DNA of 64,000 bases from Acidobacteriota bacterium (GCA_963666055.2 CAXWPH010000015.1:1472001-1536000), one strand, 5' to 3'; shown: positions 1 through 64,000, numbered from the stretch's first letter. Translations and numbers: made by a program. Notes: a model not told the origin generated them from the letters alone.

Positions 1-1
1 T

Positions 2-322
2 GGCCACTGCCACCGCAAGGCGTTTGGCGCCCTGCAGCCGATGATCGAGGCGCTGCGTCTGGTACCCGATCTGAAGGTCGATCTCATCGCCGCCGGCTGT
101 TGCGGCATGGCGGGCTCGTTCGGCTACGAGGCCGAGCACGTCGACGTGTCGATGCGCATGGCGGAGCTGGCGTTGTTGCCGCAGATTCGGCAGGCTGAGC
201 ACGACACTTGGATCATCGCCGACGGCACCAGCTGCCGCCGGCAGATACTCGATGGCACGGGCCGTGAGGCTATCCACCCAGCGGTGGCGCTGGATCGTGC
301 CCTGCCCACCCAAGAAGCCTGA
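2..322 (+). CDS. C-terminal part of an FAD-binding/Fe-S oxidoreductase (GlcD/YdiJ-like); runs off the left edge
   Basis: Frame open from base 2: GHCHRKA...GCCGMAGSFGYE...ADGTSCRRQI...IHP, a typical CCG-domain C-terminus. Confidence 0.85.
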   Translation, partial: GHCHRKAFGALQPMIEALRLVPDLKVDLIAAGCCGMAGSFGYEAEHVDVSMRMAELALLPQIRQAEHDTWIIADGTSCRRQILDGTGREAIHPAVALDRALPTQEA

Positions 323-332
323 GGAGGGTTCC

Positions 333-1301
333 ATGAGACCGACGATCGCCGTGCTGGTGCTGGCGTTGAGTGCCTGCGCGCCCGCCCCCGCCCCCCAGCA
401 GAACGAGCCGGAGGGTACACCGCCGTGGGACTGGACCGAGGAGTACATCCGCGAGGGAGTCAACCGGGTGCGCGCCGGCCGCGACTTGACTCCGAGCGAG
501 TGGCCCGGCGGCGCGCGTGTTGCCGTGCTGCTGTCGTTCGACGTCGACAACGAGACTGTCGAAGGCCTGCGCGACGGTACGTTCAGCGTCGGCCCCCTGT
601 CGCAGGGTGAGTACGGGTCGCGGGTGGCCCTGCCGCGCATCGTCGAGCTGATGGACCGCGAGGAGATCCCGGCAACGTTCTTCTTCCCCGCCTGGAGCCT
701 GAAGCTGGCCCCCCAGCAAGCCGAGCTGATCCAGGCGTCCGGCCGCCACGAGATCGGTGTCCACGGTTGGATTCACGAGCGCAACACACAGCTCGACGCC
801 GCCACCGAGCGCCGTCTGCTCGAGCAGGCGGTCGACGCGATCACCGAGATCACCGGAACCCGACCGGTCGGATACCGAGCTCCGTCGTGGAACTTGAGCC
901 CGGCAACGCTCGATATCGTGCGCGATCTGGGCCTGCTGTACGAGAGCTCGCTGATGGCCGACGATCGGCCCTACGAGCTCATGGCCAACGGCGAGCCCAC
1001 CGGCATGGTCGAGCTGCCGGTGGAGTGGATTCTCGACGACGCACCGCTGTTCGATCCGCTCGGCGGTCGCTACAGCCCGCCGCGCGACGTCATGCAGGTG
1101 TGGATCGACGAGTTCGACGTGGCCTGGGAGGAGGGCACCATGCTGCTGCTCACCATGCACCCGCACATCACCGCCCACCGCTCGCGGATCGTCGCGCTCA
1201 AGGGCCTGATCGAGCACATCAAGGAGCGCGGCGGCGCCTGGTTCGCAACCCACGAGGCGGCGGCACGGTACGTCAGGCAGCAGGCAGGAATGGACAGCTA
1301 G
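333..1301 (+). CDS. Polysaccharide deacetylase (CE4, PgdA/PuuE-like) lipoprotein
   Basis: SFDVD, HEIGVHGWIHE, GYRAPSW and LTMHPH motifs; GAGGAGG RBS before ATG 333; lipobox LSAC. Confidence 0.88.
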   Translation: MRPTIAVLVLALSACAPAPAPQQNEPEGTPPWDWTEEYIREGVNRVRAGRDLTPSEWPGGARVAVLLSFDVDNETVEGLRDGTFSVGPLSQGEYGSRVALPRIVELMDREEIPATFFFPAWSLKLAPQQAELIQASGRHEIGVHGWIHERNTQLDAATERRLLEQAVDAITEITGTRPVGYRAPSWNLSPATLDIVRDLGLLYESSLMADDRPYELMANGEPTGMVELPVEWILDDAPLFDPLGGRYSPPRDVMQVWIDEFDVAWEEGTMLLLTMHPHITAHRSRIVALKGLIEHIKERGGAWFATHEAAARYVRQQAGMDS

Positions 1302-1328
1302 TCGGACGGCCCCTTGCAGCCCTGGGGT

Positions 1329-1745
1329 CTACAGTCCGAGTACTGAAAAGCCGTTGGCCCGGGCGGCGAGGCCCTGTCGCGCATCGTGGGTCGCGAACAC
1401 CAGGGCCGCGTCGCGCTGCTCTCGAAACAGCAGCGCGCTCGACAGATGAAGCGCGTCGAGCGTCCCCAGCGAGGTCGCCATTGGCTGGCCGGCGCGACGA
1501 AGCACCGATGGCGTGATGCGAATCCAACCCAGCGACTGCTCGATCCAGCCGAGCTGTTCATGCGCTTGGGCGACCCCGTCGTCGTCGAGTGCCCCCTGGA
1601 GCCGCAACCGATCGATTACCCGACGCGACTCCACGCCAAGGAGCTCGCTGCTGTAGGCAGTCTCCCACTCCTCGAAGTCGCTGATCGCACCATGTTGACC
1701 GAGAGCGATGCGGAGAATGACGCTCGTATCGACGTAGACGATCAC
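1329..1745 (-). CDS. vapC: PIN-domain VapC toxin
   Basis: VYVDTS...LGTLDALHLSSA...FATHD PIN motifs; GTG start overlaps the antitoxin stop (GTGA). Confidence 0.9.
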   Translation of the reverse strand: MIVYVDTSVILRIALGQHGAISDFEEWETAYSSELLGVESRRVIDRLRLQGALDDDGVAQAHEQLGWIEQSLGWIRITPSVLRRAGQPMATSLGTLDALHLSSALLFREQRDAALVFATHDARQGLAARANGFSVLGL

Positions 1746-1999
1746 CGTCGAGCGCGATCCTCCCGGAGCATCTCGATCGGATCGACCGTCTTCAGCAAGC
1801 GCACCGGCTTGCAGTCGGCGATCTTGGTTGGCCTCCGCTTCGCCTCGTCGACGTCGAGATCGGTTGATCTTGAGTCCAGCGGAACCAGGCGAGCCACCGG
1901 GGTGCGCCGATCGCATACCACTATTGTCTCGCCGCGGCGAACGGCGGCCAGGTAGGCGCTGAGCTTTGCCTTGAGCTCGGAAGTGTTTACCATCGTCAT
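1742..1999 (-). CDS. Phd/YefM-family antitoxin
   Basis: VNTSELKAKLSAYLAAVRRGETIVVCDRRTPVARLVP signature, directly upstream of the PIN gene. Confidence 0.9.
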   Translation of the reverse strand: MTMVNTSELKAKLSAYLAAVRRGETIVVCDRRTPVARLVPLDSRSTDLDVDEAKRRPTKIADCKPVRLLKTVDPIEMLREDRARR

Positions 2000-2010
2000 G
2001 ACTAGATGAT

Positions 2011-2024
2011 GACTATATATAGTC
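2011..2024. promoter_or_regulatory. Palindromic TA operator GACTATATATAGTC
   Basis: Perfect 14-bp AT-rich palindrome just upstream of the antitoxin start. Confidence 0.6.
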
Positions 2025-2050
2025 TAATTGTGCAAGGCTCGTCGACAGCG

Positions 2051-2761
2051 TCACGCTCCGAGCAAGTTATATGCGACGGCCGCCAGCACCCCGCCTGCCA
2101 CCGGACCGAGCACCGGAATCCAGGCGTAGCCCCAGTCGCTGTCGCGCTTGCCGGGGATCGGCAGCAGCGCGTGCATGATGCGCGGCGCCAGGTCGCGGGC
2201 CGGGTTGATGGCGTAGCCGGTGGTGCCACCCAGCGACATCCCGATCGCTAGCACAACCAGGCCGACCGGTAACGCGTCGAGCGCCCCGAGCCCCACTTCC
2301 GGAGCGCTCAGATACAGCACCGCGAACACCAGCACGAAGGTGCCGATGACCTCGGAGATGAAGTTCGAGAGCGGATTACGAATCTCCGGCCCGGTACAGA
2401 ACACTGCGAGCTTCAGATCGCCGCTCTCGGTGGCTGGGAAATGGTCACGGTAGTGGAGCCACACGAGCGCGGCGCCGATGGCCGCACCGATCATCTGCGC
2501 CGCAATAAAGCCGGGCACGTCTGCCCAAGGGAAGTTGCCGGCTGCTGCCAGCCCGAGCGTCACCGCCGGGTTGATGTGCGCGCCGCTGAAACGCCCCACC
2601 ACGAACACGGCCACGAATACCGCCATGCCCCAGCCCATGCTGATGACCATCCAGCCCGACTCGGCACCCTTGGTGCGTCGCAGGACGACGTTGGCGACTA
2701 CACCATCGCCCAGCAGCAACAACAGCGCGGTTCCGACGATCTCGGCGGTGAATGGGCTCAT
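2051..2761 (-). CDS. glpF: MIP-family aquaglyceroporin
   Basis: SGAHINPAVT and GYAINPARD NPA motifs, with the Asp after the second NPA typical of GlpF. Confidence 0.92.
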   Translation of the reverse strand: MSPFTAEIVGTALLLLLGDGVVANVVLRRTKGAESGWMVISMGWGMAVFVAVFVVGRFSGAHINPAVTLGLAAAGNFPWADVPGFIAAQMIGAAIGAALVWLHYRDHFPATESGDLKLAVFCTGPEIRNPLSNFISEVIGTFVLVFAVLYLSAPEVGLGALDALPVGLVVLAIGMSLGGTTGYAINPARDLAPRIMHALLPIPGKRDSDWGYAWIPVLGPVAGGVLAAVAYNLLGA

Positions 2762-2905
2762 GCGGTTCGCCTCGGGTTGGGCGGTGATGGACGGAGGAGC
2801 GAAAGTGTATTGGAAGCGCCTCCGGAGCACGGCAGCGGACCCCGGGAGCGCTTCGCCACCGCCTGCTAGACTCTCGCCCCGGAATCAAAACCAGGGAGTC
2901 GAGCG

Positions 2906-4042
2906 ATGAAGATCGAGCAGTTCGAGATGGAGCGGACCCAGTCGCTCTACGAGAATGCCGTCCAATACAACCTCTCCGAGAGCGGCGTGCGGCCGCTGCG
3001 CACCGATGAGCTGCTGCCGCCCAAGGAGCTTGCGGAGCTCGCGGCAACGCCACTCTGCTACCCGGAGGGGATGGGCTCGGATTTGTTGCGTGAGCGCATC
3101 GCGCTGTTCTACGACAACGCTACGATGGCGAACGTAGTGGTCACCAACGGCGGCTCCGAGGCCAACCACATCACCCTGTGGGGCCTGGTGGAGGAAGGGG
3201 CTCGGGTTGCCTGCATGATTCCGAACTATCTCCAGACCTGGGGCCTGGCGCGGGCCTATGCTGAGCGCGCCGACGCGTTCTACCTGGTCGAGTCAGCTGA
3301 CCGCTCCCGCTGGGAGCTGGATCTCGACAGCCTCGCCGCGGCGGTCTCGCCGGATACCGGCCTGATCATCGTCACCAACCCCAACAACCCGACAGGGGGT
3401 GTGCTCAACGAGGCCGAGCTCGAGTCTGTCGTCGAGGCGGCGCGGCGCGCCGGTGCCTGGCTGGTGTTCGACGAGATCTATCGTGGCGCCGAGGTCGAGG
3501 GTGATACTGCGCCCAGCGCCTGGGGCAGCTACGACAAGCTGATCATCACGTCGGGGCTTTCGAAGGCCTTTGCGATGCCCGGCCTGCGGGTGGGCTGGGC
3601 GGTGGCGCCGGAGCAGGCGATCGAGCAGCTGTGCTGGTACCGCGACTACACCACCCTCACCCCGAACATGCTGTCGGATCGCCTGGCACGCGTCGCCATG
3701 GAGCCGACCAAGCGCGATGAGATCCTCGACCGCAGCAAGACGATCATCCGGGCGCAGCTGCCCCGGCTGGTGCAGTGGGTGGCGAGTCACGACGAGCTCA
3801 ACATGATCCCGCCGGTGGCGGCGGCCATCGGCATGGTTGGCTTCGACCTGCCGATCGAATCCACCGAGCTGTTCGACAAGCTGCGGATCGAGCAATCGGT
3901 GCTGATCACGCCCGGGGCCCACTTCGGGATTGGCGATTACATCCGCGTCGGCTACGGCTACGACATCGAGCGGACGGTCGAGGGCCTGGCTCGCATCGAC
4001 GAGACGCTCGCTCAGCTGCAGCCGGCGGCCGCTGTTCGATGA
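2906..4042 (+). CDS. PLP-dependent aminotransferase class I/II
   Basis: NPNNPTG, DEIY and [16 protein letters not shown] motifs. Confidence 0.92.
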
Positions 4043-4821
4043 ACCTCGACGGCAAGGTCGTCGTCGTTACCGGAGGGGCGAGTGGTATCGGGCGCGCGCT
4101 GTGTCGGCGCTTCGCTGCCGAAGGGGCGCGAGGCGTTGTCGTCGCCGACCGAGCCGCGGATGGTGCCGCCGAGGTGGCCGGGGAGATCGGTGGCCTGGCG
4201 GTGACGGCGGATGTCGGCGTTGAAGAGCAGGTACAGCGCATCGTGGCCGAGGCGCGCCAGCGATACGGTGAGATCGATCTGTTTTGCTGCAACGCCGGCG
4301 TGTTTAGCGAAGGCGGAGTGGAGGTCAGCGATGAGGAGTGGAAGCGCGTCTGGGACGTCAACTTCATGTCGATCGTCTACGCCGCCCGGGCGCTCCTACC
4401 GTCGATGCTCGAGCGCGGCAACGGTGCGTTCTTGATCACCGCTTCGGCTGCCGGCCTGCTCACCCAGGTTGGCTCGGCGCCCTACTCGGTGACCAAGCAC
4501 GCCGCTTTGTCGCTGGCGGAGTGGCTGTCGATGACCCACGCCGACGATGGCATCGAGGTATTCTGCCTGTGCCCGCAGGGGGTGAACACGGCCATGATGA
4601 GGGAATTCGAGGCCGACTCCGCCATCGGCGCGTATCTGAAGAGCGTGGCCCTGGAGCCCGATGATGTGGCTGGCGCGGTGATCGACGCCATGGCCGCCGG
4701 ACAGTTCCTGGTGTTGCCACACCCCGAGGTCGCCGATTTCTTTCAACGCAAGGCGGCCGACTACGACCGCTGGCTTGGCGGTATGCGTCGCTTCCAGGCC
4801 AGCGTAGGGTCGAACGCCTGA
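4039..4821 (+). CDS. Short-chain dehydrogenase/reductase
   Basis: [12 protein letters not shown] and YSVTK motifs; ATGA overlap with the upstream gene. Confidence 0.92.
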
Positions 4822-4891
4822 CCCCTAGACCCGAGTCCAGAAACACTCGAACCAAGCTCGAAGCGTCAGGCGCGAGCGAACGGAGCGAAAC

Positions 4892-6166
4892 GTGAAGCTG
4901 ACACGCCTCCTTGCAGGAACCTTGCTGCTGGCCCTGGTCGCCGCGCCTGTCTGGGCGCAGGGACTACCGATGTCCTCGCCGGAAAATGTGGGGCTGTCGA
5001 GCGCGCGGCTCGAGCGCATCGGTCCGTTCCTTCAGCGGCATATCGACAAGGACCTCATCTCCGGATCGGTGGTCATGGTGGCCCGCAACGGACGGGTCGC
5101 CTACCACGAGGCATTCGGTGAGCTCGACATGGATGCCGACACGCCGATGACCAAGGACTCGATCTTCCGCATCTACTCGATGACCAAGCCCATTACCTCC
5201 CTAGCGGTGATGATGCTCTGGGAGGAGGGCCTGTTCCTGCTCAACGATCCGGTGTCGAAGTACATTCCCGAGCTCGGCGGGTTGCAGGTGGGCACGGACG
5301 GAGTCGGCGCCGATGGTCGGCCGGAGTTCAACACCGTGCGCTCGAGCCGCGACATGACGGTTCGCGATCTGCTGCGCCATACCTCCGGCTTGACGTACGG
5401 GATCTTTGGCGCCTCCACCGTCGACGAGATGTACAACGAACAGGAGCTGCTCGATTCGGCGTCGTTGACCGAGTTCGTCGACAAGCTGAGCAAGTTGCCG
5501 CTGCGCTACGACCCGGGCACGACGTGGAACTACAGCGTGTCCACCGATGTGCTGGGTCGTTTCGTCGAAGTGATCTCGGGCATGCCGTTCGATCAGTTCC
5601 TCGAGGAGCGCATCTTCCTGCCGTTGGAGATGAACGACACCGCGTTCTGGGTGCCGGAGAGCAAAGCCCACCGACTGACGACGCTCTATACGCCAAACGG
5701 TCCTGACGACCTCACGCTGAAGGAAATGGAGACCGACGCTGTTGCACGCGACTATCGCGAGCCCCCGCCGGCGCCCTCGGGAGGCGGGGGGCTGCTGTCG
5801 ACCGCGACCGACTATGTGCGTTTTTGCCAGATGCTGCTCAACGGCGGTGAGCTCGGCGGCGTCAGGTTGCTCGGCTCGCACACCGTCGAGATGATGACGC
5901 AAGACCATCTTGGCGACATCGAGATGGGCCTGGGCGCGGAAGGCCACGGTTTCGGCCTCGGCTTCATGATCAATGCCGAGCCCGGCTTGGTTGGTGGCAC
6001 CGCCCACGAGGGCACCTACTCGTGGGGCGGATACGCGCACACCCGCTTCTGGGTCGATCCCGTGGATGACTTGATCGGGATCTTCATGATCCAGATCCTG
6101 CCGTCATCGGCGGTGGACTACGGCGAGAAGTTCAAGAGCCTGGTCTACCAGTCGATCCTGGAGTAA
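4892..6166 (+). CDS. Exported serine hydrolase (beta-lactamase class C-like)
   Basis: Signal peptide; YSMTK, LLRHTSG and WNYS motifs. Confidence 0.9.
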   Translation: MKLTRLLAGTLLLALVAAPVWAQGLPMSSPENVGLSSARLERIGPFLQRHIDKDLISGSVVMVARNGRVAYHEAFGELDMDADTPMTKDSIFRIYSMTKPITSLAVMMLWEEGLFLLNDPVSKYIPELGGLQVGTDGVGADGRPEFNTVRSSRDMTVRDLLRHTSGLTYGIFGASTVDEMYNEQELLDSASLTEFVDKLSKLPLRYDPGTTWNYSVSTDVLGRFVEVISGMPFDQFLEERIFLPLEMNDTAFWVPESKAHRLTTLYTPNGPDDLTLKEMETDAVARDYREPPPAPSGGGGLLSTATDYVRFCQMLLNGGELGGVRLLGSHTVEMMTQDHLGDIEMGLGAEGHGFGLGFMINAEPGLVGGTAHEGTYSWGGYAHTRFWVDPVDDLIGIFMIQILPSSAVDYGEKFKSLVYQSILE

Positions 6167-6203
6167 CGCAGCGCCGGCCCGCGACACGATGGCCGGCGTT
6201 GGT

Positions 6204-7349
6204 CTAGCCGGCAGTTTTCTTGCGCGGCACGAACGGGGTGGGGATGACGGTCGCCTGAGCCTCGCCGAACGGGCCTCGGACGGTAAAGGTCGAGCCCTTA
6301 TCGGCAAGCGCGATGGGGATGTTGGCGAAGCCGATGTTCTTGTCCAGTCGCGGCGAGTGGATACAACGGGTGATGTGCCCGATCTGCTCGTCGCCGTCGA
6401 CGATCGACAGCCATTCCTCGTTGAGGCGAGGCAGCGGGTCACCGTCGATCTTCACTCCCACCAGCCGGCGCTTTACCCCCTCCGCGGCGATGCGCTTCAG
6501 GGCTTCCTTGCCGATGAAGTCGGCCTCCTGCTCCAGGTCGACGAGGCGCTCGTAGCCCAGCGTGAAAGGGCTGTCGGCGAGCGTGATGTCGGAACGGTAG
6601 TCGAGGTTGCCGGCCTCGATGCTGCGGATCGCCGAGGGACAGGTGGCGGCGATGTCCCACTCGGCGCCCGCCGCCATGATCATCTCCCACAGCTCGTCGC
6701 CGCGATCGCCGCTGTGCGGCAGGATCTCGAAGCCGAACTCGCCGCTCCAGCCTGTACGCGCGAGCACCAGCGGGATGCCGTCGAGCTCGGTCTCGCGCAG
6801 GCGGTAGAAGCCCAGCTCCCCGGCCAAGTCGCCGAAGAGCTTTCGGGCCACGTGAATCGAGCTCGGACCCTGCAACTGCATCGGCCAGACGTCCGGCTCG
6901 CGTACCGTCACGTTCATGCCCGAGCTGACGGCGGCGCCCATTGCCCACAGCAATGTGTCGCCGTCGCCGGGCGAGAACCAGAAGCGATCCTCCGCCAGTC
7001 GATACAGCACCGCGTCGTTGACGATGCCGCCGGCCTCGTTGGTGAGCAGCACGTACTTGCACTGCCCGATTTCGCAGCTCGCCAGGTTGCGCGGCGTCAG
7101 ATACTGGGTGAAGCGGGCTGCGTCGGGGCCGCTGATCTCGACCTGACGTTGGCAGCCGACGTCCCACAGGGTGACGGTTTTCACCAGCTTCCAGTACTCA
7201 TCGACGGCGTCGGTGTACCAGATGGGCAGCAAGATGTGGTTGTAGATCGAGAAGCCCTTGGCCCCCCAGCGCCGGGTGGCATCGAAGTACGGTGACTTGC
7301 GAACCCGCGGTCCGATGGCAATCTGGGCGGCGAAGCCATCGTCGGTCAT
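6204..7349 (-). CDS. GcvT-family THF-dependent aminomethyltransferase/demethylase (DmdA-like)
   Basis: RKSPYF..YNHILLP, LWDVGCQRQVEISGPDA, ARTGWSGEFGFEI and RSIEAG; GGAGA RBS. Confidence 0.85.
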   Translation of the reverse strand: MTDDGFAAQIAIGPRVRKSPYFDATRRWGAKGFSIYNHILLPIWYTDAVDEYWKLVKTVTLWDVGCQRQVEISGPDAARFTQYLTPRNLASCEIGQCKYVLLTNEAGGIVNDAVLYRLAEDRFWFSPGDGDTLLWAMGAAVSSGMNVTVREPDVWPMQLQGPSSIHVARKLFGDLAGELGFYRLRETELDGIPLVLARTGWSGEFGFEILPHSGDRGDELWEMIMAAGAEWDIAATCPSAIRSIEAGNLDYRSDITLADSPFTLGYERLVDLEQEADFIGKEALKRIAAEGVKRRLVGVKIDGDPLPRLNEEWLSIVDGDEQIGHITRCIHSPRLDKNIGFANIPIALADKGSTFTVRGPFGEAQATVIPTPFVPRKKTAG

Positions 7350-7369
7350 GGTGTCTCCTATCGGCGGCG

Positions 7370-7789
7370 CTACTCGAGCGCGCCGGGCGGTCCCGGATCG
7401 GTAATCATGAAGCTGGCGTGGCACTGGGCAACGAGGCTGCCATCGTCGGCGCGCAGGGCGCGTCCCTCCAGCTGTGCCAGCTTGCCTCTCAACTTGGTCA
7501 GTCGCCCCTCGAGCAACACGTCGGTACCGGTTGGCAACGGCTGCCGATAGCGCATCTCGCAGCGCGCCGTGTGGCCGCGCGCGCCGCGCAGGAAAAGCCA
7601 GTTGGCCATGACGTCGTCGAGCGCGCTGTAAAGAATGCCGCCGTGCGTCTGGCCGTCAAAGCCGCAGTGGTTGTCGCCCGGGGTGAACTCGCCGCGGCAG
7701 ACCTCGTCGTCGAGACGAAAACGGATTCCGAGCCCGATCGGATTGTCGGGGCCGCAGACGAAGCAGCGTGGCGCGTCGGCTCTGGACAC
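7370..7789 (-). CDS. PaaI-family hotdog thioesterase
   Basis: CFVCGPDNPIGL...HGGILYSALDDVM; GTG overlaps the upstream TAG by 1 nt. Confidence 0.88.
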   Translation of the reverse strand: MSRADAPRCFVCGPDNPIGLGIRFRLDDEVCRGEFTPGDNHCGFDGQTHGGILYSALDDVMANWLFLRGARGHTARCEMRYRQPLPTGTDVLLEGRLTKLRGKLAQLEGRALRADDGSLVAQCHASFMITDPGPPGALE

Positions 7790-8265
7790 TACCCTTTGGC
7801 CGGCGGCGCGTACATGGTCAGCTGCTCGTAGAGCATGGCGGGTCGAGCCGCGCCTTCGACCCGGATCTCCACCTCGTGCGTCAGCACGGTTCCCTTGGGC
7901 TTGGCGACGACGTCGGTAAGGCGCTGCCGTAGGCGCACCCGACTGCCGACGCGAACGGGATCGATGAACCGCAGCCGATTGGCCCCGTAGTTGATCGTCA
8001 TCTCCGCACCGGTGAGCTCGAGCTCGGATCCGTCGCGCAGCGAGGCGGTCAGGCTGAGCATCAGGAACCCATGGGCGATCGTCGTGCCGAACGGCCCTGC
8101 CTGGGCGCGCGCAATATCTTCGTGGATCCACTGATGATCATCGGTAACGTCGGCGAAGGTGTTGATGCGCTCTTGCGTGATCTCCAGCGCTGGGCCGTAG
8201 TCGCCGAACTCATCGCTGATGAGGTCGCGGAGACCGTCGATATCGTCGAAGCGGATTTGAGTCAT
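7789..8265 (-). CDS. MaoC-family dehydratase
   Basis: FADVTDDHQWIH...IAHGFL...NYGANRLRF. Confidence 0.9.
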   Translation of the reverse strand: MTQIRFDDIDGLRDLISDEFGDYGPALEITQERINTFADVTDDHQWIHEDIARAQAGPFGTTIAHGFLMLSLTASLRDGSELELTGAEMTINYGANRLRFIDPVRVGSRVRLRQRLTDVVAKPKGTVLTHEVEIRVEGAARPAMLYEQLTMYAPPAKG

Positions 8266-8356
8266 CGAGCTACTCGGTTCCTGAGCCTGGTGACCTACGT
8301 TGCGGCCCGCCATAATGCCATCCCTTCCATACAGGTTCCATCTGCGGGTGTTGACG

Positions 8357-10096
8357 ATGAACGAGAACGACCGAGCGGCAGGCAGGCGTTGGCGAGCCCA
8401 TCATGAGGGTCGAAACCTGCTGACTGGCGTTGCACCGTGGTCGAGGCTGTGGCTGTCGGTAGCGGCCGTGGCGCTGGCGTTGGCGCTTCCGGTGGCCTGC
8501 GGCCCGGCTTCGCCGGCGGCAGCCGAGGGTGAAGGGTCGGTCGCCACCAGTGTGTCCACGGCCACGCCGCCGCGAGCCCGAGCCGACGGGGAGACGCTCG
8601 AGGGTGGCTACTTCGGCTCCGACGCCGCCCAGGTGGTGTTCAAAGGAATCCCCTACGCCATGCCCCCGGTCGGAGAGCTTCGCTGGCGGCCCCCGCAGCG
8701 GCGCGACCCGCGTGAGGGAGTGCAGTCGGCCACCACGTTCCCGCCGGCCTGCCCGCAGACCGACGGCAACCTGAGCTGGTATCGGTCGGTGGCCATCGGG
8801 CTGGGGCAGGATCCGAACGTCGTCTTCGGCATGCCGCCGGTCAGCGAGGACTGCCTCTACATCAACGTCTGGACCACCAACTGGCAGGGCGATACGCCAC
8901 AGCCGGTGATGGTGTGGATCTACGGCGGTGGCAACACCGTCGGGTGGTCCACGGAGCCGCCGTATCTCGGCCACCGCCTGGTGCGTCGCGGGGTGGTGGT
9001 GGTGTCGCTGAACTACCGCGTCAACAACTTCGGCTTCATGGCGCACCCGGGGCTGACGGCAGAGTCGGACAACGACGCTTCGGGCAACTACGGTCTGCTC
9101 GACCAGATCGCCGCCTTGGAGTGGGTGCAGCGCAACATCGCGCAGTTCGGTGGCGACCCTGATCGGGTCACTATCTTCGGCGAGTCGGCCGGCGGAGCCA
9201 ACGTGGCGTTCTTGCTGGCCTCGCCGCTCGCTGAGGGGCTGTTCCACCGAGCCATTTCCCAGAGCGGTGGGTATCCTGTGCGCTCGTTCTACAACCTCGA
9301 GCAGGCCGAGGAAAGAGGGCGGCAGCTTGGCAAGGTGCTGGGCGGTGCGGCGGCGAGCCAGGACCCGGCCGAATCGCTGGCTGCCATGCGAGCCGCCAGC
9401 ATCGAGGAGATCCTCGAGGCCAGGCTGCCCCAGGGTAGCGGCGGGGGCGGACCGAATGTCGACGGCTGGGTCGTGCCGCACTCGTTGGCGGAGACGTTCG
9501 CGTCCGGCGAGCAGCACGCTGTCCCGCTGCTCATCGGCTTCAACGCCAACGAGGGTGCCATGGGGGCGCAGCGCGAGCTCGATGCGCAACGAGTCGAGGA
9601 GACCATCCGCGAGACCTACCGCTCGCTTGCCGATCGGGCCATGGAGATCTATCCGGTAGACGGCGACGAGGAGCTCGCCGACGTTCTCGATCGCTACAGC
9701 ACCAACACGACGTTTGGCTGTAGCTCCAAATACATCACCGCCGCGACCCCGCAAACAGGCGCCAACGCGTGGCTGTATTTCTTCACCCGCGTGCAGCCCG
9801 GCGGAAAGCTGGGCGCCTACCATGGGGCCGAGATTCCCTACGTGTTCAACACTCCCGACTCGTGGATGCCGTGGGACACGACCGACGCAGCGCTGACCGA
9901 GGCAGTCGGTGGCTACTGGACACAGTTCGCCTCCACCGGCGATCCGAATCGCGACGGGCTTCCGCAGTGGCCGGCCTGGGAAGAATCGACCGACGCCTAC
10001 ATGGAGCTCGGCGATCGCGTCAGGGCCGGAGAGGAACTACGTCAGGACGCCTGTGCCCTCTACAACGAGGCGCTGGCGATGTGGGCAAAGGAGTAG
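8357..10096 (+). CDS. Type-B carboxylesterase, likely lipoprotein
   Basis: FKGIPYA, SEDCLYINVW, FGESAGG and AYHGAEI motifs; start uncertain. Confidence 0.92.
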   Translation: MNENDRAAGRRWRAHHEGRNLLTGVAPWSRLWLSVAAVALALALPVACGPASPAAAEGEGSVATSVSTATPPRARADGETLEGGYFGSDAAQVVFKGIPYAMPPVGELRWRPPQRRDPREGVQSATTFPPACPQTDGNLSWYRSVAIGLGQDPNVVFGMPPVSEDCLYINVWTTNWQGDTPQPVMVWIYGGGNTVGWSTEPPYLGHRLVRRGVVVVSLNYRVNNFGFMAHPGLTAESDNDASGNYGLLDQIAALEWVQRNIAQFGGDPDRVTIFGESAGGANVAFLLASPLAEGLFHRAISQSGGYPVRSFYNLEQAEERGRQLGKVLGGAAASQDPAESLAAMRAASIEEILEARLPQGSGGGGPNVDGWVVPHSLAETFASGEQHAVPLLIGFNANEGAMGAQRELDAQRVEETIRETYRSLADRAMEIYPVDGDEELADVLDRYSTNTTFGCSSKYITAATPQTGANAWLYFFTRVQPGGKLGAYHGAEIPYVFNTPDSWMPWDTTDAALTEAVGGYWTQFASTGDPNRDGLPQWPAWEESTDAYMELGDRVRAGEELRQDACALYNEALAMWAKE

Positions 10097-10187
10097 CGAT
10101 CCGGGGGTGCCAGTACGGGCCACCAATCCTCAGCGTGGCGACAACCACCTACGCCGCGTGACCGGGGCCACCATCTCTCGAAGACAG

Positions 10188-11654
10188 CTAGCGCCTTTCG
10201 AAGACGATGCCGCGCTCGGAGCCCGAGCTCAGGCCGAATCCGGTGACGTTGCCGGCACGGTTGCGGTCGAACTCCAGGCTCGCCGGCTGCGGCCCCGACA
10301 TTCCCTGATCGCGGAATCGGATCTCGAAGCGGTCATCGGCCACCGGCGTGACCTGTAGCGGCGGCTCCTGCTCGATGCGCACCACCAGGCCACCGTCGGC
10401 CACCGAGAAACGGTAGGTGGCGTCGAGCTCGGGCGCGAAGAAGGCACCAGCGTAATCTGCCAGCTGGTCGGATGTCAGAGCCGGTGGCGCGGAAGTCTCG
10501 GCGACAGCTTGCCGGCCGCTCGAGCGGTCGTCGTCGACCTCTTCGGGCCCCAGCCGATCAGCCAGGTAGTGGTCGGCGACACGCTGCGCGAAGCGCCCGG
10601 GGGTAGCGTCGTCGTCGTTGCACGAGACGGCGATCGACAGGCCGGGCTCGACGAAGCGCACGAGCTGCGTGCGGAATCCCCAGGAGCTGCCGCTGTGCCC
10701 CACCGTGCTCAGACCTCGGTAATCAGAGAGCACGAGTCCCTGCGCGTAGCCTACCGGATCGCCGTTGTTGAGGTGCCCCTCGGTGAGCATCAGTGGATGA
10801 ATGGCGGGCTTGTCGTCGCCATGCAGGTAGTCATCCCAGCGCAGCAGGTCCTCCATCGTTGCGTAGAGCTGTCCGTCGCCGGCGACGTCGAAGTTGTAGT
10901 TGTGCACGATGCGCAGGCGGCCCTGATCGTCGCGCGCATAGCCGGTGGCGCGGCGCGGGACGATCCTCTCGAGGTTCTCGTACATGAAGCTGCCTTCCAT
11001 TCCCAGCGGATCGAAGATGCGCTCCTGCGCCATCTCGCCCAGCGACTGGCCACCGGCGCGTTCGATCACCTGCGACAGCAGCATGAAGGCGGTATTGCTG
11101 TACTGGTAGCGCTCGCCGGGTTGGAAGATCAGGGCACGCTGTCGCGACATCATTGCCCGGATCTGCGCGTGCGAGATCGGGTAGTAGTCACCGCGCCCGG
11201 CGAGCGGAAACAGGTTCAGGTAATTACGCAGGCCGCTGGTGTGGTGCAGCATGTGCCGCAAGGTGATCGGCCACTCGTACTCGGGTAGCTCCGGAAGCCA
11301 CTTGCGGATGTTGTCGTCGAGCGACAGCTTTCCTTCCAGCGCCAGCATGCTGATGCCGGCGGCGGTGAACTGCTTGGTCACCGAGCCGACGTCGAAGACG
11401 GTCTGCGGCGTGTTTGGGATACCGTGGTCGAGGTTGGCGTAGCCATAGCCGCGGGAGTAGATGAGGTCGCCGTCTTGGGCAACCGCCAGCGCGCAGCCCG
11501 GTGATCCCGGCTGATCCCAGGAAGCGAACACGGCATCGACCGCGGCGTTGTCGGCCCCGGTCTCCGCACCGCGAGGCGGGTTGTCTTGGTTGGCGCAGCC
11601 GACGGCGAGCGCCAGGACTGATACGAGAGCTGCGAAGCGACGGCAGGGAATCAT
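10188..11654 (-). CDS. Serine hydrolase (beta-lactamase/peptidase S12-like) lipoprotein
   Basis: Lipobox LAVGC; GSVTK, HHTSG, YSN and HSGS motifs. Confidence 0.9.
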   Translation of the reverse strand: MIPCRRFAALVSVLALAVGCANQDNPPRGAETGADNAAVDAVFASWDQPGSPGCALAVAQDGDLIYSRGYGYANLDHGIPNTPQTVFDVGSVTKQFTAAGISMLALEGKLSLDDNIRKWLPELPEYEWPITLRHMLHHTSGLRNYLNLFPLAGRGDYYPISHAQIRAMMSRQRALIFQPGERYQYSNTAFMLLSQVIERAGGQSLGEMAQERIFDPLGMEGSFMYENLERIVPRRATGYARDDQGRLRIVHNYNFDVAGDGQLYATMEDLLRWDDYLHGDDKPAIHPLMLTEGHLNNGDPVGYAQGLVLSDYRGLSTVGHSGSSWGFRTQLVRFVEPGLSIAVSCNDDDATPGRFAQRVADHYLADRLGPEEVDDDRSSGRQAVAETSAPPALTSDQLADYAGAFFAPELDATYRFSVADGGLVVRIEQEPPLQVTPVADDRFEIRFRDQGMSGPQPASLEFDRNRAGNVTGFGLSSGSERGIVFERR

Positions 11655-11658
11655 TGGT

Positions 11659-12945
11659 CTACTCGATCAACGCCTGGTAGGTGAGGATGCGGATCTCGGC
11701 GCGGAGCGGGTAACGATCCGACGGCGATATCTGGGTCAGCAGCAACCCGACGAGCTCCTCGGTTCGGTCTACCCAGAAATAGGTACTGCGAGCGCCGCCC
11801 CAGGAGAACGAGCCGGCGGAGCCCGGCAACGACGACTGCGCCACGTCGGTGATCACCGCGCCGGTGAGCCCGTAGCCTACACCGCGCGGGCTCGACTGCA
11901 ACGAGCTGGCCATAGCCGCCATCGGCTCTGGGCCGAGCTCGGGGTCGAGGTGGTTCATCATCATCAAATCGACGGTTTTGCGGCCAAGAATACGCACCCC
12001 GTCAAGCTCACCGCTGTTGGCGAGCATCTGAGCGAAACGAAGGTAGTCGGCAGCGGTCGACACCGAGCCACTGCCGCCGTAGGGCACGCGGTCCGGATCA
12101 TGAATCCCCGGTCGGCTCGGCGCCCGCTCCATGCCGCGCTCCGGGGTAGCCCGGTAGCTGGCGGCCAGCCGGTCGGCGTGCTGCTCGGGAACGTGGAACG
12201 CCGTGTCGGTCATTCCGAGCGGCTCGAAGACCCGCTCGGCCAGGAACTCATCGAACGGCTGGCCCGACAGCACCTCCACCAATCTCCCCAGGACGTCCTG
12301 CGAGATGCTGTAGAACCACTTGCTGCCTGGCTGGTGCGCCAGCGGGATCGAAGCGACACGCTCGACGAAATCCGCTAGCGACGGCGCTGCGAACAGCTGC
12401 GCTTGACCGTACAGCTCGCCCACCGGAGTGTCGTTGCCGCCATAGATCAGGCCGGAGGTGTGGGTCAACAGATCCTCCACCGTCATCTCACGGTTGGTTG
12501 GCTCGGTCTGCGGGCTGGCGGCGGTGCCGCCCACCCACACCTCGAGGTCGGCGAACTCCGGCAGGTATTGGGAGACGGGGTCGGTGAGCAGGAAGCGACC
12601 CTCCTCGTAAAGGATCATCATCGCCACGCCGGTCATCGGCTTGGTCATCGACGCCATGCGGAAGATGGTGTCGGCACGCAGCGGCTTGCCCTCCTCGACG
12701 TCCATCATGCCGACCTGGTCGAAGTGCACCAGCTTGCCGCGGCGGGCGACGGCGGTGATGACACCGGGAAGAGTGCCGGCGTCGACGTAGCGTTGCATCG
12801 CTGGCCGGATGCGCGCCAGGCGCTCGCTCGACATGCCCACCTCTTCGGGAACGGCGCGCGGCAAGCCTTGCGCCGAAGCGGTGAGCGTTGCGCCGGCCAC
12901 CAATAGCGTCGTCGCCGTCGTGATGACGGAGATCTGTTTCTTCAT
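11659..12945 (-). CDS. Exported serine hydrolase (beta-lactamase class C-like)
   Basis: MKKQIS signal peptide after GAGGA; ASMTK, LLTHTSG and WFYS; paralog of 4892..6166. Confidence 0.9.
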   Translation of the reverse strand: MKKQISVITTATTLLVAGATLTASAQGLPRAVPEEVGMSSERLARIRPAMQRYVDAGTLPGVITAVARRGKLVHFDQVGMMDVEEGKPLRADTIFRMASMTKPMTGVAMMILYEEGRFLLTDPVSQYLPEFADLEVWVGGTAASPQTEPTNREMTVEDLLTHTSGLIYGGNDTPVGELYGQAQLFAAPSLADFVERVASIPLAHQPGSKWFYSISQDVLGRLVEVLSGQPFDEFLAERVFEPLGMTDTAFHVPEQHADRLAASYRATPERGMERAPSRPGIHDPDRVPYGGSGSVSTAADYLRFAQMLANSGELDGVRILGRKTVDLMMMNHLDPELGPEPMAAMASSLQSSPRGVGYGLTGAVITDVAQSSLPGSAGSFSWGGARSTYFWVDRTEELVGLLLTQISPSDRYPLRAEIRILTYQALIE

Positions 12946-12992
12946 CCGGTTCCTCCGGCAAACACGGCGGTCTACTCGCCGTGTAACGCTGT

Positions 12993-13070
12993 CTAGTCGC
13001 CTCTGAGAAGTTCCATCGGGTCGCTGTGTAGGGCTCGCCAGGGCGGTGATTCCGATTGCCAGCAACGAAC
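12993..13070 (-). pseudogene. Possible relic 3' end of an ABC permease (MacB/ADOP type)
   Basis: Minus strand reads SLLAIGI, then after a frame change WRALHSDPMELLRGD*, resembling the PARRA..DPM..LR.E* terminus. Confidence 0.45.
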
Positions 13071-13192
13071 GCCACGGATGCCCCCGGGGTGCGTCGCTTG
13101 AACTCTATCGTAGTGCTCGGCACCATAGCCCAGCTCGGCGTACGCTCTGCCCGTTGGTGGCGTGTCTTTCCGCTTCTGGTGAGGAGTTGATC

Positions 13193-14788
13193 ATGCGTCC
13201 TTCCGTGTCCCGAATCACCATCGTGGTCTCGGCGATTGCAGTCGTCGCCTGCGCGCCGTCGATCGACTCACCGGGCGCCGGCAACGATGTTCGCGAGATC
13301 GACCTCGACGTGCTCCGCGACAAGGTACGCGGTGGCTGGGCCGGCCAGATGATCGGCGTCAGCTACGGCGCACCGACGGAGTTCCGCTACCTGGAGAGGC
13401 TCATTCCCGAGGCCGACTTGCCGGAGTGGACCCCCGAGATGGTGCGCGGCGCGCTCGATCAGGACGACCTGTACGTCGAGATGACCTTCGCGCAGGTGCT
13501 CGACGAGGTCGGTCTCGATGCCACCACCGACGACTTCGGCGCCATGTTTCGCGAGGCCGACTACCGCCTCTGGCACGCCAATCTGAGCGCCCGTCGGGCT
13601 CTGCGGCGTGGCGTACCGGCCACCGAGTCCGGCACGCCCCGGTACAACGCCCACGCCAACGACATCGACTTCCAGATCGAGGCCGACTTCGTTGGTCTGA
13701 TGACCCCGGGAATGCCGGTCGCTGGCGTCGAGTTGTGCTGGCGCGCCGGCCGGGTGATGAACTACGGCGATGGCATCTATGGCGGCATGTTCATCACCGG
13801 CATGTACTCGGCGGCGTACTTCGAAACCGACATGCGCGCCGTGGTCGAGGCCGGCCTGGCGACGTTGCCGGCCGAAAGCCCCTACGCCATGGTGATCTCC
13901 GACGTTTTGGCTTGGTATCAAGAGCATCCGGACGACTGGGAGGCTGTCTGGCAGCTGATCGAGGACAAGTGGAACGATCGCGAGCCCTGCCCGGCCGGCG
14001 CCATCCGTCCGTTCAACATCGACGCCAAGCTCAACGGCGCCTATATCGCGCTCGGGCTTCTGTACGGCGGGGGCGACCTCGAGCGCACCCTCGAGGTGTC
14101 GACGCGTGCCGGGCAGGATTCCGACTGCAACCCGTCGAATGCGCTCGGTGTTCTCGGCGTGATGCTCGGGTATGATGCGTTGCCGACGCGCTGGACCGGT
14201 GGTATCCCCGCCATCGCCGACGAGAAGTTCTCGTACACCGAGCACTCCTTCAACAGCATCGTCGACAGCACCATCCAGCGCGCCATCGCCATGGCCGAGC
14301 GCCACGGCGGAGGCATGGAAGGCGACTCGCTGCGCGTACCGATGCAGCAGGCGGAAGCCGCCGAGCTCGTAGTATGGGATGACTACGGCAGCCCGGTCGA
14401 GCGCATCGACACCGACGATGCGCGCTTCAGCTTCACTGGCGCGTGGGAACGCGAGCAGCGCACGTCGCGGCGCGCCGGTGACTGGTTCTTCCGCGCGTCG
14501 GCGTCGCAGGGGGCCGAGCTGACGGTGACCTTCGAGGGCACCGGAGCCATCCTCACGGGCCCCTGGCTCCCCGACGGAGGCGTGGCCGACGTGTACCTCG
14601 ACGACCAGCCCGTACGCACCATCGACGTGTATTCCGACGAGGAAAGCGCCAAGAGCTCCGAGACCGTCTGGCACGCCTTCGGGCTCGATGACGGAAGCCA
14701 CACGGTACGGCTGGTAGTACGCGGCGAGCCCTACGGTGAGTCGGCCGGCGCCCAGGTAGTGATCGACGACCTGGTGGTCTTCCGGTGA
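13193..14788 (+). CDS. ADP-ribosylglycohydrolase-family lipoprotein with C-terminal beta-sandwich domain
   Basis: DKVRGGWAGQMIGV, DQDDLYVE, YGDGIYGG and GQDSDCN; GAGGAG RBS; VVAC lipobox-like. Confidence 0.82.
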   Translation: MRPSVSRITIVVSAIAVVACAPSIDSPGAGNDVREIDLDVLRDKVRGGWAGQMIGVSYGAPTEFRYLERLIPEADLPEWTPEMVRGALDQDDLYVEMTFAQVLDEVGLDATTDDFGAMFREADYRLWHANLSARRALRRGVPATESGTPRYNAHANDIDFQIEADFVGLMTPGMPVAGVELCWRAGRVMNYGDGIYGGMFITGMYSAAYFETDMRAVVEAGLATLPAESPYAMVISDVLAWYQEHPDDWEAVWQLIEDKWNDREPCPAGAIRPFNIDAKLNGAYIALGLLYGGGDLERTLEVSTRAGQDSDCNPSNALGVLGVMLGYDALPTRWTGGIPAIADEKFSYTEHSFNSIVDSTIQRAIAMAERHGGGMEGDSLRVPMQQAEAAELVVWDDYGSPVERIDTDDARFSFTGAWEREQRTSRRAGDWFFRASASQGAELTVTFEGTGAILTGPWLPDGGVADVYLDDQPVRTIDVYSDEESAKSSETVWHAFGLDDGSHTVRLVVRGEPYGESAGAQVVIDDLVVFR

Positions 14789-15267
14789 GCGTTGGTCGTT
14801 GGTTGCGAAATCGCCCCCGCGCGCTCGAGTGGTCGTATCGGCTGATGCTGGCGCTCATGAAGCCGGCTCGCGGCCTGGCCTCGGGCGGCGAGCTGCGCTG
14901 GCTCGATCGGCTGCTGCGCCCGGTCGAGCGCCTGAGCAAGGGGCTGGTCTTCGACTGCCGCATGTGCGGGCAGTGCGTGCTGCACTCCACCGGCATGACC
15001 TGCCCGATGAGCTGCCCCAAGAACCTGCGCAACGGGCCCTGCGGCGGGGTGCGTCTGAACGGCAACTGCGAGGTGCTTCCCGATGAGCCCTGCATATGGG
15101 TGGAGGCCTGGGAGCGCTCCAAGAAGATGGCGCACTACGGTCCCGCCATCCACGAGCTGCGGCCGCCTCTGGACTGGGCCCGGCAGGGGAGCGCTGCGTG
15201 GGTCAACGAGATGAAGGGGATGGGCGAGCCCGAGCCTGAGGGCTGGTCGTCCCGGGCACAGCGGTGA
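14785..15267 (+). CDS. metV: Methylene-THF reductase small Cys-rich subunit (MetV/MTHFR_C)
   Basis: FDCRMCGQCVL..TCPMSCPKNLRNGPCGG..CEV..CIW, directly upstream of metF. Confidence 0.88.
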   Translation: MSVGRWLRNRPRALEWSYRLMLALMKPARGLASGGELRWLDRLLRPVERLSKGLVFDCRMCGQCVLHSTGMTCPMSCPKNLRNGPCGGVRLNGNCEVLPDEPCIWVEAWERSKKMAHYGPAIHELRPPLDWARQGSAAWVNEMKGMGEPEPEGWSSRAQR

Positions 15268-15339
15268 GTAAGAGCGATGAGCACTGGCAATGAGCATTTG
15301 GGCAGTGAGCACCGGACAATGAGCACTGAGCAATGAGCC
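15265..15339 (+). repeat. Degenerate heptamer tandem repeat (TGAGCAN)
   Basis: TGAGCA at 15278, 15291, 15306, 15320 and 15327, plus TGAGCC at 15334, filling the metV-metF spacer. Confidence 0.8.
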
Positions 15340-16244
15340 GCGTGAGCTTCGAGGAGCGACTGCGGTCTGGCAAGTTCTGCGTCACCGCCGAGCTGAGCCC
15401 GCGCGACAGCGCCGACCCCGAGGTCGTCCTGGCGCCGGCCCGCACACTCGCCGCCGTCGTCGACGCCATCAACGTGCCCGATTCCACCGGCGCCAACGTG
15501 CACATGTCGCCGCTGGCCTGCTCGATCATGCTGCACCATGCCGGGATGGAGCCGATCATGCAGCTGGGCTGCCGCGATCGGAACCGCATCGGCCTGCAGG
15601 GTGACCTACTTGGAGCGGCGGCCAGCGGCATCCGTAACGTCTTCCTGATTACCGGCGATGACACCAGCGTCGGCAATCAGCCGGACGCCAAGCGCGTGTT
15701 CGACCTCGACTCGGCGCAGCTGCTGCACACCGCCGAAATGATGTGCGACCAGGGGCAGTTCCTGAACGCTACTCGGCTCGATCCGCCGCCGAGCTTCTTC
15801 ATCGGCGCCGCCGCCAACCCGTTCGTTCCTCCGTACGACTGGCGCCCGCACCGCCTCGGCAAGAAGGTCGAGGCCGGCGCGCGCTTCATTCAGACGCAGT
15901 TCTGCTTCGACGTTCCGCGCTTCGTGAGCTTCATGGAGCGAGTGCGCGATCTCGGTCTGCACGAGCGCGCCTTCATTCTGGCCGGGGTAGGGCCGTTGCC
16001 CTCGGCGCGAGTGGCGGACATCATCCGCACCCGCGTTCCCGGCGTGGTCATCCCGGATGCCATCGTCGACCGCATGGCCGGTGTGCCCGAAGCGGATCAG
16101 GGAGAGGAGGGCATGAAGATCTGTCTGGAGATCATCGAGCAGGTCCGACAGATCGAGGGTGTGGCCGGAGTTCATCTGATGGCGCACCGGCGCGAGAATC
16201 TGGTTGCTGAGGCCGTGCAACGAGCCGGGCTGCAAGACGAGTAG
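15333..16244 (+). CDS. metF: Methylenetetrahydrofolate reductase
   Basis: VDAINVPD, CRDRNRIGLQGDLLGA, ITGDD and KKVEAGARFIQTQ. Confidence 0.92.
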   Translation: MSRVSFEERLRSGKFCVTAELSPRDSADPEVVLAPARTLAAVVDAINVPDSTGANVHMSPLACSIMLHHAGMEPIMQLGCRDRNRIGLQGDLLGAAASGIRNVFLITGDDTSVGNQPDAKRVFDLDSAQLLHTAEMMCDQGQFLNATRLDPPPSFFIGAAANPFVPPYDWRPHRLGKKVEAGARFIQTQFCFDVPRFVSFMERVRDLGLHERAFILAGVGPLPSARVADIIRTRVPGVVIPDAIVDRMAGVPEADQGEEGMKICLEIIEQVRQIEGVAGVHLMAHRRENLVAEAVQRAGLQDE

Positions 16245-16252
16245 GAGGCACC

Positions 16253-17185
16253 GTGGCCGCGAAGATCGTCGTCGTCGGAAGCTTCAATACCGATCTGACT
16301 GCCTACGTGCAGCGCATGCCGCGGCCCGGTGAGACCGTCGCCGGCGACCGCTTCGTCACCGGCCCTGGCGGCAAGGGCTCCAACCAGGCAGTGGCGGCGG
16401 CGCGGCTCGGCGCCGAAGTCACCTTCGTCGGCCGCATCGGCGACGACGTGTTCGCCTCGGTGGGGCTCGATTTGTGGCGCGCCGAGGGCATCAACGCCGA
16501 CCACGTGGTGCAGGACCCGGATGTCGCCACCGGCGTGGCGCCGATCGTGGTCGACGCCACCGGCGAGAACAGCATCTGTGTGATCCTGGGGGCAAACTTG
16601 CGCATCAGCACCGACGACATCGATGTGGCGGCCGAGGTTATTGCCAGCGCCGACGTCCTGCTGACCCAGCTGGAGACCAATCACGACGCGGTGGTCCGAG
16701 CGCTCGAGGTGGCCCGCCGCGCGGGCGTGCGGACCATCCTCAACCCGGCACCGGCGAGCGTATTGCCGCAGGAAACGCTAGCGCTTGCCGACTACTTGAC
16801 GCCGAACGAGATCGAGTTGGAGGTCATCAGTGGCCTCGAGGGTGGATCTGTCGACGAGGCCATCGCCGCCGTGCGCACCGACGAGGAGCAGGTGGTGGTG
16901 GTGACGTTGGGTTCGAAGGGTGCGCGCTACGTGCGGCCACCGGGAGAGGGTCCCGATGACGGCGTCATCGACGGATTCGAGGTCGATGTCGTCGATACGA
17001 GCGGTGCCGGCGACGCATTCAATGCCGGCCTCGCCGTCGCTCTCGCCGAGGAGCGCGATTTGCCGGACGCGATCCGCTTTGCCAACGCGACCGCGGCGCT
17101 CAGCGTCACCAAGCCGGGCACTGCGGCGTCGATGCCGAGGCGTGAAGAGGTGGAGTCGCTGCTGCACGACTCCAGGGAGCGCTGA
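16253..17185 (+). CDS. rbsK: Ribokinase (PfkB family)
   Basis: GSFNTD, GGKGSNQAVA, LNPAP, TPNE and DTSGAGDAF; AGGAGG RBS. Confidence 0.92.
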   Translation: MAAKIVVVGSFNTDLTAYVQRMPRPGETVAGDRFVTGPGGKGSNQAVAAARLGAEVTFVGRIGDDVFASVGLDLWRAEGINADHVVQDPDVATGVAPIVVDATGENSICVILGANLRISTDDIDVAAEVIASADVLLTQLETNHDAVVRALEVARRAGVRTILNPAPASVLPQETLALADYLTPNEIELEVISGLEGGSVDEAIAAVRTDEEQVVVVTLGSKGARYVRPPGEGPDDGVIDGFEVDVVDTSGAGDAFNAGLAVALAEERDLPDAIRFANATAALSVTKPGTAASMPRREEVESLLHDSRER

Positions 17186-17340
17186 TACTGCTGAGGCAGC
17201 CGCCCCATCCGCTCAATCGTTCACAGTGCGCGGTGTCGCTGTTTGAATAGGATCCACCGTAGGCGTTGCAAGGTACGCGACGCGAGATCGAGATTGCGGC
17301 TTCGTCGAGCCTGAACCAATCGCTCATCGGGAGCGTGCAC

Positions 17341-18573
17341 GTGTCATCGTCGGACCTGATACCCCTGGAACCCGTAGAAGGCAGCAGGTCGCTCGCTTTG
17401 GAATCCGGAGAGACCTGGCCGATCTTTGCCCCAGACGAGATCGCTGCCGTAGCCGAGGTCCTGAGGTCGGGAGAGGTCAATCAATGGACCGGGACGACGG
17501 TCCACGAGTTCGAGAAAGCGTTTGTACGCTATGTAGGCGCCGAGTATGGCCTCGCGGTCGCCAATGGCTCAGTGGCCTTGGAACTGTGTCTGCGGGCGCT
17601 CGACATTGGTCCGGGGGACGAAGTGGTCGTCTCCCCACGCTCATTTGTCGCCTCTGCTCACTGCGTCAGAATGGTCGGTGCGTCACCCGTCTTTGCCGAC
17701 GTTGATCTCGATTCCGGAAACATCACCGCCGCTGCGGTCGCCGCGGTGCTCACCCTGCGGAGTCGGGCGATTCTTCCGGTTCACGTTGGCGGCTGGCCGG
17801 CGGATATGCCGGCGATCATGGCGCTCGCCGACCAGCACGGGCTCAAGGTGGTGGAAGATTGCGCCCAGGCCCAGGGCGCGAGCATTGCTGGTCGCCACGT
17901 CGGTAGCTTCGGCGATGCCGGGGCGTTTTCTTTTTGTCAGGACAAGATCATGTCGACGGGCGGCGAAGGTGGGTTCGCCGTGTTCCGCGATGAAACTGCT
18001 TGGCAATGGGCCTGCTCGTTCAAGGATCACGGTAGGAAGCTGAGCCGAACCGACAATCAGTCGGCTGGGGTACCGGGCAGGTTTCGTTTCGAGATCGACA
18101 GGATTGGCACGAACTGGAGATTGACGGCAATGCAGGCGGCGATCGGTCTCGTCCAGCTTGGAAAACTCGAAGAGTGGAACGCGTTGCGGACGCGCAACGC
18201 GTCGGTCTGGGCGGCAGCTTTGAGCGGCACGGGTGACGTCCGTGTTCCCCAGGTCGAGCCACCGTTCCGGCACGCTTTCTACAAGTTCCATTTCTATATC
18301 AACCGGACCGGAATCTGCGCAACAAGAGCAGTCGACCATATCCTCATGATGGCCGATGCTGCTGGCCTGCGGGTTTTCTCGGGGGGCTGCTCGGAGATAT
18401 ACCGAGAGCGAGCCTACGCTGACCTCGGCTCGCAAGCCCTGCCGCATGCCAGAGCCCTTGGCGAGACCGCATTGATGATGGAAGTGCACCCGACCCTCAG
18501 ACTCGGCCGTTTGAGGTGCCGGGCACGGGCATTGCGCGACATCGTGCGCGCAGCCCTGTCGGACCCGGGATGA
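17341..18573 (+). CDS. DegT/DnrJ/EryC1/StrS nucleotide-sugar aminotransferase
   Basis: ANGSVALE, EDCAQAQG, FSFCQDKIMSTGGEGG and GTNWRL; start uncertain. Confidence 0.9.
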   Translation: MSSSDLIPLEPVEGSRSLALESGETWPIFAPDEIAAVAEVLRSGEVNQWTGTTVHEFEKAFVRYVGAEYGLAVANGSVALELCLRALDIGPGDEVVVSPRSFVASAHCVRMVGASPVFADVDLDSGNITAAAVAAVLTLRSRAILPVHVGGWPADMPAIMALADQHGLKVVEDCAQAQGASIAGRHVGSFGDAGAFSFCQDKIMSTGGEGGFAVFRDETAWQWACSFKDHGRKLSRTDNQSAGVPGRFRFEIDRIGTNWRLTAMQAAIGLVQLGKLEEWNALRTRNASVWAAALSGTGDVRVPQVEPPFRHAFYKFHFYINRTGICATRAVDHILMMADAAGLRVFSGGCSEIYRERAYADLGSQALPHARALGETALMMEVHPTLRLGRLRCRARALRDIVRAALSDPG

Positions 18574-18672
18574 CCCAAGGTGTATGGGCAGGAGGTGGCT
18601 GAAATGCACACCCGCCTCGACTTCAGCGGGCGCCCATACCAATAGAGCGGCCAGCGTCTAGTATTGGCGTCT

Positions 18673-19212
18673 ATGGCCGAGTCGCGGAGCATTCTCGTCG
18701 TGTGCTACGGGAACCTCTGCCGCAGCCCCATGGCCGAGGGCCTGTTGCGTCATCACCTGCCGGCAGAGTTCGCGGTTCGCTCGGCGGGCACGCATGCCTT
18801 CGGTGGCGAGCCTCCCACCAGCACGGCGCAGGAGGTGATGAAGCGTGACGCCGGGATCGAGATCCACGATCAGCGCTCCAGTGAGCTCACCGTCGCGTCC
18901 ATCGAGTGGGCCGACCATATTTTCACCATGTCGACCCAGCAGGCCCAGCTCGTCGCCGCGCTCGATCCCCGCGCCAGCGTTCGGACGCGCCTGTTCGGTG
19001 CCTTCGCCCCGGCCACCAGCTTCAGTGGGTTCAGCGCCGATCCGAGGGGATCCGAAGCGGGCCTGCTCGAGGTGCCCGATCCGACGGGCGGCGCCTATGG
19101 CGATTACCTGGAGTGCATGCGGCGGTTGGAGGAGGCTGCGGACCGCTGCGCGGCGTGGCTGATTGCTGGGGCTGACCCGGCGGCAGCGCCCCCAACGGTC
19201 GTGCAGGCGTGA
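18673..19212 (+). CDS. Low-molecular-weight protein tyrosine phosphatase (Wzb-like)
   Basis: VCYGNLCRSPMAEG P-loop and VPDP motif. Confidence 0.9.
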   Translation: MAESRSILVVCYGNLCRSPMAEGLLRHHLPAEFAVRSAGTHAFGGEPPTSTAQEVMKRDAGIEIHDQRSSELTVASIEWADHIFTMSTQQAQLVAALDPRASVRTRLFGAFAPATSFSGFSADPRGSEAGLLEVPDPTGGAYGDYLECMRRLEEAADRCAAWLIAGADPAAAPPTVVQA

Positions 19213-19527
19213 TCGAGGTCGAGGTCGTCAACTACTGCAACATGGCATCCTTGGCCGACGTCGCCATCGAGCTCGTCAACGTCGATACTGCGGATCTGCT
19301 TGGGCGATCTCGCCCTGCAGCTTGGCGACCTCAGCCGGACGAGACACCCGAAGGTCTTCGCCGGCAGGCTTCAGCCACGCTCGCATGCGCAGCTCGACGT
19401 CGCACTGGCCCGACTTGCTTGGCTGGCAGAGAACAACGATGGCGACGGGATTCGCCAGTTCTTGAGCGACTTCCTGCCGGAGGCCCAGCTCGCGCTGAGC
19501 TCCGACGAGCGAATCTCCGCACGCTAG
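19209..19527 (+). pseudogene. Internally deleted relic of a CapD/PglF/WbpM-type nucleotide-sugar dehydratase
   Basis: One frame ends VDTADLLGR (the EDLLGR motif before the catalytic domain). Another frame gives TRHPKVF...IRQFLSDFLPEA, like the family C-terminus. The catalytic core is absent. Confidence 0.6.
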
Positions 19528-19536
19528 CTTCTCGAG

Positions 19537-21309
19537 CTACCCGCTGAAATACAAATATGCCGCCAAGATCGCCAACAACACCCCTGCCGACGCCAACACG
19601 TCCGCCTTCGTCCAGCTGCGCCGTGACTCCTGCCGGTGCGCCTCGGTCAACGTCCCATACGTCAGCCCGCTGATCTTCGCGTAGTCGGGCGCGGCGGTCG
19701 CGTAGCTCACCGCCACCATGGCGCCCACACAGACCAGCAGGATGACGATGCTGTAGTACTGGAAGAACGTGTGGTTGATGATCCAGAGCAATGAGCCCTC
19801 GGCGTAGCCGTTCTCGAATCCGGCCAGCCCGAGCTTGACGGGAGTGTCCACAGCGAGCCGGAACAGGCCCATGGCGAAGCCGACGGTGAGGGCGGCTAGG
19901 CAACCGTGGGCGTTGAGTCGCTTGAAGAAGACGCCAAGGAAGAAGACCACGAAGATGGGCGGGGCGAGGTACGCCTGCACGCCCTGGAGGTAGTCGTAGA
20001 GGCCGCGCCCGCCCTGGATGACGGGGATCCACGCCAATCCCACCAACACCATGACGCCGGTGGCGACGCGGCCTATCCACACCAGGCGGTGCTCTGACAC
20101 GGCAGGATGAAGCTTCTTGTAGAAGTCCATGGTGAACAGCGTCGCCGAGGCGTTGAAAACGCCGGCCAGCGAGCTCATGAGCGCCGCCAGCAGCCCCGCC
20201 ACGACGATGCCGCGGATGCCGGTCGGTAGCACGGTGGCCACCAGCAGCGGGAAGGCCTTTTGCGCCTCGTCGCGGATGATGTTGCCGTTGGCGTCGAGCA
20301 GCTGGCGTTGCAGCTCGGGCGAGGCACCGCTGGTGGCCAGGGCGAAGGCGATGATGCCGGGAATGATGAAGATGAACACCGGGAGCAGCTTGAGCACGGC
20401 GGCGAAGATGCTGCCGCGGCGTGCCTGCCGCTCGTCGGGCGCGCCGAGGGCACGCTGCACGATGTACTGATCGGTGCACCAGTACCAGAGTCCCGCCACC
20501 GGTGCGCAGAACAGCATGCTCAGCCACGGGTAGTTGTCGTTGAAGTACCAGGCTTGGCGCACCACCTGTCCGGCGGCGTTGGTCTCGAGCACCGGCGCCC
20601 ACGAGCCGATGACCCCTTCGGGCACGATTGGCTTCCAGAGGTTGAACATCTCCGCCCCGGCGATCTCGCGAAGCGCCCCCCAGCCGCCCAGTGCGTCGAG
20701 CCCGTAGACGGTGACCAGGATCGACCCAAGCACCAGAACGATCGTCTGGAGCGCTTCCGTATAGACCACGGCGCGCAAGCCGCCTACCACCGTGTACAAG
20801 CCGGTGAGGACGATGACCAGAATCGACCCCAGCCAGAAGCTATCGAGCGGCCCGAGCCGCATCTCGGGCAGCAGCACCGAGAACACGATGCCGCCGGCGA
20901 AGATCCCCACGGCGATCTTGGTGAGCACGTACGCGAACAAGGAGATGATCGACAGCACCCAGCGGTTCACCGGGCTGAAGCGCCGCTCGAGGAACTCGGG
21001 CATGGTGAAGATCTTCGAGCGCATGTAGAAGGGTACGAACAGCCAGCCCAGCACCAGCAGACACCAGGCGTGCAGCTCGTAGTGCGCCAGCGCCACGCCG
21101 TCGGTGGCGCCTGAGCCGGCCAGCCCGACGAGGTGCTCGGAGCCGATGTTGGAGGCGAAGATCGAGGCGCCGACGATCCACCAGCTGAGGTTGCGGCCGG
21201 CGAGGAAGTAGTCGTCGGCGGTGTCTTGGCTCTTGCGGATCACCCACCACGCCAGGCCCAGGAGGCCGCCGAAGTAGAGCGCGATGACCAGCCAGTCCAG
21301 AGTTGTCAT
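19537..21309 (-). CDS. Sodium:solute symporter (SLC5, vSGLT-like)
   Basis: YFLAGR, SIFASNIGSEHLVGLAG, WYWCTDQYIVQR and LAALMSS. Confidence 0.93.
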   Translation of the reverse strand: MTTLDWLVIALYFGGLLGLAWWVIRKSQDTADDYFLAGRNLSWWIVGASIFASNIGSEHLVGLAGSGATDGVALAHYELHAWCLLVLGWLFVPFYMRSKIFTMPEFLERRFSPVNRWVLSIISLFAYVLTKIAVGIFAGGIVFSVLLPEMRLGPLDSFWLGSILVIVLTGLYTVVGGLRAVVYTEALQTIVLVLGSILVTVYGLDALGGWGALREIAGAEMFNLWKPIVPEGVIGSWAPVLETNAAGQVVRQAWYFNDNYPWLSMLFCAPVAGLWYWCTDQYIVQRALGAPDERQARRGSIFAAVLKLLPVFIFIIPGIIAFALATSGASPELQRQLLDANGNIIRDEAQKAFPLLVATVLPTGIRGIVVAGLLAALMSSLAGVFNASATLFTMDFYKKLHPAVSEHRLVWIGRVATGVMVLVGLAWIPVIQGGRGLYDYLQGVQAYLAPPIFVVFFLGVFFKRLNAHGCLAALTVGFAMGLFRLAVDTPVKLGLAGFENGYAEGSLLWIINHTFFQYYSIVILLVCVGAMVAVSYATAAPDYAKISGLTYGTLTEAHRQESRRSWTKADVLASAGVLLAILAAYLYFSG

Positions 21310-21425
21310 CGGGATAATACTTCCTGCAGCTTGCAGTACTTGGCCACTGAATTACGGCGGCAAACTACCACTGTTCGGACTGCGTTTGGACCGACGAACC
21401 GGAGCTGACCGGGGCAATCGCTCTC

Positions 21426-21477
21426 AGCGTCAAAGTGTGAAAGCGTCTTGACGTCAACACGTCCAAGCGGCTAGGGT
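21426..21477 (+). promoter_or_regulatory. Sigma70-like promoter and operator of the RHH-relE module (likely leaderless)
   Basis: TTGACG (21448)-18 nt-TAGGGT (21472), 7 nt before the ATG; palindrome TTGACGTCAA; repeated RCGTC boxes. Confidence 0.55.
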
Positions 21478-21484
21478 AGAGCGC

Positions 21485-21751
21485 ATGCTGAGCGCCAAGC
21501 CAGAGCGAACCGAAGCAAAGCGAGCCGAAACGAAGCGCGCGACCGTCTATCTCGACTCCGAGATCCACCGGACGCTGCGCATCCGTGCGGCCGAGATGGA
21601 TACGACTATCTCGGAGCTGGTCAACGAAGCGGTCAAGGAGTCGCTCGCCGAGGACGCCGAGGACTTGATGACGCTCGAGGTGAGGGAAGGTGAGCCCGAC
21701 CTGCCCTTCGAAGAGCTCGTCAAGGATCTTAAGCGCCGTGGCAAGTTATAG
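21485..21751 (+). CDS. CopG/ribbon-helix-helix antitoxin
   Basis: KRATVYLDSEIHRTLRIRAA..TISELVNEAV..LAEDAED, overlapping relE. Confidence 0.85.
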   Translation: MLSAKPERTEAKRAETKRATVYLDSEIHRTLRIRAAEMDTTISELVNEAVKESLAEDAEDLMTLEVREGEPDLPFEELVKDLKRRGKL

Positions 21752-21998
21752 GCTCTTCATCAAGCCATCGGCGGCGAAGGAGATCGAGGCGCTGCCCACA
21801 GCTAAGATCCGCCGGGAGATCGTTCGCCGGATCGAGTCGCTGGCCGATGAACCCAGACCGCACGGCTGCACGAAGCTATCCGGCGCCGCGAAGTACCGCT
21901 TGGGTCACGGTCGATACCGCATCGTCTACACGGTTAAGGACGATCGGCTGATCGTGGTCGTGGTGCGGATGGCGCATCGCAAAGACGCCTACCGCTAG
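21738..21998 (+). CDS. relE: RelE/ParE-family toxin
   Basis: GTG start; YRLFIKPSAAKEI..PRPHGCTKL..YRIVY..HRKDAYR. Confidence 0.9.
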   Translation: MASYRLFIKPSAAKEIEALPTAKIRREIVRRIESLADEPRPHGCTKLSGAAKYRLGHGRYRIVYTVKDDRLIVVVVRMAHRKDAYR

Positions 21999-22111
21999 CA
22001 AGCGTGTGCTCGAATCCTGGGCCGCGCGACTCGGGTCGAATCGGGCCCCGAGGCGCCGCGCGTACGGCGCCCCGGAGCGATACCTCGTCCCGATCAATAC
22101 CTGGTGCCTGA

Positions 22112-25100
22112 TCAGCTCTGCGGCCGAGCTCGATTCGGCGCCGCTGGCCGGGCCGGTCGGGTCACCGGGTTTTCGCGCAACAACCGCAGCGCCTCGGCGA
22201 TGCCGGCCTCCAGCTGGGTGTCGGTTCCGCGCGCCAGCTCGGTGGGGTTCTCCAGCACCTCGATGTCCGGATCCACACCGTGGCCCTCGACGATCCACTC
22301 GCCCTCGGTGCTGTAGATCCCGAACGTCGGCACCGCCAGGTTGCCGCCGTCGATCAGGCCGGGCACGCCGGTGTAGCCGATGAGGCCGCCCCAGGTGCGC
22401 GTGCCGATCAGCGGCCCGAGATCAGCGTGCTTGAAGAACAGTGGGAAGGCGTCGCCGCCGGAGCCGCTCCAGCCGTTGATGAGCATCACCTTGGGGCCGA
22501 TCTGCGAGACCGGCGGCCACTGCCAGTCCTCGCCGTCGCGCACCCCCCAGTAGCTGTAGAGCGGCCGGTTGAGGAGCTCGATGAAACGGTCGGGAATCTG
22601 GCCGCCGTTGTTGAAGCGTTCGTCGATGATCAGCCCTTCCTTGTCGATCTGGGAGGCGAACTGGCGCAGCAGCTCGGTCTGGCCGTTGCGTCCGGTGTCG
22701 GGCACGTAAACGTAGCCGATGCGTCCGTCGGTAGCCTCCTCGACGCGCTTGCGGTTCGACTCGATCCACGCCAGGTTGCGCAGCCGTACCTCGCTGCGCA
22801 GCGTCTCCACCAGCACGCGGCGCGCGCCGTCCATCGACGGGGTGTCGTTGATGGTGAGCTCGACGGTCTCACCGCCCATCCCCTGGAAGGCGGCCCAGGG
22901 GTCCATCGACGTATCGATCGGCGTGCCGTTCACGGCCAGCAGATAGTCGCCCTCGTCGACGTCAACACCAGGCTGCCTCAGCGGTGAGCGCACCTCGCTG
23001 TCCCACGGAGCGCCGTCGATGATGCGCGCCAACCGATAGGCACCGCCCTCGAGCACGTAGTCGACGCCAAGCAGTCCTACGGTGCGTTGGCGCGCCTGCT
23101 CGGTGTCGCCACCGCCCATGTTGTAGGTGTGGCCGGCGTTGAGCTCGCCGATAAGCTCGCCGATGAGAAAGTCGAGATCCCAGCGTGTCACCACATCATC
23201 GATCAGTGCGCTGTAGACCTCGCCCACGTGCTCCCAGTCGACGCCGTGCATGTTGCGCACGTAGAAGTAGTCGCGAAAGCGGCGAAACGCGTCGTTGAAG
23301 ATCTGCCGCCATTCGGCCACCGGATCGAGCATTACCTGGAGTCCGGAGGTGTCGAGCGGCTCGAGATTCTGACCCGGGGCGATGCTGACGATACCGATGC
23401 CACCATTCGCTGCCACGATCAGCTTCTCGCCGTCGGCGGAGACGCCGAAGTCGTCGGCGTCGTCGAGGATGGTCTTCTCCTCCCGGTCCTCCAGGTCCCA
23501 GAACGCGATCGGGCTGTCGTCGTCTCCCGAGCCAGTGCGCGGCCCGCGGTGGTAGATTACCTTGCCGGACACCGCCGCCAGCGTGCCGTAGTTGCCGGCT
23601 TCGGCGGGAAGCACTACGAGGCGGTTCTCGAAGCCGTCGAGATCGATCTCGACGTCCTCAGCGTCTTCATCGTCAGCGTTCTCATCGGCGTCGTCGCCAT
23701 CGCCATCACGGTCGCCGCTTGCGGAGTCGTCGTCAGAGTCCGAGTCGCCGGAGCCTTCGCCCGCCTCGTCGTCCTCGACCTCTTCTTCATCGTTGCGTGG
23801 CGCCAGTGGCGACGGTACGTCGTGGCGCAGAGTGATGGCGGCCACGTTAGTGGTGTTGGCGTAGATGAAGGTGTTCTGGTAGTCACTGTAGGTCGGGCTG
23901 AGCGAGCGATTTGTGGTGACGTACAGGTAGTCGCCATCGGGGTCGAAGACCGGGCTGGTGTCGTTGTAGTAGCCGCTGGTGACCTGATGACGTTCGCCGC
24001 TGTCGATATCGAACAGGAAGATCGCCGTGTGGCGGTTCATGAGCCCGCGCGAGTAGGCGAGCCAGCGGCTGTCCGACGACCAACTGGGCGAGAAAGCGTT
24101 CAACTGACCGTGGTACATCCACTTGCCCCGGTCGACCTCGGTGAGCGCCTCGGCGTCCAGATCATAGATGCGGATCGTCATGGTCTGATCGATGAATGCC
24201 AGCTTGTTGCTGTCAGGCGACCAGTACGGCGAGTAGCGGAACCCCTCGCCGAGGTTGGTGAGCTGACGCGGCGTGCCGTTGCCGTCGGCCGCCAGGAGCG
24301 TGAGCTCGTACTCACGGGAAGCGTCGCCGAAGTAGGCAATCCACTTGCCGTCGGGCGACCAGGCCGGGCTGCGCTCCGCGGTCCCCGAGCTGCGGGTCAG
24401 GTTGCGGGTGATGCCGTGCTCTGCCGGCACGGTGAAGATATCGCCGCGCGCCTCGAGGACGACGCGCTTGCCGGACGGTGAGATGTCGCCGCCGGCGATC
24501 AGATCCGCCACATTCTCGTTGTGCGGCTTGAGGCTCGAGCGGTCGGTGACCACGTCGACCATCACCTCGCGCGTGGTCTCGTCGTCGAGATCGAGGAGAT
24601 AAAGGCGTCCACCGGCCTCGAACACCAGATCGGAGGGTCCGATAGCCGGGAAGCGCACGTCGAAGTCGGCGAGCTCGGTCACCTGTCGCGTGTCGCCCGA
24701 GTCGAGCTCATAGGCCCAGATATTGGCGCGCTGGTTGTCGCCGCGGTCCGAAAGGAAGTAGAGCGTCGAACCGTGCCACATCGGGTGACCGTCGTTGGCT
24801 TCGCTGTTGCTGATGTTGCGGGCGCTGTAGTCGTTCAGATCGAACAGCCAGATGTCGGGAGCCATGCCGCCCCGGTAGCGCTTCCAGGTGCGGAAGTCGC
24901 GGCTGATCGGCATGTACGCAATCGTGCTGCCGTCGGGCGAGATGGCGCCGAACTCGCCATACGGAACCGGCAGCAGCTCGGGGAGCCCACCGCTGGCCGG
25001 CACGTTGAAGAACTTGCGGTAGCGCATCTTCTCGGTCTGCATGAAGCTGGCGATGAGAATCGATTCGCCGTCGGGGTTCCACTCGAGCATGCGGTCCGGG

Positions 25101-25438
25101 AGTGGATGATGGGTGAGGCGCTCCACCTGCCCGCCCAGCGTTGGTACCGCGTAGATGTCGACGTTGCCGTCGTAGTTCGCTTGGAAGGCGATGCGGCTGC
25201 CGTCGGGCGAAAAGCGCGGGAAGCGCTCCTCGCCAGCGGGTGTGCTCAAGCGCTGCGCGGTGCCGCCGTCTTTTGGCGCGACCCACACATCGCCCGCGTA
25301 AACGAACGTGATGTGGGTGTCGGAAACGTCCGGGAACCGCAGCATGCGGGCGTCGACCTGCGCGGCGGCCGGGGTGGCAACGGCGAGTAGCCCGACGAGA
25401 ACGAGCGACAGTGTGAGGGCGTTATAGGCGCGTGGCAT
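22112..25438 (-). CDS. Tricorn protease (S41) with PD40 propellers and PDZ domain
   Basis: Signal peptide; WKRYRGG, GELNAGH, IDERFNNGG, SGSGGDAFP and RTWGG. Confidence 0.93.
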   Translation of the reverse strand: MPRAYNALTLSLVLVGLLAVATPAAAQVDARMLRFPDVSDTHITFVYAGDVWVAPKDGGTAQRLSTPAGEERFPRFSPDGSRIAFQANYDGNVDIYAVPTLGGQVERLTHHPLPDRMLEWNPDGESILIASFMQTEKMRYRKFFNVPASGGLPELLPVPYGEFGAISPDGSTIAYMPISRDFRTWKRYRGGMAPDIWLFDLNDYSARNISNSEANDGHPMWHGSTLYFLSDRGDNQRANIWAYELDSGDTRQVTELADFDVRFPAIGPSDLVFEAGGRLYLLDLDDETTREVMVDVVTDRSSLKPHNENVADLIAGGDISPSGKRVVLEARGDIFTVPAEHGITRNLTRSSGTAERSPAWSPDGKWIAYFGDASREYELTLLAADGNGTPRQLTNLGEGFRYSPYWSPDSNKLAFIDQTMTIRIYDLDAEALTEVDRGKWMYHGQLNAFSPSWSSDSRWLAYSRGLMNRHTAIFLFDIDSGERHQVTSGYYNDTSPVFDPDGDYLYVTTNRSLSPTYSDYQNTFIYANTTNVAAITLRHDVPSPLAPRNDEEEVEDDEAGEGSGDSDSDDDSASGDRDGDGDDADENADDEDAEDVEIDLDGFENRLVVLPAEAGNYGTLAAVSGKVIYHRGPRTGSGDDDSPIAFWDLEDREEKTILDDADDFGVSADGEKLIVAANGGIGIVSIAPGQNLEPLDTSGLQVMLDPVAEWRQIFNDAFRRFRDYFYVRNMHGVDWEHVGEVYSALIDDVVTRWDLDFLIGELIGELNAGHTYNMGGGDTEQARQRTVGLLGVDYVLEGGAYRLARIIDGAPWDSEVRSPLRQPGVDVDEGDYLLAVNGTPIDTSMDPWAAFQGMGGETVELTINDTPSMDGARRVLVETLRSEVRLRNLAWIESNRKRVEEATDGRIGYVYVPDTGRNGQTELLRQFASQIDKEGLIIDERFNNGGQIPDRFIELLNRPLYSYWGVRDGEDWQWPPVSQIGPKVMLINGWSGSGGDAFPLFFKHADLGPLIGTRTWGGLIGYTGVPGLIDGGNLAVPTFGIYSTEGEWIVEGHGVDPDIEVLENPTELARGTDTQLEAGIAEALRLLRENPVTRPARPAAPNRARPQS

Positions 25439-25707
25439 GGTCCTGCTCCGGGGAATACGAGGCGTCGCAGGACCCGGGCGAAGGCTCTTGCGCCACCTGT
25501 CAGTCTCGAGCGGTCGGCGAAGCGGATCGCGTCTCGCCAGACGCCGCTCGCCAGGTGCCGATTCCTTGAGAAGTCGAGCTCGGGTGGTCATTCGATCAGC
25601 CGAACGCAATGCCGAACAATTTAGCAGAATGGGCGCCGGCTGATTCCACCGGAGCGCCGCGATTGTCGATCTCGGCCCCAAGGTCCGGGTCTTCACGAGA
25701 GCCGACT

Positions 25708-25724
25708 ATTACCTTCCAAGTAAT
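25708..25724. promoter_or_regulatory. Operator copy 1: ATTAC-CTTCCAA-GTAAT
   Basis: Palindromic arms; motif recurs at 28474 and 29459. Confidence 0.7.
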
Positions 25725-25787
25725 TGAGTCCTTGGCTTCCTGGAAACTAGCTTCGCGGCTGATCCTGCGGGGGCTGAATTGGCCAGG

Positions 25788-26013
25788 ATGGTCGTCATGC
25801 GAAGAACGACATGCCGACTGGTCCGCCGGCGTCTGGTTCCCCTTCGTTCAAGTGGTTACGATGTTTGGCCCCGAGCAATCCCCCGAGCCGATGCCTGAGA
25901 CTTACGTCCACAAGTTCGTGGCGGAGAGCGTTGCTTTCGACTCAGTCTCCGTCGCTGAGCTGGTGCCTGAACCGGCTCGAGGAACCCCCGCCGATGCCAA
26001 GCCTGGGCAGTGA
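25788..26013 (+). pseudogene. Probable 3' remnant of a gene coupled to the downstream hydrolase
   Basis: Frame reads DWSAGVWFPFVQVVTMFG...; its TGA overlaps the hydrolase GTG; it lies after operator copy 1 and has no convincing in-frame start. Confidence 0.35.
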
Positions 26014-26978
26014 CTGAGCGAATCCAGAGAGCTCCGATCCAGAGGGTCATCAGGCGCCTGGCGCTGGCTCTTGGTGCTGTCCTGGCCGCTCTTGCGCTCA
26101 CCCTGTGGGGGATGTGGTGGGCGGGGCTGAGACAAGTGCTCTCCGAGAGCGCGATAGTCGAGACGCGCCTGGGCCCGGTGGAGTACGCCGCCGTCGGTGA
26201 GGGACCGGATGTTCTCCTCATCCACGGCTCTCCGGGCGGCTATGACCAGTTGCTCCCCCTGGCCCGCTCGCTGGCCGGGCGCGGCTATCGAGCTGTCACG
26301 GTCTCGCGGCCAGGCTACCTTCGAACCCCCCAAGAAGTGGGCTCCACGCCGCCGCAGCACGCCGATGCACTCGCCGCTCTCGTGGATGCGCTCGAGCTTC
26401 GGCGCGTTCTCCTTATCGGCGTGTCTGGCGGCGGCCCGACAACGCTGCAGCTGGCGCTGCGACATCCGCAGAAGGTGCGGGGCGTGGTGCTGATTTGCGC
26501 CGTGAGCTCGCGCCTTCGCGAAGGCGATCCCGACCCCGAGGCGGTTCGTGAGTTCGACTTCATGTGGGATCTGGGCGCCTTGATAGCGAGGTTCTTCCCC
26601 TCCCGCGGCCTTAGGTTGCTTGGCGTCACCGAGGCCGTCGAGCTCGAGCGGCACCTCGCCGATCCCGCCACGGTGGAGGCCGTTCGCTACCTCTTTCAGT
26701 CTCTCGGTTTCAGCCGCCGCCGGCGAGGCTACGCTCAGGACATGCTCGCAGTCGAATGGAGCGATCTGCACTATCCCCTCGAGCTGATCGAGGCGCCGAC
26801 CCTGGTACTGCACGGCTCCGAAGACGCCAATGTTCCCCTGTCGCACGGCGAGCACGTTGCCTCGAGCATCCCCGGCGCGCAGCTGCGCGTCCTGGATGGC
26901 GCCGGACAGGCCATCTTCGTGCTTCAGCACAGGTGGATCGAAGATCAGGTAGATACGTTCCTGAGCAAGATCCACTAG
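26010..26978 (+). CDS. Alpha/beta hydrolase with N-terminal membrane anchor
   Basis: HGSPGG, SRPGY, GVSGGG and HGSED motifs; GQAIF where a catalytic His is expected. Confidence 0.88.
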   Translation: MTERIQRAPIQRVIRRLALALGAVLAALALTLWGMWWAGLRQVLSESAIVETRLGPVEYAAVGEGPDVLLIHGSPGGYDQLLPLARSLAGRGYRAVTVSRPGYLRTPQEVGSTPPQHADALAALVDALELRRVLLIGVSGGGPTTLQLALRHPQKVRGVVLICAVSSRLREGDPDPEAVREFDFMWDLGALIARFFPSRGLRLLGVTEAVELERHLADPATVEAVRYLFQSLGFSRRRRGYAQDMLAVEWSDLHYPLELIEAPTLVLHGSEDANVPLSHGEHVASSIPGAQLRVLDGAGQAIFVLQHRWIEDQVDTFLSKIH

Positions 26979-27252
26979 TGGCCTGTAACAGATAATCGTT
27001 GCATATCGTGGTGGGGAAATGGGTGCGGATGCCAGGCGCGACGACGAGACGATGTTTGCCCATCGTGGAGTAGGAGCAACGCTGCAGACGGGCCGATTTC
27101 GCCGCCATCCTGCGGACAGATGGGCAGTTGCGGGCGATCTCGGCGTTGCGCCTCGTCGACGATGCCCATTGCATCGCCTTCCTCGCCGCGCCTTGATCTC
27201 ACCCGCAAATCCCATCTGCGATATGTAACGATTATCTGTTACAGGCCACTAG
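26975..27252. mobile_element. 278-bp fold-back palindromic MITE-like element bounded by CTAG
   Basis: Arms 26975-27008 and 27219-27252 are 33/34 inverted matches. Imperfect complementarity continues to a central loop near 27113. No credible ORF. Confidence 0.8.
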
Positions 27253-27277
27253 GCGGCGTGGTGGAAGTGTGGCAGGC
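27250..27277 (+). repeat. Half-copy of the arm of the 54.5-kb element
   Basis: CGTGGTGGAAGTGTGGC (27257-27273) equals the reverse complement of 54637-54653. Confidence 0.65.
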
Positions 27278-27356
27278 GGTAACCCTTTGGGCGATTCCAG
27301 CGGCGCGAACCGGGTACGTGAACTTGCTGGCGGCAGCCGAGTCGATGGCGAGCCGG

Positions 27357-28388
27357 CTACTCGTCGGTTTCGTGCGGCGATCCCTCGCCTCGTAGCGTGT
27401 CGACAACCTCCGCGACCACCCGCACGATGAGCTCGGGATCGTCGCGGTCGATGTGGTGGCTCGCCTTGGGGCTGACGTATTGCACCGTCGCCGTCGTGAG
27501 GCGCAGTAGGTCATGCTGCAGCTCGAGCCATACCGTGTTCGACTCTGCAATCGGTATCCCCAGCCCCTCGAAGGCGGCGAAGCTGTTGCCGGCGGTGATG
27601 ATCGCCACGGGCAAGCTCGGTTTCAGTTGGGCGCTCGCCACCCGCTCGGCCATCAGCAACGCCACCTGCATCTCGGTGCCAAGCGCGCGCAGGAACGCGG
27701 GGCGCAGCTGGGCGGCGGCGGTGGCGGAGTCGGGTGCTGGTGACATGAGCCGAATCAAACCGAGTCGTGCAAACAATGGAGCCCAGCGAAGTTGCCGTGC
27801 CGCATCGCGGACCAGGCTGACGTTCTCGGGCGGCAGCTCCTGCCACTGGCGCTCGTGTGCTGCATCGACGAGAACCAGGGCGGCGGCGCGCTCGGGGTGG
27901 GCTGCGGCGTACAGCCGGACCATGTAGCCGCCGAACGAGTGGCCGGCAAGCACCAGAGGTCGGTCGGTACCGATACTCTCGACGACCGCCTCCAGATCGG
28001 TGAGGAACCGCTCGACGCCGTCCACACCCGTCGGCGGGTCGCTCCAGCCGAGCCCGGCACGATCGTAGAAACAAGCACGCGTAACCGATCCCAGCGCTCG
28101 GTGGAGATCGGCGTAGTCCGCCGAGGAGCCTCCCGCGCCAACATCGAACAAAACGATCGGCGTGCCTTCGCCGATGCAATGCAGATGAAGGCGATAACCG
28201 CCCACGTCGACGAGCTCGCCAGGGGCCGGGAAGGCGCGACGGTCACGGGCGCTCGCCAGGCTTTGATAGCTCCAGCCGCCAGCGGCAGCAAGCGTCAGCA
28301 GGGTGGCGATGCCCACAGCAGCTCGCCGGAGCCAGAGTAGAAAGAGTCGACGGGTTCGGTCAGCGGGAATCTGTTGAGAGTCAGTCAT
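27357..28388 (-). CDS. Alpha/beta hydrolase with N-terminal membrane anchor
   Basis: LVDVGGYRLHLHC, YDRAGLGWS, GHSFGG and ASHHI. Confidence 0.9.
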   Translation of the reverse strand: MTDSQQIPADRTRRLFLLWLRRAAVGIATLLTLAAAGGWSYQSLASARDRRAFPAPGELVDVGGYRLHLHCIGEGTPIVLFDVGAGGSSADYADLHRALGSVTRACFYDRAGLGWSDPPTGVDGVERFLTDLEAVVESIGTDRPLVLAGHSFGGYMVRLYAAAHPERAAALVLVDAAHERQWQELPPENVSLVRDAARQLRWAPLFARLGLIRLMSPAPDSATAAAQLRPAFLRALGTEMQVALLMAERVASAQLKPSLPVAIITAGNSFAAFEGLGIPIAESNTVWLELQHDLLRLTTATVQYVSPKASHHIDRDDPELIVRVVAEVVDTLRGEGSPHETDE

Positions 28389-28473
28389 CAGCAATCTCTG
28401 GGGGGGAAGGAAACGCGACGAACGGGTCCGATCGCTGTTGTTTGACCATAGGACATTCGAAGTAAGTATTACG

Positions 28474-28490
28474 ATTACTTAACAGGTAAT
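28474..28490. promoter_or_regulatory. Operator copy 2: ATTAC-TTAACAG-GTAAT
   Basis: In the AT-rich divergent region between the hydrolase and the XRE regulator. Confidence 0.72.
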
Positions 28491-28626
28491 GTTTTAAACT
28501 ATGTCGGCGCGGTTATGTTGAACGTAGGTAACTTGCTTGCGGGCATAGGCTGCGCAAATAGGGTGCGGAAACAGAGAGGTTGAACCCAGGCAAGGGATAG
28601 CCACAGGACATGGACGGATTGCGGCG

Positions 28627-29457
28627 GTGAAGAGCCGAGCCAGAGCGTTGAGCCCGGTCGGCCACGTGCTACGCGATTGGCGTCGGGTGCGTGGTAAGAG
28701 CCAGCTCAGGCTGGCGCACGACGCCGATGTTTCGGCGCGGCACTTGAGCTTCATCGAGACCGGCCGGGCGCAGCCCAGCCGCCGCATCCTGCTGACGCTG
28801 GCGCGTTCCCTGGAAATGCCGCTGCGCGGGCAGAACTCGCTGTTGGAGGCGGCTGGCTACGCGCGGCTGTACAAGGAAAGTCAGTTCGACGCCGGCGAGC
28901 TGGCCCAGGTGCGCGGCGTCATCGAGTTTCTGTTGCAACGCCACGACCCCTACTCGGCGGTGGCTCTCGACCGTTGTTGGAACGTGCTGTTGTCCAATCG
29001 CGCCTTCGATCTCACCGTGGCCCGTCTGGTCGATCTGGAGTCGATCTTCGGCGTCGGCGACACCAATCTGATGAAGCTCCTGTTCCATCCCGATGGGCTG
29101 CGTCGCAACGTCGCCAACATGGATCAGGTCGGACCGATCATGCTCAACCGAATTCGCGGTGAGATTCGCCGCACTGGCGGTCCGGACCCGCTGGAAGAAT
29201 TGCTCGAGGAGCTGGTGGAGTATCCCGGCATCCCGGCGCTGTGGAAAATTCCAGACCCGTCAGTTGCCGACTCCGTGGTGATTCCGGTTCATCTGGTTGT
29301 TGGTGGCGAAGACCTGCGCTTCCTCAGCGCGATCACCACGTTGGGCACTCCGCAGGATGTCATGTTGCAGGAGCTCTCGATCGAGACGTTCCTGCCCGCC
29401 GACGACGCCACCGATCGCTTCATGCAGGGCGTTGGTGCCGAGATCGACGATTCCTGA
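28627..29457 (+). CDS. XRE-family HTH regulator with MmyB-like ligand-binding domain
   Basis: LRDWRR..SQLRLA..VSARHLSFIETGRAQPS, LLEAAGYA and TTLGTPQDVMLQELSIETFLPAD. Confidence 0.92.
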   Translation: MKSRARALSPVGHVLRDWRRVRGKSQLRLAHDADVSARHLSFIETGRAQPSRRILLTLARSLEMPLRGQNSLLEAAGYARLYKESQFDAGELAQVRGVIEFLLQRHDPYSAVALDRCWNVLLSNRAFDLTVARLVDLESIFGVGDTNLMKLLFHPDGLRRNVANMDQVGPIMLNRIRGEIRRTGGPDPLEELLEELVEYPGIPALWKIPDPSVADSVVIPVHLVVGGEDLRFLSAITTLGTPQDVMLQELSIETFLPADDATDRFMQGVGAEIDDS

Positions 29458-29458
29458 C

Positions 29459-29475
29459 CTTACCTCGACGGTAAT
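29459..29475. promoter_or_regulatory. Operator copy 3: CTTAC-CTCGACG-GTAAT
   Basis: Immediately after the regulator stop, about 100 nt upstream of the SnoaL-like gene. Confidence 0.65.
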
Positions 29476-29574
29476 TGTCTCGCTTCAGACGGCCGACGGA
29501 AGATCGTCTCGAGTTGGGGAACCGCCGCTCCTGCCCCCTTTGGAACCATCGTCAACCGTTGCGGAGAAGGAAAG

Positions 29575-30102
29575 ATGAGCTTGCCGGCGCCGAGACGCCA
29601 ACTGGTGGTCCTGGGCTTGGTAGCCTTGCTGATCACCATTGTTCCCCGCACCGCTCAGGGTCAGGGGCCCGTACTGCCCCGAGAATCGACACCCCATGTC
29701 GACGCCATGCTCGAGGAGCTCGAGCGCAGCTATGCCGCCATGGACTCAGTTGGATTCGTGGCGCTGTTCACCGATGACATCGTGCAGCACGACGTCAACC
29801 GGCGCGTGCTGATCGAGGGCATCGACGCCTGGCGGGAGCAGACGGAAACCATCAACGCGGCGCATCGCGCCATGACCCGGGTCCACCACGGGCGCGTGCT
29901 CAGCGGACAGTGGCTCATCGTCGAGATCGAATGGACCGGAACGGTAATCGGAGCGGCGGTCGGGGCAAAAGAGGACCGTGACTACAGCTATCAAGGGGTG
30001 GGGCTGCTGGAGCTCGCCGATGGCCGCATCCGGCGTCAGCTCATATACAGCGACTATGTAACCCTGGCCGAGCAGCTCGGGCTCGGTGGCCCGCCAAGGT
30101 GA
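29575..30102 (+). CDS. Exported SnoaL/NTF2-like protein
   Basis: Signal peptide; ALFTDD, EIEWTGT and LELADGRIRRQLIYSDY. Confidence 0.75.
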   Translation: MSLPAPRRQLVVLGLVALLITIVPRTAQGQGPVLPRESTPHVDAMLEELERSYAAMDSVGFVALFTDDIVQHDVNRRVLIEGIDAWREQTETINAAHRAMTRVHHGRVLSGQWLIVEIEWTGTVIGAAVGAKEDRDYSYQGVGLLELADGRIRRQLIYSDYVTLAEQLGLGGPPR

Positions 30103-30172
30103 TGAGAGGGGCCTGGTCGCGCGCTAGGCTGCTTCAGTTGCCTGCGCCCGCGACGGGCCGCGGGTGAGGATC

Positions 30173-30607
30173 TCACGCTAGCAACGGGTTGGTTACTTTC
30201 AGCTCCGGGAACCTGCCGAAGTCAAGGTCTGCGCTCCAGAGCTCGCTGACCCCGTGCTGCAAGCAGAGAGCGGCGACGCGCGCATCGTGCACTTTCGCGC
30301 CGGCAATGCCTCCCCGCTTCAGCAGCGGTCCCAAATGCTCGAGGTAGGTCGACCCTTCCGCCAACAATCGCAGGCTCGGCGATTCCATCCACGCCGCCAG
30401 CTGGTCAAGGGCGTCGTCCCCGGGCGTCGGCGGATCGTAAATCCGCGGGTGTGTCGTGATCGCCAGGAATTCATGCGCACACGGCCAGGGCTCCGCCCAG
30501 GGCCCAGCGCCCTCGGTCAGGGAGCGAAGCCGCGACGCCGCCACTGTGTGCCAACGCGAATCCGCCCGGTGCGCATAGATCAGGATATTGCTATCCACGG
30601 CGATCAA
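30173..30607 (-). CDS. vapC: VapC PIN toxin (mycobacterial type)
   Basis: IAVDSNILIYAH..HEFLAITTHP..HDARVAA..WSADLDFGRFP. Confidence 0.92.
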   Translation of the reverse strand: MIAVDSNILIYAHRADSRWHTVAASRLRSLTEGAGPWAEPWPCAHEFLAITTHPRIYDPPTPGDDALDQLAAWMESPSLRLLAEGSTYLEHLGPLLKRGGIAGAKVHDARVAALCLQHGVSELWSADLDFGRFPELKVTNPLLA

Positions 30608-30849
30608 GCGCCGCGGCCCTCGTATGCCAGCTCCATCAAGCGCTGCCAGTCGCCCTCGTCGAGCCCCGGCTGCAGGCCGCGGCCCGCGAAGCTCGCATCG
30701 CGCAACACGAATCGATTGGCTTCTTCGCGTCGAGCGAGGGTGGTGCGAAGGCCTTCGTCGATGAGCGCGCGGAGCGTAGTTCTCTCGTCGGCAGCTACTT
30801 TCTTGGCTCGTTTCAGGAGATCAGGAGCAATATTTACGGTTGTCTTCAT
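30604..30849 (-). CDS. vapB: VapB RHH antitoxin
   Basis: MKTTVNIAPDLLKRAK..TTLRALIDEGLR, with a 4-nt overlap with vapC. Confidence 0.88.
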   Translation of the reverse strand: MKTTVNIAPDLLKRAKKVAADERTTLRALIDEGLRTTLARREEANRFVLRDASFAGRGLQPGLDEGDWQRLMELAYEGRGA

Positions 30850-31039
30850 GCATATAGATATACTACATCAGCAGCATCGCTCGTAGCCTGTTTCAGCCTC
30901 CCAGTCACAATGAGACGGACCCGGGTCGCGATGAAGTCGGCCGGAGTCGCCATCGGACCTGCGGGGCGCTATCCTGTGATCGCCCATCTGACCGGTCGCG
31001 ATCGCGGCCCCCAACCCGTGTATCTCACGAGGTTCGTCG

Positions 31040-33448
31040 ATGGGCTCGCCCGCCGCTCTCTACGTTATTCCGCTGGATCAGCTGGACCGCACGGATGTCG
31101 CCCGAGTGGGTGGCAAGAGCGCCTCGCTCGGCGAGATGGTGGGCGTGCTGTCAGGGTCGACCGTTGGCGTTCCACCGGGGTTCGCGGTGACCACAGCGGC
31201 GTTCACGCGCATCCTCAACGCGGCGCCCGGCGTCCGCCGGCAGATCGTGAGCGAGCTAGGGGCGATCGACTACGACAACTTCGAGAGCCTGTTCCGCGGC
31301 GCCAGCCACTGTCGCGACCTGGTAAGCAACCTCGACATCCCGAACGACGTGGTCGAGGCGGTCACCGCTTCGTACGCCGCACTCGAAGAAACCGCCGACA
31401 TGAAGAACGTCGATGTGGCGGTGCGCTCGAGCGCGGTGTCGGAAGACTCAGCCGAAGCCTCGTTCGCCGGTCAGTACGAGTCGTTCCTGGGTGTGCGCGG
31501 GCGCAGCAATGTGCTCAGCGCCTGTCGTGACTGTTTCACCTCGTTCTTTACCAGCCGCGGCGTCGACTACAGGCACCGATGTGGCTTGCCCGACGACACC
31601 TTTGATTTCGCGGTGACGGTGCAACGCATGGCGCGCAGCGACCAGGCGTGCTCCGGGGTGATGTTCACCATGGATCCGGACAGCGGCGCCCGCGACTTCC
31701 TCCTGCTGAACGCTAGCTGGGGGCTCGGCGAGCCCATCGTCCAGGGTCAGGTCAGCCCGGACGAGGTCTTGATCTTCAAGCCCACGCTGCTCAAGGGTCC
31801 GCCGCTGGACCCGGTGATCTCGCAGGAGCGCGGCGCCAAGGAGGTGAAGATGGTCTACGCCTGGGGCGGTACCGCCACCACGGAGATCATCGAGACCACG
31901 TCCGACGAGCGCGGCGTGTTCAGCGTCGAGCGATCTGACGTGCTCGAGCTCGCCACGGCCGCTTGCCGACTCGAGGAGGCCTATGGCGTCCCGCTCGACA
32001 TCGAGTGGGCCAAGGACGGCGTGGTTGACCGCCTGTTTCTGGTGCAGGCGCGCCCCATGACCGTGCACCGGGAGGAAGTGCAGACGACTCTCGAGCGCTA
32101 CCTGATCGGCGACAACGGACCTCCGCTGGTCATCGGTCAGGCGGTGGGCAACAAGGTGGCGGCAGGGGTGACGCGGGTGATCCACGATATTCATGGGATC
32201 GACGCCTTCCACGAGGGCGAGGTGCTGGTGACCGAGCGCACCGATCCGGATTGGGAACCGGTGATGAAGCTGGCCGCGGCGATCGTCACCGATACCGGTG
32301 GACGCACCTCGCACGCGGCGATCGTGGCGCGCGAGATCGGCGTGCCATGCGTGGTCGGCACCGCCGATGCCACCACCGTGCTGGCCGAGCACGAAGAGAT
32401 CACGGTGAGTTGCATCGAAGAGCAGGGTTTCGTTTATTCGGGGATTCGGAGCTTCGAGCGTGAGGTGATCGATCTCGCCGGGATCCCGGAGACCCGCACC
32501 GATGTGATGGTGATCGTTGGCAACCCAGCGCGCGCCATCCAGCAGGCACGGCTTCCGACCCGAGGCGTAGGACTGGCGCGACTGGAGTTCATCATCGCCA
32601 GCCAGATCGGCATCCATCCGCGAGCGCTGCTGGAGCCCGAGCAGCTCAGCGACGAGGAGCGCGCGGCGATCGGCGAGCGCACCAGGGCGTACGGGTCGGG
32701 TCGCGAGTACTTCATCGATCGGCTCACCGACGGTGTGGCGATGATCGCTGCTGCCTTCTACCCCCACGAGGTCATCGTGCGGCTGTCGGATTTCAAGTCC
32801 AACGAGTACCGAGGTCTGCTCGGGGGCCACCACTTCGAGCCGCAAGAGGACAACCCGATGCTCGGATGGCGGGGTGCCTGCCGCTACACCAGCCCCGAAT
32901 ATCGCGAGGCGTTTCGCCTGGAGTGTGAGGCGATCAAGCGCGCCCGCGAACAGATGGGCCTGGCCAACATCAAGGTGATGGTGCCCTTCGCCCGCACCGT
33001 GCCCGAGCTCGAGGCGACGATCGAGGTGCTGGCCGAATTCGGCCTCCGTCGCGGTGACTCCGGTCTCGAGGTCTACATGATGGTCGAGGTGCCCTCCAAC
33101 GTGATCCTGTTGCGCGACTTCGCCCAACACGTCGACGGGCTGAGCATCGGCAGCAACGACCTGACGCAGCTGGCACTCGGGCTGGATCGCGACGCCGGTG
33201 GCTACATGGCCCAGATCGGCGACGAGCGCGATCCGGCGGTTCAGGCGATGCTGCGCATGGCACTTCGCACGGTGCGCGAGCTGCGCGAGGAAGGCCAGCA
33301 GATCCGCATCGGTATCTGTGGGCAGGCACCGTCGGACTTTCCCGAGATCACCCGTCTCTTGGTCGAGGAGGGCATCGACAGCATCTCGGTGACCCCCGAC
33401 GCTCTGGTGTCGACGATCCTTACTGTCGCCGAGGTCGAGGGTCGTTGA
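31040..33448 (+). CDS. ppsA: Phosphoenolpyruvate synthase
   Basis: VGGKSASLGEM, AVRSSA..ED, GGRTSHAAIVARE, SIGSNDLTQ and GICGQAPS. Confidence 0.95.
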   Translation: MGSPAALYVIPLDQLDRTDVARVGGKSASLGEMVGVLSGSTVGVPPGFAVTTAAFTRILNAAPGVRRQIVSELGAIDYDNFESLFRGASHCRDLVSNLDIPNDVVEAVTASYAALEETADMKNVDVAVRSSAVSEDSAEASFAGQYESFLGVRGRSNVLSACRDCFTSFFTSRGVDYRHRCGLPDDTFDFAVTVQRMARSDQACSGVMFTMDPDSGARDFLLLNASWGLGEPIVQGQVSPDEVLIFKPTLLKGPPLDPVISQERGAKEVKMVYAWGGTATTEIIETTSDERGVFSVERSDVLELATAACRLEEAYGVPLDIEWAKDGVVDRLFLVQARPMTVHREEVQTTLERYLIGDNGPPLVIGQAVGNKVAAGVTRVIHDIHGIDAFHEGEVLVTERTDPDWEPVMKLAAAIVTDTGGRTSHAAIVAREIGVPCVVGTADATTVLAEHEEITVSCIEEQGFVYSGIRSFEREVIDLAGIPETRTDVMVIVGNPARAIQQARLPTRGVGLARLEFIIASQIGIHPRALLEPEQLSDEERAAIGERTRAYGSGREYFIDRLTDGVAMIAAAFYPHEVIVRLSDFKSNEYRGLLGGHHFEPQEDNPMLGWRGACRYTSPEYREAFRLECEAIKRAREQMGLANIKVMVPFARTVPELEATIEVLAEFGLRRGDSGLEVYMMVEVPSNVILLRDFAQHVDGLSIGSNDLTQLALGLDRDAGGYMAQIGDERDPAVQAMLRMALRTVRELREEGQQIRIGICGQAPSDFPEITRLLVEEGIDSISVTPDALVSTILTVAEVEGR

Positions 33449-33512
33449 CCATTGTTTGGTAGGTAGCGCCGCCAGCCTCGCCCGCCGGGTCTCGGAATCA
33501 GTCGAGAAACAC

Positions 33513-36500
33513 ATGCCGCTGAAGCTCATTCGCGCCACCGACACCCGCACCCTGTGGGACACCTGCGCCGATCGCTTTCTCGACGAGGTGGGCGATAACC
33601 CCGGCCCCTCGGGCTTCGCGGCGCATCTTTGGTTGACGCACCGCAACCAGCGGGACCTGCTGCTGGAGCGCGCCGCGGCACGTGGCGTAAAGGGGTGGCT
33701 GGGGCCGCCGATCACCGACTTCCGTGATCTGCATCGGCGCTTCGATATCCGCGGCAAGGCCGTCGGGCTGCTGACGCGGCGACGCTTGATCAGCCGTGTG
33801 GCCATGCGGGTCGGCCGGCAAGTGGGGCTGACCGACCCGAGCCACACCGACGGGGTGGCTCGCGGCCACATGCTCGATGCGCTGTTCGGTGAGTTGCTGC
33901 CAGAGGGCGTCGATGCGGCGCGGTTGAAGGGCGCTTTGGCGAGCGTCGGTGACGACGCCTTCGCGCGGCGGCGCAACGAGTGGATCGTCGGCGCCTATTC
34001 CACCTACCTGGCAGAGCTGCGCCAGCGTGAGTTGTTCGACATGCGCTCCAGTTGGGCGGCGATCGCTGCTCGTGTCGACGAGGGCGCCCTGGTGGAGGCG
34101 CTGGGCGGCGCGACACGTCTCTATCTGTACGGGCTCTACATGACCCGATCGCGACGGCGCCTTCTAACCTCGCTGGCGGCACAAGGTGATGTGGATGTTC
34201 AGCTCTTCGTGCTCGCTGAGCCGGAGACCGAGGAGCTGTGCGAGCTGAGCGACGAGGTCGAGGACATCACCGGCGGCGCGGTACCCCCTGCTGGTGTCCA
34301 ACCGGCTCCCGACACGCAGCGCGAGCTCGCCTGGATCGCCCGCGAAGTGAAGAGCTTGCTGGTGCGCGGCGACGTTTGCCCGCACCAGATCGCGGTCATC
34401 GCGCGCAGCGGACACGAGGACACCGGCCGCGCCTACCACGCGCTACGAAGCGCCGGTGTCCCGTGCACGGCGGTGATCCGGTCGCGGCTGACCGAGATCG
34501 GGGCGCTCAAGGCACTGCTGTTGGTGTTCCGGGGCGCCGCCTCAGGATGGAGCTATCGTGCCCTGCGCGCCGTTCTCGACAACGCCTACTTCGAGACCGA
34601 TATCGACCTCCGCCCGATCGACCACATCGCCACGCAGCGCCGCGTCGTCGGCCTCGATGCCTGGCAGCGGCGGCTGAGTGAACTCGCCGAGAAGGTTCAG
34701 CCCGAGCGATCCACCCGGGGTAAAGGGTTGGCTCGAGAACGCTTGCGAAAGGACGTGGAGCGCTTCGCGGCGTTGCGCGCTGTGCTCGACCCGCTCAGTG
34801 CACCGCGCGCTGAGGGGGCATGGATCGAGCTGACGCTGACCTTGTTGCGCCACGGTCTGTTCGAGCTGCGGCGCCGCGTATGCGAGCCGGTGGCTGGACG
34901 CTGGGATGTGGTTCGCCTGGACCAGCGGGGCCTGGTGCAGACCGAGAGCCTGCTGTGCGAATGGGCGACGCTCGATCACTCTGATGCTCCGCTCGGCGTC
35001 GACCAATGGTACGCGCTACTGCAACGACTGCTGGAGGCGAACGAGCTGAGCATCACCACCCCGATGCACAAGGGCGTGCAGGTGCTCGAGGCGCACGATG
35101 CGGCGCTCACGCCGTTCCGCCAGGTGTTCGTGATGCACGCCAACGACGGCACCTTTCCACAGCGCGCCTCTGCTGGCGGCGTGCTGTCGAACGAGGAACG
35201 TATGCAATTGCGCCAGCAGGGGCTGCCGCTGGCGCATCGCGAGCTTGCGTTGCGGCGCGAGCGTGCGCTATGGCGCGCCGTCACCGGAGCAGGAGACGTG
35301 CGGATCACCTATCGAAGCGCCGACCCGACGGGCACGCCGTTGATGCCGTCGCTGATGGTGCCGCCGCACGATCCCGGGTCTGAGCTGCCGCGTACACGCG
35401 ACCCCTGGGACGACCCGGTTACCGCGGCTCAAGCGAATCGCCTGGCGGCGCACCGCTTGTTCGACGCGCGCACCGAGGATTCGATCGCGCCGGCCTCGCA
35501 GGATCTCGTCCGCCATGCGGTCCTCGTTGCGGTGGCGGAGTCGCACCGCGACACCGGCCACGAGTCGTTGCATTCAGCGCACCCGGCGTATCGACCCAAC
35601 CCGTGGAATGGCGAGTTGCGCGATCCGCGTGTGCTCGCCTGGCTGGCGTCCCGTTTCAACGAGGAAACCATGTGGTCAGCCAGCGCGCTGGAAACCTACA
35701 CGAAGAACCCATTCGTGTTTCTCGTCAAGAGGATCCTTCGCCTCGACGAGGTCGTAGAGGCCGAGGAGGAGACCACGCCGCTGGTGTTCGGCGCCGTCGC
35801 ACACGATCTGCTCGAACGCTTCTACAGCCTGTTGAAGGACGATGTGCCGCTCGGTTTCGACCGTCGCGCCGCAGCTGCGTTCACCGAAGCGGCTGCTGAG
35901 GTCATCGTCGATCGCGAGATCAGCGATGAGTGGACCGGCGCGCCGCTTCTCTGGCGCCAGGAGTGCGATGCGATCCTTGTCCGCGTACGCGACTATCTCG
36001 CCTGGGAGCTCGGCCATCTGGCAGAGAAAGGCGAGCGGCCGTTCCTCATCGAGTACAAATTCGGTGACCACGGCGGGGTGCTCATAGAGGGTGTGGACGT
36101 GGAGGACCGGCCTGCCTGTCTGCGGCTGCGCGGGCGCATCGATCGTGTCGACCTGACCGGGGCCGGCCCGCCCGGCCCGGATGGCTCCGCCACGTCGAAC
36201 GTGCTGGACTACAAGAGCGGCAAGACTCCCAGCGCCAACGACTATGTCGACGGCACCGCGCTGCAGGCGCCCCTCTACATGCAGGTGCTCGAGAACGCCG
36301 GTCATCACGTCGGCATCGGGTTCTACCGGTCGCTCAAGAAGGGCGGCGGCAAGTACACGCAGTACGCTGGCAAGATCCGGCGCCACGAAGCCAAGTACGA
36401 CGCGGCGCTGCAGTTCGCGCTCAGCGTCCCGGGCCGTATCCGGGCCGGAATGTTCGAGCCGGTGCGTTCGTTGCGGGCAGGCCGTTGGCCAGCGTACGAG

Positions 36501-36563
36501 CCCGATCGCGGCATCGCGCGAAGCGCGGCGCAGCTTCCCGCGGGGAGCCGCTTCGATGCCTGA
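33513..36563 (+). CDS. addB: AddB-like subunit (inactive helicase plus PD-(D/E)XK nuclease)
   Basis: WSASALETY, LRGRIDRVD, LDYKSG and LQAPLY; overlaps the downstream UvrD-type helicase. Confidence 0.8.
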   Translation: MPLKLIRATDTRTLWDTCADRFLDEVGDNPGPSGFAAHLWLTHRNQRDLLLERAAARGVKGWLGPPITDFRDLHRRFDIRGKAVGLLTRRRLISRVAMRVGRQVGLTDPSHTDGVARGHMLDALFGELLPEGVDAARLKGALASVGDDAFARRRNEWIVGAYSTYLAELRQRELFDMRSSWAAIAARVDEGALVEALGGATRLYLYGLYMTRSRRRLLTSLAAQGDVDVQLFVLAEPETEELCELSDEVEDITGGAVPPAGVQPAPDTQRELAWIAREVKSLLVRGDVCPHQIAVIARSGHEDTGRAYHALRSAGVPCTAVIRSRLTEIGALKALLLVFRGAASGWSYRALRAVLDNAYFETDIDLRPIDHIATQRRVVGLDAWQRRLSELAEKVQPERSTRGKGLARERLRKDVERFAALRAVLDPLSAPRAEGAWIELTLTLLRHGLFELRRRVCEPVAGRWDVVRLDQRGLVQTESLLCEWATLDHSDAPLGVDQWYALLQRLLEANELSITTPMHKGVQVLEAHDAALTPFRQVFVMHANDGTFPQRASAGGVLSNEERMQLRQQGLPLAHRELALRRERALWRAVTGAGDVRITYRSADPTGTPLMPSLMVPPHDPGSELPRTRDPWDDPVTAAQANRLAAHRLFDARTEDSIAPASQDLVRHAVLVAVAESHRDTGHESLHSAHPAYRPNPWNGELRDPRVLAWLASRFNEETMWSASALETYTKNPFVFLVKRILRLDEVVEAEEETTPLVFGAVAHDLLERFYSLLKDDVPLGFDRRAAAAFTEAAAEVIVDREISDEWTGAPLLWRQECDAILVRVRDYLAWELGHLAEKGERPFLIEYKFGDHGGVLIEGVDVEDRPACLRLRGRIDRVDLTGAGPPGPDGSATSNVLDYKSGKTPSANDYVDGTALQAPLYMQVLENAGHHVGIGFYRSLKKGGGKYTQYAGKIRRHEAKYDAALQFALSVPGRIRAGMFEPVRSLRAGRWPAYEPDRGIARSAAQLPAGSRFDA

Positions 36564-39500
36564 GCTGCGATGGACTCACCAGCAAGCGCGCGCCATCACC
36601 GCCGTCGGAAGCACGCTATTGGAAGCCAACGCCGGCACCGGCAAGACCGCCACCGTGATCGGCAAGATCCAATGGCTGCTGGGGCTCGCCCTGCCGCCGG
36701 ATCGGGACGGCAACTTGCTGCCGCCCTGCGCTCAGCCCTGCGACTTACATGAGATTGCCGCCATCACCTTCACCGAGAAGGCAGCCTACGATCTCAAGCG
36801 CAAGCTGCGCGACGTCATCGAGGAGTCGGAGCGTGCCGACGAGCTACGCTGGCAGATCGACCGCGCTTCCATCGGTACCATCCACTCGTTTTGCGCCGAG
36901 CTGTTGCGCGACCATGCGCTGCGCTTCGGCATCGATCCGACCTTCGGTGTGCTGGATTCGCGCCAGTCGTGGGCCGCCCAGGACGACATCATCCGCGGAG
37001 TGATCTACGAGGCGTTAGAGGGCGAGGATCCCGGAACCGGTGATCTGTTGCGCATCCACAAGCTGAGCGGCTGGCAGCACACCAACGGCGCCATCGACCA
37101 CGTGCGCAAGCTGATGAGCGACCTTCGCTGGTATGGCGACCGTTACACGGCGTGGAAACGTGATGGTCGGCTCGATCGTCAAGCGCTGGGCGCCCTCGCA
37201 GGCGTCTGGGACGACGACACCGACGAGGCGGCGCTTGCCCACTGCGATTCCCTGCTGCGCTTGGCGACCAGCGCCCTGACACGCTGGCAGGCACACCTGG
37301 CGAGCGAGAACGTCCGCGACTTCGATTCCCTCATTCTCGATGCTCGCACGCTGCTCACCGGTGACGATGGCGGGGCGGCGCTCGAGAGCATCCGGCGCCG
37401 ATACCGGATCCTCGTGATCGATGAGTTCCAGGACACCGACTTCGCCCAACGCGACATCGCCTTCGCCATTGCCGGGCTGGACCGCGGGCGTGCTTTGCCG
37501 CGCCCGCAGCTGTTTCTGGTGGGCGACCCGAAACAGAGCATTTACCGGTTTCGCGGTGCTGATATCTCGGTGTGGAACCGGGTGCAACAGGCGGTTCGTA
37601 GCGATGGAGAGGTGATGCAACTGTCGGAGAATTTCCGCTGTGCACCGCCGATCATCGACCTGGTGAACGACGTGTCGGCCGCCGCCATGGCCGACGTCGG
37701 CACTGCTCTCGAGGTTGAGAGTCCGGCGAGCATGATCGCCTACAGCGAGTTGGTCGCGGCTCGCCCGGAGACGCCCACGGCTCGGCTCGAGTGGTTGGTG
37801 GCGGAGAAGACCGGTGGCCGCGGCAAGAACGATCCGCAAGCCGAGGCGGCGCAGGTGGCCGCCCGCATCGAGGAGATGGTTGGGGTCGAAACCGTGTTGG
37901 GAGAGGGCTCGGAGGTGGAGCGTTCCATTGCCTATCGCGACATTGCTGTGCTCTATCGCAGCCGCGCGCCGCTGCGCTACTTCGAGACGGCGCTGGGGCG
38001 CAGGGGGATTCCCTACACCATCGCCGGGGCGCCGCATCTCGGCGACCGGCAGGAGATTCTCGACCTGCTGAACGCGCTGCGCTTGATTCGCAACCCGCAC
38101 GATGATCTGCGGGCGTTCGGCTTCTTGCGCTCACCGTTCGTATGCCTGCGCGATGAGGTCATTGCTCATATTCGGCTCGAGGCGCGTGGGCCCGATCTGC
38201 TCCGCCAGTGTGAGCGGTACCTGCGCCAGGAGGAGTGGTACGAAGCCCCTGAGCACGGCCACATCAGCAGCATCGAGCGCCTGGCGCTGGAGCGTGGTCT
38301 GCAGGCGCTGCGCCAGGCCCGTGCGCTGGTGCACCGCGCGCCGCTGGACGAGGTGCTGTCGCGCTTGCTCGACGACACCGGCTACCGTCTGCACCTGCAC
38401 ATGCGCCAGCGTCGCGAGGAGCAGCTGGCCAACATCCAGAGCTTCATCCAGTTCACCGAGGCGTACCGAGATCTCGACATCGGGACGTTCCTCGAGGTGT
38501 GGGACCGCTGGGACGAGCAGGACAACGGGCTGCCGCAGGCGCCGCTCTACAGCAACGAGGATGACGTCGTGACGCTGACCACCATCCACCGCGCCAAGGG
38601 GCTTGAATGGCCGGTGGTCTTCCTGGTGGGCATCGGCAGGAAGCTGGGCCACGATCCTTGGGGAAGGTTCTGGAGCGATCGGGAGCTCGGCCCGCTGCTC
38701 AACCCGCCCAAGTCCGATCGCGGTGCCCGCGCGCAGCGACTACACGATCGCGAGCGACTCGAGGATCGGGCCGAGGAGGCGCGACTGCTCTACGTGGCCA
38801 TCACCCGCGCGCGCGATCGGCTGTTGGTGGTTGGGGCCCACCAGGACAACAGCTATGCCGCCTGGCTGCGGCAGGGAATCGACCGCAACCCGGTGTTCGT
38901 CCGCGAGGAGCCTGCCTCCGAGCCGCCGCTCGACAGAGCGTCGTTGGTCGGCCTCGGTTGGCTCGACGGCATGCGCGTGGAAGAGCCCGGTCGTCTGGTA
39001 GCGCCGATCGCGGAGCCTCCGCCTCGCTTCGTGCACTCGGCCACCGAGCTCATGATGCGCGAACGGGACGAAGACGAGTGGCAGCGTCGTTATCGACATG
39101 GTGTGCAGGCTCCGAGCGAGTTCGTGGTGCAGCCACCTGAGGGGGAGCCGTCGCTGCAGCCAACTGTGCGCGGCACCTTGATCCACGGGGTGCTCGAACG
39201 CATCCAGCAGGAAGACGAGCTGGCGGCCATTCTCGAAGAAACCATCGGCGGCCTCGACGATCCCGAGCTCGAACGGTTGATGAGCTCGCACTCGCGTTAC
39301 CGGGCGGCGCTCGAAGCCGAGATCCGCAAGATCGTGCGTTCCGACGCCTGGAAGTGGTACGTCGAGGGCGAGAACTATCGGGAGCTGAGCTTCTTGTACC
39401 TACTCGCGGCACGCGACTGGCGAGTCGGCGCCTTCGATCTGTATCGCCCCGGCGACCCCGACGCCTGGGTGGTCGACTTCAAGACCCACGAGATCGGTGC

Positions 39501-39723
39501 CGATGAGGTGGCTGCGGTCGCCGCCGGTTATCAGATTCAGGCGCAGGTCTATCGACAGGCGGCGCAGGTTGCCGGGCCGGTGAGGGTTCGGCTGCACTTC
39601 ACCGGGCCCGGCAATCTCATCGACGATCTCGGCATCGAGTTATCCGGCGACGAGTCATGTGACGCCGAGTCACCCGACGTCGAGTCCACCGGCGACGGGA
39701 AGGAGCAGGGGACGCTGTTCTGA
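36556..39723 (+). CDS. addA: AddA-like SF1 helicase-nuclease
   Basis: ANAGTGKT, DEFQDT, VGDPKQSIYRFRGAD, TIHRAKGLEW, LYVAITRAR and C-terminal VDFKT. Confidence 0.88.
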   Translation: MPELRWTHQQARAITAVGSTLLEANAGTGKTATVIGKIQWLLGLALPPDRDGNLLPPCAQPCDLHEIAAITFTEKAAYDLKRKLRDVIEESERADELRWQIDRASIGTIHSFCAELLRDHALRFGIDPTFGVLDSRQSWAAQDDIIRGVIYEALEGEDPGTGDLLRIHKLSGWQHTNGAIDHVRKLMSDLRWYGDRYTAWKRDGRLDRQALGALAGVWDDDTDEAALAHCDSLLRLATSALTRWQAHLASENVRDFDSLILDARTLLTGDDGGAALESIRRRYRILVIDEFQDTDFAQRDIAFAIAGLDRGRALPRPQLFLVGDPKQSIYRFRGADISVWNRVQQAVRSDGEVMQLSENFRCAPPIIDLVNDVSAAAMADVGTALEVESPASMIAYSELVAARPETPTARLEWLVAEKTGGRGKNDPQAEAAQVAARIEEMVGVETVLGEGSEVERSIAYRDIAVLYRSRAPLRYFETALGRRGIPYTIAGAPHLGDRQEILDLLNALRLIRNPHDDLRAFGFLRSPFVCLRDEVIAHIRLEARGPDLLRQCERYLRQEEWYEAPEHGHISSIERLALERGLQALRQARALVHRAPLDEVLSRLLDDTGYRLHLHMRQRREEQLANIQSFIQFTEAYRDLDIGTFLEVWDRWDEQDNGLPQAPLYSNEDDVVTLTTIHRAKGLEWPVVFLVGIGRKLGHDPWGRFWSDRELGPLLNPPKSDRGARAQRLHDRERLEDRAEEARLLYVAITRARDRLLVVGAHQDNSYAAWLRQGIDRNPVFVREEPASEPPLDRASLVGLGWLDGMRVEEPGRLVAPIAEPPPRFVHSATELMMRERDEDEWQRRYRHGVQAPSEFVVQPPEGEPSLQPTVRGTLIHGVLERIQQEDELAAILEETIGGLDDPELERLMSSHSRYRAALEAEIRKIVRSDAWKWYVEGENYRELSFLYLLAARDWRVGAFDLYRPGDPDAWVVDFKTHEIGADEVAAVAAGYQIQAQVYRQAAQVAGPVRVRLHFTGPGNLIDDLGIELSGDESCDAESPDVESTGDGKEQGTLF

Positions 39724-39756
39724 CGCTCGCCACCGGTTCGCCGCGCCTAGCCGTGT

Positions 39757-40134
39757 TTACCAGAGAGTGGCGATGCCGTATTCGGCAAACTCCGCATCAC
39801 CGGTGATGCAGACGAGCCCCTCGGTCTGGGACTGCGCGATCAGCATCCGATCGAACGGGTCGGGGTGATGCGGTGGCAGGTCGGCGGCGCGCTGCGCGTG
39901 TCGAGCTTCCATCGGAAGCTCCAGGAAGTCGTTCTCGGCGATCTCCGCCTCCAGGTCGGCGTCTTCGACCCTGAGTCGTCCGAGCTGTCGTTTTATCGCC
40001 AGCTCCCAGATGGTGGCGGCGCTGACAAACACCACCGAGCGGGGCTCGGCGATCGCTTGGCGGGCCGCGGGCGGAAGCGAGCGATGGTCCATCAACCACC
40101 ACAGGTAGGCACGGCTGTCGAGCAACAACCTCAA
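39757..40134 (-). CDS. vapC: VapC PIN toxin
   Basis: LLLDS..VSAATIWELAIK..HPDPFDRMLIAQ. Confidence 0.92.
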   Translation of the reverse strand: MRLLLDSRAYLWWLMDHRSLPPAARQAIAEPRSVVFVSAATIWELAIKRQLGRLRVEDADLEAEIAENDFLELPMEARHAQRAADLPPHHPDPFDRMLIAQSQTEGLVCITGDAEFAEYGIATLW

Positions 40135-40137
40135 GGC

Positions 40138-40368
40138 TCAGTCCGCGCGAAACGGTTTCGCGATCTCGTCTGGGAGCGGATCGTCGAAATCCAGCCCGAT
40201 GTGGATCTTGTCCTGAAGCCGGCCGGGTCGACGTGGCGGTCCCCCGATCGGTACGAGACGGGCAATCGGCTGGCCGTTCTTGGCGATGATGATGTCCTCG
40301 CCCGCCAGTACCCGCTCGAGAACGCGCGAAAGGTGGGTCTTGGCCTCGTGAATGTTGACGATCCGCAT
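40138..40368 (-). CDS. Phd/YefM antitoxin
   Basis: VNIHEAKTHLSRVLERV..GEDIIIAKNGQPIARLVP..DFDDPLP; GGAG RBS. Confidence 0.92.
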   Translation of the reverse strand: MRIVNIHEAKTHLSRVLERVLAGEDIIIAKNGQPIARLVPIGGPPRRPGRLQDKIHIGLDFDDPLPDEIAKPFRAD

Positions 40369-40482
40369 CGTCGGTTCTCCCGCGTCTGCGTCGCGTCGGG
40401 GCAGGGTCCAACGCGTAGGGGCCCGGGTCACCCTGGCTGAAAGAGTGCCCCGGGACTCTCGAAAGGGGCATGAGTCGCTGCT

Positions 40483-40511
40483 ATCTTAGCTAAGTCGACT
40501 TAGTCAATCAA
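40483..40511 (-). promoter_or_regulatory. Sigma70-like promoter with palindromic operator
   Basis: Minus strand TTGATT-17 nt-TAAGAT; perfect palindrome CTAAGTCGACTTAG (40490-40503) in the spacer. Confidence 0.6.
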
Positions 40512-40619
40512 GGCCGACGCCCCGATTCCTCGAGGGCGCCGCGCCATTCGGCCCGGTGGGGCTGCGCATCGTCAGAACGTTCTAGGATCTGCGCCCGGAG
40601 TGCCCCTAGAATCCGTCTC

Positions 40620-41441
40620 ATGGACGGATCGATTCCAGACACCAATCTCGCTCCCCAGCCGATCGGGCTCCCCGGCTGGGCGCAGCGCCTGAAGGACTCC
40701 CGTCAGCGGCGCGCCGGGCGCCGGTGCGAGCGACGGTCAGCGCGCCGGCGGCAACGTTCTGGTTCCGAGCGTCGGGTCTCGCCAGCCGCGGAAGCTTCTA
40801 GCCTAGGGCGTCTGACCGAGGTGCCAGAGGACGTGCAGCTGGCCGGCGTCGTCGCCCGCGGCCTACTCGTGCTGCTGCTCGTCAAGACTACGTGGTGGAT
40901 GATCGGCAACTTTGATATGACCACCATCGGGGCCATCGGTCCTAACGCTGATCCGCCGACATTCGTGTTTCGGGTTCTGTCGGGCGCTAACCTGATCTTC
41001 CACGAGGCGGGTCACGCGCTGTTCAGCGTCTGCGGCCGTTTCCTGCAGGTGCTCGGTGGCTCGTTGATGGAGATCTCGTTGCCGTGGATATGCGGCATGG
41101 CGCTGCTGTTCTCGCGCCGCGACACCTTCGGCGCTGCGGTAACCGCCTGGTGGGGCGGGGAGGCGCTCGTCGGGTTGGGTCCCTATATCTACGACGCGCG
41201 CGAGCAAGTGCAGCCGTTGCTCGGTGGCGTCATCGGACAGGATCGCCCCGGCTATCACGACTGGAACAACCTGCTGTCGTGGACCGGGTTGCTGCGCTTC
41301 GACCATGCCATCGCCGGGCTGGCGAAGACAATCGGCTACGGGGTCATGTTGCTGGGACTTGCCTGGAGCTGCTGGCTGCTGCAGCGGCAGTTTCTGGCCA
41401 GCCGGGTGCCGTCAGTGGACGGTCTTGGAGCTCTCGACTGA
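40620..41441 (+). CDS. Membrane protein with HExxH motif (M50-like zinc peptidase)
   Basis: NLIFHEAGHALF, LGGSL, YIYDAR and HDWNNLL, with several hydrophobic segments. Confidence 0.7.
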   Translation: MDGSIPDTNLAPQPIGLPGWAQRLKDSRQRRAGRRCERRSARRRQRSGSERRVSPAAEASSLGRLTEVPEDVQLAGVVARGLLVLLLVKTTWWMIGNFDMTTIGAIGPNADPPTFVFRVLSGANLIFHEAGHALFSVCGRFLQVLGGSLMEISLPWICGMALLFSRRDTFGAAVTAWWGGEALVGLGPYIYDAREQVQPLLGGVIGQDRPGYHDWNNLLSWTGLLRFDHAIAGLAKTIGYGVMLLGLAWSCWLLQRQFLASRVPSVDGLGALD

Positions 41442-41795
41442 CGCGCCGTTCAGGAAGATGCGGCGCACCCGCGAGGTCATCAGCTCGCCCTCGGGCAAGC
41501 GCAACACCAGCTTGAAGCCCGGCATGACGAAGGCGCGTCGCAGCGCCGTGCCGGTTCCCGACAGGGTTGTTCCGAGTAGCCGCGCGGCAACGTGCTCGTT
41601 GATGAAGTTGCCGCTGCCGCTGGCCTTGACCTCTCCGAGCTCCGGATCTACGAACGCCAGCGTATAGACGCTGTGCGCCGTTTCTACCACCAGCTCGTCA
41701 CCGGCACGCAGCACGCGCGTGTCGAGGCCGTCTCGGTCATCGACCACGTCGAGCCCGTGCTCGGTTCCAGGTGAGGTGTGGAAACCAGTGTCCAT
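41412..41795 (-). CDS. Hypothetical small beta-rich protein
   Basis: GAGG RBS and protein-like composition (VETAHSVY..TSRVRRI). Confidence 0.65.
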   Translation of the reverse strand: MDTGFHTSPGTEHGLDVVDDRDGLDTRVLRAGDELVVETAHSVYTLAFVDPELGEVKASGSGNFINEHVAARLLGTTLSGTGTALRRAFVMPGFKLVLRLPEGELMTSRVRRIFLNGASVESSKTVH

Positions 41796-41839
41796 AGCCT
41801 CAGCTTAACCCGCGGTGCCGCCTTTTTCCGCCTGGCGCT

Positions 41840-44605
41840 TCAGCGCGGCGGCGCTAGCCGCCGCAGCTCCTCGAACCAGTTCACCACCACCTGCGCCAGC
41901 TCGACGTTGGGGGCATCCTCGGCGTCGGTGTCGGGAAACATCAGGAAGCGGCCGTCGGGAGCGACGTCGTAGTCGGCAAAGCCGCCGCCCGAGAGCGCCA
42001 ACCCGCCGTAGCCGCCGTAGAAGTCGCCACGAAACAGCTGCCGCGGCCGCGAGCGGGAAAAGGCGGTCTCCGTGGTCACCACATCGACCACCACCACGCC
42101 CTCATCGTTGCGATAGAACAGCTCGCGCCCATCCGACGACCAGCGAGCGTAGGCCCCGCCGCTGTCCGACACTTGCCACTTGCCGCCCGCCGGCGGGAAC
42201 GGTCGGATGTAGATCTGCACCTGGCCGCTCTCGTTGGATTGGTAAGCGACCCAGCGACCGTCCGGGGAGAATGCCGCCTCCAGCTCGGCAAACTCGGTGA
42301 CGAGGAACTGGTGCACCTCTCCGCTATCTTCCTGCAGGTCGAGGTAGCCGATGTCGTTGCCGGCGCGCCAGCCTTCCGCCGTGTCTTCCGGACCGCTGCG
42401 CGTTGTCAGCACGTAACGTCCGTCCGACGACCAGTCGCTGACGAACAGCGCCGCCGGATAGTCGGTCAGGCGCTCGATCTCCCCCGAGCCGTCGGCGCGC
42501 TTGCGGTACAGGTTATCCGTTCCATCGCGGTCGGAGGAGAAGATCAGGTCCGTACCGTCGGGTGACCAGACGGCAGGACCCTCGATGCCCTCCGGGAACG
42601 TCAGGCGGGTCCGTACGCCGAGCCCTACGTCATACACCCAGATGTCCCAATTGTCGTTGGTCAGCTCCATCATCGCCACCTTGCTGCCATCCGGCGCAAC
42701 GCGTGCCTCGGCGTAGGTACGCAGCTCGGTGAGAAACGGCTCGGCTTCGCCCTGCCGACCGATCCAGCTCCCCGGGTACGTCGGGTCGACGGTGGCTCCC
42801 GTTCTGTACATCAGCACGCCGGTATCCGAGACGGTGTACTGCGAGCCACCGCTGCTGGTGGAGTACGCCAGGTTCTGCACCACCGGGACGGCGCTGCCCA
42901 CCACTTCCAGCGCATCGAGATCGAAGGGGATGGCGAACAGCGTTCCGCTATTTGCGTAGACGAGATGCCCGGACGACAGGTAGCGGGCGTCGGAGCCGCC
43001 GCGGTGCACCGTCGTTCGAACGCCGGTCTCCATGTCAACGACGTCGATGTTGGCTGCGTTGAAGTCGCTCCCCGCCTGCGTATGGGCGGTAAACAGCACG
43101 CTCTTGCCGTCGGGCAGCACTCGCGGCCAGCGATGCGTGACATCCTGGCGCGCCTCGTCGAGTGTGGTCAGCTGGGTCGGCTCACCGCCGTTGGCGGAGA
43201 CACGCCACGAGGCGCTCGCCGCCGACGGGGCGTAGACGATGGTGCCATCAGCTGCCCAGCTGGCGCCGCGGCCGAGGTTGATCGTGGCGATCTGCTGTGC
43301 GGTACCTCCGGAGGTCGGGATCTTCAGCAGCGCCGAGTTGGTGAGGTAGCCGATCCACTCCGAGTCGGGCGAGAAAAAGGGCTGGTAGGCGCCGTTGGCG
43401 GCAATCTCGCCAAAGGCCACATCGTCGAGTCGGCGTGCGTGTAGCCGCGTGGTTCCTGTGGTTCCCGTCGCCACGGCCACATATTCGCCGTTGGGCGAAA
43501 GCGCCATCGAGGAACCCGAGCGCGCCGAGGAGAACAGCGGATCGTCGACGCTGAGCGTCATTTCCATGCGAAGGATCGCAGCGGCGCTCTGGACGCCGGC
43601 GTGCGGTCGCAGGTCGGCTGCCCACATCAGTCCCAACAGCGCCGCAACTCCCCAAGGCGCCCAGCGCATCCAGCCGGCGGGAGCGACGGCATCGGTGCCG
43701 GCGTCGAGGATCGCCTCGGCCGCCACCGGATCTTCCAGATACTCCTCGATCGATACCCTCGCGTCGCCGATCGACTGGATACGCCGGTCGACGTCCTTGC
43801 GCAGACACCGTTGCAGCAAGGCGCGGATGCGGCGTGGGGTCTCCTGCGGCAATGCCTTCCAGTCGGGCTCGCGGTGCACGATCGCGCCGCGAACATCGGT
43901 CACCGTTTCACCGCCGAACACACGGTCTCCGGTCAGCATCTCGTAGAGGACGGCGCCGAACGCCCAGATGTCGGCGCGGCGATCCACCGGCTTGCCGCGC
44001 GCCTGCTCCGGGCTCATGTAGCCGGCCGTTCCCATGATCATGCCGGCCTGGGTGGCTTCGAGCATGGTCGGCGAGGCGCTGACCTGGAGCGAAGAGGAGA
44101 TCATGCTGTCGGCCGCGAACGCCTTGGCGAGCCCGAAGTCGAGCAGCTTGACGTCGTCGCTCGGCGACAGCACGACGTTCGCCGGCTTCAGATCGCGATG
44201 CACGATGCCGTGCTCGTGGGCGGTTTCGAGCGCGCGGGCGATCTGCAGGGCGATCGCCAGCGCCTCATCCACCGGTATAGGGCCCTGATCGATGCGCGCC
44301 GCCAGCGTCTCTCCCTCGGCAAGCTGCATCACCAGCAGCCGTACCGGGCTGCCGCCGTCCTCCGGTGTTGCTTCTTCGAGGCCGTAGATCGCGGCGATGT
44401 TGGCATGCTCTACCTGTGCCAGTACCTGCGCCTCACGCTCGAGCCTGGCGAGCCGCTCAGGGTTCTGTGCCAACGCCGGCGGGAGCACCTTGATCGCTAC
44501 TTCGCGCTTGAGCGTCTCGTCGAGGGCGCGGTACACCTGCCCCATGCCGCCCTCGCCGATCTTGGCAACGATGCGGTAGTGGTTCAGCTTGGAGTCGATC
44601 TTCAT
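41840..44605 (-). CDS. Hanks-type Ser/Thr kinase with TM segment and PD40/TolB-like propeller
   Basis: GEGGMGQVY, AIK, HRDLKPAN, DFGLAK, YMSPEQ and repeated FSPDG/WSPDG. Confidence 0.95.
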   Translation of the reverse strand: MKIDSKLNHYRIVAKIGEGGMGQVYRALDETLKREVAIKVLPPALAQNPERLARLEREAQVLAQVEHANIAAIYGLEEATPEDGGSPVRLLVMQLAEGETLAARIDQGPIPVDEALAIALQIARALETAHEHGIVHRDLKPANVVLSPSDDVKLLDFGLAKAFAADSMISSSLQVSASPTMLEATQAGMIMGTAGYMSPEQARGKPVDRRADIWAFGAVLYEMLTGDRVFGGETVTDVRGAIVHREPDWKALPQETPRRIRALLQRCLRKDVDRRIQSIGDARVSIEEYLEDPVAAEAILDAGTDAVAPAGWMRWAPWGVAALLGLMWAADLRPHAGVQSAAAILRMEMTLSVDDPLFSSARSGSSMALSPNGEYVAVATGTTGTTRLHARRLDDVAFGEIAANGAYQPFFSPDSEWIGYLTNSALLKIPTSGGTAQQIATINLGRGASWAADGTIVYAPSAASASWRVSANGGEPTQLTTLDEARQDVTHRWPRVLPDGKSVLFTAHTQAGSDFNAANIDVVDMETGVRTTVHRGGSDARYLSSGHLVYANSGTLFAIPFDLDALEVVGSAVPVVQNLAYSTSSGGSQYTVSDTGVLMYRTGATVDPTYPGSWIGRQGEAEPFLTELRTYAEARVAPDGSKVAMMELTNDNWDIWVYDVGLGVRTRLTFPEGIEGPAVWSPDGTDLIFSSDRDGTDNLYRKRADGSGEIERLTDYPAALFVSDWSSDGRYVLTTRSGPEDTAEGWRAGNDIGYLDLQEDSGEVHQFLVTEFAELEAAFSPDGRWVAYQSNESGQVQIYIRPFPPAGGKWQVSDSGGAYARWSSDGRELFYRNDEGVVVVDVVTTETAFSRSRPRQLFRGDFYGGYGGLALSGGGFADYDVAPDGRFLMFPDTDAEDAPNVELAQVVVNWFEELRRLAPPR

Positions 44606-44659
44606 ACAGCCTCGGATTCTCGCTTCATGTCAATTTCGTTCGTGTAGGCCGATTGCATG

Positions 44660-46876
44660 CTACTCGCTGAAGATCCTGCCGAACAGCGCTCGCACCGGCT
44701 CGTGCCGCTTCACCACGATCACCGAGCAGTTCGACCGGCGCGCCACCTCTTCGGGCATCGTCCCGAACAGTACACGCGTAGTGAAGCTCTGGTGCGTCGC
44801 GCCCACGAAGACGGCGCCGTAGTTGGCAGACTCCGCGATGATCGCACCGCTGGCCGCGCGGTGTCGCAGGATCTTGATACTCACATCGGGCACCTGATCC
44901 AGTCGCGCCTTGGCCGCTTCGAGCCGGGCGGTCTCCTGCTCGACCCGCGCCTCGGAGTCATTCGGAGATACCACGGCGCAGAGGGTTATCGAGGCGCCCT
45001 TGGAAGATGCGACCAACGCCGCATAGTCCTCGGCGCGTGTCGCATGAATACCGCCGTCGGTGGCAACGAGGATGGCCTCCTTCGGGCGCCGATCGGGTCC
45101 CAAGCGCACCATGATGATGTCGGTGGTGGCATCGTTTACGACATGATCTGTTATCTCGCCGAGGATGCGGCGCGCGGTCGACGTGCGGCCCTTCCAGCCG
45201 AGCACGATGAGCTTGCTGTTGCCCTGGTGTGCCGCTTCGAGGATTGCTCGTCCGGCATTGCGGCCGACCCTGACCTGCGAGCTCACCGGGATATCGAACG
45301 CCAGCGCCCGCTTGCGGCTAGCAGCCAGGATCTTCTCCTCGTGCTGCACGTACGCCTCGGCCAGGCGGGGTTGTAGCTGGTCGGGCACCAGCACCACTCG
45401 TAGCAGCACGATCTCGCCTTGTCGCGGTGCGGCAATCGCTCCGGCAAGGTCCACTAGGGCGTTCGCGGTACCAGGATTGGCGATTGGAACCAGCACCCGG
45501 AACGCCGACTCTTCCGGAGCCGACCGTTCTGCCAGCAAGCGCGACGGCGTTTCCTCCGGGACCTCGGTGACGAACTCGGTTCCCTTCCAGATCAGGAACC
45601 CGACGATTCCCGCCAACAGGGCCGCCCCGGCGAGCGCCACCGGGACGACGTGCCCCTGCAGCGGGATCTGTACCAGCAGATAGATGTTGGCGGCGATTCC
45701 GAGGGCCGGTAGCAGCGGTACGAGCGGAACCCGAAAAGGGCGCTCCAGGTCGGGGAACTGGCGTCGGTGGCGGATCAGCGCCACGTTGACCAGGGTCAGG
45801 GCGATCAACAGCACGCAGTCGGCGAAGTGTGCCAGGCTCTCGAGCGGCAGCGCCAACGCGAAGCCACCGATCGCTGCCGCCACCAGCACCAGGGCCACAA
45901 TCGGCGTGCCGGTGCGGGCGTTGATCGAGCCGATGCGGTGCGGGAGGTGGCGTCGGAGGCTCATTGACATGGCCACCCGGGAGCCGGCAATGATCGACGC
46001 GTTGGAAGCGGAGATCATCGAAAAAAGTGCGCCGAGCACGATCACCATGCCGCCCACCGGCCCGAGAAACGCGCGTGCCGTGACGCCCATGGCTGACTCG
46101 GTGTATTCGGTCAGGTTCGCGGTCACGATGACCAGGACCACGGCCGAGTACAGCACCGTGACGAAGATCATCGAGATGAAGATCGCGCGCGGCACCGTCT
46201 TGGTCGGATTGCGAACTTCGCCGGCTGATGCCGCAATGGCCGAGAAGCCGAAGAACGTGATGAACACCAGCGCGGCGGTGCTGGTGATCGCTCCCGGGTC
46301 GGTGCTGAACCGATCGACGATCGTCTGCGTTTCGATCTGTGGCAGGCCTCCGGAGACGAACCACAGCAGCAGGATGATCTTGGCGGCGGTCACCAGCACC
46401 TGGAACGTACCGCTCTCCTTGGTGCCCTTCAGGTTCAGCAACGTGAGGGCGGCGAGGAAGATCAGCCCGGCGAGCCTTTCGAAGGGCAGGTGCCAGATGA
46501 ACTCGTTGAAATAGGTCGACAGGCTGGCGATGTAGAAGCCGCATGACGAGGTGTAGCCGAGCAGCAGACACCAGCCGACGAAATACGCTGTCGGCGGCGA
46601 GAACGTCTTGCGGGCGTAAAGGTACCCTTCTCCCGACTGCGGGTAGATAGAGGCGAACTCGCAGTAGCTCAACGCCGTCAGGCTGGCTACCACCGCCGCC
46701 AGCAGGAACGAGGCGATGGCGGCAGAGCCGACGTAGCTGATCGCCAGGCCGGAGAGCGTAAAGATGCCCGCCGCGATCATCGTTCCGGTGCCGATCGCCA
46801 GCGCGCTGACCAGCCCCAGGTCGCGGCTCAGCTCGGCGTGAACTTGCCCATCGAGATGCGTGTCAGCGTCATCCAC
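44660..46876 (-). CDS. APC amino acid permease fused to two universal-stress domains
   Basis: GTMIAAGIF, FITFFGFS, RPFRVP, then VLVPIANP and ILVATDGG..LFGTMPEEVA. Confidence 0.88.
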   Translation of the reverse strand: MDDADTHLDGQVHAELSRDLGLVSALAIGTGTMIAAGIFTLSGLAISYVGSAAIASFLLAAVVASLTALSYCEFASIYPQSGEGYLYARKTFSPPTAYFVGWCLLLGYTSSCGFYIASLSTYFNEFIWHLPFERLAGLIFLAALTLLNLKGTKESGTFQVLVTAAKIILLLWFVSGGLPQIETQTIVDRFSTDPGAITSTAALVFITFFGFSAIAASAGEVRNPTKTVPRAIFISMIFVTVLYSAVVLVIVTANLTEYTESAMGVTARAFLGPVGGMVIVLGALFSMISASNASIIAGSRVAMSMSLRRHLPHRIGSINARTGTPIVALVLVAAAIGGFALALPLESLAHFADCVLLIALTLVNVALIRHRRQFPDLERPFRVPLVPLLPALGIAANIYLLVQIPLQGHVVPVALAGAALLAGIVGFLIWKGTEFVTEVPEETPSRLLAERSAPEESAFRVLVPIANPGTANALVDLAGAIAAPRQGEIVLLRVVLVPDQLQPRLAEAYVQHEEKILAASRKRALAFDIPVSSQVRVGRNAGRAILEAAHQGNSKLIVLGWKGRTSTARRILGEITDHVVNDATTDIIMVRLGPDRRPKEAILVATDGGIHATRAEDYAALVASSKGASITLCAVVSPNDSEARVEQETARLEAAKARLDQVPDVSIKILRHRAASGAIIAESANYGAVFVGATHQSFTTRVLFGTMPEEVARRSNCSVIVVKRHEPVRALFGRIFSE

Positions 46877-46946
46877 GGCGGCAAATCCTACAACGTCAGG
46901 GTATGCGGCACCGGGGGCTCGCAGGCCACACTTCCGCCACGGCCCG

Positions 46947-48026
46947 CTAGCTTGCCTCGGCGGCCGCTTCGACCGGCTGCGTGTAGATCGTCTGCGTCGG
47001 GAAGGCGAACTCCAGGCCTTCAGCGTTGAAGCGCTCCAGGATGGCGAGGTTCATCCGGGTCTGTGTCTCCGTCACATCGGCGTCGGCAAGGATGTAGTAC
47101 TGAAACAGGATGTTCATGGCGAAGTCACCGAAGGCGTTGAACGCGATGACGGCCTCACGCGCTTGCAGGTCGGCGTGCTCGGTGGCGATCTCGCGCAGGA
47201 TATCCATGGCGCGCTGCATCGCTTCCGGCGTGGTGTCGTAGGTGAGGCCGAGGTTCAGCTTGACGCGGCGCGACGGCTCTCGGCTGACGTTCTCCACTGG
47301 CGAGTTGGCGATCGTGGAGTTGGGGATCGTTACCTCACGGCCGGCGAACGTCTGGATGCGCGTGCTGCGCAACCCGATCTCACGCACAGTGCCCTCGTAG
47401 CCACCCGCCTTGATCCAGTCGTTCGTACCGAAGGGCCGGTCGGTGAAGATCGTGAAGCCGCCGAAGACGTTCTTGACGGTGTCCTGCGCTGCCATCGCCA
47501 TCGCCAGGCCGCCGATGCCGAGGCCGGCGATCAACGCCGCCACGTCGTAACCGGCGTTGTTGAGCGCCACGATGATGCCCAGCGACCAGATAACTGCTTT
47601 GCCGCCTTTGCGTACGATCGGCAGGAGTTGATCGTCGAGGTCGCTGTCGGTTTCCTGCACCAGAGGTTCGAGTGCCATGCGGATTAGGGTGTCGAAGATC
47701 CTCGCCGCCATCGCTGCGACCGACAGCATCATGACGATCTGGACGATGTTCCACGCGGGCCCGAGCATGGTCTCGGGCAGCGTCAGGGTGCGGATTGCCA
47801 CCCAGAGCCCCACGGCGGTTATCAGCACGACGACAGGCTTGTCGAGGATATCGACGAGCGCGTCGTCGAGCTTGGTGGCCGTGCGACGCGTTAGTCGCCG
47901 GACAACGTTGCCGAAGAGCCAGTACACGACCTTGCCCACGAGGAACGTCCCCACCGTGATGGCAAGCGCCGTGGCCCACTGGTTGATGGTGTTGCCGTAG
48001 TACGTTTGCGAAAGGAGTTCCTGCAT
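46947..48026 (-). CDS. mscS: Small-conductance mechanosensitive channel
   Basis: LIAGLGIGGLAMAMAAQDT, DRPF, IGLRSTRI, IPNS and FAFPTQT. Confidence 0.93.
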   Translation of the reverse strand: MQELLSQTYYGNTINQWATALAITVGTFLVGKVVYWLFGNVVRRLTRRTATKLDDALVDILDKPVVVLITAVGLWVAIRTLTLPETMLGPAWNIVQIVMMLSVAAMAARIFDTLIRMALEPLVQETDSDLDDQLLPIVRKGGKAVIWSLGIIVALNNAGYDVAALIAGLGIGGLAMAMAAQDTVKNVFGGFTIFTDRPFGTNDWIKAGGYEGTVREIGLRSTRIQTFAGREVTIPNSTIANSPVENVSREPSRRVKLNLGLTYDTTPEAMQRAMDILREIATEHADLQAREAVIAFNAFGDFAMNILFQYYILADADVTETQTRMNLAILERFNAEGLEFAFPTQTIYTQPVEAAAEAS

Positions 48027-48101
48027 GGGTGCGCTCCGCGGTCAGGCGCGGATGCGGAGACGATCGCGCGCCGAGTCCTGCATGCTTGCCTGCGCGGGAC
48101 T

Positions 48102-49032
48102 CTAACCCGGAGTCTCGTGCGTCGTTGGTGGCCGGCTGGCCGAGAGCCAGCGAGCGTCGAGCTCATCGATGGTGGCACAGCCAATCTGCGTGAGGATGTC
48201 CTCGAGCCCCTCCCGCAGGATCGCCACGGCGTGATCACCTCCCGGCTTCCCGAGCGCCGCAACGCCATAGATGAACGCTCTGCCGCAGAACACGAGCTGC
48301 GCCCCGTGGGCCAGGCAACGGGCAACGTCGAGGCCGCTCATTACGCCGCTGTCGATCATGATCGTGGTGCGGTCGCCAACGGCAGCGCGAATCGCCGGCA
48401 ATGCGGCTAGCGGCGTGGGCGCCGCGTCGAGCTGGCGCCCCCCGTGGTTGGAGACGATCAGGCCGTCGGCGCCGGCGTCCACAGCGCGTCGGGCGTCGTC
48501 GGGATGGAGAATCCCCTTGAGCACGAACGGCCCCGACCACCGTGCGCGGATCGCCTCGATCGCCTTCCAGGACAGCGGGCGGCGCAAGAACTGCTCCCCG
48601 ACGTAGCTTTCCAGTGACGTAGAGCTGGAACCAGGCGCGCGGCCCCGCCAACTCGCCGATCTCTTCCATTTCGACGGTCGATAGCGTGCTCAGGCAATAC
48701 GGAATGCCGGCCCGCGCCGCTGCCGCCGCCAGAATCAGCTCGGCGCCGGGCCACATGAGCCCGCTGAGCCCGATCGGCGCGATACCGAACGGCAGCTCGT
48801 AGCGCTGTCCGAACAACTCCGTCGACAGCTCCAACGAGGTCACGTCGACCATGAACCGCGGTGTCAAGGTCACGGCGTCCAAGCGAGCGCGGTTGCGCTC
48901 GAGACATACCTCGCGCCCGCTGGCTCCCTGCAAGTAATCGAACGCGAAGCGCGGAATTCGCCGTTCGGCGGTGCGCGCCAGGTCCTCGATCGAGGGGTGA
49001 CGCCGCATCATGGGGCTGGGCGAGTAATCCAT
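48102..49032 (-). pseudogene. FMN alpha-hydroxy-acid oxidase (LldD/MdlB-like) with internal deletion and frameshift
   Basis: N-half ends at WFQLYV. Near 48616 another frame continues LESYVGEQF..LSW..VLKGI..SNHGGRQLD. The LTVD..RERD segment is missing. Confidence 0.8.
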
Positions 49033-49042
49033 CAGGCCACCG

Positions 49043-50311
49043 CTACTCACCCCGCTTGACGACCGTACCGGCGAGCATGACGAACGAGACGTGTTCCGTC
49101 GCGCGAATGTCCTCCAGGGGGTTCCCCGGTACCGCGATGAGGTCGGCCAGTCGCCCTACCTGGATCACGCCGCGATCGGTCACCCCGAGTACAGCAGCCG
49201 CCTCGATGGTGGCGGACTGCAACGCTGCCAGCGGTGCCATGCCGCGTTCCACGAGAACGGCGAACTCGCCGGCATTGTCGCCGTGCGGGTACACGCCGGC
49301 ATCGGTTCCGAAGCCGATCTTCACCCCAGCGGCGATTGCCTGGGCGAGGCTCTCGCGCGCCAGCGGCAGGATGCGCTCGGCCTTGGAGCGTAGCAGTGGT
49401 GGCAGCGCGTCTAGATCGATGGCGTCGATGAGGTAGGTGGTCGGTACGAGGTAAGTACCCCGCGCCTTCATCAGCTCGATGGTCTCGGTATCGAGGATCG
49501 AGCCGTGCTCGATCGACGCCACGCCGGCCCGCACCGCGGCGCGGATTCCCTCGGTGCCGTGGGCATGCGCCGCCACCTTGATGCCGTGCCGCGCCGCCTC
49601 CTGCACCATTGCCTCGAGCTCCGCGAAGCTGTACTGCTGCGCGCCGACGGATTCCTCGAACGACAGCACGCCGGCGGTGGCGCACGTCTTGATGACTTTG
49701 GCGCCAGGCTTGATCTGGTAGCGCACCGCCTTGACGACCTCATCGGGACCATCGGCGATGCCGTCGCGCCAGCTGGTCTCGAGCACTCCCGGGGCGAAGC
49801 CGGTGATGTCGCAATGCCCGCCGGTGATGCCAATGGGATTGCGCGATGGAAACACGTGTGGTCCCGTCACCATGCCGGTCTCGACGGCGCGGGCGAGCGC
49901 CACGGTCACCTCGCCGCCGAAGTCGCGCACGGTGGTGAAGCCGGCGAGAACCGTCTTGCGTGCATTGGACGTGGCTCGGAAGGCCGCATCGACATCGGTT
50001 TCTCTTACCGCACGATTGAACGAGTCCGCGTCGATGTCGCCGCCCAAATGGGTGTGCAAGTCGATGAAGCCTGGCAGGAGCGTGACATCGCCGAGATCGA
50101 TCACCTGCGCATCAGGAGGTAGCTGGCCGACCGCACTGATGCGGCCGTTGACGATGGCGATAATGCCCGGCTCGACCATGCGTCCCTGTACGACGTCGAG
50201 CATGCGGGCGGCGCGCAGCACGACGGTTGCGTCGTCCTGTGCCAGGCCGACACTGGGACGGACCAGCAGCAGCAATGTGATTAGCAGTAGGAGGCGACTC
50301 AAGAAACGCAT
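49043..50311 (-). CDS. Exported metal-dependent amidohydrolase (Xaa-Pro dipeptidase-like)
   Basis: PGFIDLHTH, TGGHCD, AAHAHG, IEHG and FGTDAG. Confidence 0.9.
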   Translation of the reverse strand: MRFLSRLLLLITLLLLVRPSVGLAQDDATVVLRAARMLDVVQGRMVEPGIIAIVNGRISAVGQLPPDAQVIDLGDVTLLPGFIDLHTHLGGDIDADSFNRAVRETDVDAAFRATSNARKTVLAGFTTVRDFGGEVTVALARAVETGMVTGPHVFPSRNPIGITGGHCDITGFAPGVLETSWRDGIADGPDEVVKAVRYQIKPGAKVIKTCATAGVLSFEESVGAQQYSFAELEAMVQEAARHGIKVAAHAHGTEGIRAAVRAGVASIEHGSILDTETIELMKARGTYLVPTTYLIDAIDLDALPPLLRSKAERILPLARESLAQAIAAGVKIGFGTDAGVYPHGDNAGEFAVLVERGMAPLAALQSATIEAAAVLGVTDRGVIQVGRLADLIAVPGNPLEDIRATEHVSFVMLAGTVVKRGE

Positions 50312-50319
50312 CAGATCTC

Positions 50320-50563
50320 CTAGGAGACAGCGGGGCATGGAAATGTTCGACCCGGAAGCATACTCCCGTGCGACGCGGTCGAGGCTCGCGGACGGACGCG
50401 ACCCGCGGCCAGCGGAAGCGGCGGATCAAATCGCCAATTGCCGTCGACGTCGACGAAGGTCGGATTGGATGGTGCGTCGGAAGTCAGCACGTGCCAGCGT
50501 TCGCCGTTCACCAGGGTTCGCGGTTCGTCAACGGTGATCCAGGCTCCCTGCGGTGTTGCCATG
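50320..50563 (-). pseudogene. Possible relic C-terminus of a CehA/McbA-like metallohydrolase
   Basis: SNPTFVDVDGNWRFDPP resembles the NP.FVDVDG..F.PP terminus (from recall). Confidence 0.3.
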
Positions 50564-50646
50564 GCCTGAGGGCTCAGACTACCGTTGGCTCCGCCTCCGC
50601 TAGGCGCTCTGTCCTCCACCCCGCGGCACGAAGCTCGGTAGGAACG

Positions 50647-51144
50647 ATGATGAAACGACTCCGTAGGTCCGGTCTCTGCTCAATCCTGGTGGGCATCGCG
50701 ATCATCCTTCCCGCCAGCGCCCAGGAAGAGCTCGACGAGCACGCCCGGGTGCAGGCGATCGCCGAGGCCGCGCTCGAGGCAATCAGCAACGAGGACATGA
50801 TCGCCTTCACGGATCTCATGGTCGACGACGCGATCACGGTGAGCATCGGCGAGCGCGACGGCGAGGTTCACTACTCGGTGCGGAGCCGGGCCGAGTCGCG
50901 GGCCAGGAACCCGCAGGCCGACATCCTCGAGCGCGGCTTCGACCCGGAAATCTCGATCTCGGGGCCCGTCGCCATGGTCTGGCTGCCCTATGACCTGTAC
51001 GTCGACGGGGAGTGGTCCCATTGCGGTGTGGACACGTTTACCCTCGTGCGCACCGAGGCCGGCTGGCGCATCGCTTCGATGGCTTGGAGCGTTGAGCAAC
51101 CACCGGCCTGCCAGCCGCATCCGGACGGCCCACCCGGAAACTAG
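50647..51144 (+). CDS. Exported NTF2-like protein
   Basis: Signal peptide (PASA); AMVWLPY..SHCGVDTFTLVRTEAGWRI. Confidence 0.8.
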   Translation: MMKRLRRSGLCSILVGIAIILPASAQEELDEHARVQAIAEAALEAISNEDMIAFTDLMVDDAITVSIGERDGEVHYSVRSRAESRARNPQADILERGFDPEISISGPVAMVWLPYDLYVDGEWSHCGVDTFTLVRTEAGWRIASMAWSVEQPPACQPHPDGPPGN

Positions 51145-51154
51145 GAGGGAGCGC

Positions 51155-53098
51155 GTGTCGCGTGTAGAGAAGTTACTCGGAGCAGTCGTCGTCGCCGTGC
51201 TCACAATGCCCGGTAGCGCGGTGGTCCAGGCACAGGACGAGACGTCGAGGGGGGAGTGGCGGTCGTCCGGAGGCGACAGCGCCTACACGCGGTATTCGCC
51301 GCTCGATCAGATCACCCGCGACAACGTGAAGGATCTGCGGATCGTGTGGCGTCGCCCGGGTCTCGACCCCGAGTTCGCAGAGAAGTACCCGAGGCTACGA
51401 ACCGGCAATTATCTGCGCGCCACGCCGACGATGCTCGACGGGGTGCTGTACACACCCAACGCCGCCGGCCTGGTCGAGGCCGTCGACGCGGCCACCGGCG
51501 AGACGATCTGGCGCCAGGAGCCACCGCCAGAGATGGCGCAAGAGCGAAACTCGCAGAGCACACGGGGGGTGGATCACTGGGAGGGCGATTCACAACGCCG
51601 GCTGTTCTCGAATCGGAACGGCTACCTGTATGCGCTTGATTTGCGTACCGGCGAGCCATTTGCCGGGTTCGGCGACAACGGTCGGGTAAGCCTCACGCCG
51701 ACAGAGGCGCGCAACTTCCGCTGGACCTCCGGCCCGATCGTGGTGGGCGACGTTGTCGTTATCGCCGGCAACGTCGACGGCGCCGGTGACAGCGGCATGC
51801 GGTGGAGGGACAGCTTGTCGGAGGACGTACGCGGCTTCGACGTTCTCACCGGCCGGCTGCTCTGGACCTTCTACGTGGTGCCCCGCGAGGGTGAGTATGG
51901 TGCCGAGACCTGGGGCGACGACTCCCGAGCGCACTCAGGTGATCTTGGTTCCTGGTGTTGTGTGTCCGCTGACGAAGAGCTCGGCTACGTATACGTTCCG
52001 CTAACCGCTCCGACGGCGGCGTACTACGGCGGACACCGGCCCGGCGACAACCTCTTCTCCAACACCCTCGTGGTGCTCGATGCCAAGACCGGCGAGCGCG
52101 TCTGGCACTTCCAGATGGTGCATCACGACCTGTGGGAGTACGACACGGTGGGCCCGGCGACCCTGGGCGACATCACCGTTGACGGGCGGCGAATCAAGGC
52201 GGTCATGCAACCCAGCAAGACCGGCTACCTGTATGTCTTCGATCGCGCCACAGGTGCGCCCGTGTGGCCCATCGAGGAGCGCCCCGTGCCGCCATCCACC
52301 GTGCCGGGCGAGCACGCCGCGCCGACGCAGCCGTTTCCCACCAAGCCGCCACCGTTCGCGCGCGTCGGTTTGACCGAGGACGACTTCATCGACTTTACGC
52401 CGGAGCTGCAGGCGCGGGCGCGGGAGCTTGCCGAACAGTTCGTCATCGGTTCCATCTTCACGCCGCCCTCGCTGGTCAGCGACGAGCCGGGCGGCACCCA
52501 GGGGACCCTCATGGTGCCCGGCTCATGGGGTGCGGGAAATTGGAACACCGGCGCCTTCGATCCGGAGACCGGCTTCTACTATGCGGTCTCGCATGCGATT
52601 CCACGCGTCTATCGCATCGCCAAGACCGACGACGACGGCGCGGAGATGGACTACTGGAGCCCTAACCGCGAAGCGCCGTACATCGACGGCTTGCCCCTTA
52701 TCAAGCCTCCCTGGGGACGCGTCGTGGCGCTGGATCTCAACCGCGGCGAACACGTGTGGACGATCGCCAACGGCGATGGTCCTCGGGACCACCCACTCCT
52801 CGAAGGCCTCAACCTACCACCGCTGGGGATTGCCAGTCGACCGACGCCGCTGGTGACCAAGACCCTGCTGTTCATCGGTGACGGCAGCGACGTATTCGGC
52901 GGCATCCCGGAGCTGATGTATGGTCGCAAGTTCCGTGCCCTCGACAAGGCTACCGGCGAGGTGCTTTAGGAAACCGAGCTGCCGGCGGCGCAGACGGGTG
53001 GCCCGATGACCTATCTGGTCGGAGGCAAGCAGTTCATCGTAGTGGCCATCGGGGAGAGGGATCGGCCCTCGGAGTGGGTGGCGCTGGCGCTGCCATGA
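51155..53098 (+). pseudogene. PQQ-dependent glucose/quinate dehydrogenase-like gene with in-frame TAG at 52967-52969
   Basis: YSPLDQI, WHFQMVHHDLWEYD and KPPWG motifs; GEVL*ETELP..GGPMTY..GKQFIV..ALALP continues in frame to TGA 53098. Confidence 0.88.
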
Positions 53099-53144
53099 CC
53101 CTCCATAGACTCAGGAGACGCGGCCGCCGCGCCGCGCCGTGTGG

Positions 53145-54398
53145 CTACTGCACCGCCGGGATCACGTGGTCGATGATTACCGACTGCGCCGAGTAAGACT
53201 GCTCGTAGATGTTCCAGGAGTTGACCACCGCCACGAGGTCGAGCTCGGGGACGATGATCAGCGACTGGCCGCCGTAGCCCGATCCGCCGTACTGCTTCGG
53301 GGCGTCACCGCTGCCGTCGTTCATGATCCACCACTGGAAGCCGTAGCCTCGCTTGCTGTCGGGGTTGTCGGGAGTGGCGAACGACACCCAGGGACGTGCC
53401 GATCTCTCTACCCAGCCCTCCGGGAGAAGGCGGACGCCGTCCCAGACCCCGTCCCGCATGAACAGATAGCCGATCTTCGCGAGATCTTCCGGCTTGAGGT
53501 ACAGGCCGCCCTCGGTGTCTTGGAGGCCGTCGGGAATCGCCTTCCAGTAGTAATCGGTGATGCCCAGCGGGCCGAAGAGGTATTCCTCGGCGTACTCCCC
53601 GACGTTGAGGCCGGTGGTGGCCTTGAGAATCGCCGACAGGATCATCGAGTTGCCGCTGTTGTAGACGAAGGTCTCTCCCGGCGCCGCCGCCATCGGCTTG
53701 TCGAGCACGAACTGCACCCAGTCTTCCGAGGCTTCGAGCTGCGCCGCGTCGTTGCCCATATCCGTATAGGGCAGCGTGAACTCGTCCCACTCGAAGCCCG
53801 GTCGCATGGTGAGCACGTCTTCGAGCGTGATCGTCGCCTTTAGCCCGTCTGGGTCGGGTATCTCCCGGTCCGAGAGATAGGAGAGCGCCGCCACTTCGGT
53901 GCCCTCGATCTCGCCCCGGTGGATGGCGATGCCGATCAGCGCCGAGGTCACGCTCTTGGTGATCGACTGGATCGTATGCACCTCCGACCCTTCACGGAAC
54001 GGGTGGTAGTCGGGGTTGTAGTAGTTGTATTGGTGTGGTTCCTGCTCGTAGCTGGAGTTGATCTCGACGTAGTCATGGTCATAACGGAAATCGGCGATTA
54101 CCCGCCCGTTGCGCGTCACCACCAGCGCATCGACGTTTCCGTAGGCTCCTACCGCCAGCTCAGCGTCGAGCGCTGCCAGCGCGGCACCGTCGACGCCTTC
54201 GTCCTCAGGTGTGGAGCGACTCTAGCCGTTGGTTGGCCAAGCAGTGGGTTCCGGGATCTCGGAGTCGCTCGCACCGCCGCCGGCGCATGCGGCCATCGCC
54301 GCGCAGGCGACGACTACCAGCAGATGGGGGTGCGCTGGCCGATGTCCGGCGATGCACCTGCTCGGGAAGACGGGTGGCGTTGAAACGCGCTCTTGCAT
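53145..54398 (-). pseudogene. Serine hydrolase (NylB/class C-like) lipoprotein with in-frame TAG at 54222-54224
   Basis: ATG 54398, hydrophobic signal ending MAAC, WPTNG*SRSTPE, then QSITKS, YNSG and YGFQWW in the same frame. Confidence 0.85.
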
Positions 54399-54494
54399 GG
54401 GTGATCTCGCTGGTCTGGGGGCAGGATGGGGTGCACCTTAGCATTCGGTCGGAGGTTGTTGCTGGGTTCCCCGGATGAGCCCAGGCGGGGCTGT

Positions 54495-54661
54495 TAGCAG
54501 GCCGTGGTGGAAGTGTCGCCCGAAGGGTTACGGCGATTTGGGGTCATCTGCGGCGTTGGCCCTCCTGGACGATGGCTGGAGCATTGCCGGCGTCAGGCCG
54601 CCTTCCAACTGGCCCCAACTCGCCGTAACCAGGCCCGCCACACTTCCACCACGGCCTGCTA
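54495..54661. mobile_element. 167-bp fold-back palindromic MITE-like element
   Basis: Perfect 22-bp inverted arms TAGCAGGCCGTGGTGGAAGTGT (54495-54516 and 54640-54661) and a second 19/21 stem (54526-54546 and 54610-54630); TTAG/CTAG ends. Confidence 0.78.
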
Positions 54662-54702
54662 GTATCCAGCCAGCAACGACGATAGATACGATGGAGGCGA
54701 GC

Positions 54703-56475
54703 ATGGCGCACAACCGAGACGACGACGAGAGACGCTTTACTCGAGGGGAGTTTCTCGGCGTAGGGGCCGGCTGGGCGGCGGGAATCGGCGCCGCGTCGGC
54801 GGCCCTGGGCGCGGCCAGCTCGAACGCGAGCGCGGCGATATCTGGTAGCTCGCCCCATCGCGCCGCGGCCGCCCGCACGACACGGCGCACCGCCATGCCG
54901 GTGGATCTGATTGTGCGCAACGCTCGCATCTACACCGTCGACGACGCTGTGCCGGGCGCCGATGCCTTCGCCGTGTCTGGCGATCGCTTTGTGGCTGTTG
55001 GCAGCAACGACGACATCGACAACCTCGGTGGGCCTGGAGTCGAGGTAATCGACGCGGGTGGCATGACCGTAGTGCCGGGCTTCATCGATGCACACTCGCA
55101 TCCCGGCAGCGGCGGTCTGCGCGAGCTCAAGAGCGTCAACGTGGATCTGCGTAGCATACGTGCCATCCAGGACGCCCTACGTGAACGCTCCGAGCAGACG
55201 CCGGCGGGCGAGTGGGTGATCGGTTTCAAGTACGACGACACCAAGGTGAGCGACGGTCGCCAGCTGCACCGCCGCGATATTGACGAGGCGGTCCCCGATC
55301 ATCCGGTGCGCGTTACCCACAGGGGAGGCCACACGTCCTGGTACAACTCGAAGGCGTTGGAGCTTGCCGAGATTACCGCTTCGACCCCCGATCCGGAGCA
55401 CGGACGCTTCTTCCGGGAGGATGGCGAGCTTACCGGCCGGGTGGCCGAGCGGGCCAATGCCGTGTTCAGCGGCTTGATCACGAACGATGCAACGCGCCAA
55501 GACAGGCAAGCGGGCGTGGCGTTGATCACCCGATTGATGGCGCGGTCGGGTCTGACCTCGGTTCACGACGCCGGCTCGGGCGCGGCCGGCGCGACCGCCT
55601 ACCGCGACGCCTACCGGGCCGGCGAGCTGCGCTGCCGCGTTTACATGCTCATGCGCGGCGGAATCTACCAGGATGTCAAGGCGGCCGGGTTGTACTCCGG
55701 GTTCGGCGACGAGTGGTTCCGCCTGGGGGCGGTGAAGTTCGGTGCCGACGGCTCGGCGTCGGAGCGCACCATGGCCATGAGCACGCCGTACGTCGGTCGT
55801 CCGGATGACTACGGCATCCTGACGATGACACCGGAGGAGATCCACGAGGTCGTAGAGGACTGCCATCGCCACGACTTCCAGGTTGGCATCCACGCCAACG
55901 GCGACGTCGCCATCGACATGGTGCTCGATGCCTACGAGCGTGTGCAGCGGCTGTGGCCACGTCCCGACCCGCGCCATCGCATCGAGCACTGCTCGTTGGT
56001 GAATCCCGAGCTGCTCAGTCGCATCAAGGCGACGGGCTCGATCCCGACACCGTTCTACACATACGTGCATTACCACGGCAACAAGTGGGTGGAGTACGGT
56101 GAGGAGAAGATGCGCTGGATGTTCGCGCACCGCTCGTTCCTCGATTACGAAATCCCGGTGGCGGGGGCGTCGGACTATGTTCCGGGTCCCTTCGAGCCGC
56201 TCATGGCGATTCAGTCGTTGGTCACTCGCAAGGACTTCGACGGGCGCGTCTGGGGCCCGAACCAGCGCGTCAGCGTCGACGAGGCGCTACGCATCTGCAC
56301 CATTAACGGTGCTCACGCTTCGTTCGAGGAAACCGTCAAGGGCTCGATCAGCGCTGGCAAGCTGGCCGATTTCGTGATGCTGGCCGAGGATCCCCACGAC
56401 GTCGATGCCGATGCGATCAAGGAGATCGAGGTGACGCGAACCGTCGCCGGAGGTCGGACGACGCACCAGGCGTGA
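54703..56475 (+). CDS. YtcJ-like amidohydrolase 3 with Tat-like leader
   Basis: PGFIDAHSH, GIHANGD, RHRIEHC and GKLADF; GGAGG RBS; leader RRFTRGEFL. Confidence 0.9.
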   Translation: MAHNRDDDERRFTRGEFLGVGAGWAAGIGAASAALGAASSNASAAISGSSPHRAAAARTTRRTAMPVDLIVRNARIYTVDDAVPGADAFAVSGDRFVAVGSNDDIDNLGGPGVEVIDAGGMTVVPGFIDAHSHPGSGGLRELKSVNVDLRSIRAIQDALRERSEQTPAGEWVIGFKYDDTKVSDGRQLHRRDIDEAVPDHPVRVTHRGGHTSWYNSKALELAEITASTPDPEHGRFFREDGELTGRVAERANAVFSGLITNDATRQDRQAGVALITRLMARSGLTSVHDAGSGAAGATAYRDAYRAGELRCRVYMLMRGGIYQDVKAAGLYSGFGDEWFRLGAVKFGADGSASERTMAMSTPYVGRPDDYGILTMTPEEIHEVVEDCHRHDFQVGIHANGDVAIDMVLDAYERVQRLWPRPDPRHRIEHCSLVNPELLSRIKATGSIPTPFYTYVHYHGNKWVEYGEEKMRWMFAHRSFLDYEIPVAGASDYVPGPFEPLMAIQSLVTRKDFDGRVWGPNQRVSVDEALRICTINGAHASFEETVKGSISAGKLADFVMLAEDPHDVDADAIKEIEVTRTVAGGRTTHQA

Positions 56476-57499
56476 GCTCCGGGCCCGCGGCGTGCGGCGC
56501 CTCGTCTTCGTGCGTCAGCTCGATATCGATGCCGTACCAGAGCCACTCGGAGGTTAGCCTCAGGCCCGCCGGCGACGCCGCCACGCCGAGCATGTGACCG
56601 CCCAGCTCGATCGTCTCGCTGACGCTCGAGGGCATGGTGATCGGGCGCAGCACGCTGTCGGGCAGACCGAAGCGGAAGCCCGTGTGCAGGATCTCCCGCA
56701 GCTTGGCCTCCATGTTGTCGGCGTTGAGCGCCAGGCCGCAGCGGAACATCTTGTCCTGTTCTGCGAGGATCTCGCGCACGTGCGCCCAGGATTCCTCGGT
56801 GGGCTCCGGTTGCACGTCGAGTCGCTGGGGAAAGCTGGGGTCGAGCACGAGGCTGCCGTCGACGGGCGTGATCCGGAAGTGTCCGTCGAGCTCGTAGTCG
56901 CGGGTGCGGACCGTGGCCGAGAAGGTCTCATCCACCTGGAAATCCCGGCACACGACGCTGATGACTGTGGCAGCGTCCCATTCGAACTTGATACGCGCCG
57001 TACCCGTGCCGCTTTCCACCTGCGCCGGTAGGTGCAGCGCGAAGCGGTTGTCGCTGTCTACGGTGATCGTCGGCTCGCCGGCGCGCAACGTGGCGCGGAT
57101 GTCGTTGATGCTGACGTGCAGCGTCCAGCGCCCGGCGCGGACGCGGATCGGTCCGATCCGCGTTCTTACCTCGTTGTCTTCCAGCGCCACGGTCCCGGGG
57201 CTGAAGTGCAGCTGCACGTCGTCGAGATACTGGGACGCGACCACCGTCAACAGCTCCTGCAGCATGCCGACGCGCAGCCGCACAACTACGTCGGCGGCCT
57301 CGAGCGCCTCGCCCGCCAGCATGATCTCGGGATCGAGCCGGGTGTCTACTGCCGATCGCAACGCGGCTACCTGTTGCCGCACGGCGGCGAGGGCCTCGTC
57401 GGGCTCGGACCTTGCGCCGCTCGAGCCGCAGCCGCCGGCCAGCAATGCAACCGCGAGGCCGGCGACGAAACGCGGGCGCGATCGCTGACGAACGCGCAT
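56417..57499 (-). CDS. Hypothetical lipoprotein B (beta-rich)
   Basis: LLAGGC lipobox; ATG overlaps the upstream TGA; protein-like composition. Confidence 0.75.
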   Translation of the reverse strand: MRVRQRSRPRFVAGLAVALLAGGCGSSGARSEPDEALAAVRQQVAALRSAVDTRLDPEIMLAGEALEAADVVVRLRVGMLQELLTVVASQYLDDVQLHFSPGTVALEDNEVRTRIGPIRVRAGRWTLHVSINDIRATLRAGEPTITVDSDNRFALHLPAQVESGTGTARIKFEWDAATVISVVCRDFQVDETFSATVRTRDYELDGHFRITPVDGSLVLDPSFPQRLDVQPEPTEESWAHVREILAEQDKMFRCGLALNADNMEAKLREILHTGFRFGLPDSVLRPITMPSSVSETIELGGHMLGVAASPAGLRLTSEWLWYGIDIELTHEDEAPHAAGPELTPGASSDLRRRFASPRSP

Positions 57500-58299
57500 C
57501 AGGGAGGGCCTGGGGCGGCTGGAGCCTCGTCGTCGGCTGTCGCCGGCGGCGTGGCATCCACATCGACGTCGATAACTATCCATAGCCGCTCGTCCGCAGT
57601 CAGCACGCTGCCGACCCGTGCGGCGAGCGGCACGCGGATCGCGGGAATGGTGACGTCGTTGTCGTCTACTGCTGGCAGGTGGATGTTGCGCTCCAGAAGT
57701 ATCGGCACCGGTAGGTCGCCGAACAGCTGGTTGAACTCGTTTCCCTTGCGCGTCGCGAGCTCCGAGGCGAGCCGTGCCGCCGGGGCAGACCACCCGTCGA
57801 CGCTCACCTCATGCGCCTCGACAGCCAGGATCTCTACTCGGGCGAGCAGCACGCCCACGTCTTGATCGAGCCCGACGATCTGGAAGAGCCCGAACACCGT
57901 TGCATCGACGAAAACGCCCGGACGATCGACGAGCGATACGCGCCCGCCGAACTGCACCAGCGCCAGGCCGGTGCGGAAATCGACCTCGGCGCTGCGAAGC
58001 TGTACGTGGAAGCGATTAGCGATCGTCTCTTCGACCGGTAGCGTCGCCGTAAGCAACTCTGCCAGGGTGCGCTCGTGCACGACGATCATCATGTCGGCCT
58101 CGCCGAGCACGCTGCCGAAATCCAGGTTCTGGTAGCTCGACAGGCTGGCGAGCTCGCGCTCCAGCACGACGCGCTCCGCGTCGGCTCGAGGATCTGATTG
58201 GCAGGCGGCGGTCAGAAACGAGGCGGCCAACGGCAACAGGCAGGCGAGAGCGTGCGTCTGGCCTCGACCAACAGTGCCAGTTCCCACGCCCACCTGCAT
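57499..58299 (-). CDS. Hypothetical lipoprotein A
   Basis: GGAGG RBS, LTAAC lipobox, coupled to lipoprotein B. Confidence 0.75.
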   Translation of the reverse strand: MQVGVGTGTVGRGQTHALACLLPLAASFLTAACQSDPRADAERVVLERELASLSSYQNLDFGSVLGEADMMIVVHERTLAELLTATLPVEETIANRFHVQLRSAEVDFRTGLALVQFGGRVSLVDRPGVFVDATVFGLFQIVGLDQDVGVLLARVEILAVEAHEVSVDGWSAPAARLASELATRKGNEFNQLFGDLPVPILLERNIHLPAVDDNDVTIPAIRVPLAARVGSVLTADERLWIVIDVDVDATPPATADDEAPAAPGPP

Positions 58300-58348
58300 A
58301 CCTCCGGGTCGCCGCTTCCTCGGTAGCTCGGTCTACCTTCAGGGCCGT

Positions 58349-60811
58349 CTATTGGATATACCCGAGTGCCCGCAGCTTCTCCAGCTCCTCGGCAGACATG
58401 CTCTCCGTCGATCCTTCCTCGATGCGCGCCGCCAACGCCGACTCGAGCCACATGTCGAGCTCCCCGGCGAGCTGCTCGACGACGTCGAGGTGGTCGCTGG
58501 CGACGTCGTTCTGATCGAGCGGGTCCTCATCGTAGTCGAACAGCTCGTACTCCGGGCGGTCGACGGGACGCTCGGTATTGTGAATCAGCTTCCAGCCGTC
58601 GGCAACGATCACGTAGCTTGCGGCCTCGTCCTCGAACAACTGCTCGCTGGCGTTCATCGCTCGCTCGGCGAACGCAGGTCGCGGGATCCAGCCGAGAGAG
58701 GTCGGAGCGTCTGGACGCGCCATCAGCGGCACCAGGCTCTGACCTTGTGCCTGCTGGGGTACCGGAATGCGCGCCAAGTCGAGCAGCGTCGGGTAGACGT
58801 CGATCGACTGCACCACGGTGCCGATGTGGCGCGCCGGGATCACGCCCGGCCAGGAGAAAAGTAACGGCACGTTGAGCATCTCGCCGTAGGCGGTCACACC
58901 GTGCCAGTGATGGCCGTGCTCGAGGAACTCCTCGCCGTGATCACTCATGAACACGATCAAGGTATCGTCGCGCCGCCCCAGCGCGTCGAGCTTCTCGAGC
59001 AGCCGGCCCATCTCGACGTCCATTGCCTTGATCGAGGCGTCGTACCAGTCGATCTCGGCATCGAGGAAGATGTCGGCGTCGACACCGGCTTCCGCCAGGG
59101 TCTCGACGCTCGGGAGCATCTGGCTCTTCATGAGCCCGGGCTCCATGATCTCCACGGCTGCCGCCAGGTTCTCGCGATGCTGCTCGGCCTCGGCGTCGTC
59201 CATGTACGTGCCGTCGTACGGCCCGTAGGGCTCGAATGGGCTGTGAGGATCGAAGACATGCAGGAACGCGAAGAAGGGGCTGTCGCGGTGCGCCTCCAGC
59301 CACGGCAGCAGCCGATCCACGAAGGTGCGCGCGGTCTTGGAGCCGCTGTGATCGAGGTCGCCGACCGAAGCGGCTTCGTGCAACACCTCGACGCCTTGAT
59401 GGAGGTTGGTCATACGCCCGGTGAATGGCACCGAGGAGGTATGGAAGGTGGCGTAGCCGGCCTGCTGGAAGACCTCGGCGAGCGTCGCCACCGACGACGG
59501 CAGGCGGTCCGGCGTATCGACGATCCCGTGGCTGCTGGGGTACAAGGAGGTCAAGATCGAGGCGACCGAGATCTTGGTCCAGGTTGCCTGTGAGACGTCC
59601 TTGGTGAATACGGCGCCCTCTTCGGCGAGCGCTGCCAGGTTGGGAGCGTTGTCGCGCTCCCCGCCGTGCCATGGAAGGTGATCGCGTCGCAGTGTGTCCG
59701 CCACGATCAACAACACCCCGCGCGGCGCTGGGGTATCGCCGGCGAGCTCGATACGTGCCTCCGAGGCGCGCGCCGTGCGGGTGACGTCGTCACGCTGGCG
59801 GATCACCGGGGTGCCCCAGTAGGCGATTGTGCCGTCGACCTCGGCGCTGGCCTGCAGGGCCAACGTGACGGATTCGCCAGCGAGATCGCGCAGGTCGATG
59901 GCAATCGGCTCCCAGCGGTCAGCCGTGGTCACCGTGTGCACGAGCAGCGCCGATTCCTGGTCTCCGGCGGTGACGTTGACTCGGAACGTCACCGGGTCGG
60001 GCTCGATCGTACCCAGGTGTAGCTCGAGCCAGGGTCGGGACGGCAAGTCCACAACGAAGGAGACGCGCTCCGGGGTTCGCGTCACCACGGTCTCGCGGAA
60101 GATGTTCGCTTGCCCCTGCCAACCGAGCCCGGATTCGACCGAGCGCAGGTGCTCGCGCCGCGAGACGATGCGGATCGACTCGATGGCGAATTCGGTGCCA
60201 TCGACGTCGGTCGGACGAAGCACGAGGTGGCGTATGCCCTCCAGGCGCAGTGTCGTGTTGAACGAGCTGCGCGTCGACAGCGCAAGGGTCTGCAGCTCAT
60301 CGCCGGGAATCAGCGGCGTGCTCGCCTGGGCACCTGCAATGCTGGCGGCTGCCCCCAGCGTCTGCTCCTCGTTGAGTGTCTCGTCGGAGGAAAAGCTGGC
60401 GCCGGTACGAGTTCCCGCCGAGACCCGCATGCGCAGCTGGATCTCATGAAGCTCGTCGCCGAGCGTCACGCCATCGGGGATGGCGACGACGAGCAGACCG
60501 ACATCGCCGGTGGTTCGCCCGACGAGAAGGCCGTCGCGCGTCTGCAAACCTCCGATCGCGCCAATGCCCCGCCAGCCCAAAGTTGTGCCGGCGGTGGAAT
60601 CTCCCGGCGAAGTTCCCGTGGCGAAGTCCCAGACGACCGGTTCGATTGGATCGGGCGTCGGCGTCCCTTCGACGGTCGCGTCTCCTATGCGGTCGACCAG
60701 CCGGATGGTGACGGGCTCCGACGACGAGTCGGCGCCGCAGCCGGTGATCACCACGACTGCAAGAACCAGGGTGAGGAGTTTCGGGCTAGGCCGACAGCGG
60801 GCTGTCGTCAT
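58349..60811 (-). CDS. Sulfatase-like (alkaline phosphatase superfamily) lipoprotein
   Basis: ADTLRRDH, DPHSPF, SDHGEEF, VPLL and C-terminal LRALGY. Confidence 0.88.
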   Translation of the reverse strand: MTTARCRPSPKLLTLVLAVVVITGCGADSSSEPVTIRLVDRIGDATVEGTPTPDPIEPVVWDFATGTSPGDSTAGTTLGWRGIGAIGGLQTRDGLLVGRTTGDVGLLVVAIPDGVTLGDELHEIQLRMRVSAGTRTGASFSSDETLNEEQTLGAAASIAGAQASTPLIPGDELQTLALSTRSSFNTTLRLEGIRHLVLRPTDVDGTEFAIESIRIVSRREHLRSVESGLGWQGQANIFRETVVTRTPERVSFVVDLPSRPWLELHLGTIEPDPVTFRVNVTAGDQESALLVHTVTTADRWEPIAIDLRDLAGESVTLALQASAEVDGTIAYWGTPVIRQRDDVTRTARASEARIELAGDTPAPRGVLLIVADTLRRDHLPWHGGERDNAPNLAALAEEGAVFTKDVSQATWTKISVASILTSLYPSSHGIVDTPDRLPSSVATLAEVFQQAGYATFHTSSVPFTGRMTNLHQGVEVLHEAASVGDLDHSGSKTARTFVDRLLPWLEAHRDSPFFAFLHVFDPHSPFEPYGPYDGTYMDDAEAEQHRENLAAAVEIMEPGLMKSQMLPSVETLAEAGVDADIFLDAEIDWYDASIKAMDVEMGRLLEKLDALGRRDDTLIVFMSDHGEEFLEHGHHWHGVTAYGEMLNVPLLFSWPGVIPARHIGTVVQSIDVYPTLLDLARIPVPQQAQGQSLVPLMARPDAPTSLGWIPRPAFAERAMNASEQLFEDEAASYVIVADGWKLIHNTERPVDRPEYELFDYDEDPLDQNDVASDHLDVVEQLAGELDMWLESALAARIEEGSTESMSAEELEKLRALGYIQ

Positions 60812-60939
60812 CAGATCTCTCCTGGCAGTGAGGTTGCTGGTATAGCGAGATCACCAAACCGGCACCCCGCGATTCTCTGGTGATGCATGGCTGGCGCAAG
60901 GGAGCGTCGCAGACCCTGTCGCCAGGCTACTAGCATCGA

Positions 60940-62484
60940 TCACGGCCGAATGACGCCGACGTTGGCCTCGATCTCGATCACCGTGCCGAAAGGTGCTGAC
61001 ATCTTGGCCAGCCTCTGGAGGATTTGCTGCGCCACCTCTGCCTCGGCCAGCCGCGGCACGCCGCTCTCGGTCAGCCGACGGCCATGGCCGAGATCGACCG
61101 GGTACAGGCGCAGCTCAGCGAGCTGTCCGCCCTCGTAGCGACTCACCGGTACGACGGTCTGGTACACCAGCTCGTCGTTGAAGCCGGACTTGGGCCCGGC
61201 CATCATCAGGAACAGCTCTGCGTCGGTGACATCGTGTCCCACGCCGAAAGTCGTGTCGAGATCGTCGGCGTAGCGCTCGTAGTAGTCGTTGCCGAACGGG
61301 CCCTGTATGTCGCTCCAGAAGAAGTCGCCCAACCCGTAGAAAATCGGCCGACCCTTGTAGATCTCGATTGGGCGCAACCGGTGCGTGCCGGTGCCCACGA
61401 AAGCGTCGGCCCCGGCGTCGATGGCGGCGCGCGCAAACGTCGGCAAGAAGTCGGCCAGCTTGTCATGGCCGAGCCCGGTCTGGTGCACGTGGATCGACAC
61501 GACCAGGAAGTCCGACAGTTGCTTTCCCTGCCTCACGCTGTGGAGGTTTTCGTGCAGGTCGATCTCGTTCATCTCGTACCGGTAGCCGGGTTCGTCACCC
61601 AGACGGAAGCTCGTGTTGAAGAGACTCAGCTCCTCCGGGAGTCGCTGCTCGCCACTACCCGAGTGCTCACCGGTCAGCCCTTCGTAGTCGTCCGGATCCG
61701 AGTTTCCATCCGGGCGTGCGGTGCCGACATTGTTGAGTCGCCGTTGTTCGTCGACGGCATCGCGTAGGCCCACCAGCGACCGCATCATCGCTTCGGTGAC
61801 CATCGTGTGGCGGATCGTCTTCAGAACATTGAGCCCCGGCCGACCTGGAGCGGCGCCTCGTGGCGGGGCCGCTTCGGAGAACTCGGCGAAGGTGGACGCC
61901 ACCGATACCAAGCCGACTCGCCCCTTCGGTGTCTCGAGGAAGCGTGGCGCTCGCGCTTCGGCACGATGCTCGCCCGAGCCAGCGTGCACCAGCCCGGCGC
62001 GGTCTAGCCACCGGCTAGTCTCACGCATGCCGGCTCGCCCCCAGTCGAGCGCGTGGTTGTTGGAACGCGAGAACATATCGAACCCGAGATCCTTGAGGTC
62101 CTGGGCGGTCTGCGGGGTGGCGATGCACCAGCAGCCGCCGTCTTCGGCCTCGGGGTAGCCTGCAAACCTTCGTATGTCGATGAGGCTGGTCTCGAAGTTG
62201 CCGAGGCTCACGTCGGCCTCGCGAATGATCTTCATCACGGCTGCGAAGGCCGGGTCGGTTTCGAGCATCTGGGAATGCGGTCGGGCGATGATGCAATCGC
62301 CGACTGCCGCGAAGGTGAAGCCGTCGTCAATGCTGGTGGCGATCTCGGCGCTGAGCGGTCGCTGCGGGTCGAGCAACGCTTGATTGGACTCGTTGTCCTG
62401 AGCCCCGAGGCTGGTGGCACCGGCGGCCCAGACGAGCGCCACGGCGAGAGCGATAACCACTGAGCATCGGATGCGGAATCGCAT
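60940..62484 (-). CDS. CapA-family metallophosphoesterase
   Basis: AVGDCI, GNFET, SNNHALDWG, SIHVHQ, GTHRLRPIEIYKGRPIFYGLG. Confidence 0.88.
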   Translation of the reverse strand: MRFRIRCSVVIALAVALVWAAGATSLGAQDNESNQALLDPQRPLSAEIATSIDDGFTFAAVGDCIIARPHSQMLETDPAFAAVMKIIREADVSLGNFETSLIDIRRFAGYPEAEDGGCWCIATPQTAQDLKDLGFDMFSRSNNHALDWGRAGMRETSRWLDRAGLVHAGSGEHRAEARAPRFLETPKGRVGLVSVASTFAEFSEAAPPRGAAPGRPGLNVLKTIRHTMVTEAMMRSLVGLRDAVDEQRRLNNVGTARPDGNSDPDDYEGLTGEHSGSGEQRLPEELSLFNTSFRLGDEPGYRYEMNEIDLHENLHSVRQGKQLSDFLVVSIHVHQTGLGHDKLADFLPTFARAAIDAGADAFVGTGTHRLRPIEIYKGRPIFYGLGDFFWSDIQGPFGNDYYERYADDLDTTFGVGHDVTDAELFLMMAGPKSGFNDELVYQTVVPVSRYEGGQLAELRLYPVDLGHGRRLTESGVPRLAEAEVAQQILQRLAKMSAPFGTVIEIEANVGVIRP

Positions 62485-62636
62485 CGACAGGCCTCCGATT
62501 CAACATTCCTGCGTGCACTCGGACTGGAAACAGCGTCTACTGCAGATGCGACGCGAGTGCAACCCAGGCATCAAGCCTGACGCCAACAGGTACCCATCAC
62601 GAAGGCGAAGTGCCGCCTCGCCGAGGCGTACATAGC

Positions 62637-62726
62637 GAGCGGTTCTTGGATACGAAGCTGGTGACGCTCGATCGGCGGTTACTACAGGCCTTCCCCGAGT
62701 CGACGGTACTTTTGGGCGCTTGCTGA
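62637..62726 (+). pseudogene. Relic C-terminus of a PIN/VapC toxin
   Basis: ERFLDTKLVTLDRRLLQAFPESTV* resembles the LVT.D..LL.AFP VapC end; no N-terminal part found. Confidence 0.5.
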
Positions 62727-62812
62727 GGGCGCAGCTCAGAACTGATCGCCTCGGCGTCGTACCATGAAGTCGAGCTCTCCCGCGCCGCACGGTGTAGTCA
62801 CCGAGGCCTGAG

Positions 62813-64000
62813 ATGAACGCGTTCGTTGCGACCTATGGAGCCCTTGCAGCCATTCCGGTGGTCGCGACGGTCTGCGCAGTGTGCCTGCTGGCGCTGACGC
62901 TGGGCTTTCGCGGCGCGCGCCTGCCTATCTGGACGCTCGTCGGTGCGGCGATGCTCTGGGGCCTCGGCGCGCCGATCTGGGCTTGGATGCTATTCGCTGC
63001 GCCGGCGCTGGTGTTCAACGTCGGCCCGCTGCGCCGACCGCTGGCGACGGCGCCGGTGATGGCCATCATTCGTAGGCTGCAACTGCTGCCGCGTATCTCC
63101 GACACCGAGCGCGTTGCCATCGAGGCGGGCACGGTGTGGGTCGATCGTGAGCTGTTCTCTGGCAAGCCCGATCTCGACCGCCTGCTCAGCGAGCCCTATC
63201 CCGGACTGACTGCCGAGGAGCAGGCCTTTCTCGACGGACCCGTCGAGGAGGTCTGCCGTCTCACCGACGACTACGAGGTTTCGCGGCAGCGTGTGCTTCC
63301 GAAAGAGGTCTGGGAGCTCTACGCGAGGCACCGCTTCTTCGGCATGATCATACCGAAGGAATACGGTGGCCTGGGATTCTCCGCCTCGGCCAACAGCGCG
63401 GTGGTCGGGAAGCTTTCCTCGCGATCGACACAGCTACAGGTGAACGTCGGCGTAACGAACTCGCTCGGGCCGGCGGAACTGCTGATCCGTTACGGCACCG
63501 ACGAGCAGAAGAACTACTACCTTCCACGCCTGGCACGCGCCGAGGAGATTCCGTGCTTCGCGCTCACCGAGCCGGGCGCGGGCTCCGACGCCGGCTCCTT
63601 GACCTCCCATGGAACGGTATTTTGCGACGATGATGGCGAGCTGCGGCTGCGACTGACCTGGGACAAGCGCTATATCACCCTGGCCCCCGTTTCGACCCTT
63701 ATTGGCTTGGCCTTTCAGCTGCGCGATCCTGAAAACCTGTGGGGCAAAGGTACGACCCCGGGCATCACCTGTGCGCTGATCCCCGCCGATACGCCAGGCG
63801 TCGACGTGAGCCTACGGCACGATCCGCTCGGCCCGCCTTTCCATAACGGGCCGACCGTAGGCACGGACGTGGTGGTCGGCCTCGACGCCATCATCGGCGG
63901 GCCGGACGGAGCCGGCAGAGGTTGGCAGATGCTCATGGAGTGCCTGGCGGCCGGTCGCGGTATCTCGCTACCGGGTTCGGCGGCCGGGGGTGTCAAGACC
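62813..64000 (+). CDS. fadE: FadE-type acyl-CoA dehydrogenase; runs off the right edge
   Basis: Open frame: LPRISDTERVAIEAG, GMIIPKEYGG, NSLGP, CFALTEP.AGSDA, KRYITLAP and MECLAAGRGISLP. Confidence 0.92.
   Translation, partial: MNAFVATYGALAAIPVVATVCAVCLLALTLGFRGARLPIWTLVGAAMLWGLGAPIWAWMLFAAPALVFNVGPLRRPLATAPVMAIIRRLQLLPRISDTERVAIEAGTVWVDRELFSGKPDLDRLLSEPYPGLTAEEQAFLDGPVEEVCRLTDDYEVSRQRVLPKEVWELYARHRFFGMIIPKEYGGLGFSASANSAVVGKLSSRSTQLQVNVGVTNSLGPAELLIRYGTDEQKNYYLPRLARAEEIPCFALTEPGAGSDAGSLTSHGTVFCDDDGELRLRLTWDKRYITLAPVSTLIGLAFQLRDPENLWGKGTTPGITCALIPADTPGVDVSLRHDPLGPPFHNGPTVGTDVVVGLDAIIGGPDGAGRGWQMLMECLAAGRGISLPGSAAGGVKT

What the first reader, a model, noticed from the sequence alone, without database searches (positions are those of the whole stretch)
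51155..54398. Two adjacent convergent genes each carry a TAG at a conserved Trp position
Seen: the PQQ dehydrogenase reads GEVL-TAG-ETELP and continues 42 sense codons to its natural end. The opposite-strand serine hydrolase reads WPTNG-TAG-SRSTPE, separating its lipoprotein signal from the catalytic domain. The two stops are about 1.25 kb apart and I saw no other disabling lesion in either gene. Known: these motifs are normally G..LW.T.LP and WPT.GW. Inference: either two independent TGG>TAG transitions or consensus errors, or conditional rescue as Trp by amber suppression or by A-to-I editing (UAG>UIG, as in fungi and HDV). Convergent transcription could supply dsRNA. Global recoding is excluded because many genes here end in TAG. 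Simple mutation remains the most likely explanation.
Basis: partly seen in the sequence, partly recalled or inferred. Interest (0 to 1): 0.72.

Follow-up and report, generated by a model that had tools for sequence, protein, structure and literature searches.

The report
Two real, recent Trp-to-stop mutations
Two neighbouring enzyme genes of an uncultured Acidobacteriota bacterium each carry a real stop codon (TAG) where close relatives have tryptophan (TGG), most likely two ordinary recent knock-out mutations and not RNA editing or a changed genetic code.

Summary
Both TAGs are present (52967-52969, +; 54224-54222, -). They are not assembly errors: contigs from three samples in two studies read TAG at both sites. 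Close relatives have TGG at both.

No dedicated rescue system was found. RF1 is intact, PylS and PylB are not found, and ARAGORN's 'tRNA-Pyl(CUA)' is a mis-registered tRNA-Arg(UCU) remnant. Neither site has the UACG core or loop that TadA needs, though site 1 matches 6 of 7 motif bases.

The genome holds about 35 other premature stops of all three kinds; Trp sites split 4 TAG to 3 TGA. The same scan recovers likely selenocysteine TGAs, two of them shared with a sister species. That sister has its own adjacent pair of Trp nonsense changes, and a third gene 2 kb away in the window is also broken.

Verdict: two young nonsense pseudogenes in redundant accessory genes; ordinary. No RNA data were available, so low-level readthrough is untested. 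The scan reported similar TGG>TAG cases in other genomes.

The parts
51155..53098 (+). PQQ-dependent beta-propeller dehydrogenase gene (Pfam PF01011, residues 35-628; NCBIfam TIGR03074 below cut-off), 647 codons, broken at codon 605
   Evidence: 94.9% identical to the intact G002 orthologue
52967..52969 (+). Premature TAG replacing TGG (Trp605). It removes the last 43 residues, which include Pfam-matched residues 605-628 and align weakly to the C-terminal propeller segment of solved quinoprotein dehydrogenases
52811..52811 (+). Segregating SNP, codon 553: AAC (Asn) in the window, ancestral GAC (Asp) in sample S3. The Asp haplotype also carries the TAGs, so the stops likely predate this SNP
53099..53144 (.). 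46-bp gap between the convergent 3' ends; no intrinsic-terminator-like site and no unusual fold
53145..54398 (-). Beta-lactamase-family serine hydrolase gene (Pfam PF00144, residues 92-392; SITK motif at 145-148; lipobox-like MAAC at 35-38 read by eye), 417 codons, broken at codon 59
   Evidence: 88% identical to the intact G002 orthologue
54222..54224 (-). Premature TAG replacing TGG (Trp59), between the signal/linker and the catalytic domain
48102..49050 (-). Third broken gene nearby: an FMN-dependent dehydrogenase in two frames (Pfam PF01070 positions 1-120 and 202-348; 121-201 missing). The G002 copy is broken differently
   Evidence: contigs of X3, X4 and X5 span it without gaps

Best explanation
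Two real TGG-to-TAG point mutations interrupt two adjacent enzyme genes, and they most likely inactivate both as young pseudogenes. RF1 would stop translation at each UAG. That would give a 604-residue dehydrogenase predicted to lack its last propeller segment, and a 58-residue signal-peptide stub of the hydrolase. The changes likely arose independently and late on this species' branch, and likely persist because both genes are dispensable accessory enzymes with intact paralogues. Their adjacency is best read as chance plus local relaxation of selection. Shown: the stops, their presence in several samples, TGG in relatives, the background of other nonsense changes, and the failed searches for recoding machinery. 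Inferred: loss of function, independence, timing and the reason for persistence.
For: (1) Real DNA: contigs from 3 samples in 2 studies read TAG at both sites.
(2) Private to this lineage: TGG in 8 of 8 loci covering the PQQ site (about 5 distinct genomes or contigs). At the hydrolase site, 42 of 61 loci covering the column have TGG, none has a stop, 11 are gaps and 8 have other residues. Among the 64 listed matches to the PQQ C-terminus in 11 family genomes, only the window's copy has a TAG.
(3) Ordinary background: 41 homology-supported internal stops in G000 (18 TAG, 12 TGA, 11 TAA). The 18 TAGs stand for 8 different residues plus one gap; 3 stand for Trp, against 3 TGA for Trp. The hydrolase site, missed by that scan, makes it 4:3. 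The strict orthologue scan finds 9 stops in 1,513 G000 genes and 14 in 1,491 G002 genes.
(4) Of 6,755 G002 Trp codons in well-aligned gene cores, 6,699 are TGG in G000, 2 are TGA and 1 is TAG.
(5) The sister genome has the same kind of coincidence: TGG>TGA at G002:C9:2368405 and TGG>TAG at 2370001 in consecutive genes (not read-checked).
(6) A third gene about 2 kb upstream is broken in both genomes, in different ways.
(7) Redundancy: 10 PQQ C-terminal matches in G000, 9 without a stop; 12 hydrolase-family matches.
(8) RF1 is intact and over its cut-off. PylS and PylB are not over cut-off, with controls ringing.
(9) C>T and G>A are the commonest changes on the PQQ gene's branch, 36 of 61.
Against: Branch dN/dS shows no relaxation. 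G000 has 32 non-synonymous and 73 synonymous changes in the two genes (stops excluded); G002 has 33 and 70 (Fisher p = 0.88). This fits a recent knock-out but equally a gene kept alive by readthrough.
The stops are in every haplotype seen, including one that keeps the ancestral Asp553. They are not one-off alleles, although these strains differ at only about 4 sites in 16 kb.
Two TAG-for-Trp sites in adjacent genes are unlikely in one genome taken alone (p = 0.003).
Site 1 matches 6 of 7 bases of the TadA motif, which about 1% of Trp contexts would.
On the hydrolase's branch, C>T plus G>A are only 12 of 46 changes.
Belinky et al. argue that many bacterial in-frame stops are read through (PMC7918605, passages).
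Confidence: 0.9

Rival explanations
1. The genes stay partly functional through leaky, unprogrammed UAG readthrough by near-cognate tRNAs (Gln, Tyr, Lys, Trp, Glu). The alleles would be knock-downs, not knock-outs.
For: No excess of non-synonymous change and no second lesion in either gene. In RF1-deficient E. coli, UAG is misread as Q, Y, W, E and K (PMC4333366, passages). In-frame stops in bacteria often sit in sequence with dN/dS below 1 (PMC7918605).
Against: RF1 is intact. The flanks are the ancestral sequence, with no new signal. The local folds are no better than shuffles, z = +1.19 and -0.33. The same paper says such stops tend to persist only on the time scale of population polymorphism. 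Most insertions would not be Trp.
Confidence: 0.04
2. Conditional A-to-I editing (UAG to UIG) restores Trp, by TadA or by an unknown deaminase acting on RNA made double-stranded by convergent transcription.
For: Site 1 reads TTAGGAA, one base from the YTACGAA motif; 0.95% of 24,419 Trp contexts would match that well. A TadA-like gene is present. With TadA overexpressed, 29% of edited sites deviate by one base from TACG (PMC12255301). No terminator-like site lies between the genes.
Against: The mismatch at site 1 is at +1, where mutation abolished hokB editing. Its 17-nt arm does not fold (0.0 kcal/mol, against -4.1 for the tRNA-Arg arm). Site 2 has 4 mismatches. The site-1 flanks are ancestral. 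There are four PF00383 deaminases; they look like TadA, RibD, cytidine deaminase and one tRNA/nucleoside deaminase-like protein. No ADAR-family match was found, but the control was silent. An antisense transcript would have to run about 1.1 kb into the hydrolase gene to cover site 2. No relative keeps TAG.
Confidence: 0.02
3. A CUA-anticodon tRNA (Pyl or a suppressor) decodes UAG.
For: ARAGORN calls a tRNA-Pyl(cta) at G000:C5:65608-65685 (-); Rfam scores it as a generic tRNA at 45 bits.
Against: It is 88% identical to the genome's tRNA-Arg(UCU), and 38 of its first 39 bases match, through the CTTCTAA loop. The CUA reading needs a one-base register shift and two G.A mismatches in the anticodon stem. 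Two other exact 5' halves and two 3' pieces of that tRNA lie elsewhere in the genome, as expected of integration-site remnants. No full copy of it was found in the 4 other genomes of the genus. PylS and PylB are not found. 425 of 1,265 aligned genes end in TAG.
Confidence: 0.01
4. One linked event (a clustered mutation burst, or selection against this locus followed by a sweep) made or fixed both stops together, rather than two independent, drifting changes.
For: Adjacency p = 0.003 for this class. Both stops are present in all haplotypes seen. Both products are predicted to be exported, so loss could be favoured.
Against: The two changes are on opposite strands (G>A at 52968 and C>T at 54223 on the + strand), which a single-strand processive event would not give. 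The branch shows no local excess of C>T or G>A over G002. A haplotype with only one stop was not seen, but strain diversity is too low to test this.
Confidence: 0.03

Closest known systems
Young single-lesion nonsense alleles and pseudogenes in bacterial genomes (in-frame stops surveyed by Belinky et al. 2021, PMC7918605; passages read)
   Same: Single G:C>A:T change to a stop, otherwise intact frame, dN/dS still below 1, confined to a near-clonal population, absent from sister species.
   Different: Two such lesions of the same codon class in adjacent convergent genes; a similar pair (TGA and TAG) occurs in sister genome G002.
TadA-dependent A-to-I mRNA editing in bacteria (PMC12255301; passages read)
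   Same: TadA-like gene present; site 1 matches 6 of the 7 motif bases.
   Different: Both sites lack the UACG core and a loop position. The known edits recode Tyr>Cys and Thr>Ala; 'stop codon' has no occurrence in that paper's main text.
Pyrrolysine (UAG) decoding: pylT, PylS, PylBCD (recalled)
   Same: In-frame UAG; a tRNA called 'Pyl' by ARAGORN.
   Different: No PylS or PylB; the tRNA is an Arg(UCU) derivative; the TAGs replace Trp and are not conserved.
Selenocysteine (UGA) recoding, present in this genome
   Same: In-frame stop within conserved domains.
   Different: Those TGAs align to Cys, recur across four DUF3179 paralogues, two are shared with G002, and selA and tRNA-Sec are present. 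The TAG-for-Trp sites show none of this.
Premature-stop editing in filamentous fungi and the HDV amber/W site (recalled, not searched)
   Same: UAG to UIG would give Trp.
   Different: Those sites are conserved and sit in defined contexts with known editing enzymes; here the stops are lineage-private and unstructured.

Membership tests
Young nonsense pseudogene | Stop is in the DNA, not an assembly error | tested here: met
Young nonsense pseudogene | Orthologues intact, stop one base from the ancestral codon | tested here: met
   TGG in all close relatives covering the sites
Young nonsense pseudogene | Other premature stops in the genome are of mixed type and residue | tested here: met
   18 TAG, 12 TGA, 11 TAA; Trp sites 3:3 in the scan, 4:3 with the missed site
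Young nonsense pseudogene | Relaxed selection after the stop | tested here: inconclusive
   32/73 against 33/70 non-synonymous/synonymous, p = 0.88; too recent to show, or still selected
Young nonsense pseudogene | No full-length protein made | not testable with these tools
   needs proteomics
Genome-wide TAG reassignment | TAG not used as a stop; TAG spread over sense positions; RF1 lost | tested here: not met
   425 of 1,265 gene ends TAG; 1 of 6,755 Trp positions TAG; prfA intact
Pyrrolysine system | PylS and PylB genes | tested here: not met
   no match over cut-off, controls rang; genome 95.7% complete
Pyrrolysine system or amber suppressor | Well-formed tRNA with CUA anticodon | tested here: not met
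   the only candidate among 60 tRNA calls is a tRNA-Arg(UCU) derivative with a broken anticodon stem
TadA mRNA editing site | UACG core within YUACGAA | tested here: not met
   TTAGGAA (1 mismatch, in the core) and CTAGAGT (4 mismatches)
TadA mRNA editing site | Edited A in the loop of an anticodon-arm-like hairpin | tested here: not met
   17-nt arm 0.0 kcal/mol at site 1; at site 2 the UAG is at the stem-loop edge of an unremarkable fold
A-to-I editing (any enzyme) | A>G in RNA but not DNA | not testable with these tools
   no RNA run holding the stretch was listed
ADAR-type editing | ADAR deaminase gene (PF02137) | tested here: inconclusive
   no match, but no control genome rang
Programmed readthrough | Stop conserved across species | tested here: not met
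   no relative has a stop at either site

The most novel reading that the evidence does not exclude
A bacterial premature-stop switch: this lineage has turned two exported enzymes into conditionally expressed genes whose UAG is restored to Trp by A-to-I editing (TadA acting at a relaxed UAGGAA motif at site 1, or a new deaminase on convergent-transcript duplex), a prokaryotic counterpart of fungal stop-codon editing.
Probability: 0.02. Interest if true: 0.85.

Novelty: already known. Interest (0 to 1): 0.08.

Why it matters
As it stands it matters little: it is a well-checked case of fresh gene loss in an uncultured Acidobacteriota species, in which under 1% of compared genes carry premature stops. 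It is a useful calibration for the scan, because adjacent same-class nonsense pairs arise by ordinary decay (a second pair lies in the sister genome) and ARAGORN 'tRNA-Pyl' calls can be tRNA-Arg(UCU) remnants. If editing or readthrough did restore Trp here, it would be stop-codon rescue by editing in a bacterium; the editing survey I read does not mention stop codons, and I did not search further for precedents.

Tried and rejected
Consensus error: rejected.

RNA evidence: no RNA holder listed; this is no evidence either way.

Structure: single-sequence AlphaFold of the read-through PQQ protein failed (mean pLDDT 33) and is not used. The PDB match for the C-terminal segment is weak on its own (i-Evalue 9-12), so loss of the last blade rests on the Pfam span and general knowledge of the fold.

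Rfam: no match at gathering score in the window. No sigma-70-type promoter-like site; one terminator-like site inside the hydrolase gene, at chance level.

Re-initiation after the hydrolase stop: the only in-frame starts in codons 60-130 are GTG at 93 and 94, without a clear ribosome-binding site. A cytoplasmic fragment is unlikely but not excluded.

Discarded scans: one search was dominated by antisense-frame false positives and is not used for counts; its TGG>TGA at C1:71470 is ambiguous and left out. One search included upstream extensions with many non-coding false positives. The strict filter missed the hydrolase site and C15:1637111. sees only genes with a homologue in G000 or the fetched part of G002 and missed the hydrolase site. 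From its 41 rows I set aside the 6 TGA-for-Cys rows (5 likely Sec, 1 probably plain nonsense) before the adjacency simulation. Three of the 18 TAG rows are copies of one IS.

Only 2.8 of about 6.0 Mb of G002 were compared (2.14 Mb aligned). Wider stretches of G004 were not available, so polarity was assigned only around the locus.

D553N as a sign of relaxed selection: rejected as specific evidence, because all 4 clean SNPs segregating in 16 kb are non-synonymous, 3 of them in intact genes.

The CTAG-targeting MITE as the cause: site 2 now reads CTAG, but the ancestral sequence is CTGG and nothing is inserted; site 1 is TTAG.

Full report
OBSERVATION. Both stops are as described. The + strand gene 51155-53098 encodes a PQQ-type beta-propeller dehydrogenase (Pfam PF01011, residues 35-628, E 1.8e-171) with TAG at codon 605 and 42 sense codons after it. 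The - strand gene 54398-53145 encodes a beta-lactamase-family serine hydrolase (PF00144, residues 92-392) with TAG at codon 59. The lipoprotein signal is my reading of a lipobox-like MAAC and was not run through a predictor. Against sister genome G002 (91% nucleotide identity over the aligned part) neither gene has a frameshifting indel. The closest named records are Acidobacteriota MAGs (L157, L158). The window's genome is 5.73 Mb in 15 contigs and 95.7% complete.

ARE THE STOPS REAL? Yes. Contigs from runs X1, X2 and X3 (three samples, two studies) cover 52321-54543 in one piece with 0, 0 and 1 differences, and X7 covers site 1 with none. A second laying adds X4 (both sites), X5 (site 2) and X6 (site 1). 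Depths are low (2-8), contigs drop rare variants, and one sample may be the assembly's source. The one difference, A>G at 52811, is seen in X3 and X6, and X4's contigs break exactly there. It restores the ancestral Asp553. That haplotype still carries the TAGs, so the stops likely predate this SNP. The strains differ at only about four clean sites in 16 kb, so the sampled population is nearly clonal.

RELATIVES. All four other genomes of the genus have TGG at the PQQ site, and the three whose alignment reaches it have TGG at the hydrolase site. With the loci, 8 of 8 loci have TGG at the PQQ site (some redundant). At the hydrolase site 42 of 61 have TGG, with no stop, 11 gaps and 8 other residues; 101 loci had some match. 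Among the 64 listed matches to the PQQ C-terminus in 11 genomes of the family, only the window's copy has a TAG. The stops are private to this lineage, which argues against a programmed signal.

GENOME BACKGROUND. A strict codon comparison with 2.8 Mb of G002 found 9 premature stops in 1,513 G000 genes (4 TAA, 3 TAG, 2 TGA) and 14 in 1,491 G002 genes (9 TAG, 3 TGA, 2 TAA). It also found 43 and 40 apparent frameshifts, which were not checked against reads. A genome-wide scan needing a homologue across the stop found 41 sites in G000: 18 TAG, 12 TGA, 11 TAA. The TAGs stand for Tyr (5, three being copies of one IS), Ser (3), Trp (3), Glu (2), Lys, His, Met, Gln and one gap, judged by the best homologue, some of them distant. 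Trp is replaced by TGA three times. With the hydrolase site, which that scan missed, the Trp tally is 4 TAG to 3 TGA. Of 6,755 G002 Trp codons, 6,699 are TGG in G000, 2 TGA and 1 TAG. TAG ends 425 of 1,265 aligned genes and swaps with TAA or TGA at 27.

INTERNAL CONTROL. The same scan picked up six TGA-for-Cys sites. Four lie in DUF3179 genes, two have a TGA counterpart in the fetched part of G002, and the genome has selA and two tRNA-Sec calls. So likely true recoding is visible here and looks different: repeated across paralogues and shared between species.

MACHINERY. RF1 is intact. PylS and PylB are not found, with controls ringing. ARAGORN's tRNA-Pyl(cta) on C5 matches the genome's tRNA-Arg(UCU) at 38 of its first 39 bases, through the CTTCTAA loop, and diverges after it. 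The CUA reading needs a shifted register and two G.A mismatches. Exact halves of the same tRNA, cut at that loop, lie elsewhere in the genome, and a tRNA-Met-like fragment sits beside it. I read it as an integration-site remnant (inference). Four PF00383 deaminases are present: one TadA-like (140 bits, cut-off 150), one weaker TadA-profile match (69 bits), and two that I read from their sequences as RibD and cytidine deaminase. An ADAR-family search was blank with no working control.

EDITING. Bacterial mRNA editing needs UACG within YUACGAA in a stem-loop, and changing the +1 base abolished hokB editing (PMC12255301; passages). Site 1 is TTAGGAA, one base off, which only 0.95% of 24,419 Trp contexts would match. 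This is the single point in favour of editing. However, the mismatch is the +1 base, the 17-nt arm has no fold, the flanks are ancestral, and site 2 has four mismatches. The 101-nt folds around both sites are no better than shuffles. Low-level near-cognate reading of UAG, including Trp, is known in RF1-deficient E. coli (PMC4333366; passages), so a trace of full-length protein cannot be excluded.

TIMING AND ADJACENCY. Polarised with outgroups, the two genes show 32 non-synonymous and 73 synonymous changes on the G000 branch (stops excluded), against 33 and 70 on G002's (p = 0.88). The neutral ratio would be about 2.5. By my hand estimate the genes were neutral for under about a tenth of the branch, if at all. 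This fits a recent knock-out and cannot by itself exclude continued function. Random placement gives p = 0.003 for two of 4 TAG-for-Trp sites being adjacent, 0.013 for 8 Trp sites and 0.26 for 36 stops. A scan over very many windows will meet such pairs. G002 has one of its own: TGG>TGA at C9:2368405 and TGG>TAG at C9:2370001 in consecutive genes, with an apparent frameshift 0.7 kb further on. In the window, the FMN-dependent dehydrogenase gene at 48102-49050 lacks profile positions 121-201 and is in two frames. Contigs confirm it, and the G002 copy is damaged differently. The PQQ gene has nine paralogous C-termini without stops in this genome.

LITERATURE SEEN. Three searches (listings and abstract starts); passages of PMC12255301, PMC4333366 and PMC7918605. 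No supplements were read. Fungal and HDV editing and the Pyl system are recalled. Belinky et al. report that in-frame stops are widespread in bacteria, lie in sequence with dN/dS below 1, and tend to persist only on the time scale of population polymorphism, which matches this case. Earlier notes of this scan reached the same reading for TGG>TAG cases in other genomes; they are unchecked and are not counted as support.

VERDICT. The best explanation is two recent, ordinary amber nonsense mutations in redundant accessory genes (0.90). Leaky readthrough 0.04, one linked event 0.03, editing 0.02, suppressor tRNA 0.01. Already known kind; interest 0.08.

Noticed in passing
G000:C15:716085, C15:1117111, C15:1843610, C3:143459: Four of eight DUF3179 matches carry an in-frame TGA aligned to Cys (e.g. 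VW-TGA-PL), with selA and tRNA-Sec present: likely selenoproteins. The C3 site is also TGA in G002.
   Followed up: partly
G000:C7:331677: In-frame TGA aligned to Cys in PGHVAGST*GRV of a protein that looks like an MBL-fold hydrolase/rhodanese fusion (family read by eye). A G002 homologue has the same TGA: likely selenocysteine.
   Followed up: partly
G000:C15:80278, 209816, 990089; G002:C9:282998, 1818343, 2191108, 2229512: A short transposase-like ORF (IS3-like orfA by recall) has TAG for Tyr in three identical-context copies in G000, and at a different Tyr in four copies in G002. These are either stop-bearing elements moved in trans or a regulatory stop.
   Followed up: no
window 54514-54662: A ~149-bp repeat with inverted termini between the hydrolase and the next gene; 191 BLAST hits in G000, and a copy at the same place in G002. 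It may belong to the MITE family of note e1-3110878; not compared directly.
   Followed up: partly
L001:9609-9686 (G000:C5:65608-65685, -): tRNA-like sequence with the 5' half of tRNA-Arg(UCU) and a divergent 3' half, mis-called tRNA-Pyl. G004 has several partial tRNA-Arg(UCU) copies clustered at C2:2.45-2.48 Mb, suggesting repeated integration at this tRNA.
   Followed up: partly
window 48102-49050 (-): FMN-dependent dehydrogenase gene with an internal deletion and frame change, confirmed by contigs, and independently damaged in G002.
   Followed up: yes
L008 (G012:C9:493281-494393): A distant homologue of the hydrolase also has a TAG at a Trp, at a different position (ILPEG*VRQST).
   Followed up: no
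window 45502, 47153, 47501, 52811: All four clean SNPs between the window and sample S3 are non-synonymous; at three, the window has the derived allele.
   Followed up: partly
G000 tRNA list: Two tRNA-Sec calls and duplicated Lys-Glu-Thr and Ser-Ser tRNA clusters on different contigs: duplication or a second related genome mixed in.
   Followed up: no
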